DNA of 63,607 nt, counting the filler, from Parasitella parasitica NRRL 2501 (Eukaryota; Fungi; Mucoromycota): NCBI GenBank assembly GCA_025201805.1. It is 7 parts of 7 records of this genome, joined end to end, with 100 filler letters (N's around TTAATTAATTAA, not from the genome) between each part and the next. Parts side by side here need not be neighbours in the genome. Positions count along the whole stretch, not along the records: positions 20,260 to 46,083 come from MU619406.1; 6 more parts are not named here. One strand, 5' to 3'. Under the pieces are notes generated by a model. That model made no database searches. It saw nothing but the letters and a program-made list of their open reading frames with translations, and was not told the DNA's origin. A program made the position numbers and the translations under genes. Shown piece by piece: positions 1 through 63,607 of this stretch; position 1 is the first letter of the stretch, and each line of letters begins with the position of its first letter.

Positions 1-53
1 GGTCAGTCGACTACTTGAGCAAACACCAAGACTCCATCTTTGCAGATGAATAA
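1..53 (+). CDS. Probable 3' end of a gene running in from the left edge (...SVDYLSKHQDSIFADE*)
   Basis: Open frame ending TAA at 51-53, followed by a pyrimidine-rich UTR-like tract and AATAAA at about 109. Too short to identify. Confidence 0.4.
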   Translation, partial: SVDYLSKHQDSIFADE

Positions 54-2439
54 CCTCTTTTCTTATTTTCTCCTTTTCTTCTTTTCTTCTTTTCTTCTTT
101 TTTATATTCAATAAATTATGCTGTTATGTTATTACCTGACCAACTTCTAAATGAAATTACAATTGAATATATAATCTCCAAGTAAGTTGATCCGTTTCTC
201 ATTTCACCAATTTTGTTTATCGAAATCATCATCTTTTACATATTGAAAGTTATCGTTTTTAAATATATGTTCAATAAATCTTTCTCTATGTTTATCGCCT
301 ATATTCTTCAGACATATACATTCTATTCAAGAGTATCGTTTTGAAGCTTTTATAACGACCTTAACTCCTGATAATATATTAATACACACTCACATTTATG
401 GTGTCCCGCCAATACATAATTACAGTTGTAAACCTCACTTAAAGTCAAAATAAATGTCCCGCGCGTCTCATAACTCAAGTTATGATCAATATAAGTGAAT
501 TTATTAAACAGCTTAAGCAGGCTGTCTTTTAAATGTGGGACTCTAACAAGTGTCCTCAGGGTGTCTCCTGTACCCTATAAATAATATTCTCTGCCGAGTG
601 TGACAAAAAAAAAAAGAAGGCTCTTGTGCTTAGTTCTCACGATGTAAACCATTATAATTATTTTATCCAGTATTGGTTAAAGTTCGGATCTTCTGAATCG
701 CTTTGGAAATCGTTAGATGGTGGACTTTGTATAGTCTCTCCTAGCTCAACTTTTGCATATATTGAAAAGCCACATCTTTAGGCTGACTGAGAAAAACAAT
801 CAAGATTGTTTAGGTCTAAGGGATGTTTTGATGGCTCTTGCCTTCTTGGACGCAATCTCCAAAAATATAGCATCCGTTCCCCATTTTTGTACCACATTTT
901 GTGCATGTTAATTGCATTAAAGATTGCAAATGTCGTTTTATAATAATACTACTGCTAGCCATTAGCAGGAGCGCCTACTAGTAAACAAATAGTCGAACAA
1001 ATTGAATCCTACCAGCAAAGAGCAAAACGACCATGAGACGACAAAGATGCTTTGCATTTAACTGGAGCGATGCTTATTTAATTACATAATCACCAAAATA
1101 AAGGAGGTAATCTGATTCCGGCGTCCTCCTGCCATGTGAAATTGAAAATTGCGATATTATTCAAATTAGACATCCTTTTTGGCAAAAAGTGTACGTTTGC
1201 ACTATACTAAAAAAAAAAAAAAAAAAAAAAAGGACCGAGCCATAAATCTAAACAATAATATAAATCTGATCTGGTAGTAGCAATGGAGTTTTTCACACAT
1301 AAAAAGAATTGTTGGATCATCTGAGATCCGATACAAAAAATGGATATTGTCTCCAAGCAGCTATATTGAGAAGCTATTATTATAGAGTATTCATTGGAAA
1401 TCAAGAATACCAATATCAAATGGGCCCGTGTAACTCTTATGTTTTACGTCTGGATCATGGTACACAAGAATTACACCCTTACACGTTTGACTCGCAGCGT
1501 CTTCTCCGATACGGATTATCGACTTACGTAAATATGTGAATATTCAGGGAGCTATTACCGTTTGTATGCATTACCGGGGCTGAAAAGTTCTAAATGTATC
1601 AATGGCAACCGATTCTAACCGGTATTGTGTTACGATGAAAAAAAAATTTATATGGAAAATCATTTACTTGGGAGTGCCTCCAGATGGAAAAAGAGTGATA
1701 TATGGTTTCAAGGTAAGAAAAATATCAAAATGCAAGATAGGATAATTGGTATATTTGCTTGAAAGTTAGCAGCGTAGTGTTTTTTTTGGGCTATTGCAGC
1801 GCCCAGACTTGTTATTAGACTTTCTGCTCTTATTTGTTGTTTTTGTAAGGCTCTTTTTTCTGTAATGCAAGAGTCTATAGAGGAATTCATCTGGTTTTTA
1901 CGAATCTCTAATACACAACGACCAAACCTATCTGCAACAAAGGAATTCTTGTTGTCCATTTCCATTCTCTGATGCTATCACCAACCTGTGCATACAATGT
2001 ACATTTAGATTGCTTGGTAGGATAAATGAGGATGACAAATGAGCAATCAAGACTGGGTATTCTTTCCAAAAACAACCACGCACAGATAAAATATCTTGAT
2101 AATTCCTTTTTTGACCATCTTGATTAGTAGTAGGGGCTATACCAGACTCAATTGACGAAATATCATACAAAGCAAGTTACGCATTTGTTTACTTGACATC
2201 ACTGCTGCGGGCGTAGAGAGACTTGGCTTGAGTGCGTTATTAGACACAATCTGAGTAAAATCAAATGCGCAAATTGGCATTGGAGGCTCCCAATTTTTAT
2301 TGTCATGAAGAAAAAGGTATATTCAAAAAGTAGTTTTTGAGGATCGTATCAATATAAATATATATATATATAAACAAAAGTATGATATAATAGTAGTATG
2401 TACAAGTATATATAAAAAAAAATTCAAGGAGACATGCGT

Positions 2440-3042
2440 TCAGTAGTAATCACCATCTTCATCTACATTAGGCAATGCAGCGATACGCTTTTGGATTTTG
2501 AGCAATTTGGGTGCCATGGACGTTTGGAGGCCTTCACGTGCGACTGGGTCTGCGGTGCGTCGCAGCAACTCAAAATATGCATTTGCGCAATCATCTATGG
2601 CTTCACGTGCAGCCACTCTATCACCAGAGTAATAAGATGATCCTTGGGAATCTTCAGCATAGTCCAGCTCGTCAATGGCCAGTGTGTATAATGATTGCAG
2701 CCTCTCCAACCCTTGGCAATAGTCGACAGAAGTGGTCGGTGTGTGCGCAACATCTTCGAGGGTGGCGGATGCGTTGGATGAGTTTCTGCGTCTGAAGAAT
2801 GGGATTACATGGCGAAATTTGTCTTTTATGCTGACGGTAGAATCAAAAGTTCCAACCGACATGGTATCGCTGTGCTTTCTACTTTTGAATCTTGATACGA
2901 TGGTATCATCGCTGCCTCTACGCAGCTGTTGTCGCTGCTGTGATTGCTGGTTGTTGGGTTGAGCGGGCGATAGTTTGTTAATGAACGAGCCCCATTTGGA
3001 TTTAAATAATGTCGTTGGTGCCGGCATAGCTTTGATCTGCAT
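2440..3042 (-). CDS. Hypothetical protein, 200 aa: low-complexity N-terminus and a predicted helical C-terminal domain
   Basis: Intact single-exon ORF with A-rich context before the ATG, TATA-like TATATAAA upstream on the minus strand and AT-rich sequence after the stop. Confidence 0.75.
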   Translation of the reverse strand: MQIKAMPAPTTLFKSKWGSFINKLSPAQPNNQQSQQRQQLRRGSDDTIVSRFKSRKHSDTMSVGTFDSTVSIKDKFRHVIPFFRRRNSSNASATLEDVAHTPTTSVDYCQGLERLQSLYTLAIDELDYAEDSQGSSYYSGDRVAAREAIDDCANAYFELLRRTADPVAREGLQTSMAPKLLKIQKRIAALPNVDEDGDYY

Positions 3043-3571
3043 TGTTTTTTTGGTTTTTTTTTTGTCAAGAAGTTATATACAAGAGAGAAAGAAAGAAAAT
3101 AATTGACAGGGAGAGTGTCTGATTGCTCTATTTATATACACAAGCACAGCCCTATCGGAGACAATAGGCCTGCTGTGCTACCTTGCTTTTTAGTAATCTT
3201 CCAAGTGTCAAGACCAATAAAATAGGAGGATCCGATATATACAATTCATGCGCATGAACATGGAAGAAAATAGCTTGAAGCAGGGGTTCGTGGGGGCTCA
3301 ACCGACAGAAAAAAAAAAGTCTAAAAAGAGAGACATACATCAGCTCTATGGCATAATATTGTTCATTCTGTTTAGCATTGGCATTACTTTTTTTTTTTCT
3401 TTTTTATTTTCTTTTTCTTTTTTTACGGAAAAAAAAAATAGAAACCAAAATACCCTAGATAATATATTCATTCTTGTAACTGAAAGATAACCAATCGTAT
3501 CGCGCCCCCTTTATTTGTTAAATACTATTGTAAACCTAATATACCCTTTTCTCCTTAATGGAATACTTCTA

Positions 3572-5692
3572 TTATCTCATCAGCAGCATCGACAAAAATA
3601 CCATGATCATAATAGAAAAACCTGCCATTGAATTCTGATGAACAGCTTGAATCCCTTGCGAAGTAGGTGTAGGGGATGTTTTTAATCCATGGCTTGTGTT
3701 GCTATCATCACAAATGGATCGAGACTTTGGGGTTTTGACATTTCCGTCAGTTGTATAGTTTGTCCTTGTCAAGACTGTGGAGTATCCAATAGAGTCCAGT
3801 ATGCGCAAGATCCCAGGCCCAATGGGTGATTTGTACGTCATTTCAACCATCGTGTTATTACTGCTGGACACTGTGTCGTTGTAGGGAAGAACTGGTATTT
3901 CACTGTAGTATGCTTCCACCAGTTGCTCTAATGTCTTGCCCTTATGGTACGCTTCTGTCATCAAAAAGTCAGGTGTGTTCTCGTACTGATCATCAAGATG
4001 CGATATCATCAGTCCAGGTCGATTCATAGTAGGGTCAGTATGTTCGTATAAGCTGTTCGACATGTCTCCCCCCGTCAACAGGGTCATGCTTCGGTAAGTC
4101 TGATTCAAGTAAGGTATCAGAGTATAACTGCTGTTGCTCACTGTTGGTGCGTCAAACTGGAATGTGATTGTTTCTGGTTGGGACATGGATATCCACAGCT
4201 TGTGTGCCAGTGTAGACTGATTCGCCTCATTGAACAATCGAATGAAATTGACAATAAACGCATCGCTGTTTTGTACACAGAAATCCTGCATCTGGAAAGC
4301 GAGATCCGATAGAGACAGTCTGCTCGTGACATTCAGCTCCGTGTCCACATTTACCAAGTACTTGTCGAATATCATATTGGGTTGGAATCCGGTGACATAT
4401 GCTGGTCCTGTGTCTTGGTTGATGAACCAGTAGAGTCCCGGCGTAACCAACTGCAGCTCCAGCGGGTCAATCACGCCATCAACCAGTGTGCGAAATGGAG
4501 ATGCATCTGTCCAAAAGTAAGCTGCCCAACTGCTCAAAAAGCCCAGTCCATGGAGCAGTTCGTGCAGCACCACATACCGGAAATCAACTTGGTGGGGATT
4601 GATCTCCTGTACTGTGCCTTGAGCATTTTTATCGTTCTAAACTATATTAGTAGATGTTTCTCCTGCCAAGTCGTATCTACTTACAAAGAACCAGTACTTG
4701 CCGTTGGGCGGAATTCGAGAGCCATTCCATCCGTCATGGAGGGCCTGCTCAATTTCGCTCGCATTCAGATACATGTCATGGTTGATTTCTATTTCTATAT
4801 CGTACTTTGACCATACAGAGGTGCTGCTATAAGGCGCCAATTGCTTCGCCAAAGCTTGCGGATAAACGTAATTCAGATCTGCTCCGTCTTCGAAAGGTAG
4901 TGTGAATTGTGATGTAGGCGATCCCCAACCATATGTATCATTTGCGCATGTTTTTTCACAAAAGCTGTAATACACTATTCTAATCAGCAGGGAATTCTTG
5001 ACGTTGACCACCCGAGTAAATTCATCTATAGCATATCCTACTGCCTTACTGACTTTGGCACAATAAATGTCGTCAGCTTTGCATTCTAAATCGTATTGTA
5101 CAAGCGGATCCGATGTGTTGGTATATTGGATAGTCGTGTTGGACGGCGCTGAAGTAGTTTGGTTTTTTGAGTGATGAGACAATAATGGATCGTTGTTGCT
5201 TGCTGTCGTCATGCTGGTTGGTATAGTTGTTTGTTGTTGATAAGATGCTGCTGAAATGTCTCGTGTGGGATCTGTGGTTGGAGTCGCTGACGCCGTGTTT
5301 TGTCCTTCTACAAGAGAGTCTTCTTCCATAGTGGCAAGCTCTTCTTCCGTTTCTTCTTCTTCTTCCTCATCCTCATCCTCCTCCTCCTCCTCCTCCTCCT
5401 CCCCATCGTCGTAGTCCTGCTCGTTGATAGTGCCGTCTTCTTCTTTGTCTGTGCTGGCTATTAATATTCTAGGCTGTATGAGTTTTTCATTATTATCTGT
5501 ATTGATATCTTCTGTCACCATGGTTACAGTCGTTGTAGTGGATACTATTTTTTCACCATCATTCTCTTCGAAATGTGATGGACGTTTTGTGAGAAGGGAA
5601 TTGGTGTTGAAAGAATACTCTTTTGCTTGTGCTGTAGTTTGCGATTGCACAAGAGAAAAAAGAAGAGCCTGTATCAAAAGCATGCTCCGCAT
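3572..5692 (-). CDS. Secreted or surface zinc-metalloprotease-like protein (HEXXH), possibly GPI-anchored
   Basis: ORFs 4637-5713 and 3572-4573 join in frame over a 48-nt GT-AG intron (4637-4684), giving ...KYWFF|NDKNAQ...DFRYVVLHELLHGLGF. It has a signal peptide (MRSMLLIQALLFSLVQS), an acidic and S/T-rich linker, and a hydrophobic C-terminus. Confidence 0.8.
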
Positions 5693-6768
5693 TTTGTTAC
5701 GTCGTATAATCATAAGCTATTGCAATTGTTTATGGGCTTTGGATACTTGATAAGTGAAGCAGGATTAATTAAGACAAATTTTTTTAGTGCTGCTACTACT
5801 AGTGCGGCTTTCGAATACAATGAATTCTGCCATTAATCGACTGCTCCTCAATGACGCATCACGGCAAACGAACACCAAGAATTTAGGTCCTGTATGTAAA
5901 TTGTGAGGAGCATATTAGAGCAAAAAGGGGGAGGCGAAAGCAGCGGTCTATGTGCGTAAGAGGGTAATGGTCCGGATCACGATGTTGCACCGTTCCCTTT
6001 CTATCAATGGTGATAATCGGTCTTCTCATATTCAAATGAAACGAATTTTCGGATAATATCATTAACATTTAATGCCCCCTTCTTGGCCGAAAAGAACAGA
6101 AAAAAAAAAGATGATACGATATTATGCAATCATTCAAGTTGTCATTTGAAACTTGTCATATTATAGTTTATGCCGACCGTATATATCAGCTATATAGAAC
6201 ATCTTTGTATCTATTTATGCCTCCTTTTGAACTCACAAAGTAGTTTAATGTTGTTATAAATATATGGCATCTCCTAAACGTTGTCAACTAGAAAGAAAGA
6301 AAGAAAAACCAAAAATAAAACCAATAAAAAAAACCAATAAAAAAAACCAAGAGGCATTGTCCTTGATACAGTAGCAAGATCGGTGGATACACAAAAGGAT
6401 AAACGGCTGATCCCTTGCCCGCCTTGTTGTATAATACTACATGTAAATATATGTGTGTTTCGGCATAATTCCATTGTATATACATGTAATGTATACGGAA
6501 TCTTCTATGATATTATACCATTTATTTTATTCTACTCCAATGACTTGTTCCTCTACATGTTTGTCAGCTGTAAACTATAATATACGGTGCTCGCCTCCTT
6601 ACATCTCGCTGTTCTCTGTATTTGCCCCTCTCCCTTCTTGTCATATATAAATACACATATATCACCGCCTCCTTCATATCTATATAATACAAAGAAATAA
6701 ACATATTTAATCCTCATCTCTTTACATCTTGATTTTTCTTTCGTTTTATGCGCTGGCGATCATAGGAT

Positions 6769-7464
6769 ATGACACAACATCAATCATCACTTTCCATCAT
6801 GGATCAAATCAAAGATGCTGGCTATCACTGTTGGATTCAAATCTATAGTCCATTATTTTGGATTTTGTCTGTACTTATAAACCATTGGAGATTACAAGAA
6901 AACAACAAAATTCTCATTGATGATAATTTTTCGTTCAGAAACATTGTACCTCCACTGAAAAAATCAGTGAGAATATCAAATAATCTACCTCCTCCATCTC
7001 CTCGCATTGTAATTAGCCCATCCTCCCTGCGTCAACGGCGACAGAACCCACCAAATAAACAACTACCAGAGACAGTGCAACCAGTATCAAAAAACAAGCC
7101 TGCTGCTTTATTGTTGCAGCCCAAACCTAAATCTTCACTATCAACTCCAATAAAAATAGCAACTGCGAAAAGAAAACAACCATCTATATTTTCTTCTTGG
7201 AAACAGAAACATTCGCATCATCAATATCCACAAAGAACATCCTTTTTGCGAAGATTAAGCAATAGTAGTACTAGCAGTGGCGATACGGTAAAATCAGAAC
7301 CGTCATCACCATCCATCCTGAAATCTTTCTCCTGGAAATCAAAGCGACAATATTTGGACTCATCATTAGAAACAGGGCATCCAAATCCTGATGCAATCGC
7401 AACAAATAATAGCAAACAACCTCGTATATCACTATCGCATTTCAGAAAGAAGATTAACACTTGA
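6769..7464 (+). CDS. Hypothetical Ser/Pro/Lys-rich protein with a short hydrophobic N-terminal segment
   Basis: 231-aa ATG-initiated ORF with TATATAAA at about 6644. No recognisable domain. Confidence 0.6.
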   Translation: MTQHQSSLSIMDQIKDAGYHCWIQIYSPLFWILSVLINHWRLQENNKILIDDNFSFRNIVPPLKKSVRISNNLPPPSPRIVISPSSLRQRRQNPPNKQLPETVQPVSKNKPAALLLQPKPKSSLSTPIKIATAKRKQPSIFSSWKQKHSHHQYPQRTSFLRRLSNSSTSSGDTVKSEPSSPSILKSFSWKSKRQYLDSSLETGHPNPDAIATNNSKQPRISLSHFRKKINT

Positions 7465-9839
7465 TTTATCATTTAAAATAAATAGAGTTGTTTATTAATG
7501 AAGTTCGTTTGGCACTGTCCTTACTTATGCATGAATGCATCGTTATGTATGCATAATCACTTGAATGTATGTGCTTTATCCCTGTATGTTCTGTTACCTA
7601 CTATGTCCTATATATTTATATAGAGCATACTGCTATAAATATACCCATAATAAAAGCATTTCTCTGAATAATACATACAGTAAAGTGTAGGTTAGAATAA
7701 ACCGCTTGCAAAAAGCTGCATTGAGCTGTTGAAAAGATATCTATACACAATATTAGACACTGCTCCAACTCATGTCAATCCTCGTTGCTCGAGATCCTGC
7801 ATTTGATCTTGGATTTATCATCGATCATGATAATGACTATTCCTTTCTATAGTATATACCTATAATTTACGTATATGAGAGAGTTTATTAAATGATTAGT
7901 TTTTATCAAGAAGGCCGGTACGCAAAAAGCTTTCAGAAGACATGCAGAAATCTATTATATAGTTTTGTCCGGCTTGTGTCAATAATTAAAGGATACCTTA
8001 TAAAAAAAAAAACTTGATAAAGCCGCCAGTTCGGTCGATTGCCTGATAAAGCTACACATTTTTTTTTAAAAAAAAAAAGATTCCAGAATAACGCAAAAAA
8101 GCAAAAAGATGTGAACATATGTAACATTTAACACTTTTTAAATATGGTATGCATAAAGCTAAATGTTAGTATTCTTAATATTTTATTTTTTTCGATCTAG
8201 GAGCAATTTTGAGTCGTTTTTGAGAAAAATTAAAGATTTTTCGATTTTAGATGAGGGTATACCGGTATACAAGGACTTGTGGTTCAAAGCTGCCCACAAA
8301 ATTCTCTCAATTTGAAGATTTTGCATATTCTAACCCTCAACTTTGATTTTCTCCTTTTACAATACTAGATGCTAGCTTTGAGTGTAATGTATAATTCACA
8401 AGCCTTTCGAATAAGCGAGATATATACTCGAAATGGATTTCAATTTGAACACGATATAAGAATAACTTTTGTAGTGAAATTTTTATTTAAGCTAGTGGTG
8501 CAGATAGCACCTTTGAATAGTGCAAATAGCAATAATATGCTTTATGTACTGTATATTGTTGTGGCCATTGCAAAAATCATCCCATCATCGCTGACTTTAA
8601 CTCTAAACACATACTAAGAGAAGGAAGCTCTAAAGTACCTATTTGTTCTGAGTCGCAACTAATTATGGTACAACTAATTATGGTATTAACAAAATATCAT
8701 GTAGATGATATATGCTTTTCTCATCATATAATTTAGCATGAACATCAGTTGGCATTACAATAGAGTATAGTGAACACATCCTCAGCAGATATATGTAATT
8801 CTGGTACTCTTGGTTTAAAAATAGCAAGATAGCGATGTATTATTGATCAAAGACGATCCACTCTAAAATGGGCGAGAACACTTGAGCTTGATTTACGTGC
8901 TCGGATTTGGCTATATTACTAGATGTCGTCAACTGGAATTCGTCAATAGACAGCTAAAAGTAGTACAGGGTTGCCTCACCCTGAACAAATTATCTAATGA
9001 TTATTCATACAAAAATATTCTACCTACTATGGTGAATATTGGTATATTTGCAACCAGTGCTGAATGACAAGTCGCACCTCGAGTTGATTTTGAACGAAAA
9101 CGACTACTCAAGTCCAGTTAAAAAACTGGCTGTTATCACAACTTATTGCTACAGTCGAGACTTTAGAAACGTGATCTGCTTAATCAGTAACCCGTTTCTA
9201 CAGATTGAATTGCAATTGTGTGAATATTTGCAGATATATATTATTCATGTTTCATAATGCAACTAGCTGTTTACACGGGTCTAAAATACATCTTTTCAAC
9301 GAGGTTGTATATTCATACACGTAGTTATTATTACGATCAGCTTTGTATTTGTTTCATCAATTTTGGCTGGATATACATTTAAAAGAAAAATTGCCGAACA
9401 ACTCGGTTTTTACGCACGCCACTTTATGAAATTCATGTAGCATTACAAAATTAGTCTAGGTACATGTAAATGCAAACTATACCTAAAGAGACACACAAAG
9501 AAAACAAGATATATTGTAAGAAATAGCAGACATTAGCTTGCAGCAAATAAAAGAAACCGCACTAAAATGTAAATGATCCCGAGGAGATTGCTTCTAAACT
9601 CTTTCGCAGTGTAGATCGAAATCACTTATATGCGTGCTGCTTGGATTAATGCAGATAATGATGATATGCTTTTCTCTGCTTGTTGATCCCTGTTGAATAT
9701 ATACATATAGCTCTTCTTTTTTTCTTTTCTTTTCTTTCCCTTTTTCATATAGAATTTTAATATATACATGATTCAGCGTTAAACTTCCTTTTTATATATA
9801 TATAACATTACATCTGTACAATATTAACGCAAAATACTA

Positions 9840-11845
9840 ATGACTATAAATGACAGCAGCGAACAGAATAAATTGATTTCACCTAATTCAATACCAATGA
9901 TCCAAATCCAAGAGCCCACATCTCCTCCACCGCCTTTGCCAACGTTGCGATCACAATCATTCGAAATGCCGAGGGAGAAAGCATCAGACGCTCATGCTCA
10001 TTTTGAGACATCAACTTCATCAGTCAGACCAGGCATAAACCGAGCGAGCAAATCCCACAGCGGTGGTTTTACGCTTAACAGACCTTCAATGAATTCACGC
10101 AAATCATTCGCAAGGTCTGTATCTTCATTTTCATTGTATTCCCATTTCGCTGGTGAAAGATTCAGTCATCCCAACCGCCACCACTATCATTCTTCATCAA
10201 GAAAAAACAGCGCAAAATCTTCAGATGTAGAAGATGTCTCCGTCAAGGGTGCATCAACTGACAGTAACTACAGCAATGGCAGCAGTATCGATGAGAAGGA
10301 TGGCGAAACCTCAGCTCCTAAAGCATCTGTGGGCAAAGCCATGTTTATGTTTCTCAAGGCTTTCATCGGATCAGGTGTACTGTTCCTTCCAAAGGCGTAA
10401 GTCCCATGTATACTTTATGTACAATGATTATCAGGCTAACCAAATATAACATAGCTTTGAACATGGAGGACTCGCTCTGTCTTGCGTGCTAATGGTGATC
10501 ATCGCTGGCATCTGTTTATTCGCATTTTTGAGGCTAGTAAAAACGCAACTTGTTGTAGGCGGTTCTTACGGCGACATGGGCCAGGTGCTGTACGGAAGGT
10601 GGATCAAGTATATTGTATTATTCTTTATTGTAATATCACAAATGGGGTTCGTATGCTCCTATTTTGTATTCATTTCAGGCAACCTTGTAAACATTGTTGA
10701 CGTCCTGTCTCACTGTGGTGCTCAGATCGAACAGAAATACTACATCTGGTTTCCCCTGATTTTCATCATGCCCTTGGTACTGATCCGACATATTGCTAAA
10801 CTGTCTTTCACTGCCATAATCGCGGACGCTTTTATTTTGTTTGGTTTAATCAGTTGTTTATACTTTACAGCCCACGAACTAAAGAACTTTGGAATGGGGC
10901 CGGAAGTAAAAGCGATCAATCCCGCTAATTTTGCGCTGATGCTTGGCACTGCGACATTTTCATTCGAAGGAATTGGATTAGGTACGTGGAAATATACGCA
11001 TAACAGACGAGTAATGCTCATCCAACCCATCCTGCTTTTCATAGTGATACCCATAGTAGAATCAATGAAGCAGCCTGAGCGATTTCCGTTTGTCGTAACG
11101 GTAGGAATGGCTATTGTTTGCTCCATTTACATCTTGATTGGAGCCATATCTTACATGGCGTACGGCAATCACATCCAAGCTGCCGTGGTATATAATTTCC
11201 CTCGTGATAATCCTCTTACTATTGCTGTGCAGCTGCTGTACTCGATTGCTATAATCCTGACGTAAGTGTCTATGACATTGATCTTCTTAAAACAGCAGTA
11301 GCCAACTCATAACCTGCATGCATCTACATAAATTTAGCGCTCCACTCATGCTATTTCCCGCGATAAAAATCTTGGAAAGCGCTTTATTTCGAAAATGCCG
11401 TTCAGGAAGCGACGACTTGAAAATCAAATGGAGCAAAAACCTCTTTCGAATTTTCTTACTATGCTTCTGTGCAGCCGTTGCTTTCGGTATTGGAGGGGAA
11501 AATTTGGATATTTTTGTATCTCTTGGTAAAAAAAATTGTTGAAACAAAAAGTTGGCCGATTATTGATGTATTGTTGTTTTAGTTGGCTCCGTTGCTTGTG
11601 TTCCTTTATGTTTCATATTCCCAGGTATAATGATAGCTTTTTCAGGTACATAGCACCATTGCTAACATGGACTTGTAGGGTTATTCCATTTTAAAGTATG
11701 CAGAAGGTTAAAAGACAAGCTTTTTGATGCTGCTTTATCCACATTTGGTGTCGGGATCATGGTATTTACATTGTATGTGACAATTGCTTCGTTTTTAAAG
11801 CCGGAGAGCGGCTCATTTGTATTACCACCATACTGTCCCACATAA
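9840..11845 (+). CDS. Amino-acid transporter, AAAP/Aa_trans family (Avt3/Avt4-like vacuolar exporter)
   Basis: Motifs KAFIGSGVLFLPKAF, SYGDMG, FSFEGIG and PIVESMKQPERF, with a long Ser-rich N-terminus. Several GT-AG introns (first 10397-10454); stop TAA at 11843-11845. Confidence 0.9.
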
Positions 11846-12014
11846 AAAAAAAAAAGAAAAAAAGAAAACTTGTTTGCATGAAAAGAATAAAAACTTTATC
11901 GAAAGATTGATAGAAAATTCTCTTTGTATTGGCCTAGTAGCCTGATTATTTTCAGTCTTGTATAAATATCCATAGCTAAACTTTTTGGTCTTGATTCCTC
12001 AAACAAACAATCGA

Positions 12015-12309
12015 ATGTCACACAACAGCAAGAGTAACACTCGCTCTGATCGCCACGAAAAGCATATTGCTAGGTATATATAGCTTCTAATAAAATCAGG
12101 ATTCTAAAGTTTAACGCTGATTGCTGTATATTAGAAATGGACAAAATGCTACCATGAAAAAAGCTGGTGCTGGGCGTGCCAACTGGGGTATTGAAGGCGA
12201 CGAAACGCTTGACTTTTATGAGTATGCTCATCAAGAAATCGAAAAAACCATCAAACCTGCCAAAATGAAGGTCGTTGATTCTGAAACTTTCAAAAGCATG
12301 CAATCCTAG
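12015..12309 (+). CDS. Small hydrophilic Stf2/Tma10-like protein, copy A
   Basis: MSHNSKSNTRSDRHEKHIAR|NGQNATMKKAGAGRANWGIEGDE... with intron 12074-12134. KKxGxGxxNWG is the Stf2 / HABP4-PAI-RBP1-type motif. Confidence 0.8.
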
Positions 12310-13525
12310 TATATAGAGATTTAGCAAATGTATTCTAGTGTATAGTTCCTATGATGCCATTTCAGTGTATCAATATTACCATTTTCCTTTCTCAAAACAA
12401 TAATATTCCAACCTCTGTTTAATAAAGGTTGCAAATCAATGCCTGCGTTAAATACTCTAATATTGTGTTTTATATTACGAAATGCCGATATTTGGCATAG
12501 CAAAAAGCTCGTTACGCGCACTATTGTGTAGATAGATTTACTAGATTATCTACTCTTGGCTGATTCAGGTGCTTAATACCACTTTCAAAGAATAGTAAAA
12601 AGCCAAATTGAAGAAAAGAATTGCAATGTAAAGATTCTACACTGTTTTCCATAATTTCCAAATCTTGTAATATCAACTATTTTCAAAGGAAATACCTTAA
12701 TATCTTCGACGAACAACAACAGTAATTATCAATCATGCACCCCACCCGTAATGTAAGATGTCGACACTTTGGAAAGCACACTTTAATAGCTTCCTGACAG
12801 ATGCACTCCTTTGGACAGGCATATATGGATAGGCAGCTTTCCATTTCAGCTACAGATCGTCACTGTCCAGAGCCCAAACAACTCTGGAAACAGTAAAATT
12901 ATTACATAAATACCTTTCTATTCCCACTGAAAAATGAAAGACTATGAGCGTTAATAGAAGATGTCATACTATTTTTGATACTAATTTAAGAAATTGTGAG
13001 CCTTAATGTGTTTGAAGGAAAAAATTAAGCAATTGGTCTCAGCTATTATATAGGTAGTTAAAGACGCGCCAAGAAGCTTTTGTTATGTTTACAGGATGAT
13101 ACCATAGTGAGACGTAATTGCTACTGTAATACCTATTTTTGCAACAAACTATGTACACTGATTTGGGTCTCAGGAACCATGAGACTTCTCCAAATAAAAT
13201 TCAATGCCAAGATGTTATCATTATGGATTGGACACAGATAACTTCTTTGAAGTTGACTTTCTGAGTGACACAGGAGTCTTTTATACAAGCTTTTAGCCCT
13301 CCCACGCTTCTATGTTTGGCTGAAAATTCTTGCAGCTCGTAGCGATTTGCATGAAATAAAACCTTATTAAGTTTGAGTTGATAGGCTCGAAAGGATGTCA
13401 AATTGCACACCAAGTCATGCGATAATCCATGTACCAAATCCTATTTTTTCCCATCATGTAACTATAAAAACGCCTTTTTCAATCTGTTTCGTGAATTCTT
13501 TTGTTTTCAAATCGATATACTCATA

Positions 13526-13867
13526 ATGGCTCGTAGCAAAGATTCAGTTTTTCCTCATCATCCTCGCCATGAAAGGCATGTAGCCAGGTACATAAATACT
13601 CAGCGTGATACATATATATATAGCTTAAGAGTAAACTAACAGTATTTGACTAGAAATGGCCAAAGTGAATTACGTTATGGTGTCAAGAAAATGGGTGCTG
13701 GTGCAGGTAATTGGGGCATCTTGGGCGATGAACTGCCTGATGTTGAAGAAATCGCTCGCGCTGAATTTGAGACGAACTCATCAGGACAGTCTCAGTATGG
13801 CACAAAGCTACACCTGGTTGATTCAGAAACATTTGAGTATATGCGCTCAAACGAACAAGCATCCTAA
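13526..13867 (+). CDS. Small hydrophilic Stf2/Tma10-like protein, copy B
   Basis: MARSKDSVFPHHPRHERHVAR|NGQSELRYGVKKMGAGAGNWGILGDE...VDSETF with intron 13588-13653, at the same position and phase as in copy A. Confidence 0.8.
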
Positions 13868-13983
13868 TTGGAAAAAAAAAATGCATATGATATCCCCCGC
13901 CCCCTCTCTCTCTCTTTCAGCATATTAACAAAACACATTTTTTACTTCCATTCTCTTTATCTTTTAAACCATAAAAATGGGTC

Positions 13984-14798
13984 TTATGCAGCCACATCTC
14001 CTTGTTGCTGTAAGATTGTCTCCTTCAATTTTATCGATAACTTTTCCTCTTGCAATTGATGGTATCTTTTTTCCATGGACTGTAGCTCGTGGATTCGGTT
14101 TACTTGATTTACAAGCTGTTCGGTAGCTAAGGAACTATTAGTGGTTGTCTGTTTTTTTCATTATTCAGCTTACCAGACTTGAAATGCTCTTGCGATGTAC
14201 GTAAAGATGGCGATACGAACAAACCAAACCAATGCAAAGGATCGCTGCTTTTCTTGATTTTTTTCTCGTTCTTTTTCTCATCCAACTCGATGCCATCGTT
14301 ACCGTTATTAGATTTTTCTTCCACTGCAACCCATTCTGAATTTTTCTTCTTCTTGGGTTCATGAATATTTCGCTTCCTCAGTCCTTCTTTTTCATCTAGT
14401 GCTGGTTTTTGTTTGATGAGTGGTACTGTTGTCTTTGAGCGTATATTATTTTGGTCATCAATCTCGCTGCAAAGTACAGTGTTAGATGACATTTTCCTTT
14501 TCCTATCTGTTTGAACAACCTACACTTGTAAAGTGGCCTTCATACGTTCGTCGTATGAGAAGTGAGATATTGTGCGGGATCCCATGGTGTATTTTGCATG
14601 CGCCAAATCAAGGAATCCCTACCAAAAACGCTTTAACTATGATAACAAGCATATACAATCATCTATTTTTTTTTTTACTTTCTGAAATTGGCTGCCGGTT
14701 TCTTTCCATTGTTGGGTATATTCGTTCAGTTTTGTCAAATAAGATATACTGAGGCTATCCAGTTCCTCACACACAGCTTCGTATTTGTTGCCAGACAT
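13984..14798 (-). CDS. V-ATPase assembly factor Vma22/CCDC115-like
   Basis: DPLHWFGLFVSPSLRTSQEHF matches the DPLxWFGxLxPxxLRxAQxxF family motif. Multi-exon gene starting MSGNKYEAVCEELD with a coiled-coil C-terminal exon. Confidence 0.85.
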
Positions 14799-14942
14799 AT
14801 TTTAATATTGTAAAGTGAAAAGAAGAAGAAAGAGCAAGGCGCGCGTTATTGTTTATCATTATGTTTTAAGAGTGATTTTTAATTAAACTTTTGGAATCAA
14901 GCACCGTGCTCCTCACCACTAGTGGCACCAAGCGAGCATCAT

Positions 14943-15837
14943 TCAACTACCGATTGCATGCGCTTTTCCCTCTCCTGCTTCTTGTTCTTCTTCTTCCTGC
15001 TCGTCTTGATCTTCTTCCTGCTCATCACTCTCTTTATTTGTTCTGTTCATAACAAAGTAATGTGTGATTTGCAGCCCAATGATTCCTAAAATAAAAAATG
15101 CGGGCAGTCAATGAGTACATTTATGGATTAAAATGATCTGTGAAAATCACCTGTTATTGCTAACACGATGATAAAATGGGCTGCAGCTATATTTTTCAAG
15201 GACGTCGTGATGTCGTTTACGTCTGCTGACTCACTGACTATGGTTATCGCTAAATATTCCCGTATTAACATGCAATATCCCAACATTTTTGTATATCTGC
15301 ATACATGCCTGGCTTCACTGACGAAAGATATGTAGTTGCTCCAAATAGCATCAACACTACAGCACGAATTACGGTAAATATTACTGGTATCAGTAGTGCT
15401 AGTTTGATATTACCTAATGAGGCACCGTCGAATAGTAAGTTTCCATCCGTCATTGTTAACAAACCTGTAGCAAAACCGGTTGCTGCAATACATAAATTAA
15501 CAATTGGCACATATTTCAAAATATTTGGAATATGCCCTTGATTAGCATAATAAAACTGGATGGCACATGAGGTTTAGTAAAAATACTGAAATGCATCTCT
15601 ATATTTACTGTTGCTCGGGTAATTGCTTTTGGGTATTCGGCTGGATTTGCCCACAGCATGTAGTAGTCGAAAGCCCAGTCTGACCAATATGTCTAAAAAT
15701 GCATGAACATGAAAGTTAGATCCACACGATTCCATGATGAAATAGTTCCCGGCATAATCACTCCATACACCATAGCTAAAGAAACAAGAGCATAGTATTA
15801 GGGCTACTTTTGCTGTTTGAAAATATTCTCTGTCCAT
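14943..15837 (-). CDS. SHR3: ER membrane chaperone for amino-acid permeases, Shr3-like
   Basis: Spliced product with ...DWAFDYYMLW..., NLLFDGASL|VLMLFG, four hydrophobic segments and an acidic C-terminal tail; stop TGA at 14943-14945. Confidence 0.75.
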
Positions 15838-16120
15838 CTTGTGAATGTGAGTGTGTGTGTGTGTGTGAGAGAACAAAGAGAGGCATCAAGAGGCAGAAAT
15901 TCAACTCGCCCAATAAATGGTAGATCATATGACATCATGTGGAGAGATCGGCGGGACAAGATTATGTCAGAATAGATCTTGCTTTTTGTTTTCCCATTTT
16001 CTGTTTTAAGATTCATTCTGTTTTAGATAACTTTTTTTTTTTTTGGCTCATTATGAAAAACGGGGGCTGGCCTCTTTCAAATTGTTTTTTTCTTTTTTCT
16101 ACTTTCTACAATTTCCAAAC

Positions 16121-19100
16121 ATGAATGAAAATCCAAAAAGACGACGACCTGAAAATGCAGATCATTCATCTGATCCAGTGTTATCTTCACTATCAACGTC
16201 TCCCGAGTCATACTTTACAGAGGGAGCTTATTCTCGGCAAACACTCACACATCAGCCAAATCCAGAATTGGAAAGATCTTCGCCAGGAATAAGTGAGATC
16301 GACGTTATTTTAGACGATGGAACAATACAAAAGCGAGCCGTCTCGTTATCAACATTATCAGATGAAGAGAGTCAGCAACAGTGCAGACCAGATAGTCCAA
16401 GAAAACGTAGACGTAACAGGTAAATGTTATTCTTGCAAGTGATTTCAAATTCTGAATTTTTTTCCCATTGTTCTGTAGTTCAGTTGACATAAATCATCTT
16501 ATAAGTGATACAACGCCGTTATTAAAATCTCGCAAGGTCGCCTATCAGAATTATGAACACTATCAAGGATATGCTTCCTCATCCTGCGGCGATTCCTCCA
16601 CTTCAGACGATGACTCGGACGAGCCCTTTTTCCCTGTTCAAACAACTTCTTCAAAACGCAGATCACATCATGTCATCGAAGATGATGAAAACTCTGCTGG
16701 TTTCGCAAGGCAAACTTATTCAACCATCCGCAGCCTTTGGGCCGCTTGTAAATTCACTCCTCGTCAACGACTTGTCCTCAAATGCAGCTTTGCTTACTTT
16801 CTAGGCTCACTATTTACATTTGTACCCGCTCTCAATGCGCTCATTGGCAACAATCATGTGTCTAGTCATTTAGTCGCTACTGCAACCGTTTTCTTTAATC
16901 CAGCCAAATCTCTAGGCGGTATGGTAGAGGCTGCTGCTTATGGCTGGGGATATGTGTTCTTTGCTGTATGTGTTTGTCTGGGATCGATGGTTACTGCAGA
17001 TTTCTTTGTCGATCGAGATCATTATTTGGTAGCACATTCAATTTCATTGTTTTTTTGGTTATCTGGTGCCACGTTCATTGTCTCTTTCCTCAAAGCGCAT
17101 TGGAACAAACCTCCTGTATCCAGTGCATCTAGTCTATGCTTCATTACCATATTTATCATCATCGTCCGGGAAGGCTCTTTTAATCGTGGTGATTTCGATA
17201 CAACCCGCATTCAGCAGATCACAACAGCTGTGGCTACGGGCACTTTGATTACAGTTGCTTGCTGTGTTATTTTCTGGCCTATATCTGCTGCCAAAAAGCT
17301 CAAAAAAGATCTTGACGCAACATTGGCCTCCTATCGTATACTTCTCAAGCTGCTTACAAAGACGTTTCTACTGGATGACGACCTCCCAGAATTCAGAGCA
17401 AATCGTATTCTGCAGACAGCCATTGAATCACATCAAGCTAGTTTTACAGCACTTCAAAAATCATTAAAAGAGGCAAGGTTAGAAACTGTATGGAATAGTG
17501 AAGTACGTGGTCGAGGGCCAGAATACGATGCTGTCATTAAAAGCATGCAACGACTTGCTCAGCATATGGGGGGTTTACGAAGTAGTTGTGGCATTCAATT
17601 CGAAGTTATGGGCAGCGAAGCAACAAAAAAATACAAAGAAATGTCGCGCAAACGAAAAAAAGAGAAGGCTAAGCAAAAGGGTCCGTTTTCAGCTGCATCT
17701 GCTGCAATTTTCGGCACCAAAAACAATTCATTCACCGGTGAAAGACGACGCAGTTCTATCAAGAAATCCCAATCGCTTGCCCCTGAAGCCGTCAATGATA
17801 CAAATTGGAATGTCAGAGCAGGTTACCGTCGTAGAAAATTGCAGGATGAAATACGTAAGCACCGTTCATCTTTGTCTAGGTCCGATGATCAATTCAACGA
17901 CTATCAGCAAAACAATAAGCCATCAACATCGTTCTCTGAAACTGCATCTTTCAATGACACGACTCCTCTTGAAACAACTAAAGACGATAGTGCTTCCCTG
18001 ATCAACTTTATTCAAACTATACGTCCCCCACTGAAATCCTTTGCCTTTACCTGTAAACGAACATTATTCCATTTGCAAACAAGTTTTTCCACTTCCAATT
18101 CAACCCTCAAATGGCTCCCTCGCATGGGTTGTAGACGTAATCCTTCTTTCGCTGTATTAAAAGCCAATTTGAAGAAGGCTATCATCTTGTTCGAAACCGC
18201 TCAAAAGCAAGCTATACAAACACTGTACCAATCTCGCGTTGATTATATTGCTAGCTCAACTCCAGAGAACGCTAATGTTGAATCCGAAGCTATAGGATGT
18301 GTATTAGGTGAAGAAGTCATTTTAGTTTATTTTTACGTTTTCAACATGATTGAATTCGCTCGTGAATTAATTACTTTGGTCGATGCTGTCGAAAAACTGA
18401 ATGAAGCTGGTAAGAGAAAAGTGGGTGTCTGGGCTTCTATCAAAAACAGTTGGAATGCCAGAAAGGACCGCAGTAGCATCAAAGACATTGGCAAGCAACA
18501 ACATTACCATCACCTTTATATTACGCCATTTGTGCCCAACCAACGCAACACATTCAATACATTACATACACCAGAACCTAAAACTAAATGGAGACGCTTC
18601 TTCATTCGCTTATGGCAAGCATTCTCTCTTTTCAAATCACAAAAGATCCGTTACGCTATCAAATCTACTGTTGCCACCATCATCTTAGCCTTGCCGGCAT
18701 TTTTGGAACCTTCAAAAGACTTTTTTCGTACCTACCGCATGGAATGGGCTTTGATTACATTGATGGTTGTCATGACACCTACTGTAGGCGGCACCAACCT
18801 TGTAGCTATATACCGTGTTTTCTCTACTGTTTTAGGCTGTTATGTTGCTATGGCATTCTATATGATGTTCCCTGGGAATGCTTATGTTTTACCTATCCTG
18901 ACATGGATGTTCTCTATTCCCAACTTTTACCTCATCTTGAACCATAAGCATGGTAAATTTGGTCAGTTCACTTTATTGGCATACAACTTGGTGATGCTTA
19001 ACAAATACAATGATCGTGATACCAACGAAGTTGAAGTATGGGTATTAGCGAATAGACGTTGCTTTGCCATCTTGGTAGGCGTCGTCCTTGGTTTGGTGGT

Positions 19101-19994
19101 AACTGCTTATATATGGCCTTACGAGGCACGTGTAGAACTTCGAAAGGGGCTGTCTGACTTCTTGCTGCGTCTAGCTTGGTTGTATCAGAAATTGGTCTCT
19201 ATTTATGCTGATTATCCTCTCAAAAATCGTGGTATTGGTTTTCAGCATCAACACCAACAGTATCCTATCAATTTTATGGAAGTTGGACCAGATGCTTCTG
19301 AGACTCAAGTGCTGACATTCGAGGCCCAACGTCGCATAGCGACTCAATCGTTTATGGATTTGGAATTAGGTCTACAGCGTGCATTGCTAGATCTTCAAGC
19401 ATTATTATCACAAACTCCCAATGAACCACGCCTTAAGGGTTCTTTTCCATTAGACACATACCGTACCATGCTGACTTCATGTCAGAATATTGTAGATAGG
19501 TTTGTATCTATGAGAACTGTTATGCTTAGAGATGCTTGGTACGATGAAATCCAGCATAATTTTATGACAACTGTTGCTCATGAACGTAAAGAGATGGTTG
19601 GAAACGTGTTGCTTTATTTTTACCTTCTGGCTTCTGCTCTGCGATTGAAAACCCCAATGCCTCCCTACTTCCCTCCCGCCCGTAAAGCTTGGAAATCTCT
19701 CTTGGATCAACTATGCGAAATGCCCATTGCAAAATCTAAAAAGTTATTGGAGCAAGATAATGTATACGTATTTTATTATGCATACGTTACATTAATGGAA
19801 GATATCATTCGAGAACTGGATAAGGTAATAATTTTCATAAATGCGATCGACTCAATGACTTATCAACACTAAAATATTCCATTTTTCTTTTCTTTTAGCT
19901 GGGGAATAACATGACTCTATTGTTTGGTTCCATTGTGCCTCAAGATCAATGGGAGCTTTTATTTGATGAAGAAGAACAGTTGTCCACTAATTGA
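16121..19994 (+). CDS. FUSC / ArAE (aromatic acid exporter, ALMT-related) family membrane protein
   Basis: Two hydrophobic clusters, each followed by a helical domain; YAIK...EWALIT...MTPTVGGTN...R...T motif and WPYEARVELR. Introns 16420-16478 and 19825-19898. Confidence 0.85.
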
Positions 19995-20574
19995 ATCACA
20001 TGCCATATAAATAAAAAAAACATTTCATAAAATAAGGCTATAAAAAGAATTACAAATCATGAATATCAATATCAGATATTTGCTCATAACTTGTGCTAAA
20101 ATCACCCTAGAACCGAGACCTAACTTGGAAAACTTAGCATTGACTTGGCGCTATCTGGCNNNNNNNNNNNNNNNNNNNNNNNNNNNNNNNNNNNNNNNNN
20201 NNNTTAATTAATTAANNNNNNNNNNNNNNNNNNNNNNNNNNNNNNNNNNNNNNNNNNNNATACAAAGCTTTCGAAGTACTACTTGTCAATCTACTTTTCT
20301 ATCTATTTACCAACTCAATTAATCAACAAACCTGATTGATTTTTTCGATCGCGATACTGATGTATATCATGCTTTTTTTTTCTTTTTTGGCAAGAGCACC
20401 CATTTTGGCGTTGGGTATAACAATAATAGAAAAACAAGATAACATATTCAATTCATTTTTAGACCTGAGCAGAATTATTTCAGCTATTACTTAAAGGCCT
20501 TGTTAGCCAAGTAAAAATTGTACACGACTTTGGCACTTAGATCATAAAGTACTAGAATATGATACAAGTTCTAT

Positions 20575-20774
20575 AAAAGGTTGCTGTTTTCAGGGCTGCG
20601 CCCTTAAATTGAACCAAGAAAAAAACTCTTTGAATCTGTTCGGTATAGTTCCACAGTTGTGTTCGTGTCTCGTATTCTCTTATGTGTCCCATTTTCATGT
20701 CGATGTCCCACTTTCATATTAACGTCCCATTTTCGTATTCGTGACCCATTTTCCCAACCTAGTTTCGTCAACTG
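20575..20774 (+). mobile_element. Third, diverged terminus of the CAGTTGACGAAACTAGGTTGG family, in opposite orientation
   Basis: Ends ...CCCAACCTAGTTTCGTCAACTG|TA (20774|20775-20776) with GTCCCATTTTC-type subterminal repeats; internal sequence differs from the other two copies. Left boundary is approximate. Confidence 0.75.
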
Positions 20775-20926
20775 TAATAGGAATACATACTAGTAAATCT
20801 GTGTCATGCATTCTCGTTTCCTTCAACTTCGGTGTTTTAACATACAACTGATGGTGGTGATAAAAGCCTGCCCTTTCAATTTGTTCCTATTGTTTCTTTG
20901 TATTCTAATTAAAATTTTCGAATATA

Positions 20927-22817
<1,891 letters not shown>

Positions 22818-22875
22818 GGCATTTTATCTGTCATTAAATCAAGCTATTTAGACCAAAAAAATTAATTATAATGTT

Positions 22876-24804
22876 CTAAAACGCAAATCTATGTCCTTTT
22901 CGCTGCATATAATCGTATTTCGATCGACATGCCCAATCTGAACGGCCTGAATTTAGATCGTTTGCAACAAGAGGCCATATGCTTTCACCAGATTTCAATT
23001 TCTGTAGCTTGTATTTTTGAACCACTTCAAACAATTTCACTTCTTCGTCATAAGTCCAGGCACCCTTTGTTGCATTTGGCTGCAACGAATAAAGCCATCT
23101 TGTGCGGCACTGTTTTGACGACCTTCCTTGCACCATTTTAGCAACATCAGCCCAAGAAGCGACATGCCCATGCTCATCTTCATATTTACTGACTGCAAAT
23201 TTGAGTACTTTATCTTCTTCTTCTGTCCAAACTCTGCGTTTCACATCTTGGTGGCTGTTTCGTTGAATATTCCACCATCGCATGATTTGTTCAGGAGTTC
23301 GATCTGGCAGATAAGTCATCCGAATAGCTGTCCAGTTGTGACCAAACATTTCAACACCTTCTCGAATCAGGGCCTTTTCTGAATCCGTAAGTCGTTTAAT
23401 TTTTGGTATCTGTGCTTGGGGTTCCGTAAATTGAAGCACTCGATGCCATCGATATGCACATTGCCGTTTATTACGATTTGGTATGCTTTTTATAATTATA
23501 TCCCAATCAGAGGTTCCATGTTTGGCAATCAATGCAAAGAGCAGGTTATCTTCTTCTTCTGTCCATTTGCCTTTCTTGAGATTTTTGACAGAGAGATGCT
23601 CTTCATATTGATACTTACATTGGCGAGCATCTCTTGCTGGAAACTGCTTGGAAATCTTTTTCCAGTCACCTTGATTCAAGACCTCCTTCTTGCTCAGTTG
23701 CTTATTAACCACCAGTTCTAGTGTTGATAACTCTTGTTTGCTCCAAGGGCCTGATTGATGTAAATCGATGCTATGGTTTGACGATTCTCGCACGGTATTT
23801 CCACGAACCAGCCATCCACATACTATTTTCCCAACTCGTGCTCTCCATGCAGGTCCATTTTCCGCCTTGTCTCTCTTAATCTGGTCTCCATACAACAAAA
23901 CAAACTCCTTATCGTACCGCACAGTCGACCAAAATTTTCGACAGCAAATCAAGCGATTTCTCCCAGGCAGTCCCTCTGCTACCTTGACAAAATCACCACC
24001 ACACTGATGAACCCGCTCCCAGAACAATCTGGTTTCTTCGTCTGACCAAGGGTCTTTGTTCATGCCAGGATCTAATTCATTCAGCCAAACCTGGCTGCAC
24101 TGCTCTGGTGTCCGTTCGCTTATGCCTTCAGCTACTTTGTTCCAATCTTGACCAAAAGCAATCGTGCGTCGCAATAACAAGTCTAGCTCATGCTCCGTCC
24201 ATTTATCTTTTTTGATGGAGGGGTCTAGTTTGGATCGATAGTGATTTCGTATTTGAACTCGAGTGCGCCAAGGTAGATATTCGGATGCTATTTTGGCCCA
24301 TGAAGATGGCCCAAAGTCTGCAATGCCCTTTAAAACAAGCTCGTCTTCCTCTGCAGTCCATTTCCTACTTGTGAAAGTCCTGGCTTCAGTCAAAGGAGAT
24401 CTGCTAGACCATTCATTGGCAATGCGTCGTGGTGATCGGTGCGGCAAATAATCTTTGCTGATGGCGACCCAATTTCCCTTGCCCAAAGCATCTACGCCTT
24501 GCTGTAATAAATCCTTCTCAGCTTTACTAAAGGGGCCTTGTTTGATGCTCGGGTCAAGCACATCCGTCCATCGCAGTTGACATTGATTTGGTGTTCGAGT
24601 CGGTAAACAATGCTGTACGAATTCGTTCCATTTTTTGCCATTGTGCTTTACGTAATTTCGTAGCAATGTGTCTTCCCAGGGTAACCATTTGTTAGATCTT
24701 TGGGATAGAAAACGTCGATATACTGTAGGCTGAAAAGCAGCATGCGTCAATGTTGGCACATTGGCTGATAAAGAGGTAAATTTGCGAATCAAGGTAGCAA
24801 GCAT
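22876..24804 (-). CDS. Protein of ten tandem Myb/SANT repeats with a presequence-like N-terminus
   Basis: Intronless ORF, first ATG at 24804 (MLATLIRKF...). Ten W(T/S)xxEDxxL...W...LPxR...C..RW units can be counted. Confidence 0.9.
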   Translation of the reverse strand: MLATLIRKFTSLSANVPTLTHAAFQPTVYRRFLSQRSNKWLPWEDTLLRNYVKHNGKKWNEFVQHCLPTRTPNQCQLRWTDVLDPSIKQGPFSKAEKDLLQQGVDALGKGNWVAISKDYLPHRSPRRIANEWSSRSPLTEARTFTSRKWTAEEDELVLKGIADFGPSSWAKIASEYLPWRTRVQIRNHYRSKLDPSIKKDKWTEHELDLLLRRTIAFGQDWNKVAEGISERTPEQCSQVWLNELDPGMNKDPWSDEETRLFWERVHQCGGDFVKVAEGLPGRNRLICCRKFWSTVRYDKEFVLLYGDQIKRDKAENGPAWRARVGKIVCGWLVRGNTVRESSNHSIDLHQSGPWSKQELSTLELVVNKQLSKKEVLNQGDWKKISKQFPARDARQCKYQYEEHLSVKNLKKGKWTEEEDNLLFALIAKHGTSDWDIIIKSIPNRNKRQCAYRWHRVLQFTEPQAQIPKIKRLTDSEKALIREGVEMFGHNWTAIRMTYLPDRTPEQIMRWWNIQRNSHQDVKRRVWTEEEDKVLKFAVSKYEDEHGHVASWADVAKMVQGRSSKQCRTRWLYSLQPNATKGAWTYDEEVKLFEVVQKYKLQKLKSGESIWPLVANDLNSGRSDWACRSKYDYMQRKGHRFAF

Positions 24805-24927
24805 AGCATTTCTGTTGGAAAAAAAGCAGGGTGTGCCCTTTGTTGGCAGCTTGCATGTACCGTCACGTTGAGGGTAATCATGAGTCGTTTCATTACATGA
24901 ACGTCGCTCAACTTCTTCATTTGCAAC

Positions 24928-26341
24928 ATGTTTCAACAGTTCAAAAGCATATTCCCCAATGCATCACTAAACATACGTTCCATATCCGAATCTGTTGGGT
25001 AAATTCAAAGCAAAAAAAGCACACAAATTTAGTCCAGATTACTAAAGATATTGTAGAATAAACGATACCGAATGGAACCGTGGAGTAGAAAGGTAGGAAT
25101 CTAGCGCTTGACCTCGCCTGTAGTGTATAGTGGTTGTAAATTAACCACACAGCGTATCTAACGTAGATTAGGAGCACTTCGGAATGAGTTTCAGAACCTC
25201 AACTCGATATTTCTGAATCGCCAAAATCCGAGGTATGGGTAAATGGAAAGAGGCATATCGTTCCAGCTTATTTGACACGGCACTCTAGTGATACACTCTC
25301 GAACCATTCGCCTGCAAGCGAAACAGAGCCGTCTATATCAGTTAAAGAGTTAAAAGCTACAGGGCAGATGATCCATGCATTGCAAGAAGGTTGGGATAGT
25401 ATCCATTTGGGGAACCAAAGCAATTTTGAAAAAGCCCGAGTAAGTCGAGTTGGAGCAACAGCATTGCGTTGACATTGACCATATATAAGGTTGTAGATGT
25501 AAAGTTACGGCAATTGCAAGAAGCAGGAGACCTTCATTACAAAGCTTGCGAGGCTATGGAGAATGCCGACAACGAAATCAGGGAAATACATTCAAATTTA
25601 TCGGCAATACAGTCATCAGCAGGTAAACACTATCCTTTCTTCTCGCGCGGCTAAAACTTATGTGCGCTGGTTTCTAGTCAGTTTAATGAGTATACTGGAA
25701 AAAATTGAAGAGAAGATTGATCAAGTATCAATATATTACGAAAAAAATCAGTTTGAATGGTGGAAACAAGAGCAAGAAAAGGAGTTGATGGATGAAATTG
25801 CGAATAGAAGGTACGCATGTAAAAACAGCGGGTCATTTAGAGTGTAACCGTTTTGTGAATTATATGCAGACAATTGCTGCGGGAAAAGGACACCAAGTTG
25901 AAACAACAATACGAAGAACACGATAGTATACAACAGCGGAAACGAGTCGAGCTCTATGAGGCCAACTTCAATGCAGAGCTAGAGGATTACAGAAGGAGAC
26001 GAGAAACCGAAGTATCCTCTCTTTACTCTTGTACGTGTATCTATGATTATTGATTATAGAAATCTAATGATCTGTCAGCAATAGACCAAAGCAATACCGA
26101 TAGAATAACGACGTCTCTCGATCAAGTCAAACTGCAGGATACAAGAGAAGATCTTGATCAGTTTCTGGGCAATACTACCTCGCCGGCACTATTAGATAAA
26201 ACCACTAAAAGAAATAAGATCAGAGACAGATCAAATCCCAAGTCTAAACCAAAACCAGAACCCGTCTTTTCTTCAGAGGATGATGACGATAATGGTGGTA
26301 AAATTGAAATACTAGCAGACGAAGATTATGAAGATTTATAA
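24928..26341 (+). CDS. Dysbindin-like coiled-coil protein (candidate BLOC-1 subunit)
   Basis: Exons joined by eye from the ATG at 24928 (MFQQFKSIF...). Segments GQMIHALQEGWDSIH, RKRVELYEANFNAELEDY and SLDQVKLQDTREDLDQFL parallel dysbindin motifs in the same order; acidic tail. Confidence 0.65.
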
Positions 26342-26484
26342 ACATTTACATGTATATTTGTTGTTTATTAAAAAAAATGAATTAACTAATAATATTTTTA
26401 GAGACATTTACACATTGATAGACAGAGGGTCAAGAGAGAGGGAGAGGGAAGTGGTTGGTTGGAAGCATATACAAGTCTAGAATA

Positions 26485-27145
26485 TCAAGAGGGAGGTTGC
26501 TGTTGCTGTTGCTGTTGCTGTGGTGGCGACTGCTGCTGCTGTTGCTGCTGCTGTTGCTGTTGCTGCTGCTGTTGCTGGAATTGCAGAGCTTGTAATCTTT
26601 GCAACTGCTGTTGTGCTAATAACGCAGCTTGCAAGTTTTGTACATTATTAGCAGGAGTTTGTTGCTGTTGATTAATGGCAGGGCTCGCTGGAGCTGTGGC
26701 AGTGGTAGTTGTTCCATTTCCAGCAGCAGCAGCAACGGCGGCGGCATTTCTCATTTGTAATTGAGCTAAATAGCGCTGCAGTTGGAGCTGTTGTGTGGCT
26801 GGTAATTGAGAGATAGGATACCCAATTTGTGCTAACTGAGCAGCAAACATTAACGGGTTTGCTTGTACTTGTGCTGCAATGGCTGCTTGTTGTTGAGCTT
26901 GTGATTGAGGAGATGAGGATTGAGGTTGCGCAGTGGGTCTTGCCGCTTGGGGGCTGGATTGTGCAACTGCAGGTGATGCCATTTGAGAAACTTGCTGAGC
27001 CACTGTTTCTGCAGATGGTGAATGTGTATGTAATTCTATTTATCATGTGAGTATACCTAATTAACTTGTAAATGACAACTTACGTGCTTGTTGCTGTTGT
27101 TGCTGTTGCTGTTGGGCTGCTACTAATTGAGCTTGAGCTTGGACT

Positions 27146-27186
<41 letters not shown>

Positions 27187-29664
27187 TTGAGCCTGAGCTT
27201 GAGCTTGAGCTTGAGCTTGAGCTTGAACTTGTGCCTGTGCTTGTGCCTGAGCTTGAGCCTGCTGCAATTGTAACTGTTGTTGTAATTGAGCTTGTTGTTG
27301 CTGTTGAATGGCGTTAGCAAATCTTTGAATGGTTGTAGGCGTCGGTGGACGTACTTGGCCATTTGTACCAGCAGCAGTATTTTGTTGCTGTTGAGCTTGC
27401 TGTTGCGCTGCAGCCATCAGTACCATCTGTTGTTGTCTTAGCAATTGAAGTTGAGCAGCTGGGTATCGATTGAGTGGCAGACCTGCAGCCACACTGGGAT
27501 TTTGTTGAGTAATGGGAAGTTGAGGTCTATTGACAGCAGCATTTTGAGTTGCTGGAGACGCAGAGAAGGCTGCCGCCGCAGCAACACGGGCCTGTGCAGC
27601 AGCAGACGAGACTATAGACATGGGAGGTCTTGCTTGCGTTTGAGCAGCAGCATTAGCTGCATTGACAGCACCATTAGCAGTTGCAGCAGGGCGCGGGACG
27701 CTATTTGGTGCCTGAGAACCTAGACTAATAGCCGCGGATAACTGCCTTTGCTCAAGAACAGCTTGTGCCATTTGTCTTTCTCTTTGTGCTTTATGCAAAC
27801 TCATCTCCATAGCTGATGGCAATCGCTGGCCAGCGCTGTTAGTACCGTGCACTTCGATTGTTGAACGAGGTGGAGCAGAGGTGTTGTTGAGTTGTTTTTC
27901 TGCCTCTTCACGCTTCTTTTGTGTCTTTTTGATGGCTTCAAATATATTGTATTGCCTCTGGCGCTTTTGAGGAGAATCGAATCGGACGGTAGTTGGACGA
28001 CGATACAGTTCTCTCTTCAATTTAGACGTATACGCACTACTTACTTGGCCTGATAGAGATGTTAAATTGTTGCGCTTCCATCGATCATGGCATTCCCAGG
28101 GTGTCCGTTTATCGCCAGTCAGTGGCGTACGGACAGAGTTTAGCGCATCGCAAATCAAATCCCAATTGAATGAGTATTCTACAATAAATGAAATCAAACA
28201 AACATCATCATCTTCAGACCAGTGAGTGGAAGCATGGTGGTAACCCGCAGGCTGCTGAGGTGTAGAGGGCTGCTGAGCAGGCGTATCGCGATTTCTTTTT
28301 GGTGCAAATAGGGCTACGAAAACTATTAAGTCATTACGCCTTTACAAGCAATGCATACACTTACGAGAAATAAGAGGCGTGGTGTCGTATCTTTCATGTC
28401 GAGGCAGCTGCTTGATTTCATCCTTGGTTTCATCGTAAATGATGATGGGATTTCCATCAATATCTCTTTTTCGACTATAGCGCTGAGGCGCTTTGAGGGT
28501 GATTTGTTTCGAGATGAGTTTGCTGATAGGCGTAATTCTATTGCACTCCAATTCATTGAAATACGTGTCTTGAAAAAGCGGATCGGGTGGCCAGTAAGTC
28601 AATAGCTCGGGAAACAAGGCGCACGCATCAAACTCTCCCAAGTCTTCGATAGATACTGTCATGATGGGCATGTTGGGATCAAGATTTTTAATGATCTGTC
28701 GGTACTCTTCAATTACATCAGGAGACAGTGTAGCAGGAGCAATGCTGGGTGTTGTAGGCATCGATGTTGATGCCTCAATGGCAGGCTCTGTGCTACCAGA
28801 CCCCATAAAATCAAATGTATCATTATTTGCTCCCATCATTGTATCTGATTTCAGCAGCTCATTTGTATCGTTTGCTGTGGATGTATCAGGCATTAGTTCA
28901 GGTTCATCACTAACTTCATGGCTAACAACAGATTGTGTGCTTTGATCTATATCCTCCATTCCCTGATTCTTTACAATTGGTATAATTGTCTCGGTATCCG
29001 CATCAATATTCTTATTGTCTATCGTCACGGGAGATTCAGCCAAGTCACTGTTCAGGTCTTGCTCTGCAATGGGTGGTGTATGCCATTGCTTAGAGGCGGG
29101 TGTGGTGGGCAAATCTTCAGCCATAGGCGTCGTCGGCAAACTTCTTGGTTCAGGGATTCGAGTTTTTACACAAACTGATGCTTTATCATCTACAACATGC
29201 CATTCCAGCACAGCTCTTGCTGTCATGTATGCCATTGCCATTTTCCACTTTCTCTCTTCTTTGAAATCCGTGTGCATCCACTTCATCTCATCTATCATTA
29301 GATCCCAATGTGATTTTGGTCTTGGTGCTGCTTTGTGTTTCTTTAATTGGCGTAAACTCCATGTATTCGTCTTTTTTAATGCCTCTATTTTTTGAATTGT
29401 TTTCACAGATTTCAGTTCATCTCTTGCAAGTATCCAATCGTGTGTGGTGAGTGTTTTTCGAGCTGTTTGCAATTGCTTGTACAAAGGAAAATGGGTAGCA
29501 TGTAACTTCCAAGCATATAGATCTATACCTTCATCGTTGTTTCTCATGATATCGGATGTCAGTTTGACTCCATTGTAAACGAGCGTATTTTCATTTTGTT
29601 CTTTGGTATCATTGTAGGTTACTGTGTCGCTATCGATCCCTGTGGCTTTACGTCCTGTAGATCG

Positions 29665-29710
<46 letters not shown>

Positions 29711-30301
29711 GGATGTGTGATTGACGTTTTTGTGCCTGGCGATGCCAATAAATCCTTCTGATCTAAGCTGTTCAATATTTCATCAACGCTCTTGGGACGT
29801 ACCGCACCGCTGACACCTCTAGTTACCATTCTAACTGGAGGAGGAGGGACTCTACGATTTGCGAGCTTGATACTGTTTATGGTGGATCCATCTACTGGTG
29901 AGGGCAAAGATGATGGTGATGGTGATTCTTGCTTAATTTTGACGTTGTTAATCTTGTTTTTATCTAGATAAATACTCCATTTATCTTGATCTATCTGAGT
30001 AACATCGCCATTTTTCAAGAATGAGATAACAGGATCTGTTCCATCAACATTTCCTTCACCTGTCATTGTAAATAACTCTTTCAATAAAAGCTCTCTGTGT
30101 GTGACAATGGTCCTAAATTACGTGATTAGAAACTATCTAAGAAATACTTATGCTATTATACCTAATCTTCTTTTTTCGTTCTTCTTCGGCATTATATCGT
30201 AGCTTTTGCAATGTTTTCTAGTTAATTTTACCTTTAGTAGAGATCCTTGTATACAACAATAAAGTTCTTACCTGTTGTAAATCTTTAGTATTATTTTCCA
30301 T
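26485..30301 (-). CDS. EAF1: NuA4 scaffold subunit Eaf1/Vid21
   Basis: HSA domain (WSLRQLKKH...HWDLMIDEMKWMHTDFKEERKWK), SANT domain (WSEDDD...YSFNWDLICDAL...RTPWEC), fungal LTTHDW motif and a Q/A-rich C-terminus; several introns. Confidence 0.92.
27127..27260 (-). repeat. Coding hexamer repeat (GCTCAA/GCTCAG)n encoding poly-QA in EAF1
   Basis: Tandem tgagct/tgagcc units on the + strand; further CAG/CAA runs at about 26498-26576 and 29667-29709. Confidence 0.9.
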
Positions 30302-30511
30302 TTTTGAATAATTTAAGTGGTAGCAAGTCAGCAAGGAAGGAGAAGAAGACTTCTTCTATGTTCTCTCTAAATCAAGATATTGAAGAATATTATCGTTATA
30401 TAGCCTAGAGAAGCAAGAAAAAAGAGAACGCGCGACTTTCTAAATAAACAATATGGTCACTAATTTTGTTATTTGAAAATTCGAATTGATGGTACGGTAT
30501 CACCACACGCA

Positions 30512-30752
30512 CACCCAATATCGATAAAAAAAAAAAATAGTGTGGACAAAGGATTTTCAAGCATATCATGACACTAAGCCACTACCATTGTAATTTTACA
30601 TGTTTTATTTTATGCTTGTGGATGTGTTTGCTTCATAAAAATCCGTTGTTCAGTTTTATGTACCAGACATTTTGTAAAATTTGTTTAGTGTATTGCGTTT
30701 GTACATGGTCCACACTATTTTTTTTCTTTTTTTTCGATACTATTTGTGGGTG
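30512..30752. mobile_element. MITE-like element, about 241 bp, with imperfect terminal inverted repeats of about 35-45 bp
   Basis: Left CACCCAATATCGATAAAAAAAAAAAATAGTGTGGAC versus the reverse complement of the right end, CACCCACAAATAGTATCGAAAAAAAAGAAAAAAAATAGTGTGGAC. No clear TSD. Confidence 0.55.
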
Positions 30753-31472
30753 ATTTTCTGATGAAATCTATGAGCTATTCATACCATCACTACAGCTTGA
30801 GTGTAGAGATTTTAGAAAGCAAAAATAAACACTTACGTTTGGCCTAAGAAAGAGCTCTTTCTATGTTTGTTTTTCTCAGATGATAAAAAAAAAAAAAAAG
30901 AAATTGGAACAATATCACTCAACATACTGCAACTAAATTAATTGGATGCGTCATGTCAAACTGTAGTATGATGACCCTTAGTCACACTGTTGCTCACTAG
31001 TGAACATTTAGACGTTTTTTAACTATTTTTAGCATTTAAGTATGCTAGCAAAGGCTTTCAAGTGGGAAGCTCTTTCTATGATACACAGTCTTTTGTTTGA
31101 ATAATAATGGCAATTCTGATCGTTCACTGTATTCTGGAGGAATGCAGGTTCGATAAACACACAGAAATCGTCATAATATTCATAAAAGGAAATAATTAAA
31201 ATAGCGCTATAAAATGATTGGTCAAGAATATCATCAGCCAATTTGTTACTCTCATGGTTTGAAAGTGTTAATCAATAAATAAATTACACTAACAGATATT
31301 AATGATCCAATTCAAACAAATTAGTGTTTATTATCTGCCCATTCAATTAAAGATATATGCAAAATTTAGTTTTTTTTAATGAGTAATGTGTTTTCTATAT
31401 ACTTGGATTTAAGAAAATGAAATCTGTTTAAAGGTAGGAAGCCTGTAAACAGAGTCAAATTAATAATTACCG

Positions 31473-32728
31473 TTATCTTTTGAGAAGGTTTTGTTTTCTA
31501 CAACTTACGCGTCTGCTAGCTTCTTCGAGGTCACTGTCAGTAAGCTTATTTTTATCATCATTGTTAGGGATTTCATATACACCACCCAAAATGACGAAAG
31601 GATGATAAGCAAAGAGGTTAAGGTCGCTCATTTCAGTGACACCAGAAAGAACAAGAACGGGATCAATCTCAGATGAGATGCCCGCAACAATACTGTTGCA
31701 ATGGCACACATACACACATTAGATTGCATCATTACAAAAATATCATATAAAACTTACTCGGTATCCATACGATCACCAATAATACATGTTTCCAATCGAG
31801 ATAAACCAAGAACACGCTGAGCATATCGCATGATCAAAGCGGAAGGCTTACCGCAGAAGAAAGCCTTGGTCTTTGTGACCAACTCAACACAAGCAGTGAA
31901 AGCTCCAGTAGCGGGAATCTTTCGACCTTTAGAATCAAGAGTTTCAACATCCAAATTGGTAGATATCAACTTGGCACCTTGTTGAACAAGTTGAACAGCC
32001 TTTGTCAACTTTTCAAAGTTATAAACAGCAGATTCACCCAAAACGACATAGTCAGGATTATGATCATTCATGAAGAAACCCTTGTCGTAGAGAGCATAAG
32101 CAAGACCAGGTTCACCAATCACATAACAGGTTCCACCCTAATTTTACAGATTAGCTGCGTGTAAACTAGGCAGAACGAAAACTTACCTCGGGCATTTGAG
32201 AGTGAAGAAAGTAGGCAGTAGCTTGACCAGATGTGAAGAAATGATCCTCGGTTACATCAATACCAAGACGTTGGAGCTTTTGTTGCAATTCACGAGGAGT
32301 AGGAGCAGAGTTGTTGGTCAAGAAAAGATACTTTTTGTTGTTCTTCTCCAAGAATTCTACAAATTCCTTGGCACCAGGCAGCAAGTTGGAGCCCTAAACA
32401 AACGTAAAATAAATGCTCTGTTTGCCCAGCTTGTGATACCATATTGTCAAAAAATACATACGTGATAAATAACACCATCCATATCAATAATAAAGCCCTT
32501 CTTTTGGCGAATAGCCTCAAGGCGCTCATTGTGAAGAACGGGATCGCGGAACAAGGCCCAATCTCTAGCAGAAATTCCATCTTCATTGCCATGAGGAGTA
32601 GCGGCACCGTGTTGATGAGCCTGTTGCGGTTGATTTTGGCCGAGAGAGGCAGCAAAAGAAGCGGCCAAATCACGGGTTTCATCGGCAGAAGCGAATTCAG
32701 TGGGGTTGTTGTTAACAGGAGTAGTCAT
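31473..32728 (-). CDS. HAD subfamily IIA phosphatase, NagD-like
   Basis: Motif I IDMDGVIYH, motif II FLTNNS, motif III GKPS and motif IV GDRMDTD across three introns. Confidence 0.92.
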
Positions 32729-33571
32729 CTTGTTGTGCTAAATATGAGAGCGAAAGGAAAAAAATGCGATCTTGCGTGTATCATTTTTGGTTTTATAGAT
32801 GTCTTGTAATCTTTTTTAAAACTGACTCAAAAACGTGTTTCTCATGTGCTGGGGTTTATTTTCAACATGCTTTTGGTTTAGTAGTGATAGATTTGAAATG
32901 CCTCTGTATTTCAGCGTACTGGAGCACCCTTCCTATCTGATGTCATTTTTGATGAATATCTGTATGTAGATATGGGTTGTTTATCGTTTTTATCAGAAAT
33001 TTAAGGGAAAAAAATAGCTTATCTAACTTGATAATTGTTCTACAAATCAGGCCATATTTGAAGAAGCCTTAATCTTGATCCCATCAACCAGCATAGCAAT
33101 GTAAGTTTACCCACAAATTTCGATGATGGCTCCGAAAAAAATTGTTAAATACCATATCAACGATTGATAGAGATCCAGAGCACAAAACTTTCTCTTTTTG
33201 TTGCTGTTGCAAGATACGTGTCCCATAACATATATTTCATTAAGGTTGCGCTATCAATGAATTATTTTTGCTTGAATACTGTAAAATAACGCATGATAAA
33301 GCCATCACTTGAGTATATATCACTTTAATCTAAAGATGTAATTCGACTCCTTTTGGACTCCGCGAACTCGAGCCCCTATATATCTGATGTGTATCTGATA
33401 CGCATAAAGAAGATCCATCTTCAATATTTGCACGTATATATGTAGTGAAAAGCTTCAATCTTTACTAAGTAAATTAATTTTTGGGACGAGAATTTGGAAA
33501 AAAGATAAACGTATTTTTAGCATTAATAGAATTACATGAAATATAGAGAAAACAGCATTTTTGATAGCGAA

Positions 33572-36509
33572 CTAATCCAACAAATCGACACCGGCTAAAT
33601 ATAAAAATCAGTTATTGATCTAGTCGTATTAGCTCATTTGTAACACTTACATTGGAACAAAAGACATGCCATCATGATGGAAACCATTGCCAAGCCATTC
33701 AAGTTGGCGTATGTAGTAGTGGAAAGGGCAAAAAATATGATGGCATTCAGAATACGGGAAGCACAAATGATATAGGATTTCAAACTGCCTAAAAGTGATC
33801 AACAGAGATTCAGTAAAACCCAAGCTATGTATTATTAATGTTTAGGCTTACCTCGGTTCACAGGTGTATTGACAAGCTTAATGAAGGCATTAAAGCACAA
33901 AATCAAGCCAGCAGTGATCCAAAAAATCTTGATGGAGAATAGTGGATCATCGCAAACAGTTTCGTGGCCACTTTCGGCTGAACTAGTGGTGGCTTCTGCA
34001 GCTAACGCTAGCATTGCATAATGAGCATTTACAGCACTGCTGTTTGTTGTTGAAGTTACGGCATGCTCTGCTGCTGTTGTGTTGGTTATGCTCTGCTCTG
34101 CAGCTGCACTTGTACCATGACTAGCAGCAGCAGCAGCGCAGGTTTGTAGAGTGTGATAGAAACTTGCAGCATTGTCAACACCATTGTTGTGGCTACTGAT
34201 AATCTCGGTCAAGGCAATACCAAAAGCAACTTGAAATAGATGAAGTGGAAAGTGAAGATACATCCAAAGTTGACTGAGCTTTGTTTGATTCATTAGTTCG
34301 CCACTGAAATCATCGAAATACATGAAGAAGTAGCAAAAGATGATGGTCACACCAAAGACATTGCAGGCAATGACACTCGATGTGAAGTTCGATTCAGTAA
34401 CCATCTTGATGAATCCCATACAGTTTTCACCAAGGATAATGAGAGTGAATAAACCAAAGCGCTCACCCAAGTGACTAGCAGCCAGTGATACACGGCTGTT
34501 GCCTTGTAAAATCATATGGACGATAATTTCCATACCAATACTCACATACCAAAGAGCGTATCGTTTAGCCATGTCAGCTTGAGATTGATACAACAGAGAA
34601 ACACCCCACATGGCAATAGAAATGGCACTAGCAGCAACGTAGACGCCCAAGGGCCTGCGAGATGATTTGAAATGTGCGCTAAGAGAAACGATAAAGACAA
34701 CCGAGTATTCAAATAGTACAACAGCTTTCATAATGATATAGCCTATAATAAACCATTTGGGTTCTGATTCAAACTTTTGTTTATCGCTAGAACCGGCCAT
34801 GAGAACTGTTTCCATGTTAGTATAACCTGATATTGGCTTTCAGACAAATTTATAAGCTTACTTAAACCACAGAGTTCAATAATCTTGTAAAGATGATGAG
34901 CAACATCTATAAAATCAGATTAGATGTTTACACATCAAAATACCATCTGGCTGGTAATATATAGTATACCTTGTCGATCATAACGAGATGAATATAAAGC
35001 ACTTGAGCACCAAGTCCACCACATAACTACGAACCATGCTGCATATGTATTAAGCGTTGCAACACTGTTAATGTGAACCGAATGCGTAAATTGACTACAA
35101 GCTCGTCAGTATTGGTGCAAAACAGTGCTGTTAGTTATTTTACCTGAGCCAGCCTACATAAAACACATCACCCAACAATTCAACCCACGTAGCAGAAGAT
35201 TCTTCACCAATTTCGTCAGACAAATCTGGATCAGGAACAGAGAAAAAATCTCTTCTCACATTATGGTGGTTGCGCTGGACAATAAGAATGAATTGCACTT
35301 GAATATATACATTTTCATTCAAGTCCATCAACAAATCAGAAGGTGAATGGTTCTTGTGAGGATGTTTTTTGGTAGCCTGAGAAAGCTCACCAGAGTCGGA
35401 TTTCTTAAATGTGCCTGAATTATGCTTTTCATCCACTGTTGGCAGTTTTTCCGTGCTGCTAGATGTGTTTGTCTTGTCAGATAAAACAGCATTTGTTTTT
35501 TCACTTAAATCAAAAGAGCTCTCTTTGAGAGAAAAAAAAAAGGACAATTTAGCAATGTTATTTTAAATGGGTAATGTGTATCTTACTAGAGGAATCCTGA
35601 AATAAATCGCCTTTTGCTGATGCTAACTGGGCTCGCATTTGGACAGTTTTGTGAACTTTCACTGAAAAATCTCTGTGTGTTCGCTCCAAAAAGTCGATCA
35701 AATCATCAGTATCTTTAAAGGTCTTAAATTGCTCTTTTTCTGCTGGCGAAAGTTGCAGCTGTCAAAGAAACATGTCAGTATTTGGCCATCATTGAAAGTG
35801 ATACATATCAAAATAATTTCTTACAGGCTTTTCTAATTCAGAAATTTGATCCTCATTAATTTCAAAATCTTGGTCACCGACTAAATGGCGGAAATGGATT
35901 GCTGCAAGACTAATTAATTATCAAATCAAGCACACCTATATTTTTCTTACTCAATCTAACTCTAACATTCTCACTATATAATAGTAGTGTTAATAAATTA
36001 ATTCATACACTTATCATCCATACTTACTCAACCATTTCATCTGTAATAATGTTAACATCTTTTTCAGAAGCAATTGAGTCTGGATGCTTTTCATTCCAGG
36101 CAATTTTTTCTGTTTGATAAGCCTCAGAGCGCTTTTGATGAAGCTGAAACTCTTTCAGTGGGTGCAACAGTACATCACCAATTGTTTCGGTTCCATGTCT
36201 ACGAAGAGGCTTTCCAGCAGGATCATGAAGAGGAGCGACTGTTTCATGCTCATTGGTACGTATTCGGATCACATTAGAGCCAACAGCGCCAGATCCATTG
36301 CTAATGCTACTCTCATTGGAAATATAGCGACTACTATGGGAAGGTCTACGATAGGCAGTAGCAGGATGTCTTTCAGAAGTTACGCTAAGGTTTGATCTGT
36401 TACTGGTATGACCGGCTTCTTCATCATCTGTGCGAAGTGATTGTCTTTGTCTTCCACCAGCACCGCGATACCCAAATGCAGGAGCCTGATATCCTCTATT
36501 TTGTGCCAT
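33572..36509 (-). CDS. LtrA (low-temperature requirement A) family membrane protein with a long N-terminal extension
   Basis: SATWVELLGDVFYV (ELFFDLVFV-like), HLGERFGLFTLIILGE and WMYLHFPLH; many introns. Confidence 0.85.
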
Positions 36510-37818
36510 GAAAAGTATAATTTACTTGGTATATGTGTTGCTTGTGAATATAAACAGTTGGTATATAATACTATAAAAGTATATAAAAGAGATTTAATTG
36601 CTTTTTTTAGTCAAATGAATCCAAAAGCTTCAAATAAAATAGAAGAAGAGGAAACTTTTTGCTTTAGAAAAAAAAAAGCTAGTACTAATCTTCAAAATTA
36701 AGGGGGAATAAAAGAAAAGGAAGAAGCAAATAAATAAAAGATCTTTGGTATCAAGTTTTCCTCGATTTCCATCGTTTTATAAGCAATTTTGGTCTATATA
36801 GCTTTTGAAGGAAGCACAATTTTTAACCGTAGCAACCAAACCAATGGTTGTACACGGCGCTAAAGTTGATTCTCGACCCGGATGTTTGATTTTGTTGACG
36901 ATGATTTTGAGGCTAATTTGGGAAAACCCCTTTTACGGAACATCCATCTTGGTAAAAATAATGGATCGTCGCTCAGATGTCTTGTATTCACTAAAGTCAT
37001 TTGGCTTTTACAACCGGCTTAACAAGAACAAGAGCAACGCTTTTTATATTAAAGAAGCGAATCTACATCATACTCTCTTGAATTTATGGCTTTTTTTTTT
37101 TTTTTTTTTTTGCTTTTCATTCAAAAAGTGGTTGTACCCATGCAAATCTTTATTGGCATGTGCAACACAATAGAGCACAACGTGATGAAACTTCGTCTTC
37201 TGGTCCTACCTAAAAAGTAAAATATGAAGTGCTACGCTAAATTGTGTAATTTCAAGTCATTTTACTCTAAAGCGCGAGCAATAAGTTGATGATATTTATT
37301 ATTGTATCGTTTGCTTGTTAGTAGTCAAGAAAATAATTAGTTTTATACACAAAGCATTCAAGAGCTGCATTATTTTGGTTACACATACAACGCGGGCGGT
37401 AAATATTGGAGATTTTCGTACTTCGTCTTTATGGGGACTTTGGAGGTCTCTTGACACAATCACTTTAATACAACTTGATTTTGGATACTTGCCATCAGTA
37501 TTGGAAAAAAACTGAATAAATGGGAGATTGTTGATGCTCTAAAGTTCAGATTGAATAGAAGTTACTGTTGCGAGACATCATCATACAAAATATTAGCTTG
37601 CGTCGTTTATAATGGTGCTAGTTACAGAAATAACTGCACTTTTTTTTTGGATACCAACTGCCATTACCATCAACGCACTCTTTAATTTTCTCTTTATCAC
37701 TAAGATTCTTTCCAAATCTAGATAAGCAGAACTTGTAGAGAGAGTTACTGTAAACTATCACCGATTTTCACTTCGCAGTTGCCTACCATGTAGTACACTA
37801 TTTTTTTGCTTCCAAATA

Positions 37819-39425
37819 CGCTATTTTCAGAAATTATTCGCACAAGCTGAGGAAAAATTGCTCATATTTCATTTTACTTTCTGCACGCTTTTTATTTTAT
37901 TTTTTGCACACTTTTAAAAATAATATTTGCACACTTGTAAGAGTAGTTTTTGCACACTCACAAATTTGGCTTTTTGCACACTGTGTGCAAATTAAATTAT
38001 AGAGGTTCTTTATTGAAGCAGGTTTCAAATTTTGAAGCAGAATAGCGACAGAATTCTTCCAAGTCGCTAAAGAGAACATTATGACAAGCTTCAGCGATTC
38101 TCATATTAAGAGTTTCGCTCTGCAAGAGCTTTTCCTTTTTTAATTTACTCTTTACAACCAACCAGAACTGCTCAATTGGATTGAGCTCAGGCGAATAAGG
38201 GGGAAGATAAACACATCCGTACCCACGGCTCTCAATGAATCTTCTGATGCTATCTGATGTATGGATAGGGGCACTATCCATGATAAGATAATTCCCTTTA
38301 AATTGTTCGTGACGATCCATGACATCTAAGGTGCTTTGAAATAAAATTCATATAATGCCCAGTAACAGTTCCAGCAGTCTTCTGAGCCTTACTACCTCCT
38401 GTCACTTTTCGTTTCTTAGAAGCTTCAGCATATGGTACTCTAACTTTGACATTGATGACACCGAAGGGGAAAATGGCTCCCAATATAGTTGTCGTCTTAG
38501 CTCTGGTTAAAGGTTGGACTACTTCAGCTCGAATTCCCTTTTTTGACCAAGCCATTCTCCTTTTTAAATTGATATGAAACGCAGATTCGTCGATAAACAC
38601 ACAGTTGCTGTTAAAATCCATATCGGTCTCAGCCCATCGAACTACCCATTCAAATCTTCTCTGAATGCTTGCAGGCGAATTTCTTTCTTGTGAATGAAAA
38701 TGAGCCTTTTTGAATGACAAGGCGCAGTTTTCTGTCATGAAATTGTAAACAGTGGTTTTTGACACCTTCAAGTCAGAAAATTGGGTAGTAAGGCTTTCCA
38801 TTGCTTGATCTAATGTTGCCGAAGGATGGTCGATAAAGTTATCTTCTAAATGCTTCTTATGTTCTTCACCCAACAATACTGGTCGACCGGCTTTCTTTTC
38901 AAGTGTTAAGTTTTCGGTTTCAATGTGATTATCAGGATTGATTCTTTCCATAATATCTTTTTGATCCTTCTTCAGCCAGTCATATGCAGTTCGACGAGCA
39001 ATACCGAGTTGCTGTCCTGCTTTCCCCGCAGTGAGGACCAAATAAAAAAAGTGACCTTTGACATCGTCTCCATGCTTTTTTTAGTAGTTAGAAGGTCCAG
39101 TTGAAGACGAAACCCCTTTTTTTGGGGGCTTTTAATGTCTTAGGCTTTTCAGGTGGTTTGGAAGCTAAGTAATTGTCGAAATTTACGGTATCGGCTAAAG
39201 GATAACCCTCATTGTCTACATCCATCAAGACAGGCTCTCTGCCGTACTCATCTACAGCGTTGCCATGTCCATCTTCGTGGTAAAACTGAAAGTTCATTCA
39301 AGTAATGTCTTTTTAAAAACTGTGCAGAATTAATTAAGAAAGTGTGCAAAAACTATTCTTACAAGTGTGCAAAAAATAAAATAAAAAGCGTGCACAAGCT
39401 GAGGAAAAAATTGCTGAAAATAGTG
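37819..39425 (-). mobile_element. Tc1/IS630-type DNA transposon (DD34E) with a frameshifted transposase
   Basis: TA on both sides; outer TIR C(G/A)CTATTTTCAG and a 32-bp inner inverted repeat (37882-37913 / 39363-39394). Transposase is in three ORFs (39088-39297, 38298-39041, 37997-38320) with FIDES, IMDSAPIH and PPYSPELNPIE, 34 residues between D and E. Confidence 0.92.
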
Positions 39426-41133
39426 TACTTTCAACAGATCAAATCTTTGTATGCACATTACTGACAGTCTGGCAGGCTCATTGACGCGTGATTTTCGATG
39501 GCATCCTGTTTCTTCCTCACTTAGTCCTACAACGTACTATCCGTTATTTCTCCCGGCTGGAAGATGAACTACATGTGATTTCTTTGATTCTCTTCATTTA
39601 TACCATTTACTATTATTTCGTTGTATATGCCCACATCAGTCTTTTTATTCCCTCAATATGACAGTTTAAGAACTTTAAATAAAGTAGGCCAACTCCCCTT
39701 TAAAAAAAATTTAAAAAGATGTGTAGAGAATATACTATGTTATCAGCGCTCATGTCTACTTTTCAGTTTCACAAATAAACTTCCATTACTGACATTTTCT
39801 CACAGAGTTGAATGATAGTTGAAATCTTTTGATAAAGTGGTCGATTTTACGATACGTTGTGCCAATATTGTAGTCAGGATGTTTGTTTACAGAAGCAACC
39901 GAGCTTTTTATGGGGTTTCAGATTCGATATTATTGTTTCTCTAGAATTAATGCAACTGCCACTTTCATGAGCAAACGCTTTATCAAATCATGCAATCGAG
40001 CATAATTTATTATTGCGTAATATATAAAAGAGTATCTGAATTGTGATAAGTTGAACTTTGTACAAAAGTTCCATCGCTCAGAGATACTTTGAATATCTAG
40101 CTTTACTTTTCTGTGCCTGGAATTTAATGTGAATATTTTATATAGATTTACTTGGATAATGATATGACAATAAAAGGTATTATTTCATTGCAAAAGGTCC
40201 CAGACAAATTTTTAAAAGGCTAGTTTATTTTGCATCAGCTCTAAATGGTAAAGCCTTGATCTCATACCAAATGTAATGATAGTAATATTGCATGAAAAAT
40301 AGGACCTTTTTAAATTGTGGAAGAAAAGAAAGTTCGACCTTTATTATCCTCACGGTAAATAAATGGGAACCAAAAGTATCAATGTTAAGGGTAGTGACAA
40401 GATATCACTATATTAATCAACGAGGAGGAGGTGATTCTTACTACGACGCCGATTTTGCGTCTTTTTGTTAGCCTTATATCTGGATTATCTATCACATTCT
40501 ATAATATGTACATATACGTGATATTAAACCAGAGATTATTATCAAAATTGTGTTGTGCCACTGTAGAAGGCACCACTACGGTGCAACAAGCCCTAATAAC
40601 AATAATGTAATTACCACAATATTAGGGACAGAAAGGTTACTGTGAAATGTCCGATTTATAGTGTTTATCCGTTCTATTAAGGGCATCAAAAGGGATAGAA
40701 ACACTGATTTTACGGGCACTATCCACCTAAAAATGAATTTACCCATTATATTATGTTGGCTTGGAATTAAAATAAGTGTCAAAAGCCATAAAATCAAATA
40801 ACTGTTTTCCATAATGGGTAAAAACCTTTATATAATGTTTGAGTCACTAAACTCGTAGTTTCAATCATGAATGTGATAATAGTCTATTGGAAAAAAAAAG
40901 AAGCCTAAGCGTACACTATAGCATTGGACTGTATGAAAATGACCGCTGAAGGAGTAATGACACCAGAAAACATTGAAGCTTTGCAGCGGCAATACTGGCA
41001 GCCTTGTTAGCCAAGCACTAATCAAGGAAACTGTTTCATTCAGAACAGAAAACCAACTTCTTGAGATTTCCTCAGCGCCGGATTTGCAAATTAAAGGACA
41101 TTGGAGATACAGAACGTTGATTTACGATAAAGT

Positions 41134-41137
<4 letters not shown>

Positions 41138-41170
<33 letters not shown>
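41138..41170 (+). repeat. (GA)n microsatellite
   Basis: About 16 perfect GA units. Confidence 0.95.
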
Positions 41171-41174
<4 letters not shown>

Positions 41175-42028
41175 TAAAAATCAGAGAAAGTACTGGAAGC
41201 AAAGAGAATGAAAGTGAAAGTGACATAAAAACTCGCGTATACTCCAAATAATTCAAAACATTAGATGTGGTCCAAATCTATTAGATGTAATTTTAGTAAG
41301 CTGATGATTTTCATTTTAATAAGCTAGAGACAGACGATGAGATCAACTCGAATTGAATATGAATAAGTATATATTTTGAACATTTATTGCAAATAGCAAA
41401 TGATAGAACGCGGGTTGTATTGTAACAGCCAGTGATCTGAAATATGATTATTTCAGATCAATTGATTAGAACATACAGTTGTGATGAGGTGAAAAGTCGA
41501 GTATAACGTATTGTGGCACTATATGTATTGATTACAAAGAAAGCTTTATCTATTAATTTTTTATTTATTCAAAAAATGGATAATTTGTTAATACAATAAT
41601 GAACATATACGACCATCTTTCATGTTATTTTGCATTTCGACAAGATACTGTAAATACAATGAGCATGATGTCATCTGCAGTGGTGGGTGCATCCTACATC
41701 AAACCATTTCTTCATTTCTTCGCAAAAAAAAAATTTCTAGTGGGCCTGGCATGGGCATTGACCGCCTTTTGACATCTTTCACTTGATACAGAACGTACGG
41801 TTCTAAAAAAAAATCTTAACACGATCCGAAGAACCTTGTACAGTGCTTCCAGCGTCAATTGGTCACCTTACCGAAAAAATTGGTCGCTTTTCCGAAAACC
41901 AATTGGTCAACCGGTCCATTTCACTGCTTAGAAAAAAAAAATCCAACCAGTCCATTTCACTGCCGAAATTTTTTTTTTTTCAACCAGTCCTTTTTTACAG
42001 CTTTATTTTATTTGTTAAACATTTTAGA

Positions 42029-45000
42029 ATGAACACCATCTCTCGTGAGGAAGCATGTTGCATCTTTTACTGTAAACAATTCAACGAAGAGAATGCTCAA
42101 ATCTGTACACAAAGAGTAGATAAGATGGAGGAAGCTGAAATTTGTTTCAGAAGCAATATAAATGAACCTGAGATTGTATGCGAAGCGCGAATATTCGGTG
42201 CTCCGATTTTATACAGCCTGTACAAATCAAAAGAAGAAAAGCTTCGGATGGCATTCCTTATGAGATTCTCAACTTGGTTGTTCGATTTCCACCCTATAAG
42301 GATTTAATAACTACTGTATTCAACGATGCTCTTAATAGAGGCATATTTCCAGATTCCTGGAATGAATCCATTATGACCCTACTCAAGAAAAAAGGGGATT
42401 CCACTGACATGAAGAACTACCGGCCTCTGAGTCTTGCTAATTGCGACTACAAATACTTCACACGGATACTCAACAAACGAATGATGGACGTCTCCGCCAA
42501 ACTGATCAACAGTAATCAAATAGGCTTTGTCCCCGGCAAGTATATTGCTGAAAACGGTCTCCGTTGTCAACTAATTATGGAGGATGCTCAACTGAAATAT
42601 GATCTTGCTGAACAACAATCCACAACAGCCCACCTCTCAAATGACATAGGCTTACTGCTTGACCAAGAAAAAGCATATGATCGCGTTAATCTAACGTACT
42701 TCAAACTGGTTCTGCGCCATTGTGGCTTCCCAGAAAGCGTAGTTTATTGTATCTACAATCTCATGGCATTAAACAAGATCCGCATCAATCTCAATGGCTA
42801 TTTTACGGACGAAGTTTATAAACGTCGAGGCTTCAAACAGGGCGATCCTCTTTCCTGTATATGCTATGATCTTGCTTTTGAACCCTTTCTTCAAGCTATT
42901 CTACAAGATAATGATTATACTGGCTATAACTTTGGCAAAATCAAAAACGACCAGTCCACCACGCAATCCAACGATATCAACACTAGACTTCTCTGCTACG
43001 CAGATGATGCCTTAGTGTTTGTTCACAATCGCACTGATCTTCGCTTACTTAGATACTACATGGATTTATTTTGTAAAGCATCCAATGCCAAGTTCAATCT
43101 TAGCAAAGTTGAGGCATTCTCGCTCTCTGGCCGAGATACTTGGAACTTTTGGCGTCAACCACTCGAAGCTATACATATCCACCACCTCCATTCAAAGAAA
43201 GACGTTATGCCATTGATCTATCTAGGCTTTCCGCTCATTCAAAGCAAAACCCAACGGGTCAATCATATTGCCACAGTCGTCCCTAAATTGAGAGTAGCAG
43301 CTCAGCTGCATTCAACTCGCTCTTTGTCTGTATTGGGTAGGGCAACGGTCATCAATACGCTGATATTGTCCAAATGTTGGTATATTCTTCGCGTTACTCC
43401 TCTTACTCAACAAGACCTCCAAAAAATCACTAGTGTAGCTATCCAATTCCTCAAAAGGGGCATCTTCCCACTACTCCCATGAAGTACCTGGACTCTCCCC
43501 AAAACTAAAGGTGGACTTGGAGTACTCAATGTTACTGCCCAATACTCGGCTTTATACTTTCGCTGGATACAACCTCTGTTAACAAATTCCTCTCATTCAA
43601 CGACCATAGATCCTTTGCATAGTATACTGATTCATTATGTTAACAACGTCAATCGTTCTAGACATCATCAAATTCCGCTGCTACTGCCCTCTTCCAGAAG
43701 AAGTTTCACTAGGAAAGGACGGGTTGCCACTATCGATATTCTATATCGTAGCATTGACTCAATCCCACGAAACTATGACTCTGTTCAGATCAATCATTCC
43801 ACTGCTCTGCATTTACCGTTACAAACTGTCCTCTTTACACGTCCTCATAGTCCATTCCGGATCCCTCCAAAAATTAAGGACATGACAGTCTCTGATGTGT
43901 TTCAATACAATGCTAATAGGCAATTTCTGCATTGGAGGGATACCCAAGATTCTACTCTTCGTCGTTGGAAACAAGCTCCTACTAAACTCTTTCGGGGCAT
44001 TCAGTCTGGAGACCTACAATTGCAACCTTTCTTTCAATCGTTATGCTATCCGTGTATTTCATCCAGTTCAACGTCAGCATCGTCATCAACAATTGACTTC
44101 ACTCCCTTTGCCTTACAATTAGAATTTCCTAACGGGGCGACCGTCCTCTCCAAGATTTCCACCAAAACATTTCGTCAGGCGTGTTCTGATACTTTTGTAC
44201 CTACATGTCTATCATCAATTAGTTCTGACTTCTGGACATTGTTTTGGGCTTTAGCCTTAACTATGCTACAAAGAAATGTAGTCTACCGCTTCATCAACAA
44301 CAAAATCCCACATAAGTCTCTTCTACATCGACTGTTCCCGGGACAGCACCCTTCCCCACTATGTGCCATTTGCTCACTAACAGTTGATTCTCCTTCGCAT
44401 TTCCTCTTCTATTGTCCAGCCAAAGCCAACATTTGGCAGGCTGTTGTTTTCGAATTCCTTTGGCCAACAGTATCTATTCATGATATTATTCAAGCTATTC
44501 GCTCTTTTGATTTCTATGACATTCGCTACAGCCGAAAAAGCTCTGTACCTGCGTCTCTCATCGTTTTCATAGCCTTAACTAACATCTGGAGAGCTCACTT
44601 TTGCTTTATCTTTGATGGCACTCCTTTCACTACAGCCGCGGTTCTGGCCAACATCCGAATCGAAGTTTTAAAACGCATTGAGGAAGACTCAGTTCATTCC
44701 GTTCTGTAGCATACTGGTAGGGTCATAGTTCTGTCGGCAAACTGAACACCTTCTTATATTATTATCTTTTGCTTTCATATGTTTTATCCCTTCTATTTAA
44801 TATCTCTCAATCTCTGTCCCTCAGTATTATTTTATCTCCGTCTGACTAAATCTATATTTGCGCCCGCCTCTTGAGCCAGTTTCACTACTGTGCTTTACAC
44901 GGAGCAATCAGTAAAAACCTTTAAAAAAAAAAAAAAGAAGAAAAGGAAGATCTCTTGTTTGGTAGGTAAAAATAAATGTGAGAAACGAAATCGTTGCTAA

Positions 45001-45902
45001 AAACGATAAAATATAGACAATGACGCGCAAATTGTAGAATTTATAAACTATGTATATCGACCGAAAATGGAATCTTCGTCAAACTCTCCATACAAGTTAA
45101 ACAATGTATATGATAAAGAAATTCTAGGAGTTGTTTGGACTTTCACTAAAAAATTTGACAAGACTACATCTTTGGCACTCACTCAATGGTTGAACAAGCA
45201 AAATGTTGATTTTCTATCAGATGAGCCAGAACGTAAAGTTGTAAAAGGAAACACAAAAAACAAAAAGTTAAGAAGACGTCATCTAAATGTATTGGATAAC
45301 GGATGTTATGGTAAAGCTCGTAAATGGTATTGCAAGATAAACAAAATAAATTAACTCCAGTTTTGTAGTTGATCTTGCAAAAAATATTATAAATGTTATA
45401 CCAAAACATCACGCCTATGTAAACCAGTTAAAAAACGATGGATACCATATTATTGGATATTACAGAAAGTCGAGAACACCAAGTGATAATCGAGCAGCTT
45501 TATTACAGAGAATGGTGGATATAATACGACAAAGATCACTTGTAGAAAAAGTTTACGTATCAACTCACAGCAACGCAAAAGAAGGTTTTCATAAACGAGA
45601 TTTGGATGATCAAAATACTTTAATAGCAGAATTAGATCAAGTTGATGGAGGTACTCAAGGTAAAAAAACTAGATAACAACATGGCTGATCAAATTATAAA
45701 AAAGAAATTTTTCTTTAGACTTCTTAGCTTATATTCATTACGCAGGGTTCACTACCAATATGAGTGATTTAAAAATTATTATAAGGCAAGTAAGCAAATG
45801 ATTAGAAATCTGAAATAAAAACTGAACAAATATTCTTGTAGTGAATATCCCAATATGCAAAAAATGATCATTGACTTATATTTCTACGAAAATCAATTCT
45901 AA
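42029..45902 (+). pseudogene. Disrupted gene with a C-terminal resolvase / serine-recombinase-like domain
   Basis: Removing the LINE restores ...YKSKEEK|EDLLF. Introns 44962-45016, 45311-45368, 45660-45718 and (GC-AG) 45786-45841 keep the frame and give HIIGYYRKS...RAALLQRMVDIIRQRSLVEKVYVS...DGGTQDFLAYIHYAGFTTN. Confidence 0.65.
42242..44932 (+). mobile_element. 5'-truncated L1/Tx1-clade non-LTR retrotransposon with poly(A) tail and 13-bp TSD
   Basis: RT motifs DGIPYE, YRPLSL, LDQEKAYDRV, QGDPLS and YADD; C-terminal CAIC...H....C. In-frame TGA at 43480-43482 (probably from TGG). TSD AAAAGAAGAAAAG at 42229-42241 and 44933-44945. Confidence 0.95.
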
Positions 45903-45905
45903 ATA

Positions 45906-46083
45906 CAGTTGACGAAACTAGGTTGGGCCAATGAAAATAAATTTTGGTCATTTCCAAATTGAGTTGGGACACGATTACAAAAATGGGTGAAAATGGGACA
46001 TGAGTACGAACATGGAGACAATGTTAGTATCTTTCAGAAGAATCAGAATTGTTACAGCTTCTTACCTGCAATATCTTTAAGTT
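45906..46083 (-). mobile_element. Second copy of the Fanzor-element 3' end (terminal repeat plus putative omegaRNA region), cut off by a gap
   Basis: Identical to 61934-62139 except for 9-nt and 19-nt deletions in the subterminal repeats; TA at 45904-45905. Confidence 0.85.
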
Positions 46084-46249
46084 NNNNNNNNNNNNNNNNN
46101 NNNNNNNNNNNNNNNNNNNNNNNNNNNTTAATTAATTAANNNNNNNNNNNNNNNNNNNNNNNNNNNNNNNNNNNNNNNNNNNNATCGGTAGTGACAGATC
46201 AGGTTTGCAGTGATAAGGATGATTTATAGATAATAGATTTTGCTAGTAT

Positions 46250-47740
46250 ATGAGAAATGTTTATGGTAATAAACTATATAAAAACATGGCTTTCTCCGCT
46301 AAAAACCAGAGTGATAACAGTGGGCCGCCCAAACAAGGTGGTTCCGCAATGGATTCTAGCCATAATCCAGGAAACCAACTATTTACCTATCAATCATTTA
46401 CCGATGCCCTCAAAACGCAGAAAAGACATGCCTTTGATGTCTCTCCAGTGGTGGAGTCTGGCGGCTACAAATCTCTGAACTCCTACTCAACCTTTGTCGA
46501 AGCTAAAGAACGTAACTCTATAGTAATCGATTGTGCACAATTCCTAGGTATGGAATTTAAGGACAAGTCTCTTCTCAAGGTTCTTCGTGAACAGTTCCCC
46601 AAGGGCTTAGGCCTCAAGCCTAGGGTGATTGGCAAAAACCAAAGGAAAGCTTTGGAAATTGGCTTTTCTACTGAAAAAGCCTGTCGCGATGCATTGCTGA
46701 AGGAATTCAAGATCGGTGACAAGGTCATTGAAGTGAGCAAGACCCTGAATTGTACAGCCAATGTAATAAACATTGGAATCTCTGAGATTCCTCTCATGGA
46801 CGATGATGAGCTTAAGGATGCCTTGGTCAAGACGTTTGAACGATTTGGAGGCATATTAAACATTGGTATTTCTAAGAGTGGTGACTCTGACTGGTTCACC
46901 GGACGTGGATTTGCAACCCTTAATAGGGACAAATTAAAGGAAAGTATGTATGCAGCCCAGATTACCCCGCAGGTCGAGCTGGCAGGATTTCCCGATTCCA
47001 AGCTGCACCTGGTTTGGTCCCAAATGAAACCGATCTGTCCAGACTGCCACACAGACGAACACATTAAATTTGATTGTCCCAAGGGAAGGAGAAGGCTCTG
47101 TCATCGTTGCAAGAGTCCCAATCATCTAATCGCGCACTGTCCAACTGCCCCGTGGTACCGCAACAAGCCTGAGGTAACAAACAATGAATCGCAATCGTCT
47201 AACGTTACCCCTGAATCAGGCGATACGGGGTTTAAACTCGTTCGTCGTCGCAATGGTTCAGGAAGAGAGGTAAATCTTTCAGACCTTCTCCAACAAGGCC
47301 AGCAACAGCAAACCAGGCCCAACAACCAATTCGACCTCCTCGCCTCTGATTCAGAAATGGAAGAGGACCAACAACAAGAGCCATCCGAAGCTAACGGAAT
47401 TAAAAGCACTCCCAATACAACGGATGGTGTAACCATGATCAGATCTACCAGTGAACCAACTCATCGTCAACTTGAGATTACTCCTGCCAAGTCTACATCC
47501 ACACCACGTAACTTGAGAAGTAAACAGACCAAGAAGGTGTCCGAATTGGTTACAAATACCAACAAGATTACCAAGATCAACACTAAACGGAACCTTGAGG
47601 AAGCGATTTCCCCTGAAGCACAACAGGCAGCTACCCCTATCAATAAGAAGTTCAATGGTAATACAGAGAAGACAAGCATCAACGAGTCATCCACTCCTGC
47701 CGACACCGAAGGTGGGAAAGCGATGGAAGCGCTGGATTAG
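46250..47740 (+). CDS. LINE ORF1: RRM-like region and two CCHC zinc knuckles
   Basis: CPDCHTDEHIKFDC and CHRCKSPNHLIAHC, WFTGRGFATL RNP-like motif, disordered C-terminus. True start may be the ATG at 46287. Confidence 0.9.
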   Translation: MRNVYGNKLYKNMAFSAKNQSDNSGPPKQGGSAMDSSHNPGNQLFTYQSFTDALKTQKRHAFDVSPVVESGGYKSLNSYSTFVEAKERNSIVIDCAQFLGMEFKDKSLLKVLREQFPKGLGLKPRVIGKNQRKALEIGFSTEKACRDALLKEFKIGDKVIEVSKTLNCTANVINIGISEIPLMDDDELKDALVKTFERFGGILNIGISKSGDSDWFTGRGFATLNRDKLKESMYAAQITPQVELAGFPDSKLHLVWSQMKPICPDCHTDEHIKFDCPKGRRRLCHRCKSPNHLIAHCPTAPWYRNKPEVTNNESQSSNVTPESGDTGFKLVRRRNGSGREVNLSDLLQQGQQQQTRPNNQFDLLASDSEMEEDQQQEPSEANGIKSTPNTTDGVTMIRSTSEPTHRQLEITPAKSTSTPRNLRSKQTKKVSELVTNTNKITKINTKRNLEEAISPEAQQAATPINKKFNGNTEKTSINESSTPADTEGGKAMEALD

Positions 47741-47766
47741 AGCTTGAGTATATATANNNNNNNNNN

Positions 47767-47801
<35 letters not shown>

Positions 47802-47803
<2 letters not shown>

Positions 47804-50800
47804 GAATAACACAAAACACATTAACATCAAAATGGGTTCTCTCAACTGCAGAAACCTATATATGAATACTAACCAACAAACCACTGACAACTTTATTGCT
47901 CTATTGAAAAGCAAGAAACTGAATATTCTTCTGTGCCAAGAATCGAATAAACCTAATCACTCTTTTGAGGCAGTTACAGAGGAGATGAAGATCAAGTTCC
48001 AATATCACCAAGCGATATGGACACAGCACTGTGGCATCATCAACTTCAACAATGCTCTTAATTTGGAAAAAGTCAAAGTATCCAGGGACGGGAGAATGAT
48101 ACTGGCCAAGCTTTCCATCGTTGATATCTCAATTCCTCCAGTATACATCTTGACCATCTATGCTCACTCAGGTCTTACTGCCGAGAAGATCAGAGATCGG
48201 AATCAGCTTTGCAAGAGAACCGTAGAAACATTGATGGCAACCCCTGAAATTATTCCCGACTTGATTATGGCAGGTGATTTTAACTTCAGTTTTGACAGCA
48301 ACACTAGACATGCAACCAGGATGAGAGCTAGGCCGCATGAACTCATTGACTTTATCAAAGGGTATATGAAAGATTGTCTTAACCAGAAAGGTGAAAAACA
48401 TGACTATACTTACATCCAGAAGCGCCATGATCGAACCTTTCTTTCAACAATTGCCTACATGTTTGCTGGGGCCAACACGCACAAGAACATGCAAGACGGT
48501 GATGTGGAATTCTTTAGTGATGTATATACTGACCATGCTCTGCTTACAGAGACATTGACCATTGAAATGAGTGACAACGGAAAAGGCATCTGGAGGGCGA
48601 ACCCCTACTTGGCTACAAGCCCGAGGTTCACTAACAAGTTAGCCGAGGAAATCGACAACTACATTCAACACAAGCTGAATCCAGACCTCTCACCACAAGT
48701 CAAATGGGACTTAATCAAGAACATGGTCAGGAAAGTTACCACCAACTACTGCAGGCATCACAACCAATGGAGAGAAAGGAAGCTTAAGGAACTGAACGGC
48801 AACAGGAATAGATTACTTCGTCTCTATGGTCACGATCCTTTGAACCTGACAGCTCTACTTCCCCCTATACAACAGGAAATCACCAAACTGCAAGAGGAAA
48901 AACTGAACAATGACCGGCTGAGATCAGGAAAGAGATGGATGGAGAAGAATGAAAACTCACCTGGCTACGTCAAGAAGACTATCAAGCAGCGCCAAGACAA
49001 CAGAAACATACCGACACTCAAACATCCAGCCACTTCAACAGATTGCAACGACACCCAATCTAAATTACAAGCTGTCCACTCATTCTACTCGAAACTGTAT
49101 AGTGCTGAACGAATAGATACAATGAGTGTAGATGCCATGTTAAGTCAAGTTTCTAAAGTCATGACAAAGGAGGAGAGCGACCAGATCACTGTGGATATTC
49201 CATTTGCAGATATACTTGAAGGTTCCAGCAGAAGTCCAAAGTTTAGTAGCCCACGAATGGATGGTCTTCCGTATGAGATTCTGAAGGTAATCTTAAGTCA
49301 ACCAAGGTGTGAGGAGATTATTACAAAGGTGTTCAACGACGCGATCAAGCTGGGTGCCTTTCCGAAATCCTGGCAGCAAGCATGTGTAGTATTAATCCCT
49401 AAGAAAGGCGATCTCTCGGATTTGAGCAACTGGAGACCAATCACCCTCATCAACACAGACTGCAAAGTCTTTACGAGGATAATGAACTCAAGAGTGATGA
49501 CTGTGACCAACAGACTGATCGATAGAGTACAGACTGGATTCATGCAAGGCAGATACATTGGTGATCAAGGGTTGGCGGTGAGATTGATGATGGACAACGC
49601 CAAAACAGCAAAGTCTGCAAATAAGGAGGAATTTGAAGAATACGTTGGAGTAATGTTGGACAACAACAAGGCATACGACAGGGTACACCCACACTATCTG
49701 GCTCAGGTACTACAGAAGTTTGGTTTCCCAATAGAGTTTGTCAGGTGCATCGAGAACCTATTCTTTGATAACGAAATATTTATCAACATGAATGGATTCC
49801 TAACCAACCCAGTCAAGCAAAAGAGAGGATTGCGACAAGGAGACTCCATATCACCCATCTTGTTCAACTTTGCAATAGAGCCTTTTATTCAGTCAATCAT
49901 CAACAACTCAAATATCTCTGGTTACAGTCTACAACCAACAAAACCAGCGGAGAAACGTATAATACAACTACCAGCGACCGCTCCGATCAAGATCCTCGCC
50001 TATGCCGATGATATCTTGATTTTTGTGAAGTCTAGACCTGAATATATGGAAATGGAAGATTGCATCAAAACATATGGCAAAGCCTCAAACTCAAAGATCA
50101 ATTATGACAAGTCGATCGCATTCCCAATGCATGGCGGTAAGATGGAAGGCTATTTTGGTGTAAGATTGCGGACGTATATCCAGCAGAAAATGAAGTGGTA
50201 TGACTACAGCAGCCCCGACTACATCAAGTACCTCGGATACCCTATCTACGTTACCGTTCAACAACGTGATAGCTTTATTGCCGATATCACCGCCAAGATC
50301 AAGGCCCAAGTGGATTTCTTCATGATTCGAAGAATCTCCATGTATGGACGAGCGAAAGTAGCAAACACGATGATCCTGTCAAAGCTGTGGCATATCCTTA
50401 GGCTGACCCCCATCCCCAAAGCGGCGATGACCAAGTTAAACTCAATCATCTACCAATACATTGTAGATGAAAGGCAATTACAGATCAAGAAGGACGTCTA
50501 CTACCTGCCTCGGGAGAAAGGAGGTTTAGGACTATTCCATGTAGGGGCACAACAACAATCGCTGCAAATGAGATACATCCGGGCTCTTCTGACTCACAAC
50601 CAACAGCAAGTCATTCCAGCATTTCTCTACAGACTCATGGCTCAAACGCTCCAATTTGAAACCAACAACGCTAGCACGCAATCCATCATGTTGTTCCCAG
50701 ACACGAGATACAAATCAAACTTGAAAGAAGGCGCTTTGACACTAATCCTAGAGTCCATGGACGTCCTTAGTCAACAATGCAGCCCTAATCTTGAAGAAAT

Positions 50801-51716
50801 CGAACTCTCCGCCTCAAATTGCATGTCTCTCCCAATCTCGGCTATCTGCAAAGACTGGCAAGATGAAGACGAATTGAGATTTATCCAGCTACCAACCGCA
50901 AAGAAGAGCCAAGTTCAAACCTTCTTCGCTCTGGACCCTAGTGGTGGAAGTATCAACTTCAAAGCCGGGACAGAGTGTGATTCACCCCACTTGTTAGCAA
51001 AGTTCAAAAGACTGTACACCAACAACAAACTACAGTTCTTCGGCTTCTTCCAAAAGCATCTTCGGGCAGAATTATCCCAGGCACGACAATCAGAGTCATT
51101 CGCACCAATTCTCAACAGATATAAGTTCAACGGCCAAGTTATCTGGAAAAGTCATAGCAGAGAAATCAGACACCTCTTCACCAACAGCCTGCCTCTGGTT
51201 ATGCCAAAGAACTTTCCCAATGTCATCACCGCTACACAATGGAAAGTATTCTTTAGAACACCCATGCACCAAACGGCCCGAAACATTTGGTATAAGCTGT
51301 TACACAATAAGTTGCCTTGCCGTCGAATGCTCTTTCAATGCCATGTTGCCAGCGTGGAGAATGAAAGATGCATTCAGTGCAACGGAATAGAGGACGCAAA
51401 GCATATGCTTATTTCCTGCCCAATCAAGCTAGACGTTTGGAAAGATATACTTGCCGAACATGTCAGCGACTCTACCACCATCAACTCCAATCGAATACAC
51501 AATGACATCAAAAATCTGTCCCTAACAAGATACATTCTTTCCAAGCCTGCCATGAAGTTCAACATCTTTGACTTCTTTGGTACGGTCTTGCGCGTAATTT
51601 GGGTACATCATTTTCTGGTAATTTTCCAAGGGGCTCCCTTCAACCCCGAGGCAGCCGTCAAACAAATCAACAATGAGTTAGCAAAAATATCCAACATGGA
51701 TATCATAGATTTATAA
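47802..51716 (+). CDS. LINE ORF2: APE endonuclease, reverse transcriptase and zf-RVT
   Basis: SLNCRNL, LCQE, AGDFN and TDH (endonuclease); WRPITL, KAYDRV, RQGDSISP, YADD and KYLG (RT); CIQC...H....C. Confidence 0.95.
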
Positions 51717-52029
51717 TTAACAAGAACAAAAAGCAAAAATATGGCAGGTCACTTTACTATGTATACACCTGATCCATCATATACAATGATTTTATTTTTA
51801 AATAAAACTTTCATTCCAAAAAAAAAAAAAAAAAAAAAAAAAAAACTATAAAAGCTATTACAGATATTTTCACTAGCGTTCCAATATCTGGTAAAGGTTG
51901 AACCTATTTATAATAATTGAATATTTCATGTAAAATGAGACATCATGTAATGTGAATCATTACAAGCAACAAGTAAAAGCACAAAAGCGCCAAATGTTTA
52001 CCTAGGAAGTATTCATCAACAGACACTAA

Positions 52030-52357
52030 TTAGAATTGGAACAGTTTGTAAACGAAGAGTTAGAGAAATTTTTTAGCATCAGCTATAGACCTAGTTACGA
52101 CACTATTGACGTTGTGCATGATAGTGAGGACAATGACGACAGGTTTTTTTTTTGGTTTTGACCAACACTTTGACCGCTACGGGGATGGCTCTTTTCTCGA
52201 AGGTTATGAATATGCTATAGGCGTATTAGTTTATTGGAAGAACAACGAGAAGAGGTGGCCGCTGTTGGCGGAATTTGCAAGAAGATATCTTGCAATTCCG
52301 TCAAGTAGTGTGCCATCCGAAAGGTTGTTTAGTGTAGCAAAATTCAACATCAACAAT
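52030..52357 (+). pseudogene. hAT transposase C-terminal dimerisation-domain remnant
   Basis: YWKNNEKRWPLLAEFARRYLAIPSSSVPSERLFSVA is the typical hAT dimerisation motif; upstream sequence is degenerate. Confidence 0.85.
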
Positions 52358-53842
52358 TGATGTGTCAATTTCCCAACCGGAAGTCAAACTCAAGTAAACT
52401 CAATCCTGAACACAATTCAGGAACATATCCCAATGGATCATGTTCCTTATTTATAACTCAACATGACATGTTCATGGATAATAGATACGATCTATCGTTC
52501 CATTCTCTAAATCACACCATGTCTCACACTTGTATCTTATCCTCCCATCAGTCCANNNNNNNNNNNNNNNNNNNNNNNNNNNNNNNNNNNNNNNNNNNNN
52601 NNNNNNNNNNNNNNNNNNNNNNNNNNNNNNNNNNNNNNNNNNNNNNNNNNNNNNNNNNNNNNNNNNNNNNNNNNNNNNNNNNNNNNNNNNNNNNNNNNNN
52701 NNNNNNNNNNNNNNNNNNNNNNNNNNNNNNNNNNNNNNNNNNNNNNNNNNNNNNNNNNNNNNNNNNNNNNNNNNNNNNNNNNNNNNNNNNNNNNNNNNNN
52801 NNNNNNNNNNNNNNNNNNNNNNNNNNNNNNNNNNNNNNNNNNNNNNNNNNNNNNNNNNNNNNNNNNNNNNNNNNNNNNNNNNNNNNNNNNNNNNNNNNNN
52901 NNNNNNNNNNNNNNNNNNNNNNNNNNNNNNNNNNNNNNNNNNNNNNNNNNNNNNNNNNNNNNNNNNNNNNNNNNNNNNNNNNNNNNNNNNNNNNNNNNNN
53001 NNNNNNNNNNNNNNNNNNNNNNNNNNNNNNNNNNNNNNNNNNNNNNNNNNNNNNNNNNNNNNNNNNNNNNNNNNNNNNNNNNNNNNNNNNNNNNNNNNNN
53101 NNNNNNNNNNNNNNNNNNNNNNNNNNNNNNNNNNNNNNNNNNNNNNNNNNNNNNNNNNNNNNNNNNNNNNNNNNNNNNNNNNNNNNNNNNNNNNNNNNNN
53201 NNNNNNNNNNNNNNNNNNNNNNNNNNNNNNNNNNNNNNNNNNNNNNNNNNNNNNNNNNNNNNNNNNNNNNNNNNNNNNNNNNNNNNNNNNNNNNNNNNNN
53301 NNNNNNNNNNNNNNNNNNNNNNNNNNNNNNNNNNNNNNNNNNNNNNNNNNNNNNNNNNNNNNNNNNNNNNNNNNNNNNNNNNNNNNNNNNNNNNNNNNNN
53401 CACCCTATTTTCAGTGGAAGGGCCACCACTTTAACAAACGTAGACCCACATTTGCCACTCCAAATGACTGTTTGGATCACTTTGAGTTAGTATTGAACTC
53501 GCATCGTCTCCCCATTGAAGAAAATTGGGCAAGAATTGTACCTGCCAAGTTATCAACTGGTATGGCTAGGTGGTATGCCAATCTTATCGCTAGACAGGAA
53601 CGTTTGTCTTGGTCGCAATTTCGAAACGCGTTGATCAACAAGTACGGAAAATCGATTGTCGACATGCGTGATGAGGCTCGCGAACAGCTTGAACAACTGT
53701 TGTATCAACACAGTCAGCCGTTCGATAAATTCATTGAAAGATTCCAACAGTTAAGGCATCAGGCAGAGATTCAAGACGAGGACTGCATCGTCAGATATTT
53801 GATCAAGTCTTTGCCAGAGGAACTTGCTGATCATACCCGCTT
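52358..53842 (+). mobile_element. Ty3/gypsy LTR retrotransposon fragment (possible LTR start plus gag)
   Basis: hAT similarity stops at a TG (52358), a possible LTR start. After an 845-N gap, 53401-53842 encodes a capsid-like gag (ARWY...LSWSQFRNALINKYG...FIERFQQL...YLIKSLPEEL). Confidence 0.75.
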
Positions 53843-56800
53843 NNNNNNNNNNNNNNNNNNNNNNNNNNNNNNNNNNNNNNNNNNNNTTAATTAATTAANN
53901 NNNNNNNNNNNNNNNNNNNNNNNNNNNNNNNNNNNNNNNNNNAACAACTATTTTCAATTAAAGAGCAAAGTATAATTCTAATAGGTACCTTGCGTATGTC
54001 TCCATATGAATCGATAGCTGATATACGGCATAATACGGGCTAAAAAACCATTTTTATATACCTTTATTTTTGGATGAAATAAACACCACCAAATCTGAAA
54101 TCTTACCTCTTTTCCTGCTTAAAGACATAACTTGCAATTACTGATGTCTTTACAAACTATCCAGCGATGGAGACACAATTTTCAGCCAAAATATTTTTCG
54201 TTTGAACTATTCTATAATAATATATTCAATTCTCAAACATTTCTGACCATGATTCGGATTCTGCGATGTTTGGAGACCCTAAACCTCATATTCGATTTTC
54301 AATTTTCAACTTTGGGTCAATCTTTAAGGTCATTTGTAGGTACGATTTTGGGGTCCAAGGCAAGTATACATCCAAGTACTAGTACAATAACTGTACGTCA
54401 CTACGCTCTCTGAATCCCAATATCTATCTTAGTTGTCGAGATACTGCCAAAACAAGATTTCGCAGATATATTTTATAGCAAGCTATACGGATAATGATTA
54501 AGCAAGATTTGGCTTTGGTATACAGTAAATAGAGATATTATTCGGAAAGTTTTTATCACGTTAAAATAACACATTTACACAACATTTTGCTCTGCGCTTT
54601 ACTGTATATGGGGAAAACGAAGATGATTTTCCATATTTAAAGAGAACACAATCCAAATTATACGGGAAAAGATTTTCTCTTAAAAAAGATCATATATATA
54701 ATCACAAGCAACGCTAGCTTTGTCAAATCAGGATCACGAACAACTCGATCTATCAATAGGAGAAGAAAGCGTTTGGTATTATGTAGTAAAAAAAAAGTCT
54801 TTTTGTGATGATTAGAGACATATTTTGTTGTTTTTGCTCCACTCGATTTAATAATGAACTGTGTCGGTTTTCGCCTATTAATTGAAGGTTGAATCTCATC
54901 TCAATTCCAATATTGACACTGACATTCAAATGGAATTGTATAAAGATTTTTAGATAATAGGACCAGAGCAATCCTGGCTTCCTTTTCAATCTTTAATAAA
55001 GACCCTACGTTCTCCGTGATATAATCGCTTGTAGTCTCTTTATTTAATTGTCTTTGGAAATAATCGTTATTCATATAAGTCTCAAAATGAACAAATATTC
55101 GGTTAATAAAGTGTGTAAAAAGACACTAGTAAAAAAACCTAGAGCATACTGCACATTAACTACATTATTAGATTTAGAAAGAAGTATGTCATACATCCAC
55201 AATCTTTGTTCCTACTACAATAAATAAAGTATGAGAAATCGNNNNNNNNNNNNNNNNNNNNNNNNNNNNNNNNNNNNNNNNNNNNTTAATTAATTAANNN
55301 NNNNNNNNNNNNNNNNNNNNNNNNNNNNNNNNNNNNNNNNNTAGAAGGACGCAAAAAAATAAGATGTTGGCTGAAGGTTGTGTCTTTATCGCTTACTAGT
55401 TTGTAAAGATATCAGAGATTGTAGATTATGCCTTTAAGCGGGGAAAAAGGTGATGGTCATGATTAGGTGGCATTTATTTTAAGCTAAACATAAAGCTACA
55501 TAGAAATAGCTTTTATATTCATATTTTACCGCATCTTGGGTACCGATTCATGTAAAGACATAACCAGATTGTCTATGGAGTTCATGCTTTGCTCCTCAAT
55601 TGAAATAGATGTTTCAATGCTATAAAGAGCTGTATTCGCAGTTGTATATTCAAGCTCAGAAATATATTTTTTTCTATTGCAATTTGCGCACATCCCTAAT
55701 TTTGATTGCTTAATATCTCAAAAAATAGTATTGGAATGTGTTCTCTTTAAAATCATCTCCGTTTTACCAATATAATGCGCACCACTATGGCCTCGCCAAT
55801 GTTCTCATGAGAATGTAGATGTGCATGCACCGGAACATTTTTTAGAGCCAAAAAAAGTGCTTATCGAGCTAGGTTAAGGCGATATATGTGCTCATGCGAG
55901 AACAAAAATTAAAACCTCTTAAATGATCACATTTTTATGCTCAAATGAGCACATAAATTACTAGTTTTATAGGCTTGAAATTACGCTCAAAATGCTTGAA
56001 AAAATGTGCCCGTACACTCAAAAAAATGTGCTCAAAAAAGTAAAATTTGCGTAAAAAAATGTAGCTTTAGCTTTTGTTTATTTCTCAATTTTTGTAGTAT
56101 GGTCCAGTAATTTATTATCGCTTTGATTTCATATCGTCACATACAGTATTATCTTGATTATGTAGCCTTTGATTGACACAGGCAATGATGGAAAACAGTG
56201 CAAGATTATCTAATACCTGATTTGAAATTGAAGCAGCTACTGAGGTATTTGCTATATAAAAGAAAAGCGCAGCAGTAAAATAAATTTTGTTGACGACAAT
56301 AACAAATAACTATCAACATTAATTGCGAAAAGAGATGATACACTATATTATATCTAATACTCGAAAAAAGAAGCAAGGAGGCAGCCTTGCGATAAAAAAA
56401 TATTATAAAAAAGCGGAAAGGATATACAATTATAACTCTTCGATATTTATTCAAAGTTAAAAGATGTAAGCCAAGATCCATCCAATTGAAAGATCTTGGA
56501 TGTATTTATATAAAATATAATCTGTATATTTCATGTTACTAATGCAGTAACTGGATTGTCTCCAATTTAGGCTTCATGGGAAAGCAGTAACGATTGTGGT
56601 TTATAAGGAGTACAAAGGTGTACAATTGTCTTTATATGTTGAATGTTAATGATGATATTTGTCATGTTCAATGTTGTTCTTAAGGACACGATTCTTAATA
56701 AAAAAAATATCTTACTAATTCAAATAAGATGTGTGAAAGACTGCCAGTAGTTCACATCAAGCCTCTTGAAAAAAATTAGCAAGGTTTAGCTTCATACATA

Positions 56801-57367
56801 ATATTATCTTTAGCTATTGCCTATATTCAGCAGTAAAAGAAGTCAGTCATTTAGTTGCTACAAACAATTTATTGCACATAGCAATACCATGTCCTCAGAT
56901 AAAAGATTGAACTGAGTTGAGCCTCTATATATTATTAACAAAAGGGGTAATAGTTTGTTAGAATAAACTCGAATACATACTGTTGGATCAAAAAAATAAT
57001 AAAAAAACCAAAGGTTAACGAGATACGAAAACTNNNNNNNNNNNNNNNNNNNNNNNNNNNNNNNNNNNNNNNNNNNNTTAATTAATTAANNNNNNNNNNN
57101 NNNNNNNNNNNNNNNNNNNNNNNNNNNNNNNNNCCCAAATAACTCGGGTTATAAGCTAAGTCGCCATATCGGAGGTGGAAACTTTGTCGACTTTTGTCGA
57201 CTTTTGGCGACTTTGAAAATTTATAATTCCATATATATCTGAAGTGAGACGTTCCTAGCATTTAACATCAGATTCAGGAACGTAGCTTCCATTGGCTCAA
57301 GCTATAATCACGTGCAAATAATTTGGTATTATGACAAAAACAATTTAAATTTGTAATTTGATATGTG

Positions 57368-57439
57368 GGACTAATGGTGTAGTGGTATCATTCACGCTTT
57401 GGGTGCGTGAGGTCCCGGGTTCAAACCCCGGTTGGTCCC
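57368..57439 (+). tRNA. tRNA-Pro (anticodon TGG), intronless
   Basis: Acceptor stem GGACTAA/TTGGTCC, anticodon arm CACGC-TTTGGGT-GCGTG, T arm CCGGG-TTCAAAC-CCCGG, then a T-run Pol III terminator. Confidence 0.97.
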
Positions 57440-59051
57440 TCTTTTTAATTAATTTGAATTTACGTTAGACGTTTTTATTCACTTCAATTTTTGTATTCTT
57501 GATAATGTCGTGTGTAGATATATATATGTTCTAGAGTAAATTTTTAGGGAAGTATGTAAAATGTTATATATGAGATAAAAGATACCTTTATTATTTTAAG
57601 ATACATTTAATATTTATACTAATTAAAAGATTAGACACAAAGTTTGTGAGCAACTGACAATAAGTGTATATAAAATATAAATTAAGAGATGAAAGAAAGA
57701 TGATATTTATAATAACTAAAAGTGTTACGCATGAAGTATATGTGTACCTGACAGAGTAAGAGATAGAAGATGACCTTTATTATTTTGAACTTCATTTGAT
57801 ATGTACAGTAGTAAAAAATAGTGCGCCAACTTTTCTTTTTAATCTATTATTTCAAATTCATAACAAGGTACTACTAGTCTTGATCCAGATAGATAGTAAT
57901 AAGTAATCAACAATGGCTTCTGTTTGTCTTTTTTTTTTCATTCATTAACTTTGTACTATTGAAAATCAACTTTATGATGACAGCTTGAAATAATTTTTCA
58001 TTATTTCCAGACGGCAAGCAATCAACATCTCTTTTTTGTTATTAGAAGAACTATATGCTAGTAAAAAAAATACTACAAATCTATCTCACAACTATAAAAC
58101 CTTGTTAAATGACTATTCAAGTTTTTTATAATTCATTCGATGTAAGAAGAACTCTTTGGAGACAAGCACTATAAACTTATATGACTGGTAGAAAAGGGGT
58201 GGTGGTGCTTAAACTCGAAATCCATTAATATAATTAATTTCGACATGAATATAGCAATATGTAAACTAAATTGAGCATATGAAATGAATTATTGGAACCC
58301 TGTCTCCTAGTAATACTTTTTTTTAGGAGAGAAATTCAGTTTTCTAGATTTCTAAAGCAGTTGTTATTAACGCATCAAAGGTAATATGCTTCTGAGAGCT
58401 TATGAATAATACTACAAGTTAAAAAAAAACTGTGATTTTCGACTGAAGTGTCCTACTTCTTTCATCGCCCCTTTTGTCAAGGCATATCAATAGATACAGG
58501 GTTTCTTCTGAAAACTTGATCTTCATCACACACTATCAAATGTCGGCTGAAAATCAGACATTGACGTAAGAGCATGTGAAGTTCCAGCTTTGTAAAGCAT
58601 AACTGAAGGAAAGCTCAATGGAAATCGCTTGATTAAGATGTGTGGCAGTTTCAGTAAGACCTGTTCCAATCCAAAAGGGGATAGTTGTTTATTTCATGAT
58701 TGTTCATATAAAATACAGGATGCTTCAAGATTATTGATAGTTATCATTTTATGATTATTGATTAAAAACAAAAGTTTAAAAGTCAAAGATGTATTTAAAA
58801 TAAACTTTTAATATTGCAGAATACATGAATATTAGAGTTTCAAGCTGGTTCATGCAGTGAATTTGTACCAGCTGAATTCTGGCTTAAAATAGGAAGGGAT
58901 GCAAGTCAGATGAGTTTGGGTTTTTGTGATGGTATGTACAATAAGCAACTCATTTATTTCTTATAAAATATGTAATAAAAAGAAGTTGGTGGTGTTGGTG
59001 TTGAGTTAATAATATAACCTAATTAAAGCGATTGCTGCATATTTGCTCTAT

Positions 59052-59970
59052 TTACACGTTAACGGAAGTGTATTGAGATGGCTCTTGTTGGGTATGCTCC
59101 TTATGATTATCGGCATTAACCAAATTTTGATTTTGAGCATTTCGGAGCAAGGCTTCTTCCTGGGATTCTTCAGTAGCAACCTTGACCAACAAATAAATAC
59201 CAACGGCAAAGATGCCACCAATCAGAGGACCAAACCAAAAGATCCAGTGATTAGCCCACTTGCCAGTAACAATGGAAGAAGCAAATGAACGAGCAGGGTT
59301 GATGGAAGTACCATCAATAGGAGAACCGATCATATGACAGATAAATACAGCGCTACCAACAACAAAAGGAGCAAAGTCGGCCAGCAAATGCTTATCAACT
59401 ATAATGAACAAAACTGTCAAACACAATATGCATGTCAACAAGCATTCTGCAAAGAAGCCTTGTGCATAATTAAAACCAGGATTTAGTAAATTGACGCCTT
59501 GGAGTTCGTGAGCAGTGACAAAGTTGGCAAAATAAGCGCCCACGATGGCACCACCCATTTCGGCAACAAAGAAAAAGACTCCGCGGAGCCAATTGATGTT
59601 GCCTGTCATCATCAAACTTAATAAGACAGCAGGATTCAAGATACCACCAGATATAGGACCGCAAATAAAAAGAGAAACAGTGATGCCAACACCAAAACTG
59701 AAAGCAATGCTTTGGATTTGACTAAATACCATTGTGTTAGGTAACTCCTTATACAAACCACACGGACTAGTTTACTTACGTAGCGGTAGGCCCTGTAGCG
59801 GCGCCCACACTTTGAAAGGTAGGCGCTTCAAGAGCACCTTGCACGCCAGATAATGCCAAAAAAATGAAGATGGCCATGCCAACAAATTCACCAATTGAGG
59901 CCTTGAGATCGGTGTGGAGATTTGGAGGAGAGCCCTTGTTACACCCAAAAATATCGTTGACAGGTCTCAT
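59052..59970 (-). CDS. Aquaporin (MIP family)
   Basis: GEFVGM, SGGILNPAV, AECLLT, GTSINPARSF and HWIFWFGP; intron 59722-59779. Confidence 0.95.
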
Positions 59971-61933
59971 TCTTATAAATGTGTATAAGCTATGTGCGAT
60001 AAAAAAAAAAGACACAGTAATTTTCAACAGCCTTTTATATTTATCAAACTTATAAAAAAAAAAAAAAAAAAGAAGGTTTTGGATTTTGAAGTCCATTTTG
60101 ATGCCATATTTGATAACGCCAAAACCTTTTACTTTAGCAAATTCTTTATAGCATGATCAATAACGTTACTGTATCTATAATTCTGTCGTTAATTGCCCAG
60201 CACTATACCTTTTACTGATCATCTACAAGATAATAAAATGGCACAAATATCGTATAAACAAATGGACAGATGAATAGTTCGGACACAAGTTTCATATTTC
60301 ATCGGCGTAAACACCAGGGCAACCTACTATATCATAATGATTATTATAATGGAGTTAGGAATTTGAATCAAAATGTTTCTGATTTTTGATCTGCCTAAAG
60401 ATGTACAAAAAAAAAAAAAAAAACTATCCTGGGTTAAATTTTGCTGCTGAAAAGCGAGTGCGATGGTGCTTTCTATATTTGATGTGACATAGTCAAGTCC
60501 TGACAATTACGATAATTTGGTGTCTAGATACCTTGTAAAATCGACGTTCATGCAATCCTTTTTATTGGGTGTTTAGAACCACAGCGAAATCATGGGTTTC
60601 TGTATATACCACATTTGCAACTTTATCTACAACAATGTGATTGAACGATAATATATAAACAAAAAAAAAACCCTCGCTAAAATCTTTATCGTGATAGGCA
60701 GAAATGAATAGGTGGCAACATTGAAATGAAACATGGCAACAGCAGAAAAAAGAAAACTTGTGGTTATTAATCAAGGTGTAACATGTTGCACAGTTTGACA
60801 TGTTGGCATGATCTGGAATGACTTGATCCATAACAAAGTACTTCACTTCATACCATGTACACATTACAGCATTCTATGACAAATAAACGCCTGCACGTGT
60901 ATTGGTTTTACTAGGTTTAGGTATTTTGTCTCTACAATGAATCAAGATTCAATAGAATTTGCTTCATTAGTTGATCTCAGCGTTTTACGTTCCATCTCAT
61001 CTTAATTATAAAAAATTTCATGTGTATCCCCGGTTTTCAAGTCCCGTGTTAAGCTGCAGGTTTTCATGCTGCGCATGAATATTTTAAACAAAAACTGGAA
61101 TATAATAAAAATACTTTAACTTTAAACTTTTGTTTATATATGCAATTTAAAACCACTGATATCATACTTTAGTCTGAATGCACACAAAACGAGATGGTTC
61201 TTTTCGAAATTAACTAGTAAAGGCTTATATGATCATTCGAATAATCTTGTCTCTAATTTATATTTTAATTGGGTCAGGTTACCATGTAAAAACAAAACTC
61301 TATTGTATTATTGTGTTTGATTCGGTGATTGATCAATACCAAAACAGATTTTAAAGATTGCAAAATCAAATACCGTCTATAATGTTATTTTTGTTTCAAC
61401 CTAGACTCTTTTAAATGTGATTCCATTTAATCAGCAATTTGTATTACATTATATTTACAGAGAGCGGGCTTAATAGGGTTTCTTCAAATACCATGATAGA
61501 AGTGCAAAATTTTCAATGTTTCGCCATCTAATAGTATAAAAGTTGTGAATCTGTATCAATTAAGAGTACCACAACTGCGTCAAATTAATATCTCAAATAT
61601 TTTTACTCAAGACAATCATCAGCCAGACGACATTAACTCTAGAAAAGGGAGAATAATCCAGGGTAAAGAAATTTCCACAAAGATCAAGAGATAAATAAGA
61701 GTAATTTATGTCTAACATACCATGCTCAATGCAAACATTATCGTCATAGAGCATAATAAAATGTATTATTGGGCACTTTTAGTCACCAATGTGCTTGTTT
61801 TTATTAATTCTGGCAGAATATATTCTTTTTAGCCGACTCTCGAGTGCTTAGAACCATACTATACAGTTTCCCAGAGTACATAGCTGCTGTCTGATGTCTT
61901 TTCATAAAAAAAACGGATATATTTTCTTGAGTA

Positions 61934-62170
61934 CAGTTGACGAAACTAGGTTGGGCCAATGAAAATAAATTTTGGTCATTTCCAAATTGAGTTGGGACAC
62001 GATTACAAAAATGGGTCACGAATACGAAAATGGGACAACAAGATGAAAGTGGGACATGAGTACGAACATGGAGACAATGTTAGTATCTTTCAGAAGAATC
62101 AGAATTGTTACAGCTTCTTACCTGCAATATCTTTAAGTTGCTGACTCACCGGAGTGAGCAGCAACAACAC
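61934..62170 (-). ncRNA. Candidate omegaRNA region of the Fanzor element
   Basis: Hairpins GTTGCTG-CTCAC-tccg-GTGAG-t-CAGCAAC (62137-62165) and TTGCAG-gtaagaag-CTGTAA (62108-62127) overlap the ORF end; the stretch up to 62139 is conserved in the 45.9-kb copy. Boundaries unknown. Confidence 0.5.
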
Positions 62171-62269
62171 ATTGGAGGTGGCGGTATGTCTTTTGAAGAC
62201 CTGGGGGCGGCCATTTCCACACCAAATTGATGTGGCAATGGTGAGCATGTTCTTCGAGGCCATGACATC
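62108..62269 (-). CDS. Fanzor (eukaryotic TnpB homologue) C-terminal fragment, RuvC-III region
   Basis: DVMASKNMLTIATSIWCGNGRPQVFKRHTATSNVLLLLTPVSQQLKDIAGKKL* matches the (WNR)DxxAxxN(M/I)...G..RP..F.R ending of Fanzor proteins. Only 53 codons are visible. Confidence 0.75.
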   Translation of the reverse strand, partial: DVMASKNMLTIATSIWCGNGRPQVFKRHTATSNVLLLLTPVSQQLKDIAGKKL

Positions 62270-62807
62270 NNNNNNNNNNNNNNNNNNNNNNNNNNNNNNN
62301 NNNNNNNNNNNNNTTAATTAATTAANNNNNNNNNNNNNNNNNNNNNNNNNNNNNNNNNNNNNNNNNNNNAAAAAAAAAAAAAAAAAAAAAATTAGACAGG
62401 ATGGCATTTGACGACCTCGGAATAAAATAGCTCAGGGTGTAGCACGATGCATGCAACTAAATTAACTGCAAGTGCACAATGACATCAACCGTTGCAACCG
62501 AGATCTCTCTCACTGTCATTTTACCATCATAATGCTTCAAAGGTTCTTGTCTGAAAAGTGAAAACATCCTTTAGCGAGATGAAATCACAAATTTGGGACG
62601 ACCATTTGACCCGAGAAAGGCAGATGGCGTACAACAAAAGCCAGCAAATCAAGGCAGGACATACGATAACTTGATCTACTCTGGAGTTCAAAAACCACTC
62701 CTTGGGCGCAAGAAACGAAACCGGAGTAGTCAAGATAAAATTTCTCTTTTTCGCTTTTTTCTTTTATCACCATATCTCTGATTTCTCGGCTTATTTCCTT
62801 GCAATAA

Positions 62808-63607
62808 ATGAGCCGCCGCAATTCAAGCACGATTGCAGTGAGTCTAGGCTCCTCTCCAAGAGACATCGACAATGGATCCATCTCAAATGTTGTAGACGAA
62901 GAAGTCCCATCACGCTCATATTACTCTTCACATCTTGCCATTGAGCCAGGAGGTATGCACTGTAACCTCGACATATCCTGACTGACCAACCAACCAACCA
63001 ACCATTATTACATTTAGATGGCGCTCGCTATTCTGCTTCTATGGAATCTATCCGTGCTCACTCACTGGCATTGGGCGATAGATACATGCAAGAATCGAGT
63101 CCTGTTAGTTCACCTCCAAACAGCGACTTAACGCCACAAGCAAACGACGCTTTAATGAGTCCGATTACGCCTGCACAGCCTAATTCGCAGTCTATATTAT
63201 CAACTCTATTGAAAAACGACAAGGGTGAGCGAGAACCTCTCTTGGAGAGACATCACTTGCGCAAGAAATCCAAAGATTATTTATCAACGCACGATCATGA
63301 CAGCTTACCTAATATTGACCCTGAATCTGCATATGCTATACCACCATCGACCATACAGCAGCAACCAGATAACCCGCATTATGCATCAAATCGACAAAAT
63401 AAGGCATTTCGTCCTACCTGGAAACAAATAATTGACCCTAACAACTGGGCAAAGTACTTGACACAGCCTGTCAGCTATATACCTGCAGTCATTCTAGGTT
63501 TATTGTTGAATCTATTGGACGCCATTTCATATGGTATGATTACTTTTCCATTGAACAATCCAATTTTCGCTTCATTTGGACCAGACGGTATATCCATGTT
63601 CTTTGTA
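62808..63607 (+). CDS. SulP/SLC26-related transporter, Vsb1 (YGR125W)-like; 5' part only
   Basis: ATG at 62808, intron 62953-63017, frame open to the window edge with YIPAVILGLLLNLLDAISYGMITFP...GPDGISMFFV. Confidence 0.85.

Follow-up and report, generated by a model that had tools for sequence, protein, structure and literature searches.

A broken copy of a two-gene DNA transposon family of Mucorales, with a predicted serine-recombinase fold in its larger protein

A degenerate transposon in Parasitella parasitica

The window (the whole stretch of 63,607 nucleotides that was analysed) contains a broken copy of an undescribed, Mucorales-specific family of DNA transposons with two genes, A and B. 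Structure prediction supports the conclusion that the C-terminal domain of the family has the serine-recombinase (resolvase) catalytic fold, with the serine of GYxRxS in register. We give an even chance to the full reading, in which this is a dead copy of a family with Tc1/mariner-type ends that would be moved in trans by DDE transposases, A and B forming an accessory module. Serine recombinases are the workhorses of DNA rearrangement in bacteria and phages and of genome engineering; in eukaryotes they are, to our knowledge, known almost only as sporadic IS607-like elements. The family represents a large, intron-bearing group with this predicted fold in Mucorales, borne by transposons and invisible to Pfam. 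Some of the genera that carry it are human pathogens.

The window copy and its gene

The left end of the element is a TA followed by CAGTGCTTCC... from position 41841. The ATG of the gene at 42029 lies 188 nt from this TA|CAGTG end, in agreement with the first-pass annotation, which had placed a transposon-like end about 190 nt upstream. From the ATG, a single gene is readable across a LINE insertion and four introns. The following features were located:

41839-41840, no strand: TA flanking the left end, read in the window; TA is present on both flanks in the intact relatives C15 and Hesseltinella
41841-41867, plus strand: left TIR; TA and these 27 bases make up the 29-nt terminus TACAGTGCTTCCAGCGTCAATTGGTCACC
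41857-41908, plus strand: three subterminal AATTGGTC repeats, starting at 41857, 41878 and 41901
41909-41990, plus strand: three promoter-proximal repeats AACC(G/A)GTCC(ATTTCACTGC), starting at 41909, 41945 and 41982
42029-42241, plus strand: first part of exon 1, N-domain, 71 codons from the ATG (translation; 53% identical to exon 1 of C97)
42242-44933, plus strand: 5'-truncated LINE (non-LTR retrotransposon) within exon 1, with an RVT_1 ORF (E 8.7e-26) and a poly-A tail
44946-44961, plus strand: remainder of exon 1 (EDLLFG), donor GT at 44962 (translation, sequence reading)
45017-45310, plus strand: exon 2, the winged-helix domain of the homologue (translation; aligns to residues 86-177 of the P0081 model)
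45369-45659, plus strand: exon 3, with a linker helix, strand beta1 with GYYRKS, helix A, strand beta2 (VYVS) and the RD motif
45719-45785, plus strand: exon 4 (DFLAYIHYAGFTTN...), 11 codons missing including strand beta3, relative to C97 and P0081
45842-45903, plus strand: first part of exon 5, ending at a TAA that comes into frame through the loss of 25 nt compared with the C97 paralogue
45904-46083, plus strand: TA and left end of a nested TIR element (TA|CAGTTGACGAAAC...) in the last exon, extending beyond this piece

The first 24 nt of the left TIR recur without change on C22, where a 1.66-kb element has them at its two ends, and on C7, where a 3.5-kb element has them at a single end; the alignment of the window terminus with C22 spans all 29 nt. 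Around the C97 copy the AACC(G/A)GTCC unit builds 41-nt arrays on either side, and one inverted copy of it is located to the right of the window gene (L013 4418-4440).

Exon 3, which is 47% identical to that of C97, contains HIIGYYRKS with the serine codon TCG at 45470-45472; VEKVYVS, DGGTQ|D and YAGFTTN are all found in the gene. One spliced gene with a LINE, four introns and these motifs had been proposed before, and was confirmed by re-reading and by its recurrence in more than 20 loci.

The window copy is a pseudogene and contains no working gene. The damage consists of the LINE, flanked by a duplicated 12-bp target (AAAGAAGAAAAG; 42230-42241 and 44934-44945), the nested TIR element, the frameshifting 25-nt deletion and the 11-codon loss that removes beta3. 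Exon 4 also has an H at the position where the family has a D (comparison with C97 and P0081), and a GC donor is required for the last intron. Past 45903 the gene continues in a conserved tail beyond the nested element, outside the window, at about L013 3993-4052. This continuation, the degeneracy of the copy and the presence of a second, convergent small gene in the element had been missed by the first-pass annotation.

The nested element measures 3.5 kb, starts with TA|CAGTTGACG... (from 45906) in the last exon and has perfect 58-nt inverted ends (L011 6505-6562 and 9935-9992). Its end sequence has at least 40 matches in the genome, which pair into more than 10 elements of 3.5-3.8 kb.

Family distribution and intact elements

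At least 20 diverged paralogous loci with the same exon structure and motifs were found in the Parasitella parasitica genome, and the family counts 711 protein clusters in the database, spread over at least five genera of Mucorales. The named members that were checked are all hypothetical proteins, all from Mucorales and none with a Pfam domain. The gene structure read in the window exceeds chance, because more than 20 paralogous loci and the 711 clusters share its exon structure and motifs.

A host gene family was rejected as an explanation, the copies being many, diverged, often broken and bounded by TIRs.

Intact elements measure 2.65-2.9 kb and have TA flanks, CAGT ends and perfect or near-perfect TIRs of 24-31 nt. 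The C15 element is 2651 bp long, with 31-nt TIRs and TA on both sides. Two copies of the 2.9-kb Hesseltinella element are 99.6% identical, with left flanks that differ, starting exactly at TA|CAGT. Ends of the form TA|CAGT are shared by the window, C15, C22, C97 and Hesseltinella elements, where the TA was read as present and may be a target-site duplication. A search for intact copies, a right end and a target-site duplication had been suggested for the element: C15 and Hesseltinella provide intact, TA-flanked relatives, and the right terminus of the window element was not found, only a decayed inverted match reaching to about L013 4506, with no ACTGTA end.

Gene A, carried by TA|CAGT-terminated TIR elements of two genera, has four introns and encodes about 350 aa, in which a small N-domain and a winged-helix domain precede the serine-recombinase catalytic domain. 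Gene B is convergent with gene A and encodes the N-domain alone (73-78 aa), as an intact ORF in at least five elements from two genera. Just upstream of both genes lie short direct-repeat arrays, inverted relative to each other. The compact elements of the two genera carry genes A and B only, without a DD(E/D) transposase gene, and each lineage has its own set of TIR and repeat sequences. Flanking TIRs were not found at the Halteromyces, Mucor saturninus and Phycomyces loci and at one Hesseltinella locus (P0094).

Predicted structure of protein A

Full-length fold analysis was performed on the public homologue P0081, and the exons of the window were compared singly. The AlphaFold2 model of P0081 (pLDDT 91.6) consists of a small N-domain followed by a winged helix and, at residues 206-356, the catalytic domain of a serine recombinase. 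Upon comparison with 48,161 chains using VIA-align, ranks 1 to 13 in the PDB were all serine recombinase catalytic domains (Z 9.8 to 6.9), bearing out the resolvase fold expected by the first-pass annotation; the first unrelated fold, of the Rossmann type, had a Z of 5.5. Gamma-delta resolvase (2rsl) aligned over 104 of 115 residues with a Z of 9.8 and an rmsd of 3.2 Å, and Z values were 9.8 for TP901-1, 9.4 for Sin, 9.1 for Tn3, 9.0 for MJ0014, 7.1 for IS1535 TnpA and 7.0 for TnpX. Residues 86-177 matched the RFX DNA-binding domain, a winged helix (Z 6.2, 73 of 76 residues).

With the full-length model, Foldseek gave probabilities of 0.92-0.98 for those serine recombinases. Among the viral models of BFVD the best matches were COG2452 (IS607-type) integrase-resolvases (E 2.1e-4, over 200 columns aligned), and the Atlas's own model also matches PF00239 clusters. 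An independent model of exon 3 of C97 alone placed Sin and Tn3 resolvase first in VIA-align, with the register Ser9/Ser10; for the exon-3 model alone, Foldseek returned generic Rossmann-type matches only. The order of the serine-recombinase fold (beta1-alphaA-beta2-alphaB-beta3-alphaD-beta4-alphaE) was observed in the predicted structures, with a short helix E in the P0081 model. Of the spliced resolvase-fold cargo that had been proposed for the window, the fold (in the models), the introns and the location in TIR elements, in two genera, were upheld; the window copy itself proved to be a pseudogene.

Active-site motifs and sequence searches

The G-Y-x-R-K-S motif is conserved, with G in 84 of 87 sequences, Y211 in all 87, R213 in 86, and K214 and S215 in 83 each; R238, R259 and D260 are near-invariant across the family. 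The counterpart of G-Y-x-R-x-S in gamma-delta resolvase comprises Tyr6, Arg8 and Ser10, and the register of the motif agrees with the aligned ranges (206->1 for P0081 and 24/25->1 for the C97 exon-3 model).

The D-R-L-x-R motif after beta3 (Asp67, Arg68, Arg71) is not found in the family. Arg68 and Arg71 are essential in active serine recombinases. The apparent replacement of this motif by YAGFTTN, noticed earlier in the window, turned out to be family-wide in the form D[FY]AGL[TS]TN. With columns mapped by strand pattern and not by superposed coordinates, Asp occurs at position 67 in 46 of 59 sequences, F or Y at position 68 in 55 of 62 and L at position 71 in 46 of 57.

PF00239 (Pfam Resolvase) produced no match on any window exon, on six full-length proteins or on 87 members up to E 5, and none across the whole genome; the model matches in 12 of 14 control genomes. 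When PDB sequences were searched with the profile of the family, a designed TIM barrel was the only match and recombinases were absent. In hhalign of the family against E. coli PinE, the similarity was confined to 17 residues around IIGYxRKS (P 0.013). No sequence model sees the family as a resolvase and the link to recombinases is therefore structural only.

Shared ends and mobilisation of the element

C97 has 350-nt arms that share 90% identity with the end of a Tc1/mariner element (DDE_3/HTH_32) on C178, and the shared stretch takes in the last ~59 codons of the C178 transposase. On C7, C104 and C73, TIRs of the window and C97 types also enclose elements whose ORF is unrelated, and the C15-type end was seen on MITE-like pairs of 120-250 bp as well. 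TA|CAGT is a general end signature of Tc1/mariner elements and marks no special class. Because the TIRs are shared with other cargo and with MITEs, and one type is copied from the end of a DDE element, a DDE transposase acting in trans is slightly preferred to protein A as the mobilising enzyme.

According to this preferred reading, the ends would be of Tc1/mariner type and DDE (Tc1/mariner) transposases would move the element in trans. Proteins A and B would make up a conserved, element-borne accessory module that presumably binds the repeat arrays, and that either regulates or, if A has catalytic activity, may perform a modified serine-recombinase reaction aiding the persistence of the element. 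Against it stands that the compact elements carry A and B alone, yet many diverged lineages have kept A intact and its active-site motif conserved, as would fit a protein that the element needs in order to move. A 2-bp serine-recombinase crossover would likewise be compatible with the TA on each side and with the palindromic joint ACTG-TA-CAGT. Several annotated homologues showed no flanking TIRs, and no DDE-encoding element was found in the readable sequence with a window-type or C15-type TIR, two of the three TIR types.

That protein A is the element's own transposase, the whole being a eukaryotic, TIR-bearing serine-recombinase transposon in which B modulates, is possible but rather unlikely. 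In that case synapsis of the two TA-flanked ends would be followed by exchange over the 2-bp TA, yielding a circle that has the ACTG-TA-CAGT joint and then integrates at a TA; the subterminal repeats would be bound by the winged helix together with the N-domain. Such a role agrees with the compact elements of two genera that encode A and B alone, with the nucleophile motif being nearly invariant in 87 sequences, with TIR and repeat sequences that differ by lineage, with the absent DDE partner for two TIR types and with the domain order, which is that of IS607 TnpA (PMC6188088). It is harder to reconcile with the aromatic and aliphatic residues at the positions of Arg68 and Arg71, with the short helix E, with the lack of TIRs in IS607-type elements (PMC6188088) and with the occurrence of the same TIRs around a DDE gene, MITEs and other cargo. 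It is a doubtful proposition that these elements form a new superfamily of DNA transposons in eukaryotes, in which A would synapse the inverted ends and exchange across TA with a re-wired active site, Lys214, Arg238 or Arg259 replacing Arg68 and Arg71, and with B as regulator. If active, A would represent a site-specific recombinase adapted to eukaryotes, its active site unusual, and perhaps a new way for eukaryotic TIR elements to transpose.

The loss of both arginines and the short helix E could also mean that A is a catalytically dead derivative, serving only as a repressor or architectural factor at the arrays ahead of the two genes, comparable to repression by TnpR at res. Each of the two start codons has an array directly upstream and the protein has two domains of predicted DNA-binding type, but the near-invariant Y, R and S of GYxRKS and R238, R259 and D260 are hard to explain unless the pocket has a role, and we consider a dead enzyme quite improbable.

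The first-pass annotation had suggested that a single element class could unite Fanzor with the recombinase-like gene, as the eukaryotic equivalent of IS607 tnpA and tnpB. In its favour, the genome has at least 49 matches to TnpB/Fanzor domains, the last exon of the gene contains a TA|CAGT element from an abundant family and Fanzor1 is known in Mariner-type, TA-flanked elements (PMC3627910). The suggestion is highly improbable, as a Fanzor gene would not fit into the compact intact elements, the TA|CAGT end is generic for Tc1/mariner and the nearest Fanzor match lies ~10 kb from a visible copy, on C2. None of the 49 TnpB/Fanzor (PF07282) matches lies within 5 kb of any visible family copy, and a single recombinase and Fanzor class is therefore not supported. 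Of the co-occurrences suggested earlier, that with Fanzor was absent near visible copies; a DDE_3 gene is present in the C178 element, which shares the C97-type end.

Comparison with known systems

IS607 lacks both TIRs and a flanking duplication and targets GG, and several TnpA dimers are loaded along its ends, with exchange over the 2-bp GG (PMC6188088). Like IS607 TnpA (COG2452), protein A is predicted to have its winged helix N-terminal to the catalytic domain and ends soon after a short or split helix E, and repeated motifs are located near the element ends (binding motifs in IS607, repeat arrays here). IS607-type proteins are also among the best matches, COG2452 in the viral models and MJ0014 (Z 9.0) and IS1535 TnpA (Z 7.1) in the PDB. 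Unlike IS607, the family has TIRs of 24-31 nt and TA flanks, with no tnpB partner seen near visible copies. Protein A is without the DRLxR arginines and has an extra N-domain, also encoded by a separate gene, and introns are present. Similarity to IS607 TnpA at the sequence level is limited to IIGYxRKS.

With the small serine recombinases (gamma-delta and Tn3 resolvase, Sin, Hin/Gin) protein A shares the predicted catalytic fold, the place of G-Y-x-R-x-S and an Asp after strand beta3. It differs from them in having the DNA-binding domain at the catalytic domain's opposite side, in the replacement of Arg68 and Arg71, in the short helix E and in the lack of a Pfam Resolvase match.

The third comparison is with cargo-carrying Tc1/mariner-type elements, such as the Fanzor1-only Mariner elements of Bao and Jurka 2013 (PMC3627910). 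These likewise have TA flanks, TIRs starting with CAGT and no transposase gene of their own, and one subfamily of the present elements (C97-type) shares its TIRs with a DDE-encoding element. If A is cargo only, this would be a second case, besides Fanzor, of Tc1/mariner-type elements that retain a prokaryote-derived DNA enzyme, and it would offer a handle on the benefit of such cargo to a transposon. In contrast to the Fanzor1-only elements, the cargo here consists of a serine-recombinase-fold protein and a small paralogue with their own inverted repeat arrays, and the association of cargo and ends is conserved between genera.

The recombinase-like gene and its host element in the window

The genome analysed is eukaryotic and comprises 32.8 Mb on 450 contigs; this part of the window corresponds to contig C170, with positions shifted by +5400. 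Introns and LINEs mark the genome as fungal, and its relatives suggest Mucorales. In the window, a single gene (gene A) could be traced from an ATG at 42029 across a LINE and the introns. The gene, the resolvase-like motif and the transposon-like left end described in the first-pass annotation were all recovered. Between the left end and the ATG lie three AATTGGTC repeats followed by three AACC(G/A)GTCC repeats.

Features of the window copy; L013 is a stretch of the same contig that reaches outside the window
41839-41840, TA flank, left of the element end CAGTGCTTCCAGCG... beginning at 41841
42029-42241, resumed at 44946-44961, exon 1, split by the LINE
42242-44933, LINE interrupting exon 1, with an RVT_1 ORF (E 8.7e-26), a poly-A tail and a 12-bp target duplication
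45017-45310, exon 2
45369-45659, exon 3, carrying HIIGYYRKS, Ser codon exactly at 45470-45472
45719-45785, exon 4
45842-45903, exon 5
45904-46083 and L013 506-3992, nested element, TA followed by CAGTTGACGAAACTAGG..., TGGG/TGGT-rich subterminal repeats
L013 4130-4357, minus strand, gene B of the window element, intact ORF

Decay was judged against the best paralogue, on contig C97 (locus L012, minus strand). Relative to this paralogue, 11 codons are missing ahead of the YAG motif, with the consequence that strand beta3 is gone and the conserved Asp is replaced by His. The last intron requires a GC donor, and a 25-nt deletion puts a TAA at 45901 in frame. The last exon is interrupted by a 3.5-kb terminal inverted repeat (TIR) element (TA followed by CAGTTGACG..., perfect 58-nt inverted ends), past which the conserved C-terminal tail (..LRLFKCRP..RQRSK) is found outside the window, at about 3993-4052 of L013. 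Decay also affects the host element's right end. The window copy is dead, only a pseudogene. The family of the nested element is among the most abundant of the genome: its end sequence has at least 40 matches, from which more than 10 elements of 3.5-3.8 kb can be paired up.

The element on contig C15 also contains (L056, about 1985-2209) a 5'-truncated tail of the LINE family from exon 1, indicating repeated insertions of this LINE family into the recombinase-like family. At 37793-39430 of the window lies a decayed Tc1/mariner element that differs in its end type (GTACACTATTTT...) and has GCACACT subterminal repeats; a frameshift divides its DDE_3 transposase between two ORFs (38298-39041 and 37997-38320, minus strand).

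Predicted fold and domain order

Window exons were searched singly and unjoined, and the whole protein was analysed on P0081, a public homologue of 362 aa from Hesseltinella. A model of C97 exon 3 alone (with 13 paralogues; pLDDT 82) gave Sin (Z 6.6) and Tn3 resolvase (Z 6.0) as its two top matches among 48,161 chains. In both alignments recombinase residue 1 stands opposite model residue 24/25, placing Ser33 on Ser9/Ser10.

The full-length P0081 model (87 sequences) reached a pLDDT of 91.6, and the matches ranked 1-13 among the same 48,161 chains were all serine-recombinase catalytic domains. Gamma-delta resolvase aligned over 104 of 115 residues (Z 9.8, rmsd 3.2 A); other matches included TP901-1 (Z 9.8), Sin (9.4), a large serine integrase (9.3), Tn3 (9.1), MJ0014 (9.0), Bxb1 (7.9), IS1535 TnpA (7.1) and TnpX (7.0), against 5.5 for the first unrelated fold, of Rossmann type. 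Foldseek returned the same recombinases with weak E-values, probabilities of 0.92-0.98 and target-normalised TM of 0.5-0.6, and the ESM Atlas's own model likewise matched PF00239 clusters. Residues 86-177 resembled winged-helix DNA-binding domains (RFX, Z 6.2, 73 of 76 residues). Among viral models, COG2452 (IS607-type) integrase-resolvases scored best, at E 2.1e-4 and probability 1.0 with more than 200 columns aligned; giant-virus serine recombinases came next.

On the basis of these structure matches, protein A is predicted to have, from the N-terminus, a small N-domain and a winged helix, joined through a long linker helix to a serine-recombinase catalytic domain. The inverted order, DNA-binding before catalytic, is the defining trait of IS607-type TnpA (PMC6188088) and is common to TnpA and protein A. 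The resolvase fold proposed in the first-pass annotation is thus supported by the predicted structures, but neither the arginine motif nor any sequence model places the protein in the resolvase family.

Active site

The G-Y-x-R-K-S motif is nearly invariant in the 87 aligned sequences (Y 87/87, R 86/87, K 83/87, S 83/87), as are R238, S239, R259 and D260. After strand beta3, where recombinases have D-R-L-x-R, the replacement suspected in the window copy proved family-wide, the motif being D[FY]AGL[TS]TN. With columns mapped by inference from the strand pattern, the Asp is kept in 46/59 sequences, but F/Y (55/62) and L (46/57) stand in place of the two arginines. Helix E measures only about 14 residues in the P0081 model. 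Resolvase mutagenesis has shown Arg68 and Arg71 to be essential in known enzymes, and the family is therefore either re-wired or no conventional recombinase.

Family distribution

With the C97 exons as queries, at least 25 genomic places were found at 30-60% identity, several carrying stop codons. The exon 3 profile, run against 1.84 billion representatives, matched 711 clusters at E ≤ 0.001. Full-length members (327-386 aa), from Hesseltinella, Halteromyces, Mucor saturninus, Phycomyces and Cunninghamella, are without exception annotated 'hypothetical protein', and the Atlas neighbours are 100% Eukaryota, chiefly Mucoromycota.

No Pfam family was matched by any exon, six full-length proteins or the 87 aligned members. 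The Pfam Resolvase model, positive in 12 of 14 control genomes, had no match in the whole genome, the family profile found no recombinase among PDB sequences, and a literature search found no link between serine recombinases and Mucorales. This is an undescribed, transposon-borne family of Mucorales with an IS607-like recombinase fold within Tc1/mariner-like ends.

Element structure

Intact copies were located as compact TA-flanked elements on C15 (2651 bp, CAGTCGTTCCAACGCC... between TA dinucleotides, 31-nt TIRs) and in Hesseltinella (2.9 kb, TA, CAGTTATTTC...GAAATAACTG, TA; two copies, 99.6% identity). The left flanks of the Hesseltinella copies are unlike each other, diverging exactly at the TA. 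Both elements hold gene A together with gene B, a small convergent ORF whose product is the N-domain only (73-78 aa, own start and stop codons). Gene B is intact in at least five elements: the right part of the window element, C15, C37 and two Hesseltinella elements. By sequence, B copies appear slightly closer to one another than to the N-domain of their own gene A, which is suggestive only.

Short direct-repeat arrays, inverted relative to each other, lie immediately upstream of genes A and B. Their units vary by lineage (C15, 41 nt x 8; C97, 41 nt; Hesseltinella, 12 nt x 11 and x 19). Another Hesseltinella copy has an array of 43-nt period x 32, equal to about 64 copies of a half-unit of ~21 nt around the palindrome TGAACCGGTTCA. 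Window and C97 have the unit AACCGGTCCATTTCACTGC in common, despite proteins only about 50% identical.

The C37 copy (L054, G000:C37:207500-217499) contains a long open frame between its first exon and exon 3 (4563-7262, minus strand) with a Viral_helicase1 domain (PF01443, E 4.2e-21; motifs GVPGAGKT, DEALM, GDSRQ), which resembles either an endogenous alphavirus-like RNA virus fragment or a captured helicase. Two family loci are long perfect palindromes, L058 1923-3813 on C22 (690-nt arms, 100%, reaching 115 nt past the TIRs) and the whole of L055 on C29 (arms of more than 3 kb, Tc1/mariner transposase genes included); these could be fold-back rearrangements or assembly artefacts.

Mobilisation

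TA flanks with CAGT ends are the signature of Tc1/mariner and point to mobilisation in trans. Over its 350-nt arms, the C97 element shares about 90% identity with the terminus of a C178 Tc1/mariner element that encodes a DDE_3/HTH_32 transposase; the last ~59 codons of this transposase lie within the shared stretch. The TIR types of the family are not exclusive to it: the window-type terminus (24-nt search pattern) occurs on C22, in a fold-back of 1.66 kb, and on C7, in a 3.5-kb element with a different ORF, C97-type ends enclose 2.8- and 3.3-kb elements with the C7-element ORF type, and C15-type ends are found on MITE-like pairs of 120-250 bp. Because of the signature, the shared arms and the shared TIR types, we give about even chances to a model in which Tc1/mariner DDE transposases would move the element in trans, with A and B as an accessory module.

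That protein A is itself the transposase seems rather unlikely in view of the same three lines of evidence. It would account for compact elements that code for nothing beyond A and B, for a gene A that is intact, with its pocket conserved, in many old lineages, and for window-type and C15-type ends, with which no DDE gene was found. The TA...TA arrangement, with ACTG-TA-CAGT as its joint, would be just as compatible with a serine-recombinase crossover across 2 bp, comparable to the 2-bp GG of IS607 (PMC6188088). A dead, purely DNA-binding derivative is more improbable still.

The proposed class of recombinase plus Fanzor elements is unsupported in readable sequence, as none of the 49 TnpB/Fanzor zinc-ribbon matches in the genome lies within 5 kb of a readable family copy.

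The different ORF in elements with the same TIR types is conserved (..KWDGV..x..EFSGG.. / ..RPDAT..x..GEAK..) and had no match in Pfam. Its motif resembles that of PD-(D/E)xK nucleases, and the ORF is a possible second cargo type for elements with TA-flanked CAGT ends.

Elements with the different ORF
L071 646-960, on C7
L063 1840-2109, on C104
L065 3863-5434, on C178

In Hesseltinella (MCGT01000014.1, L061 2629-4378), the ends TACAGTCCTTCCGGAG bound a 1.75-kb element in which a Tc1/mariner transposase is represented by its HTH_28/HTH_32 part only; the first 12 bases of this element fit the TACAGTnnTTCC pattern of window-type and C15-type ends.
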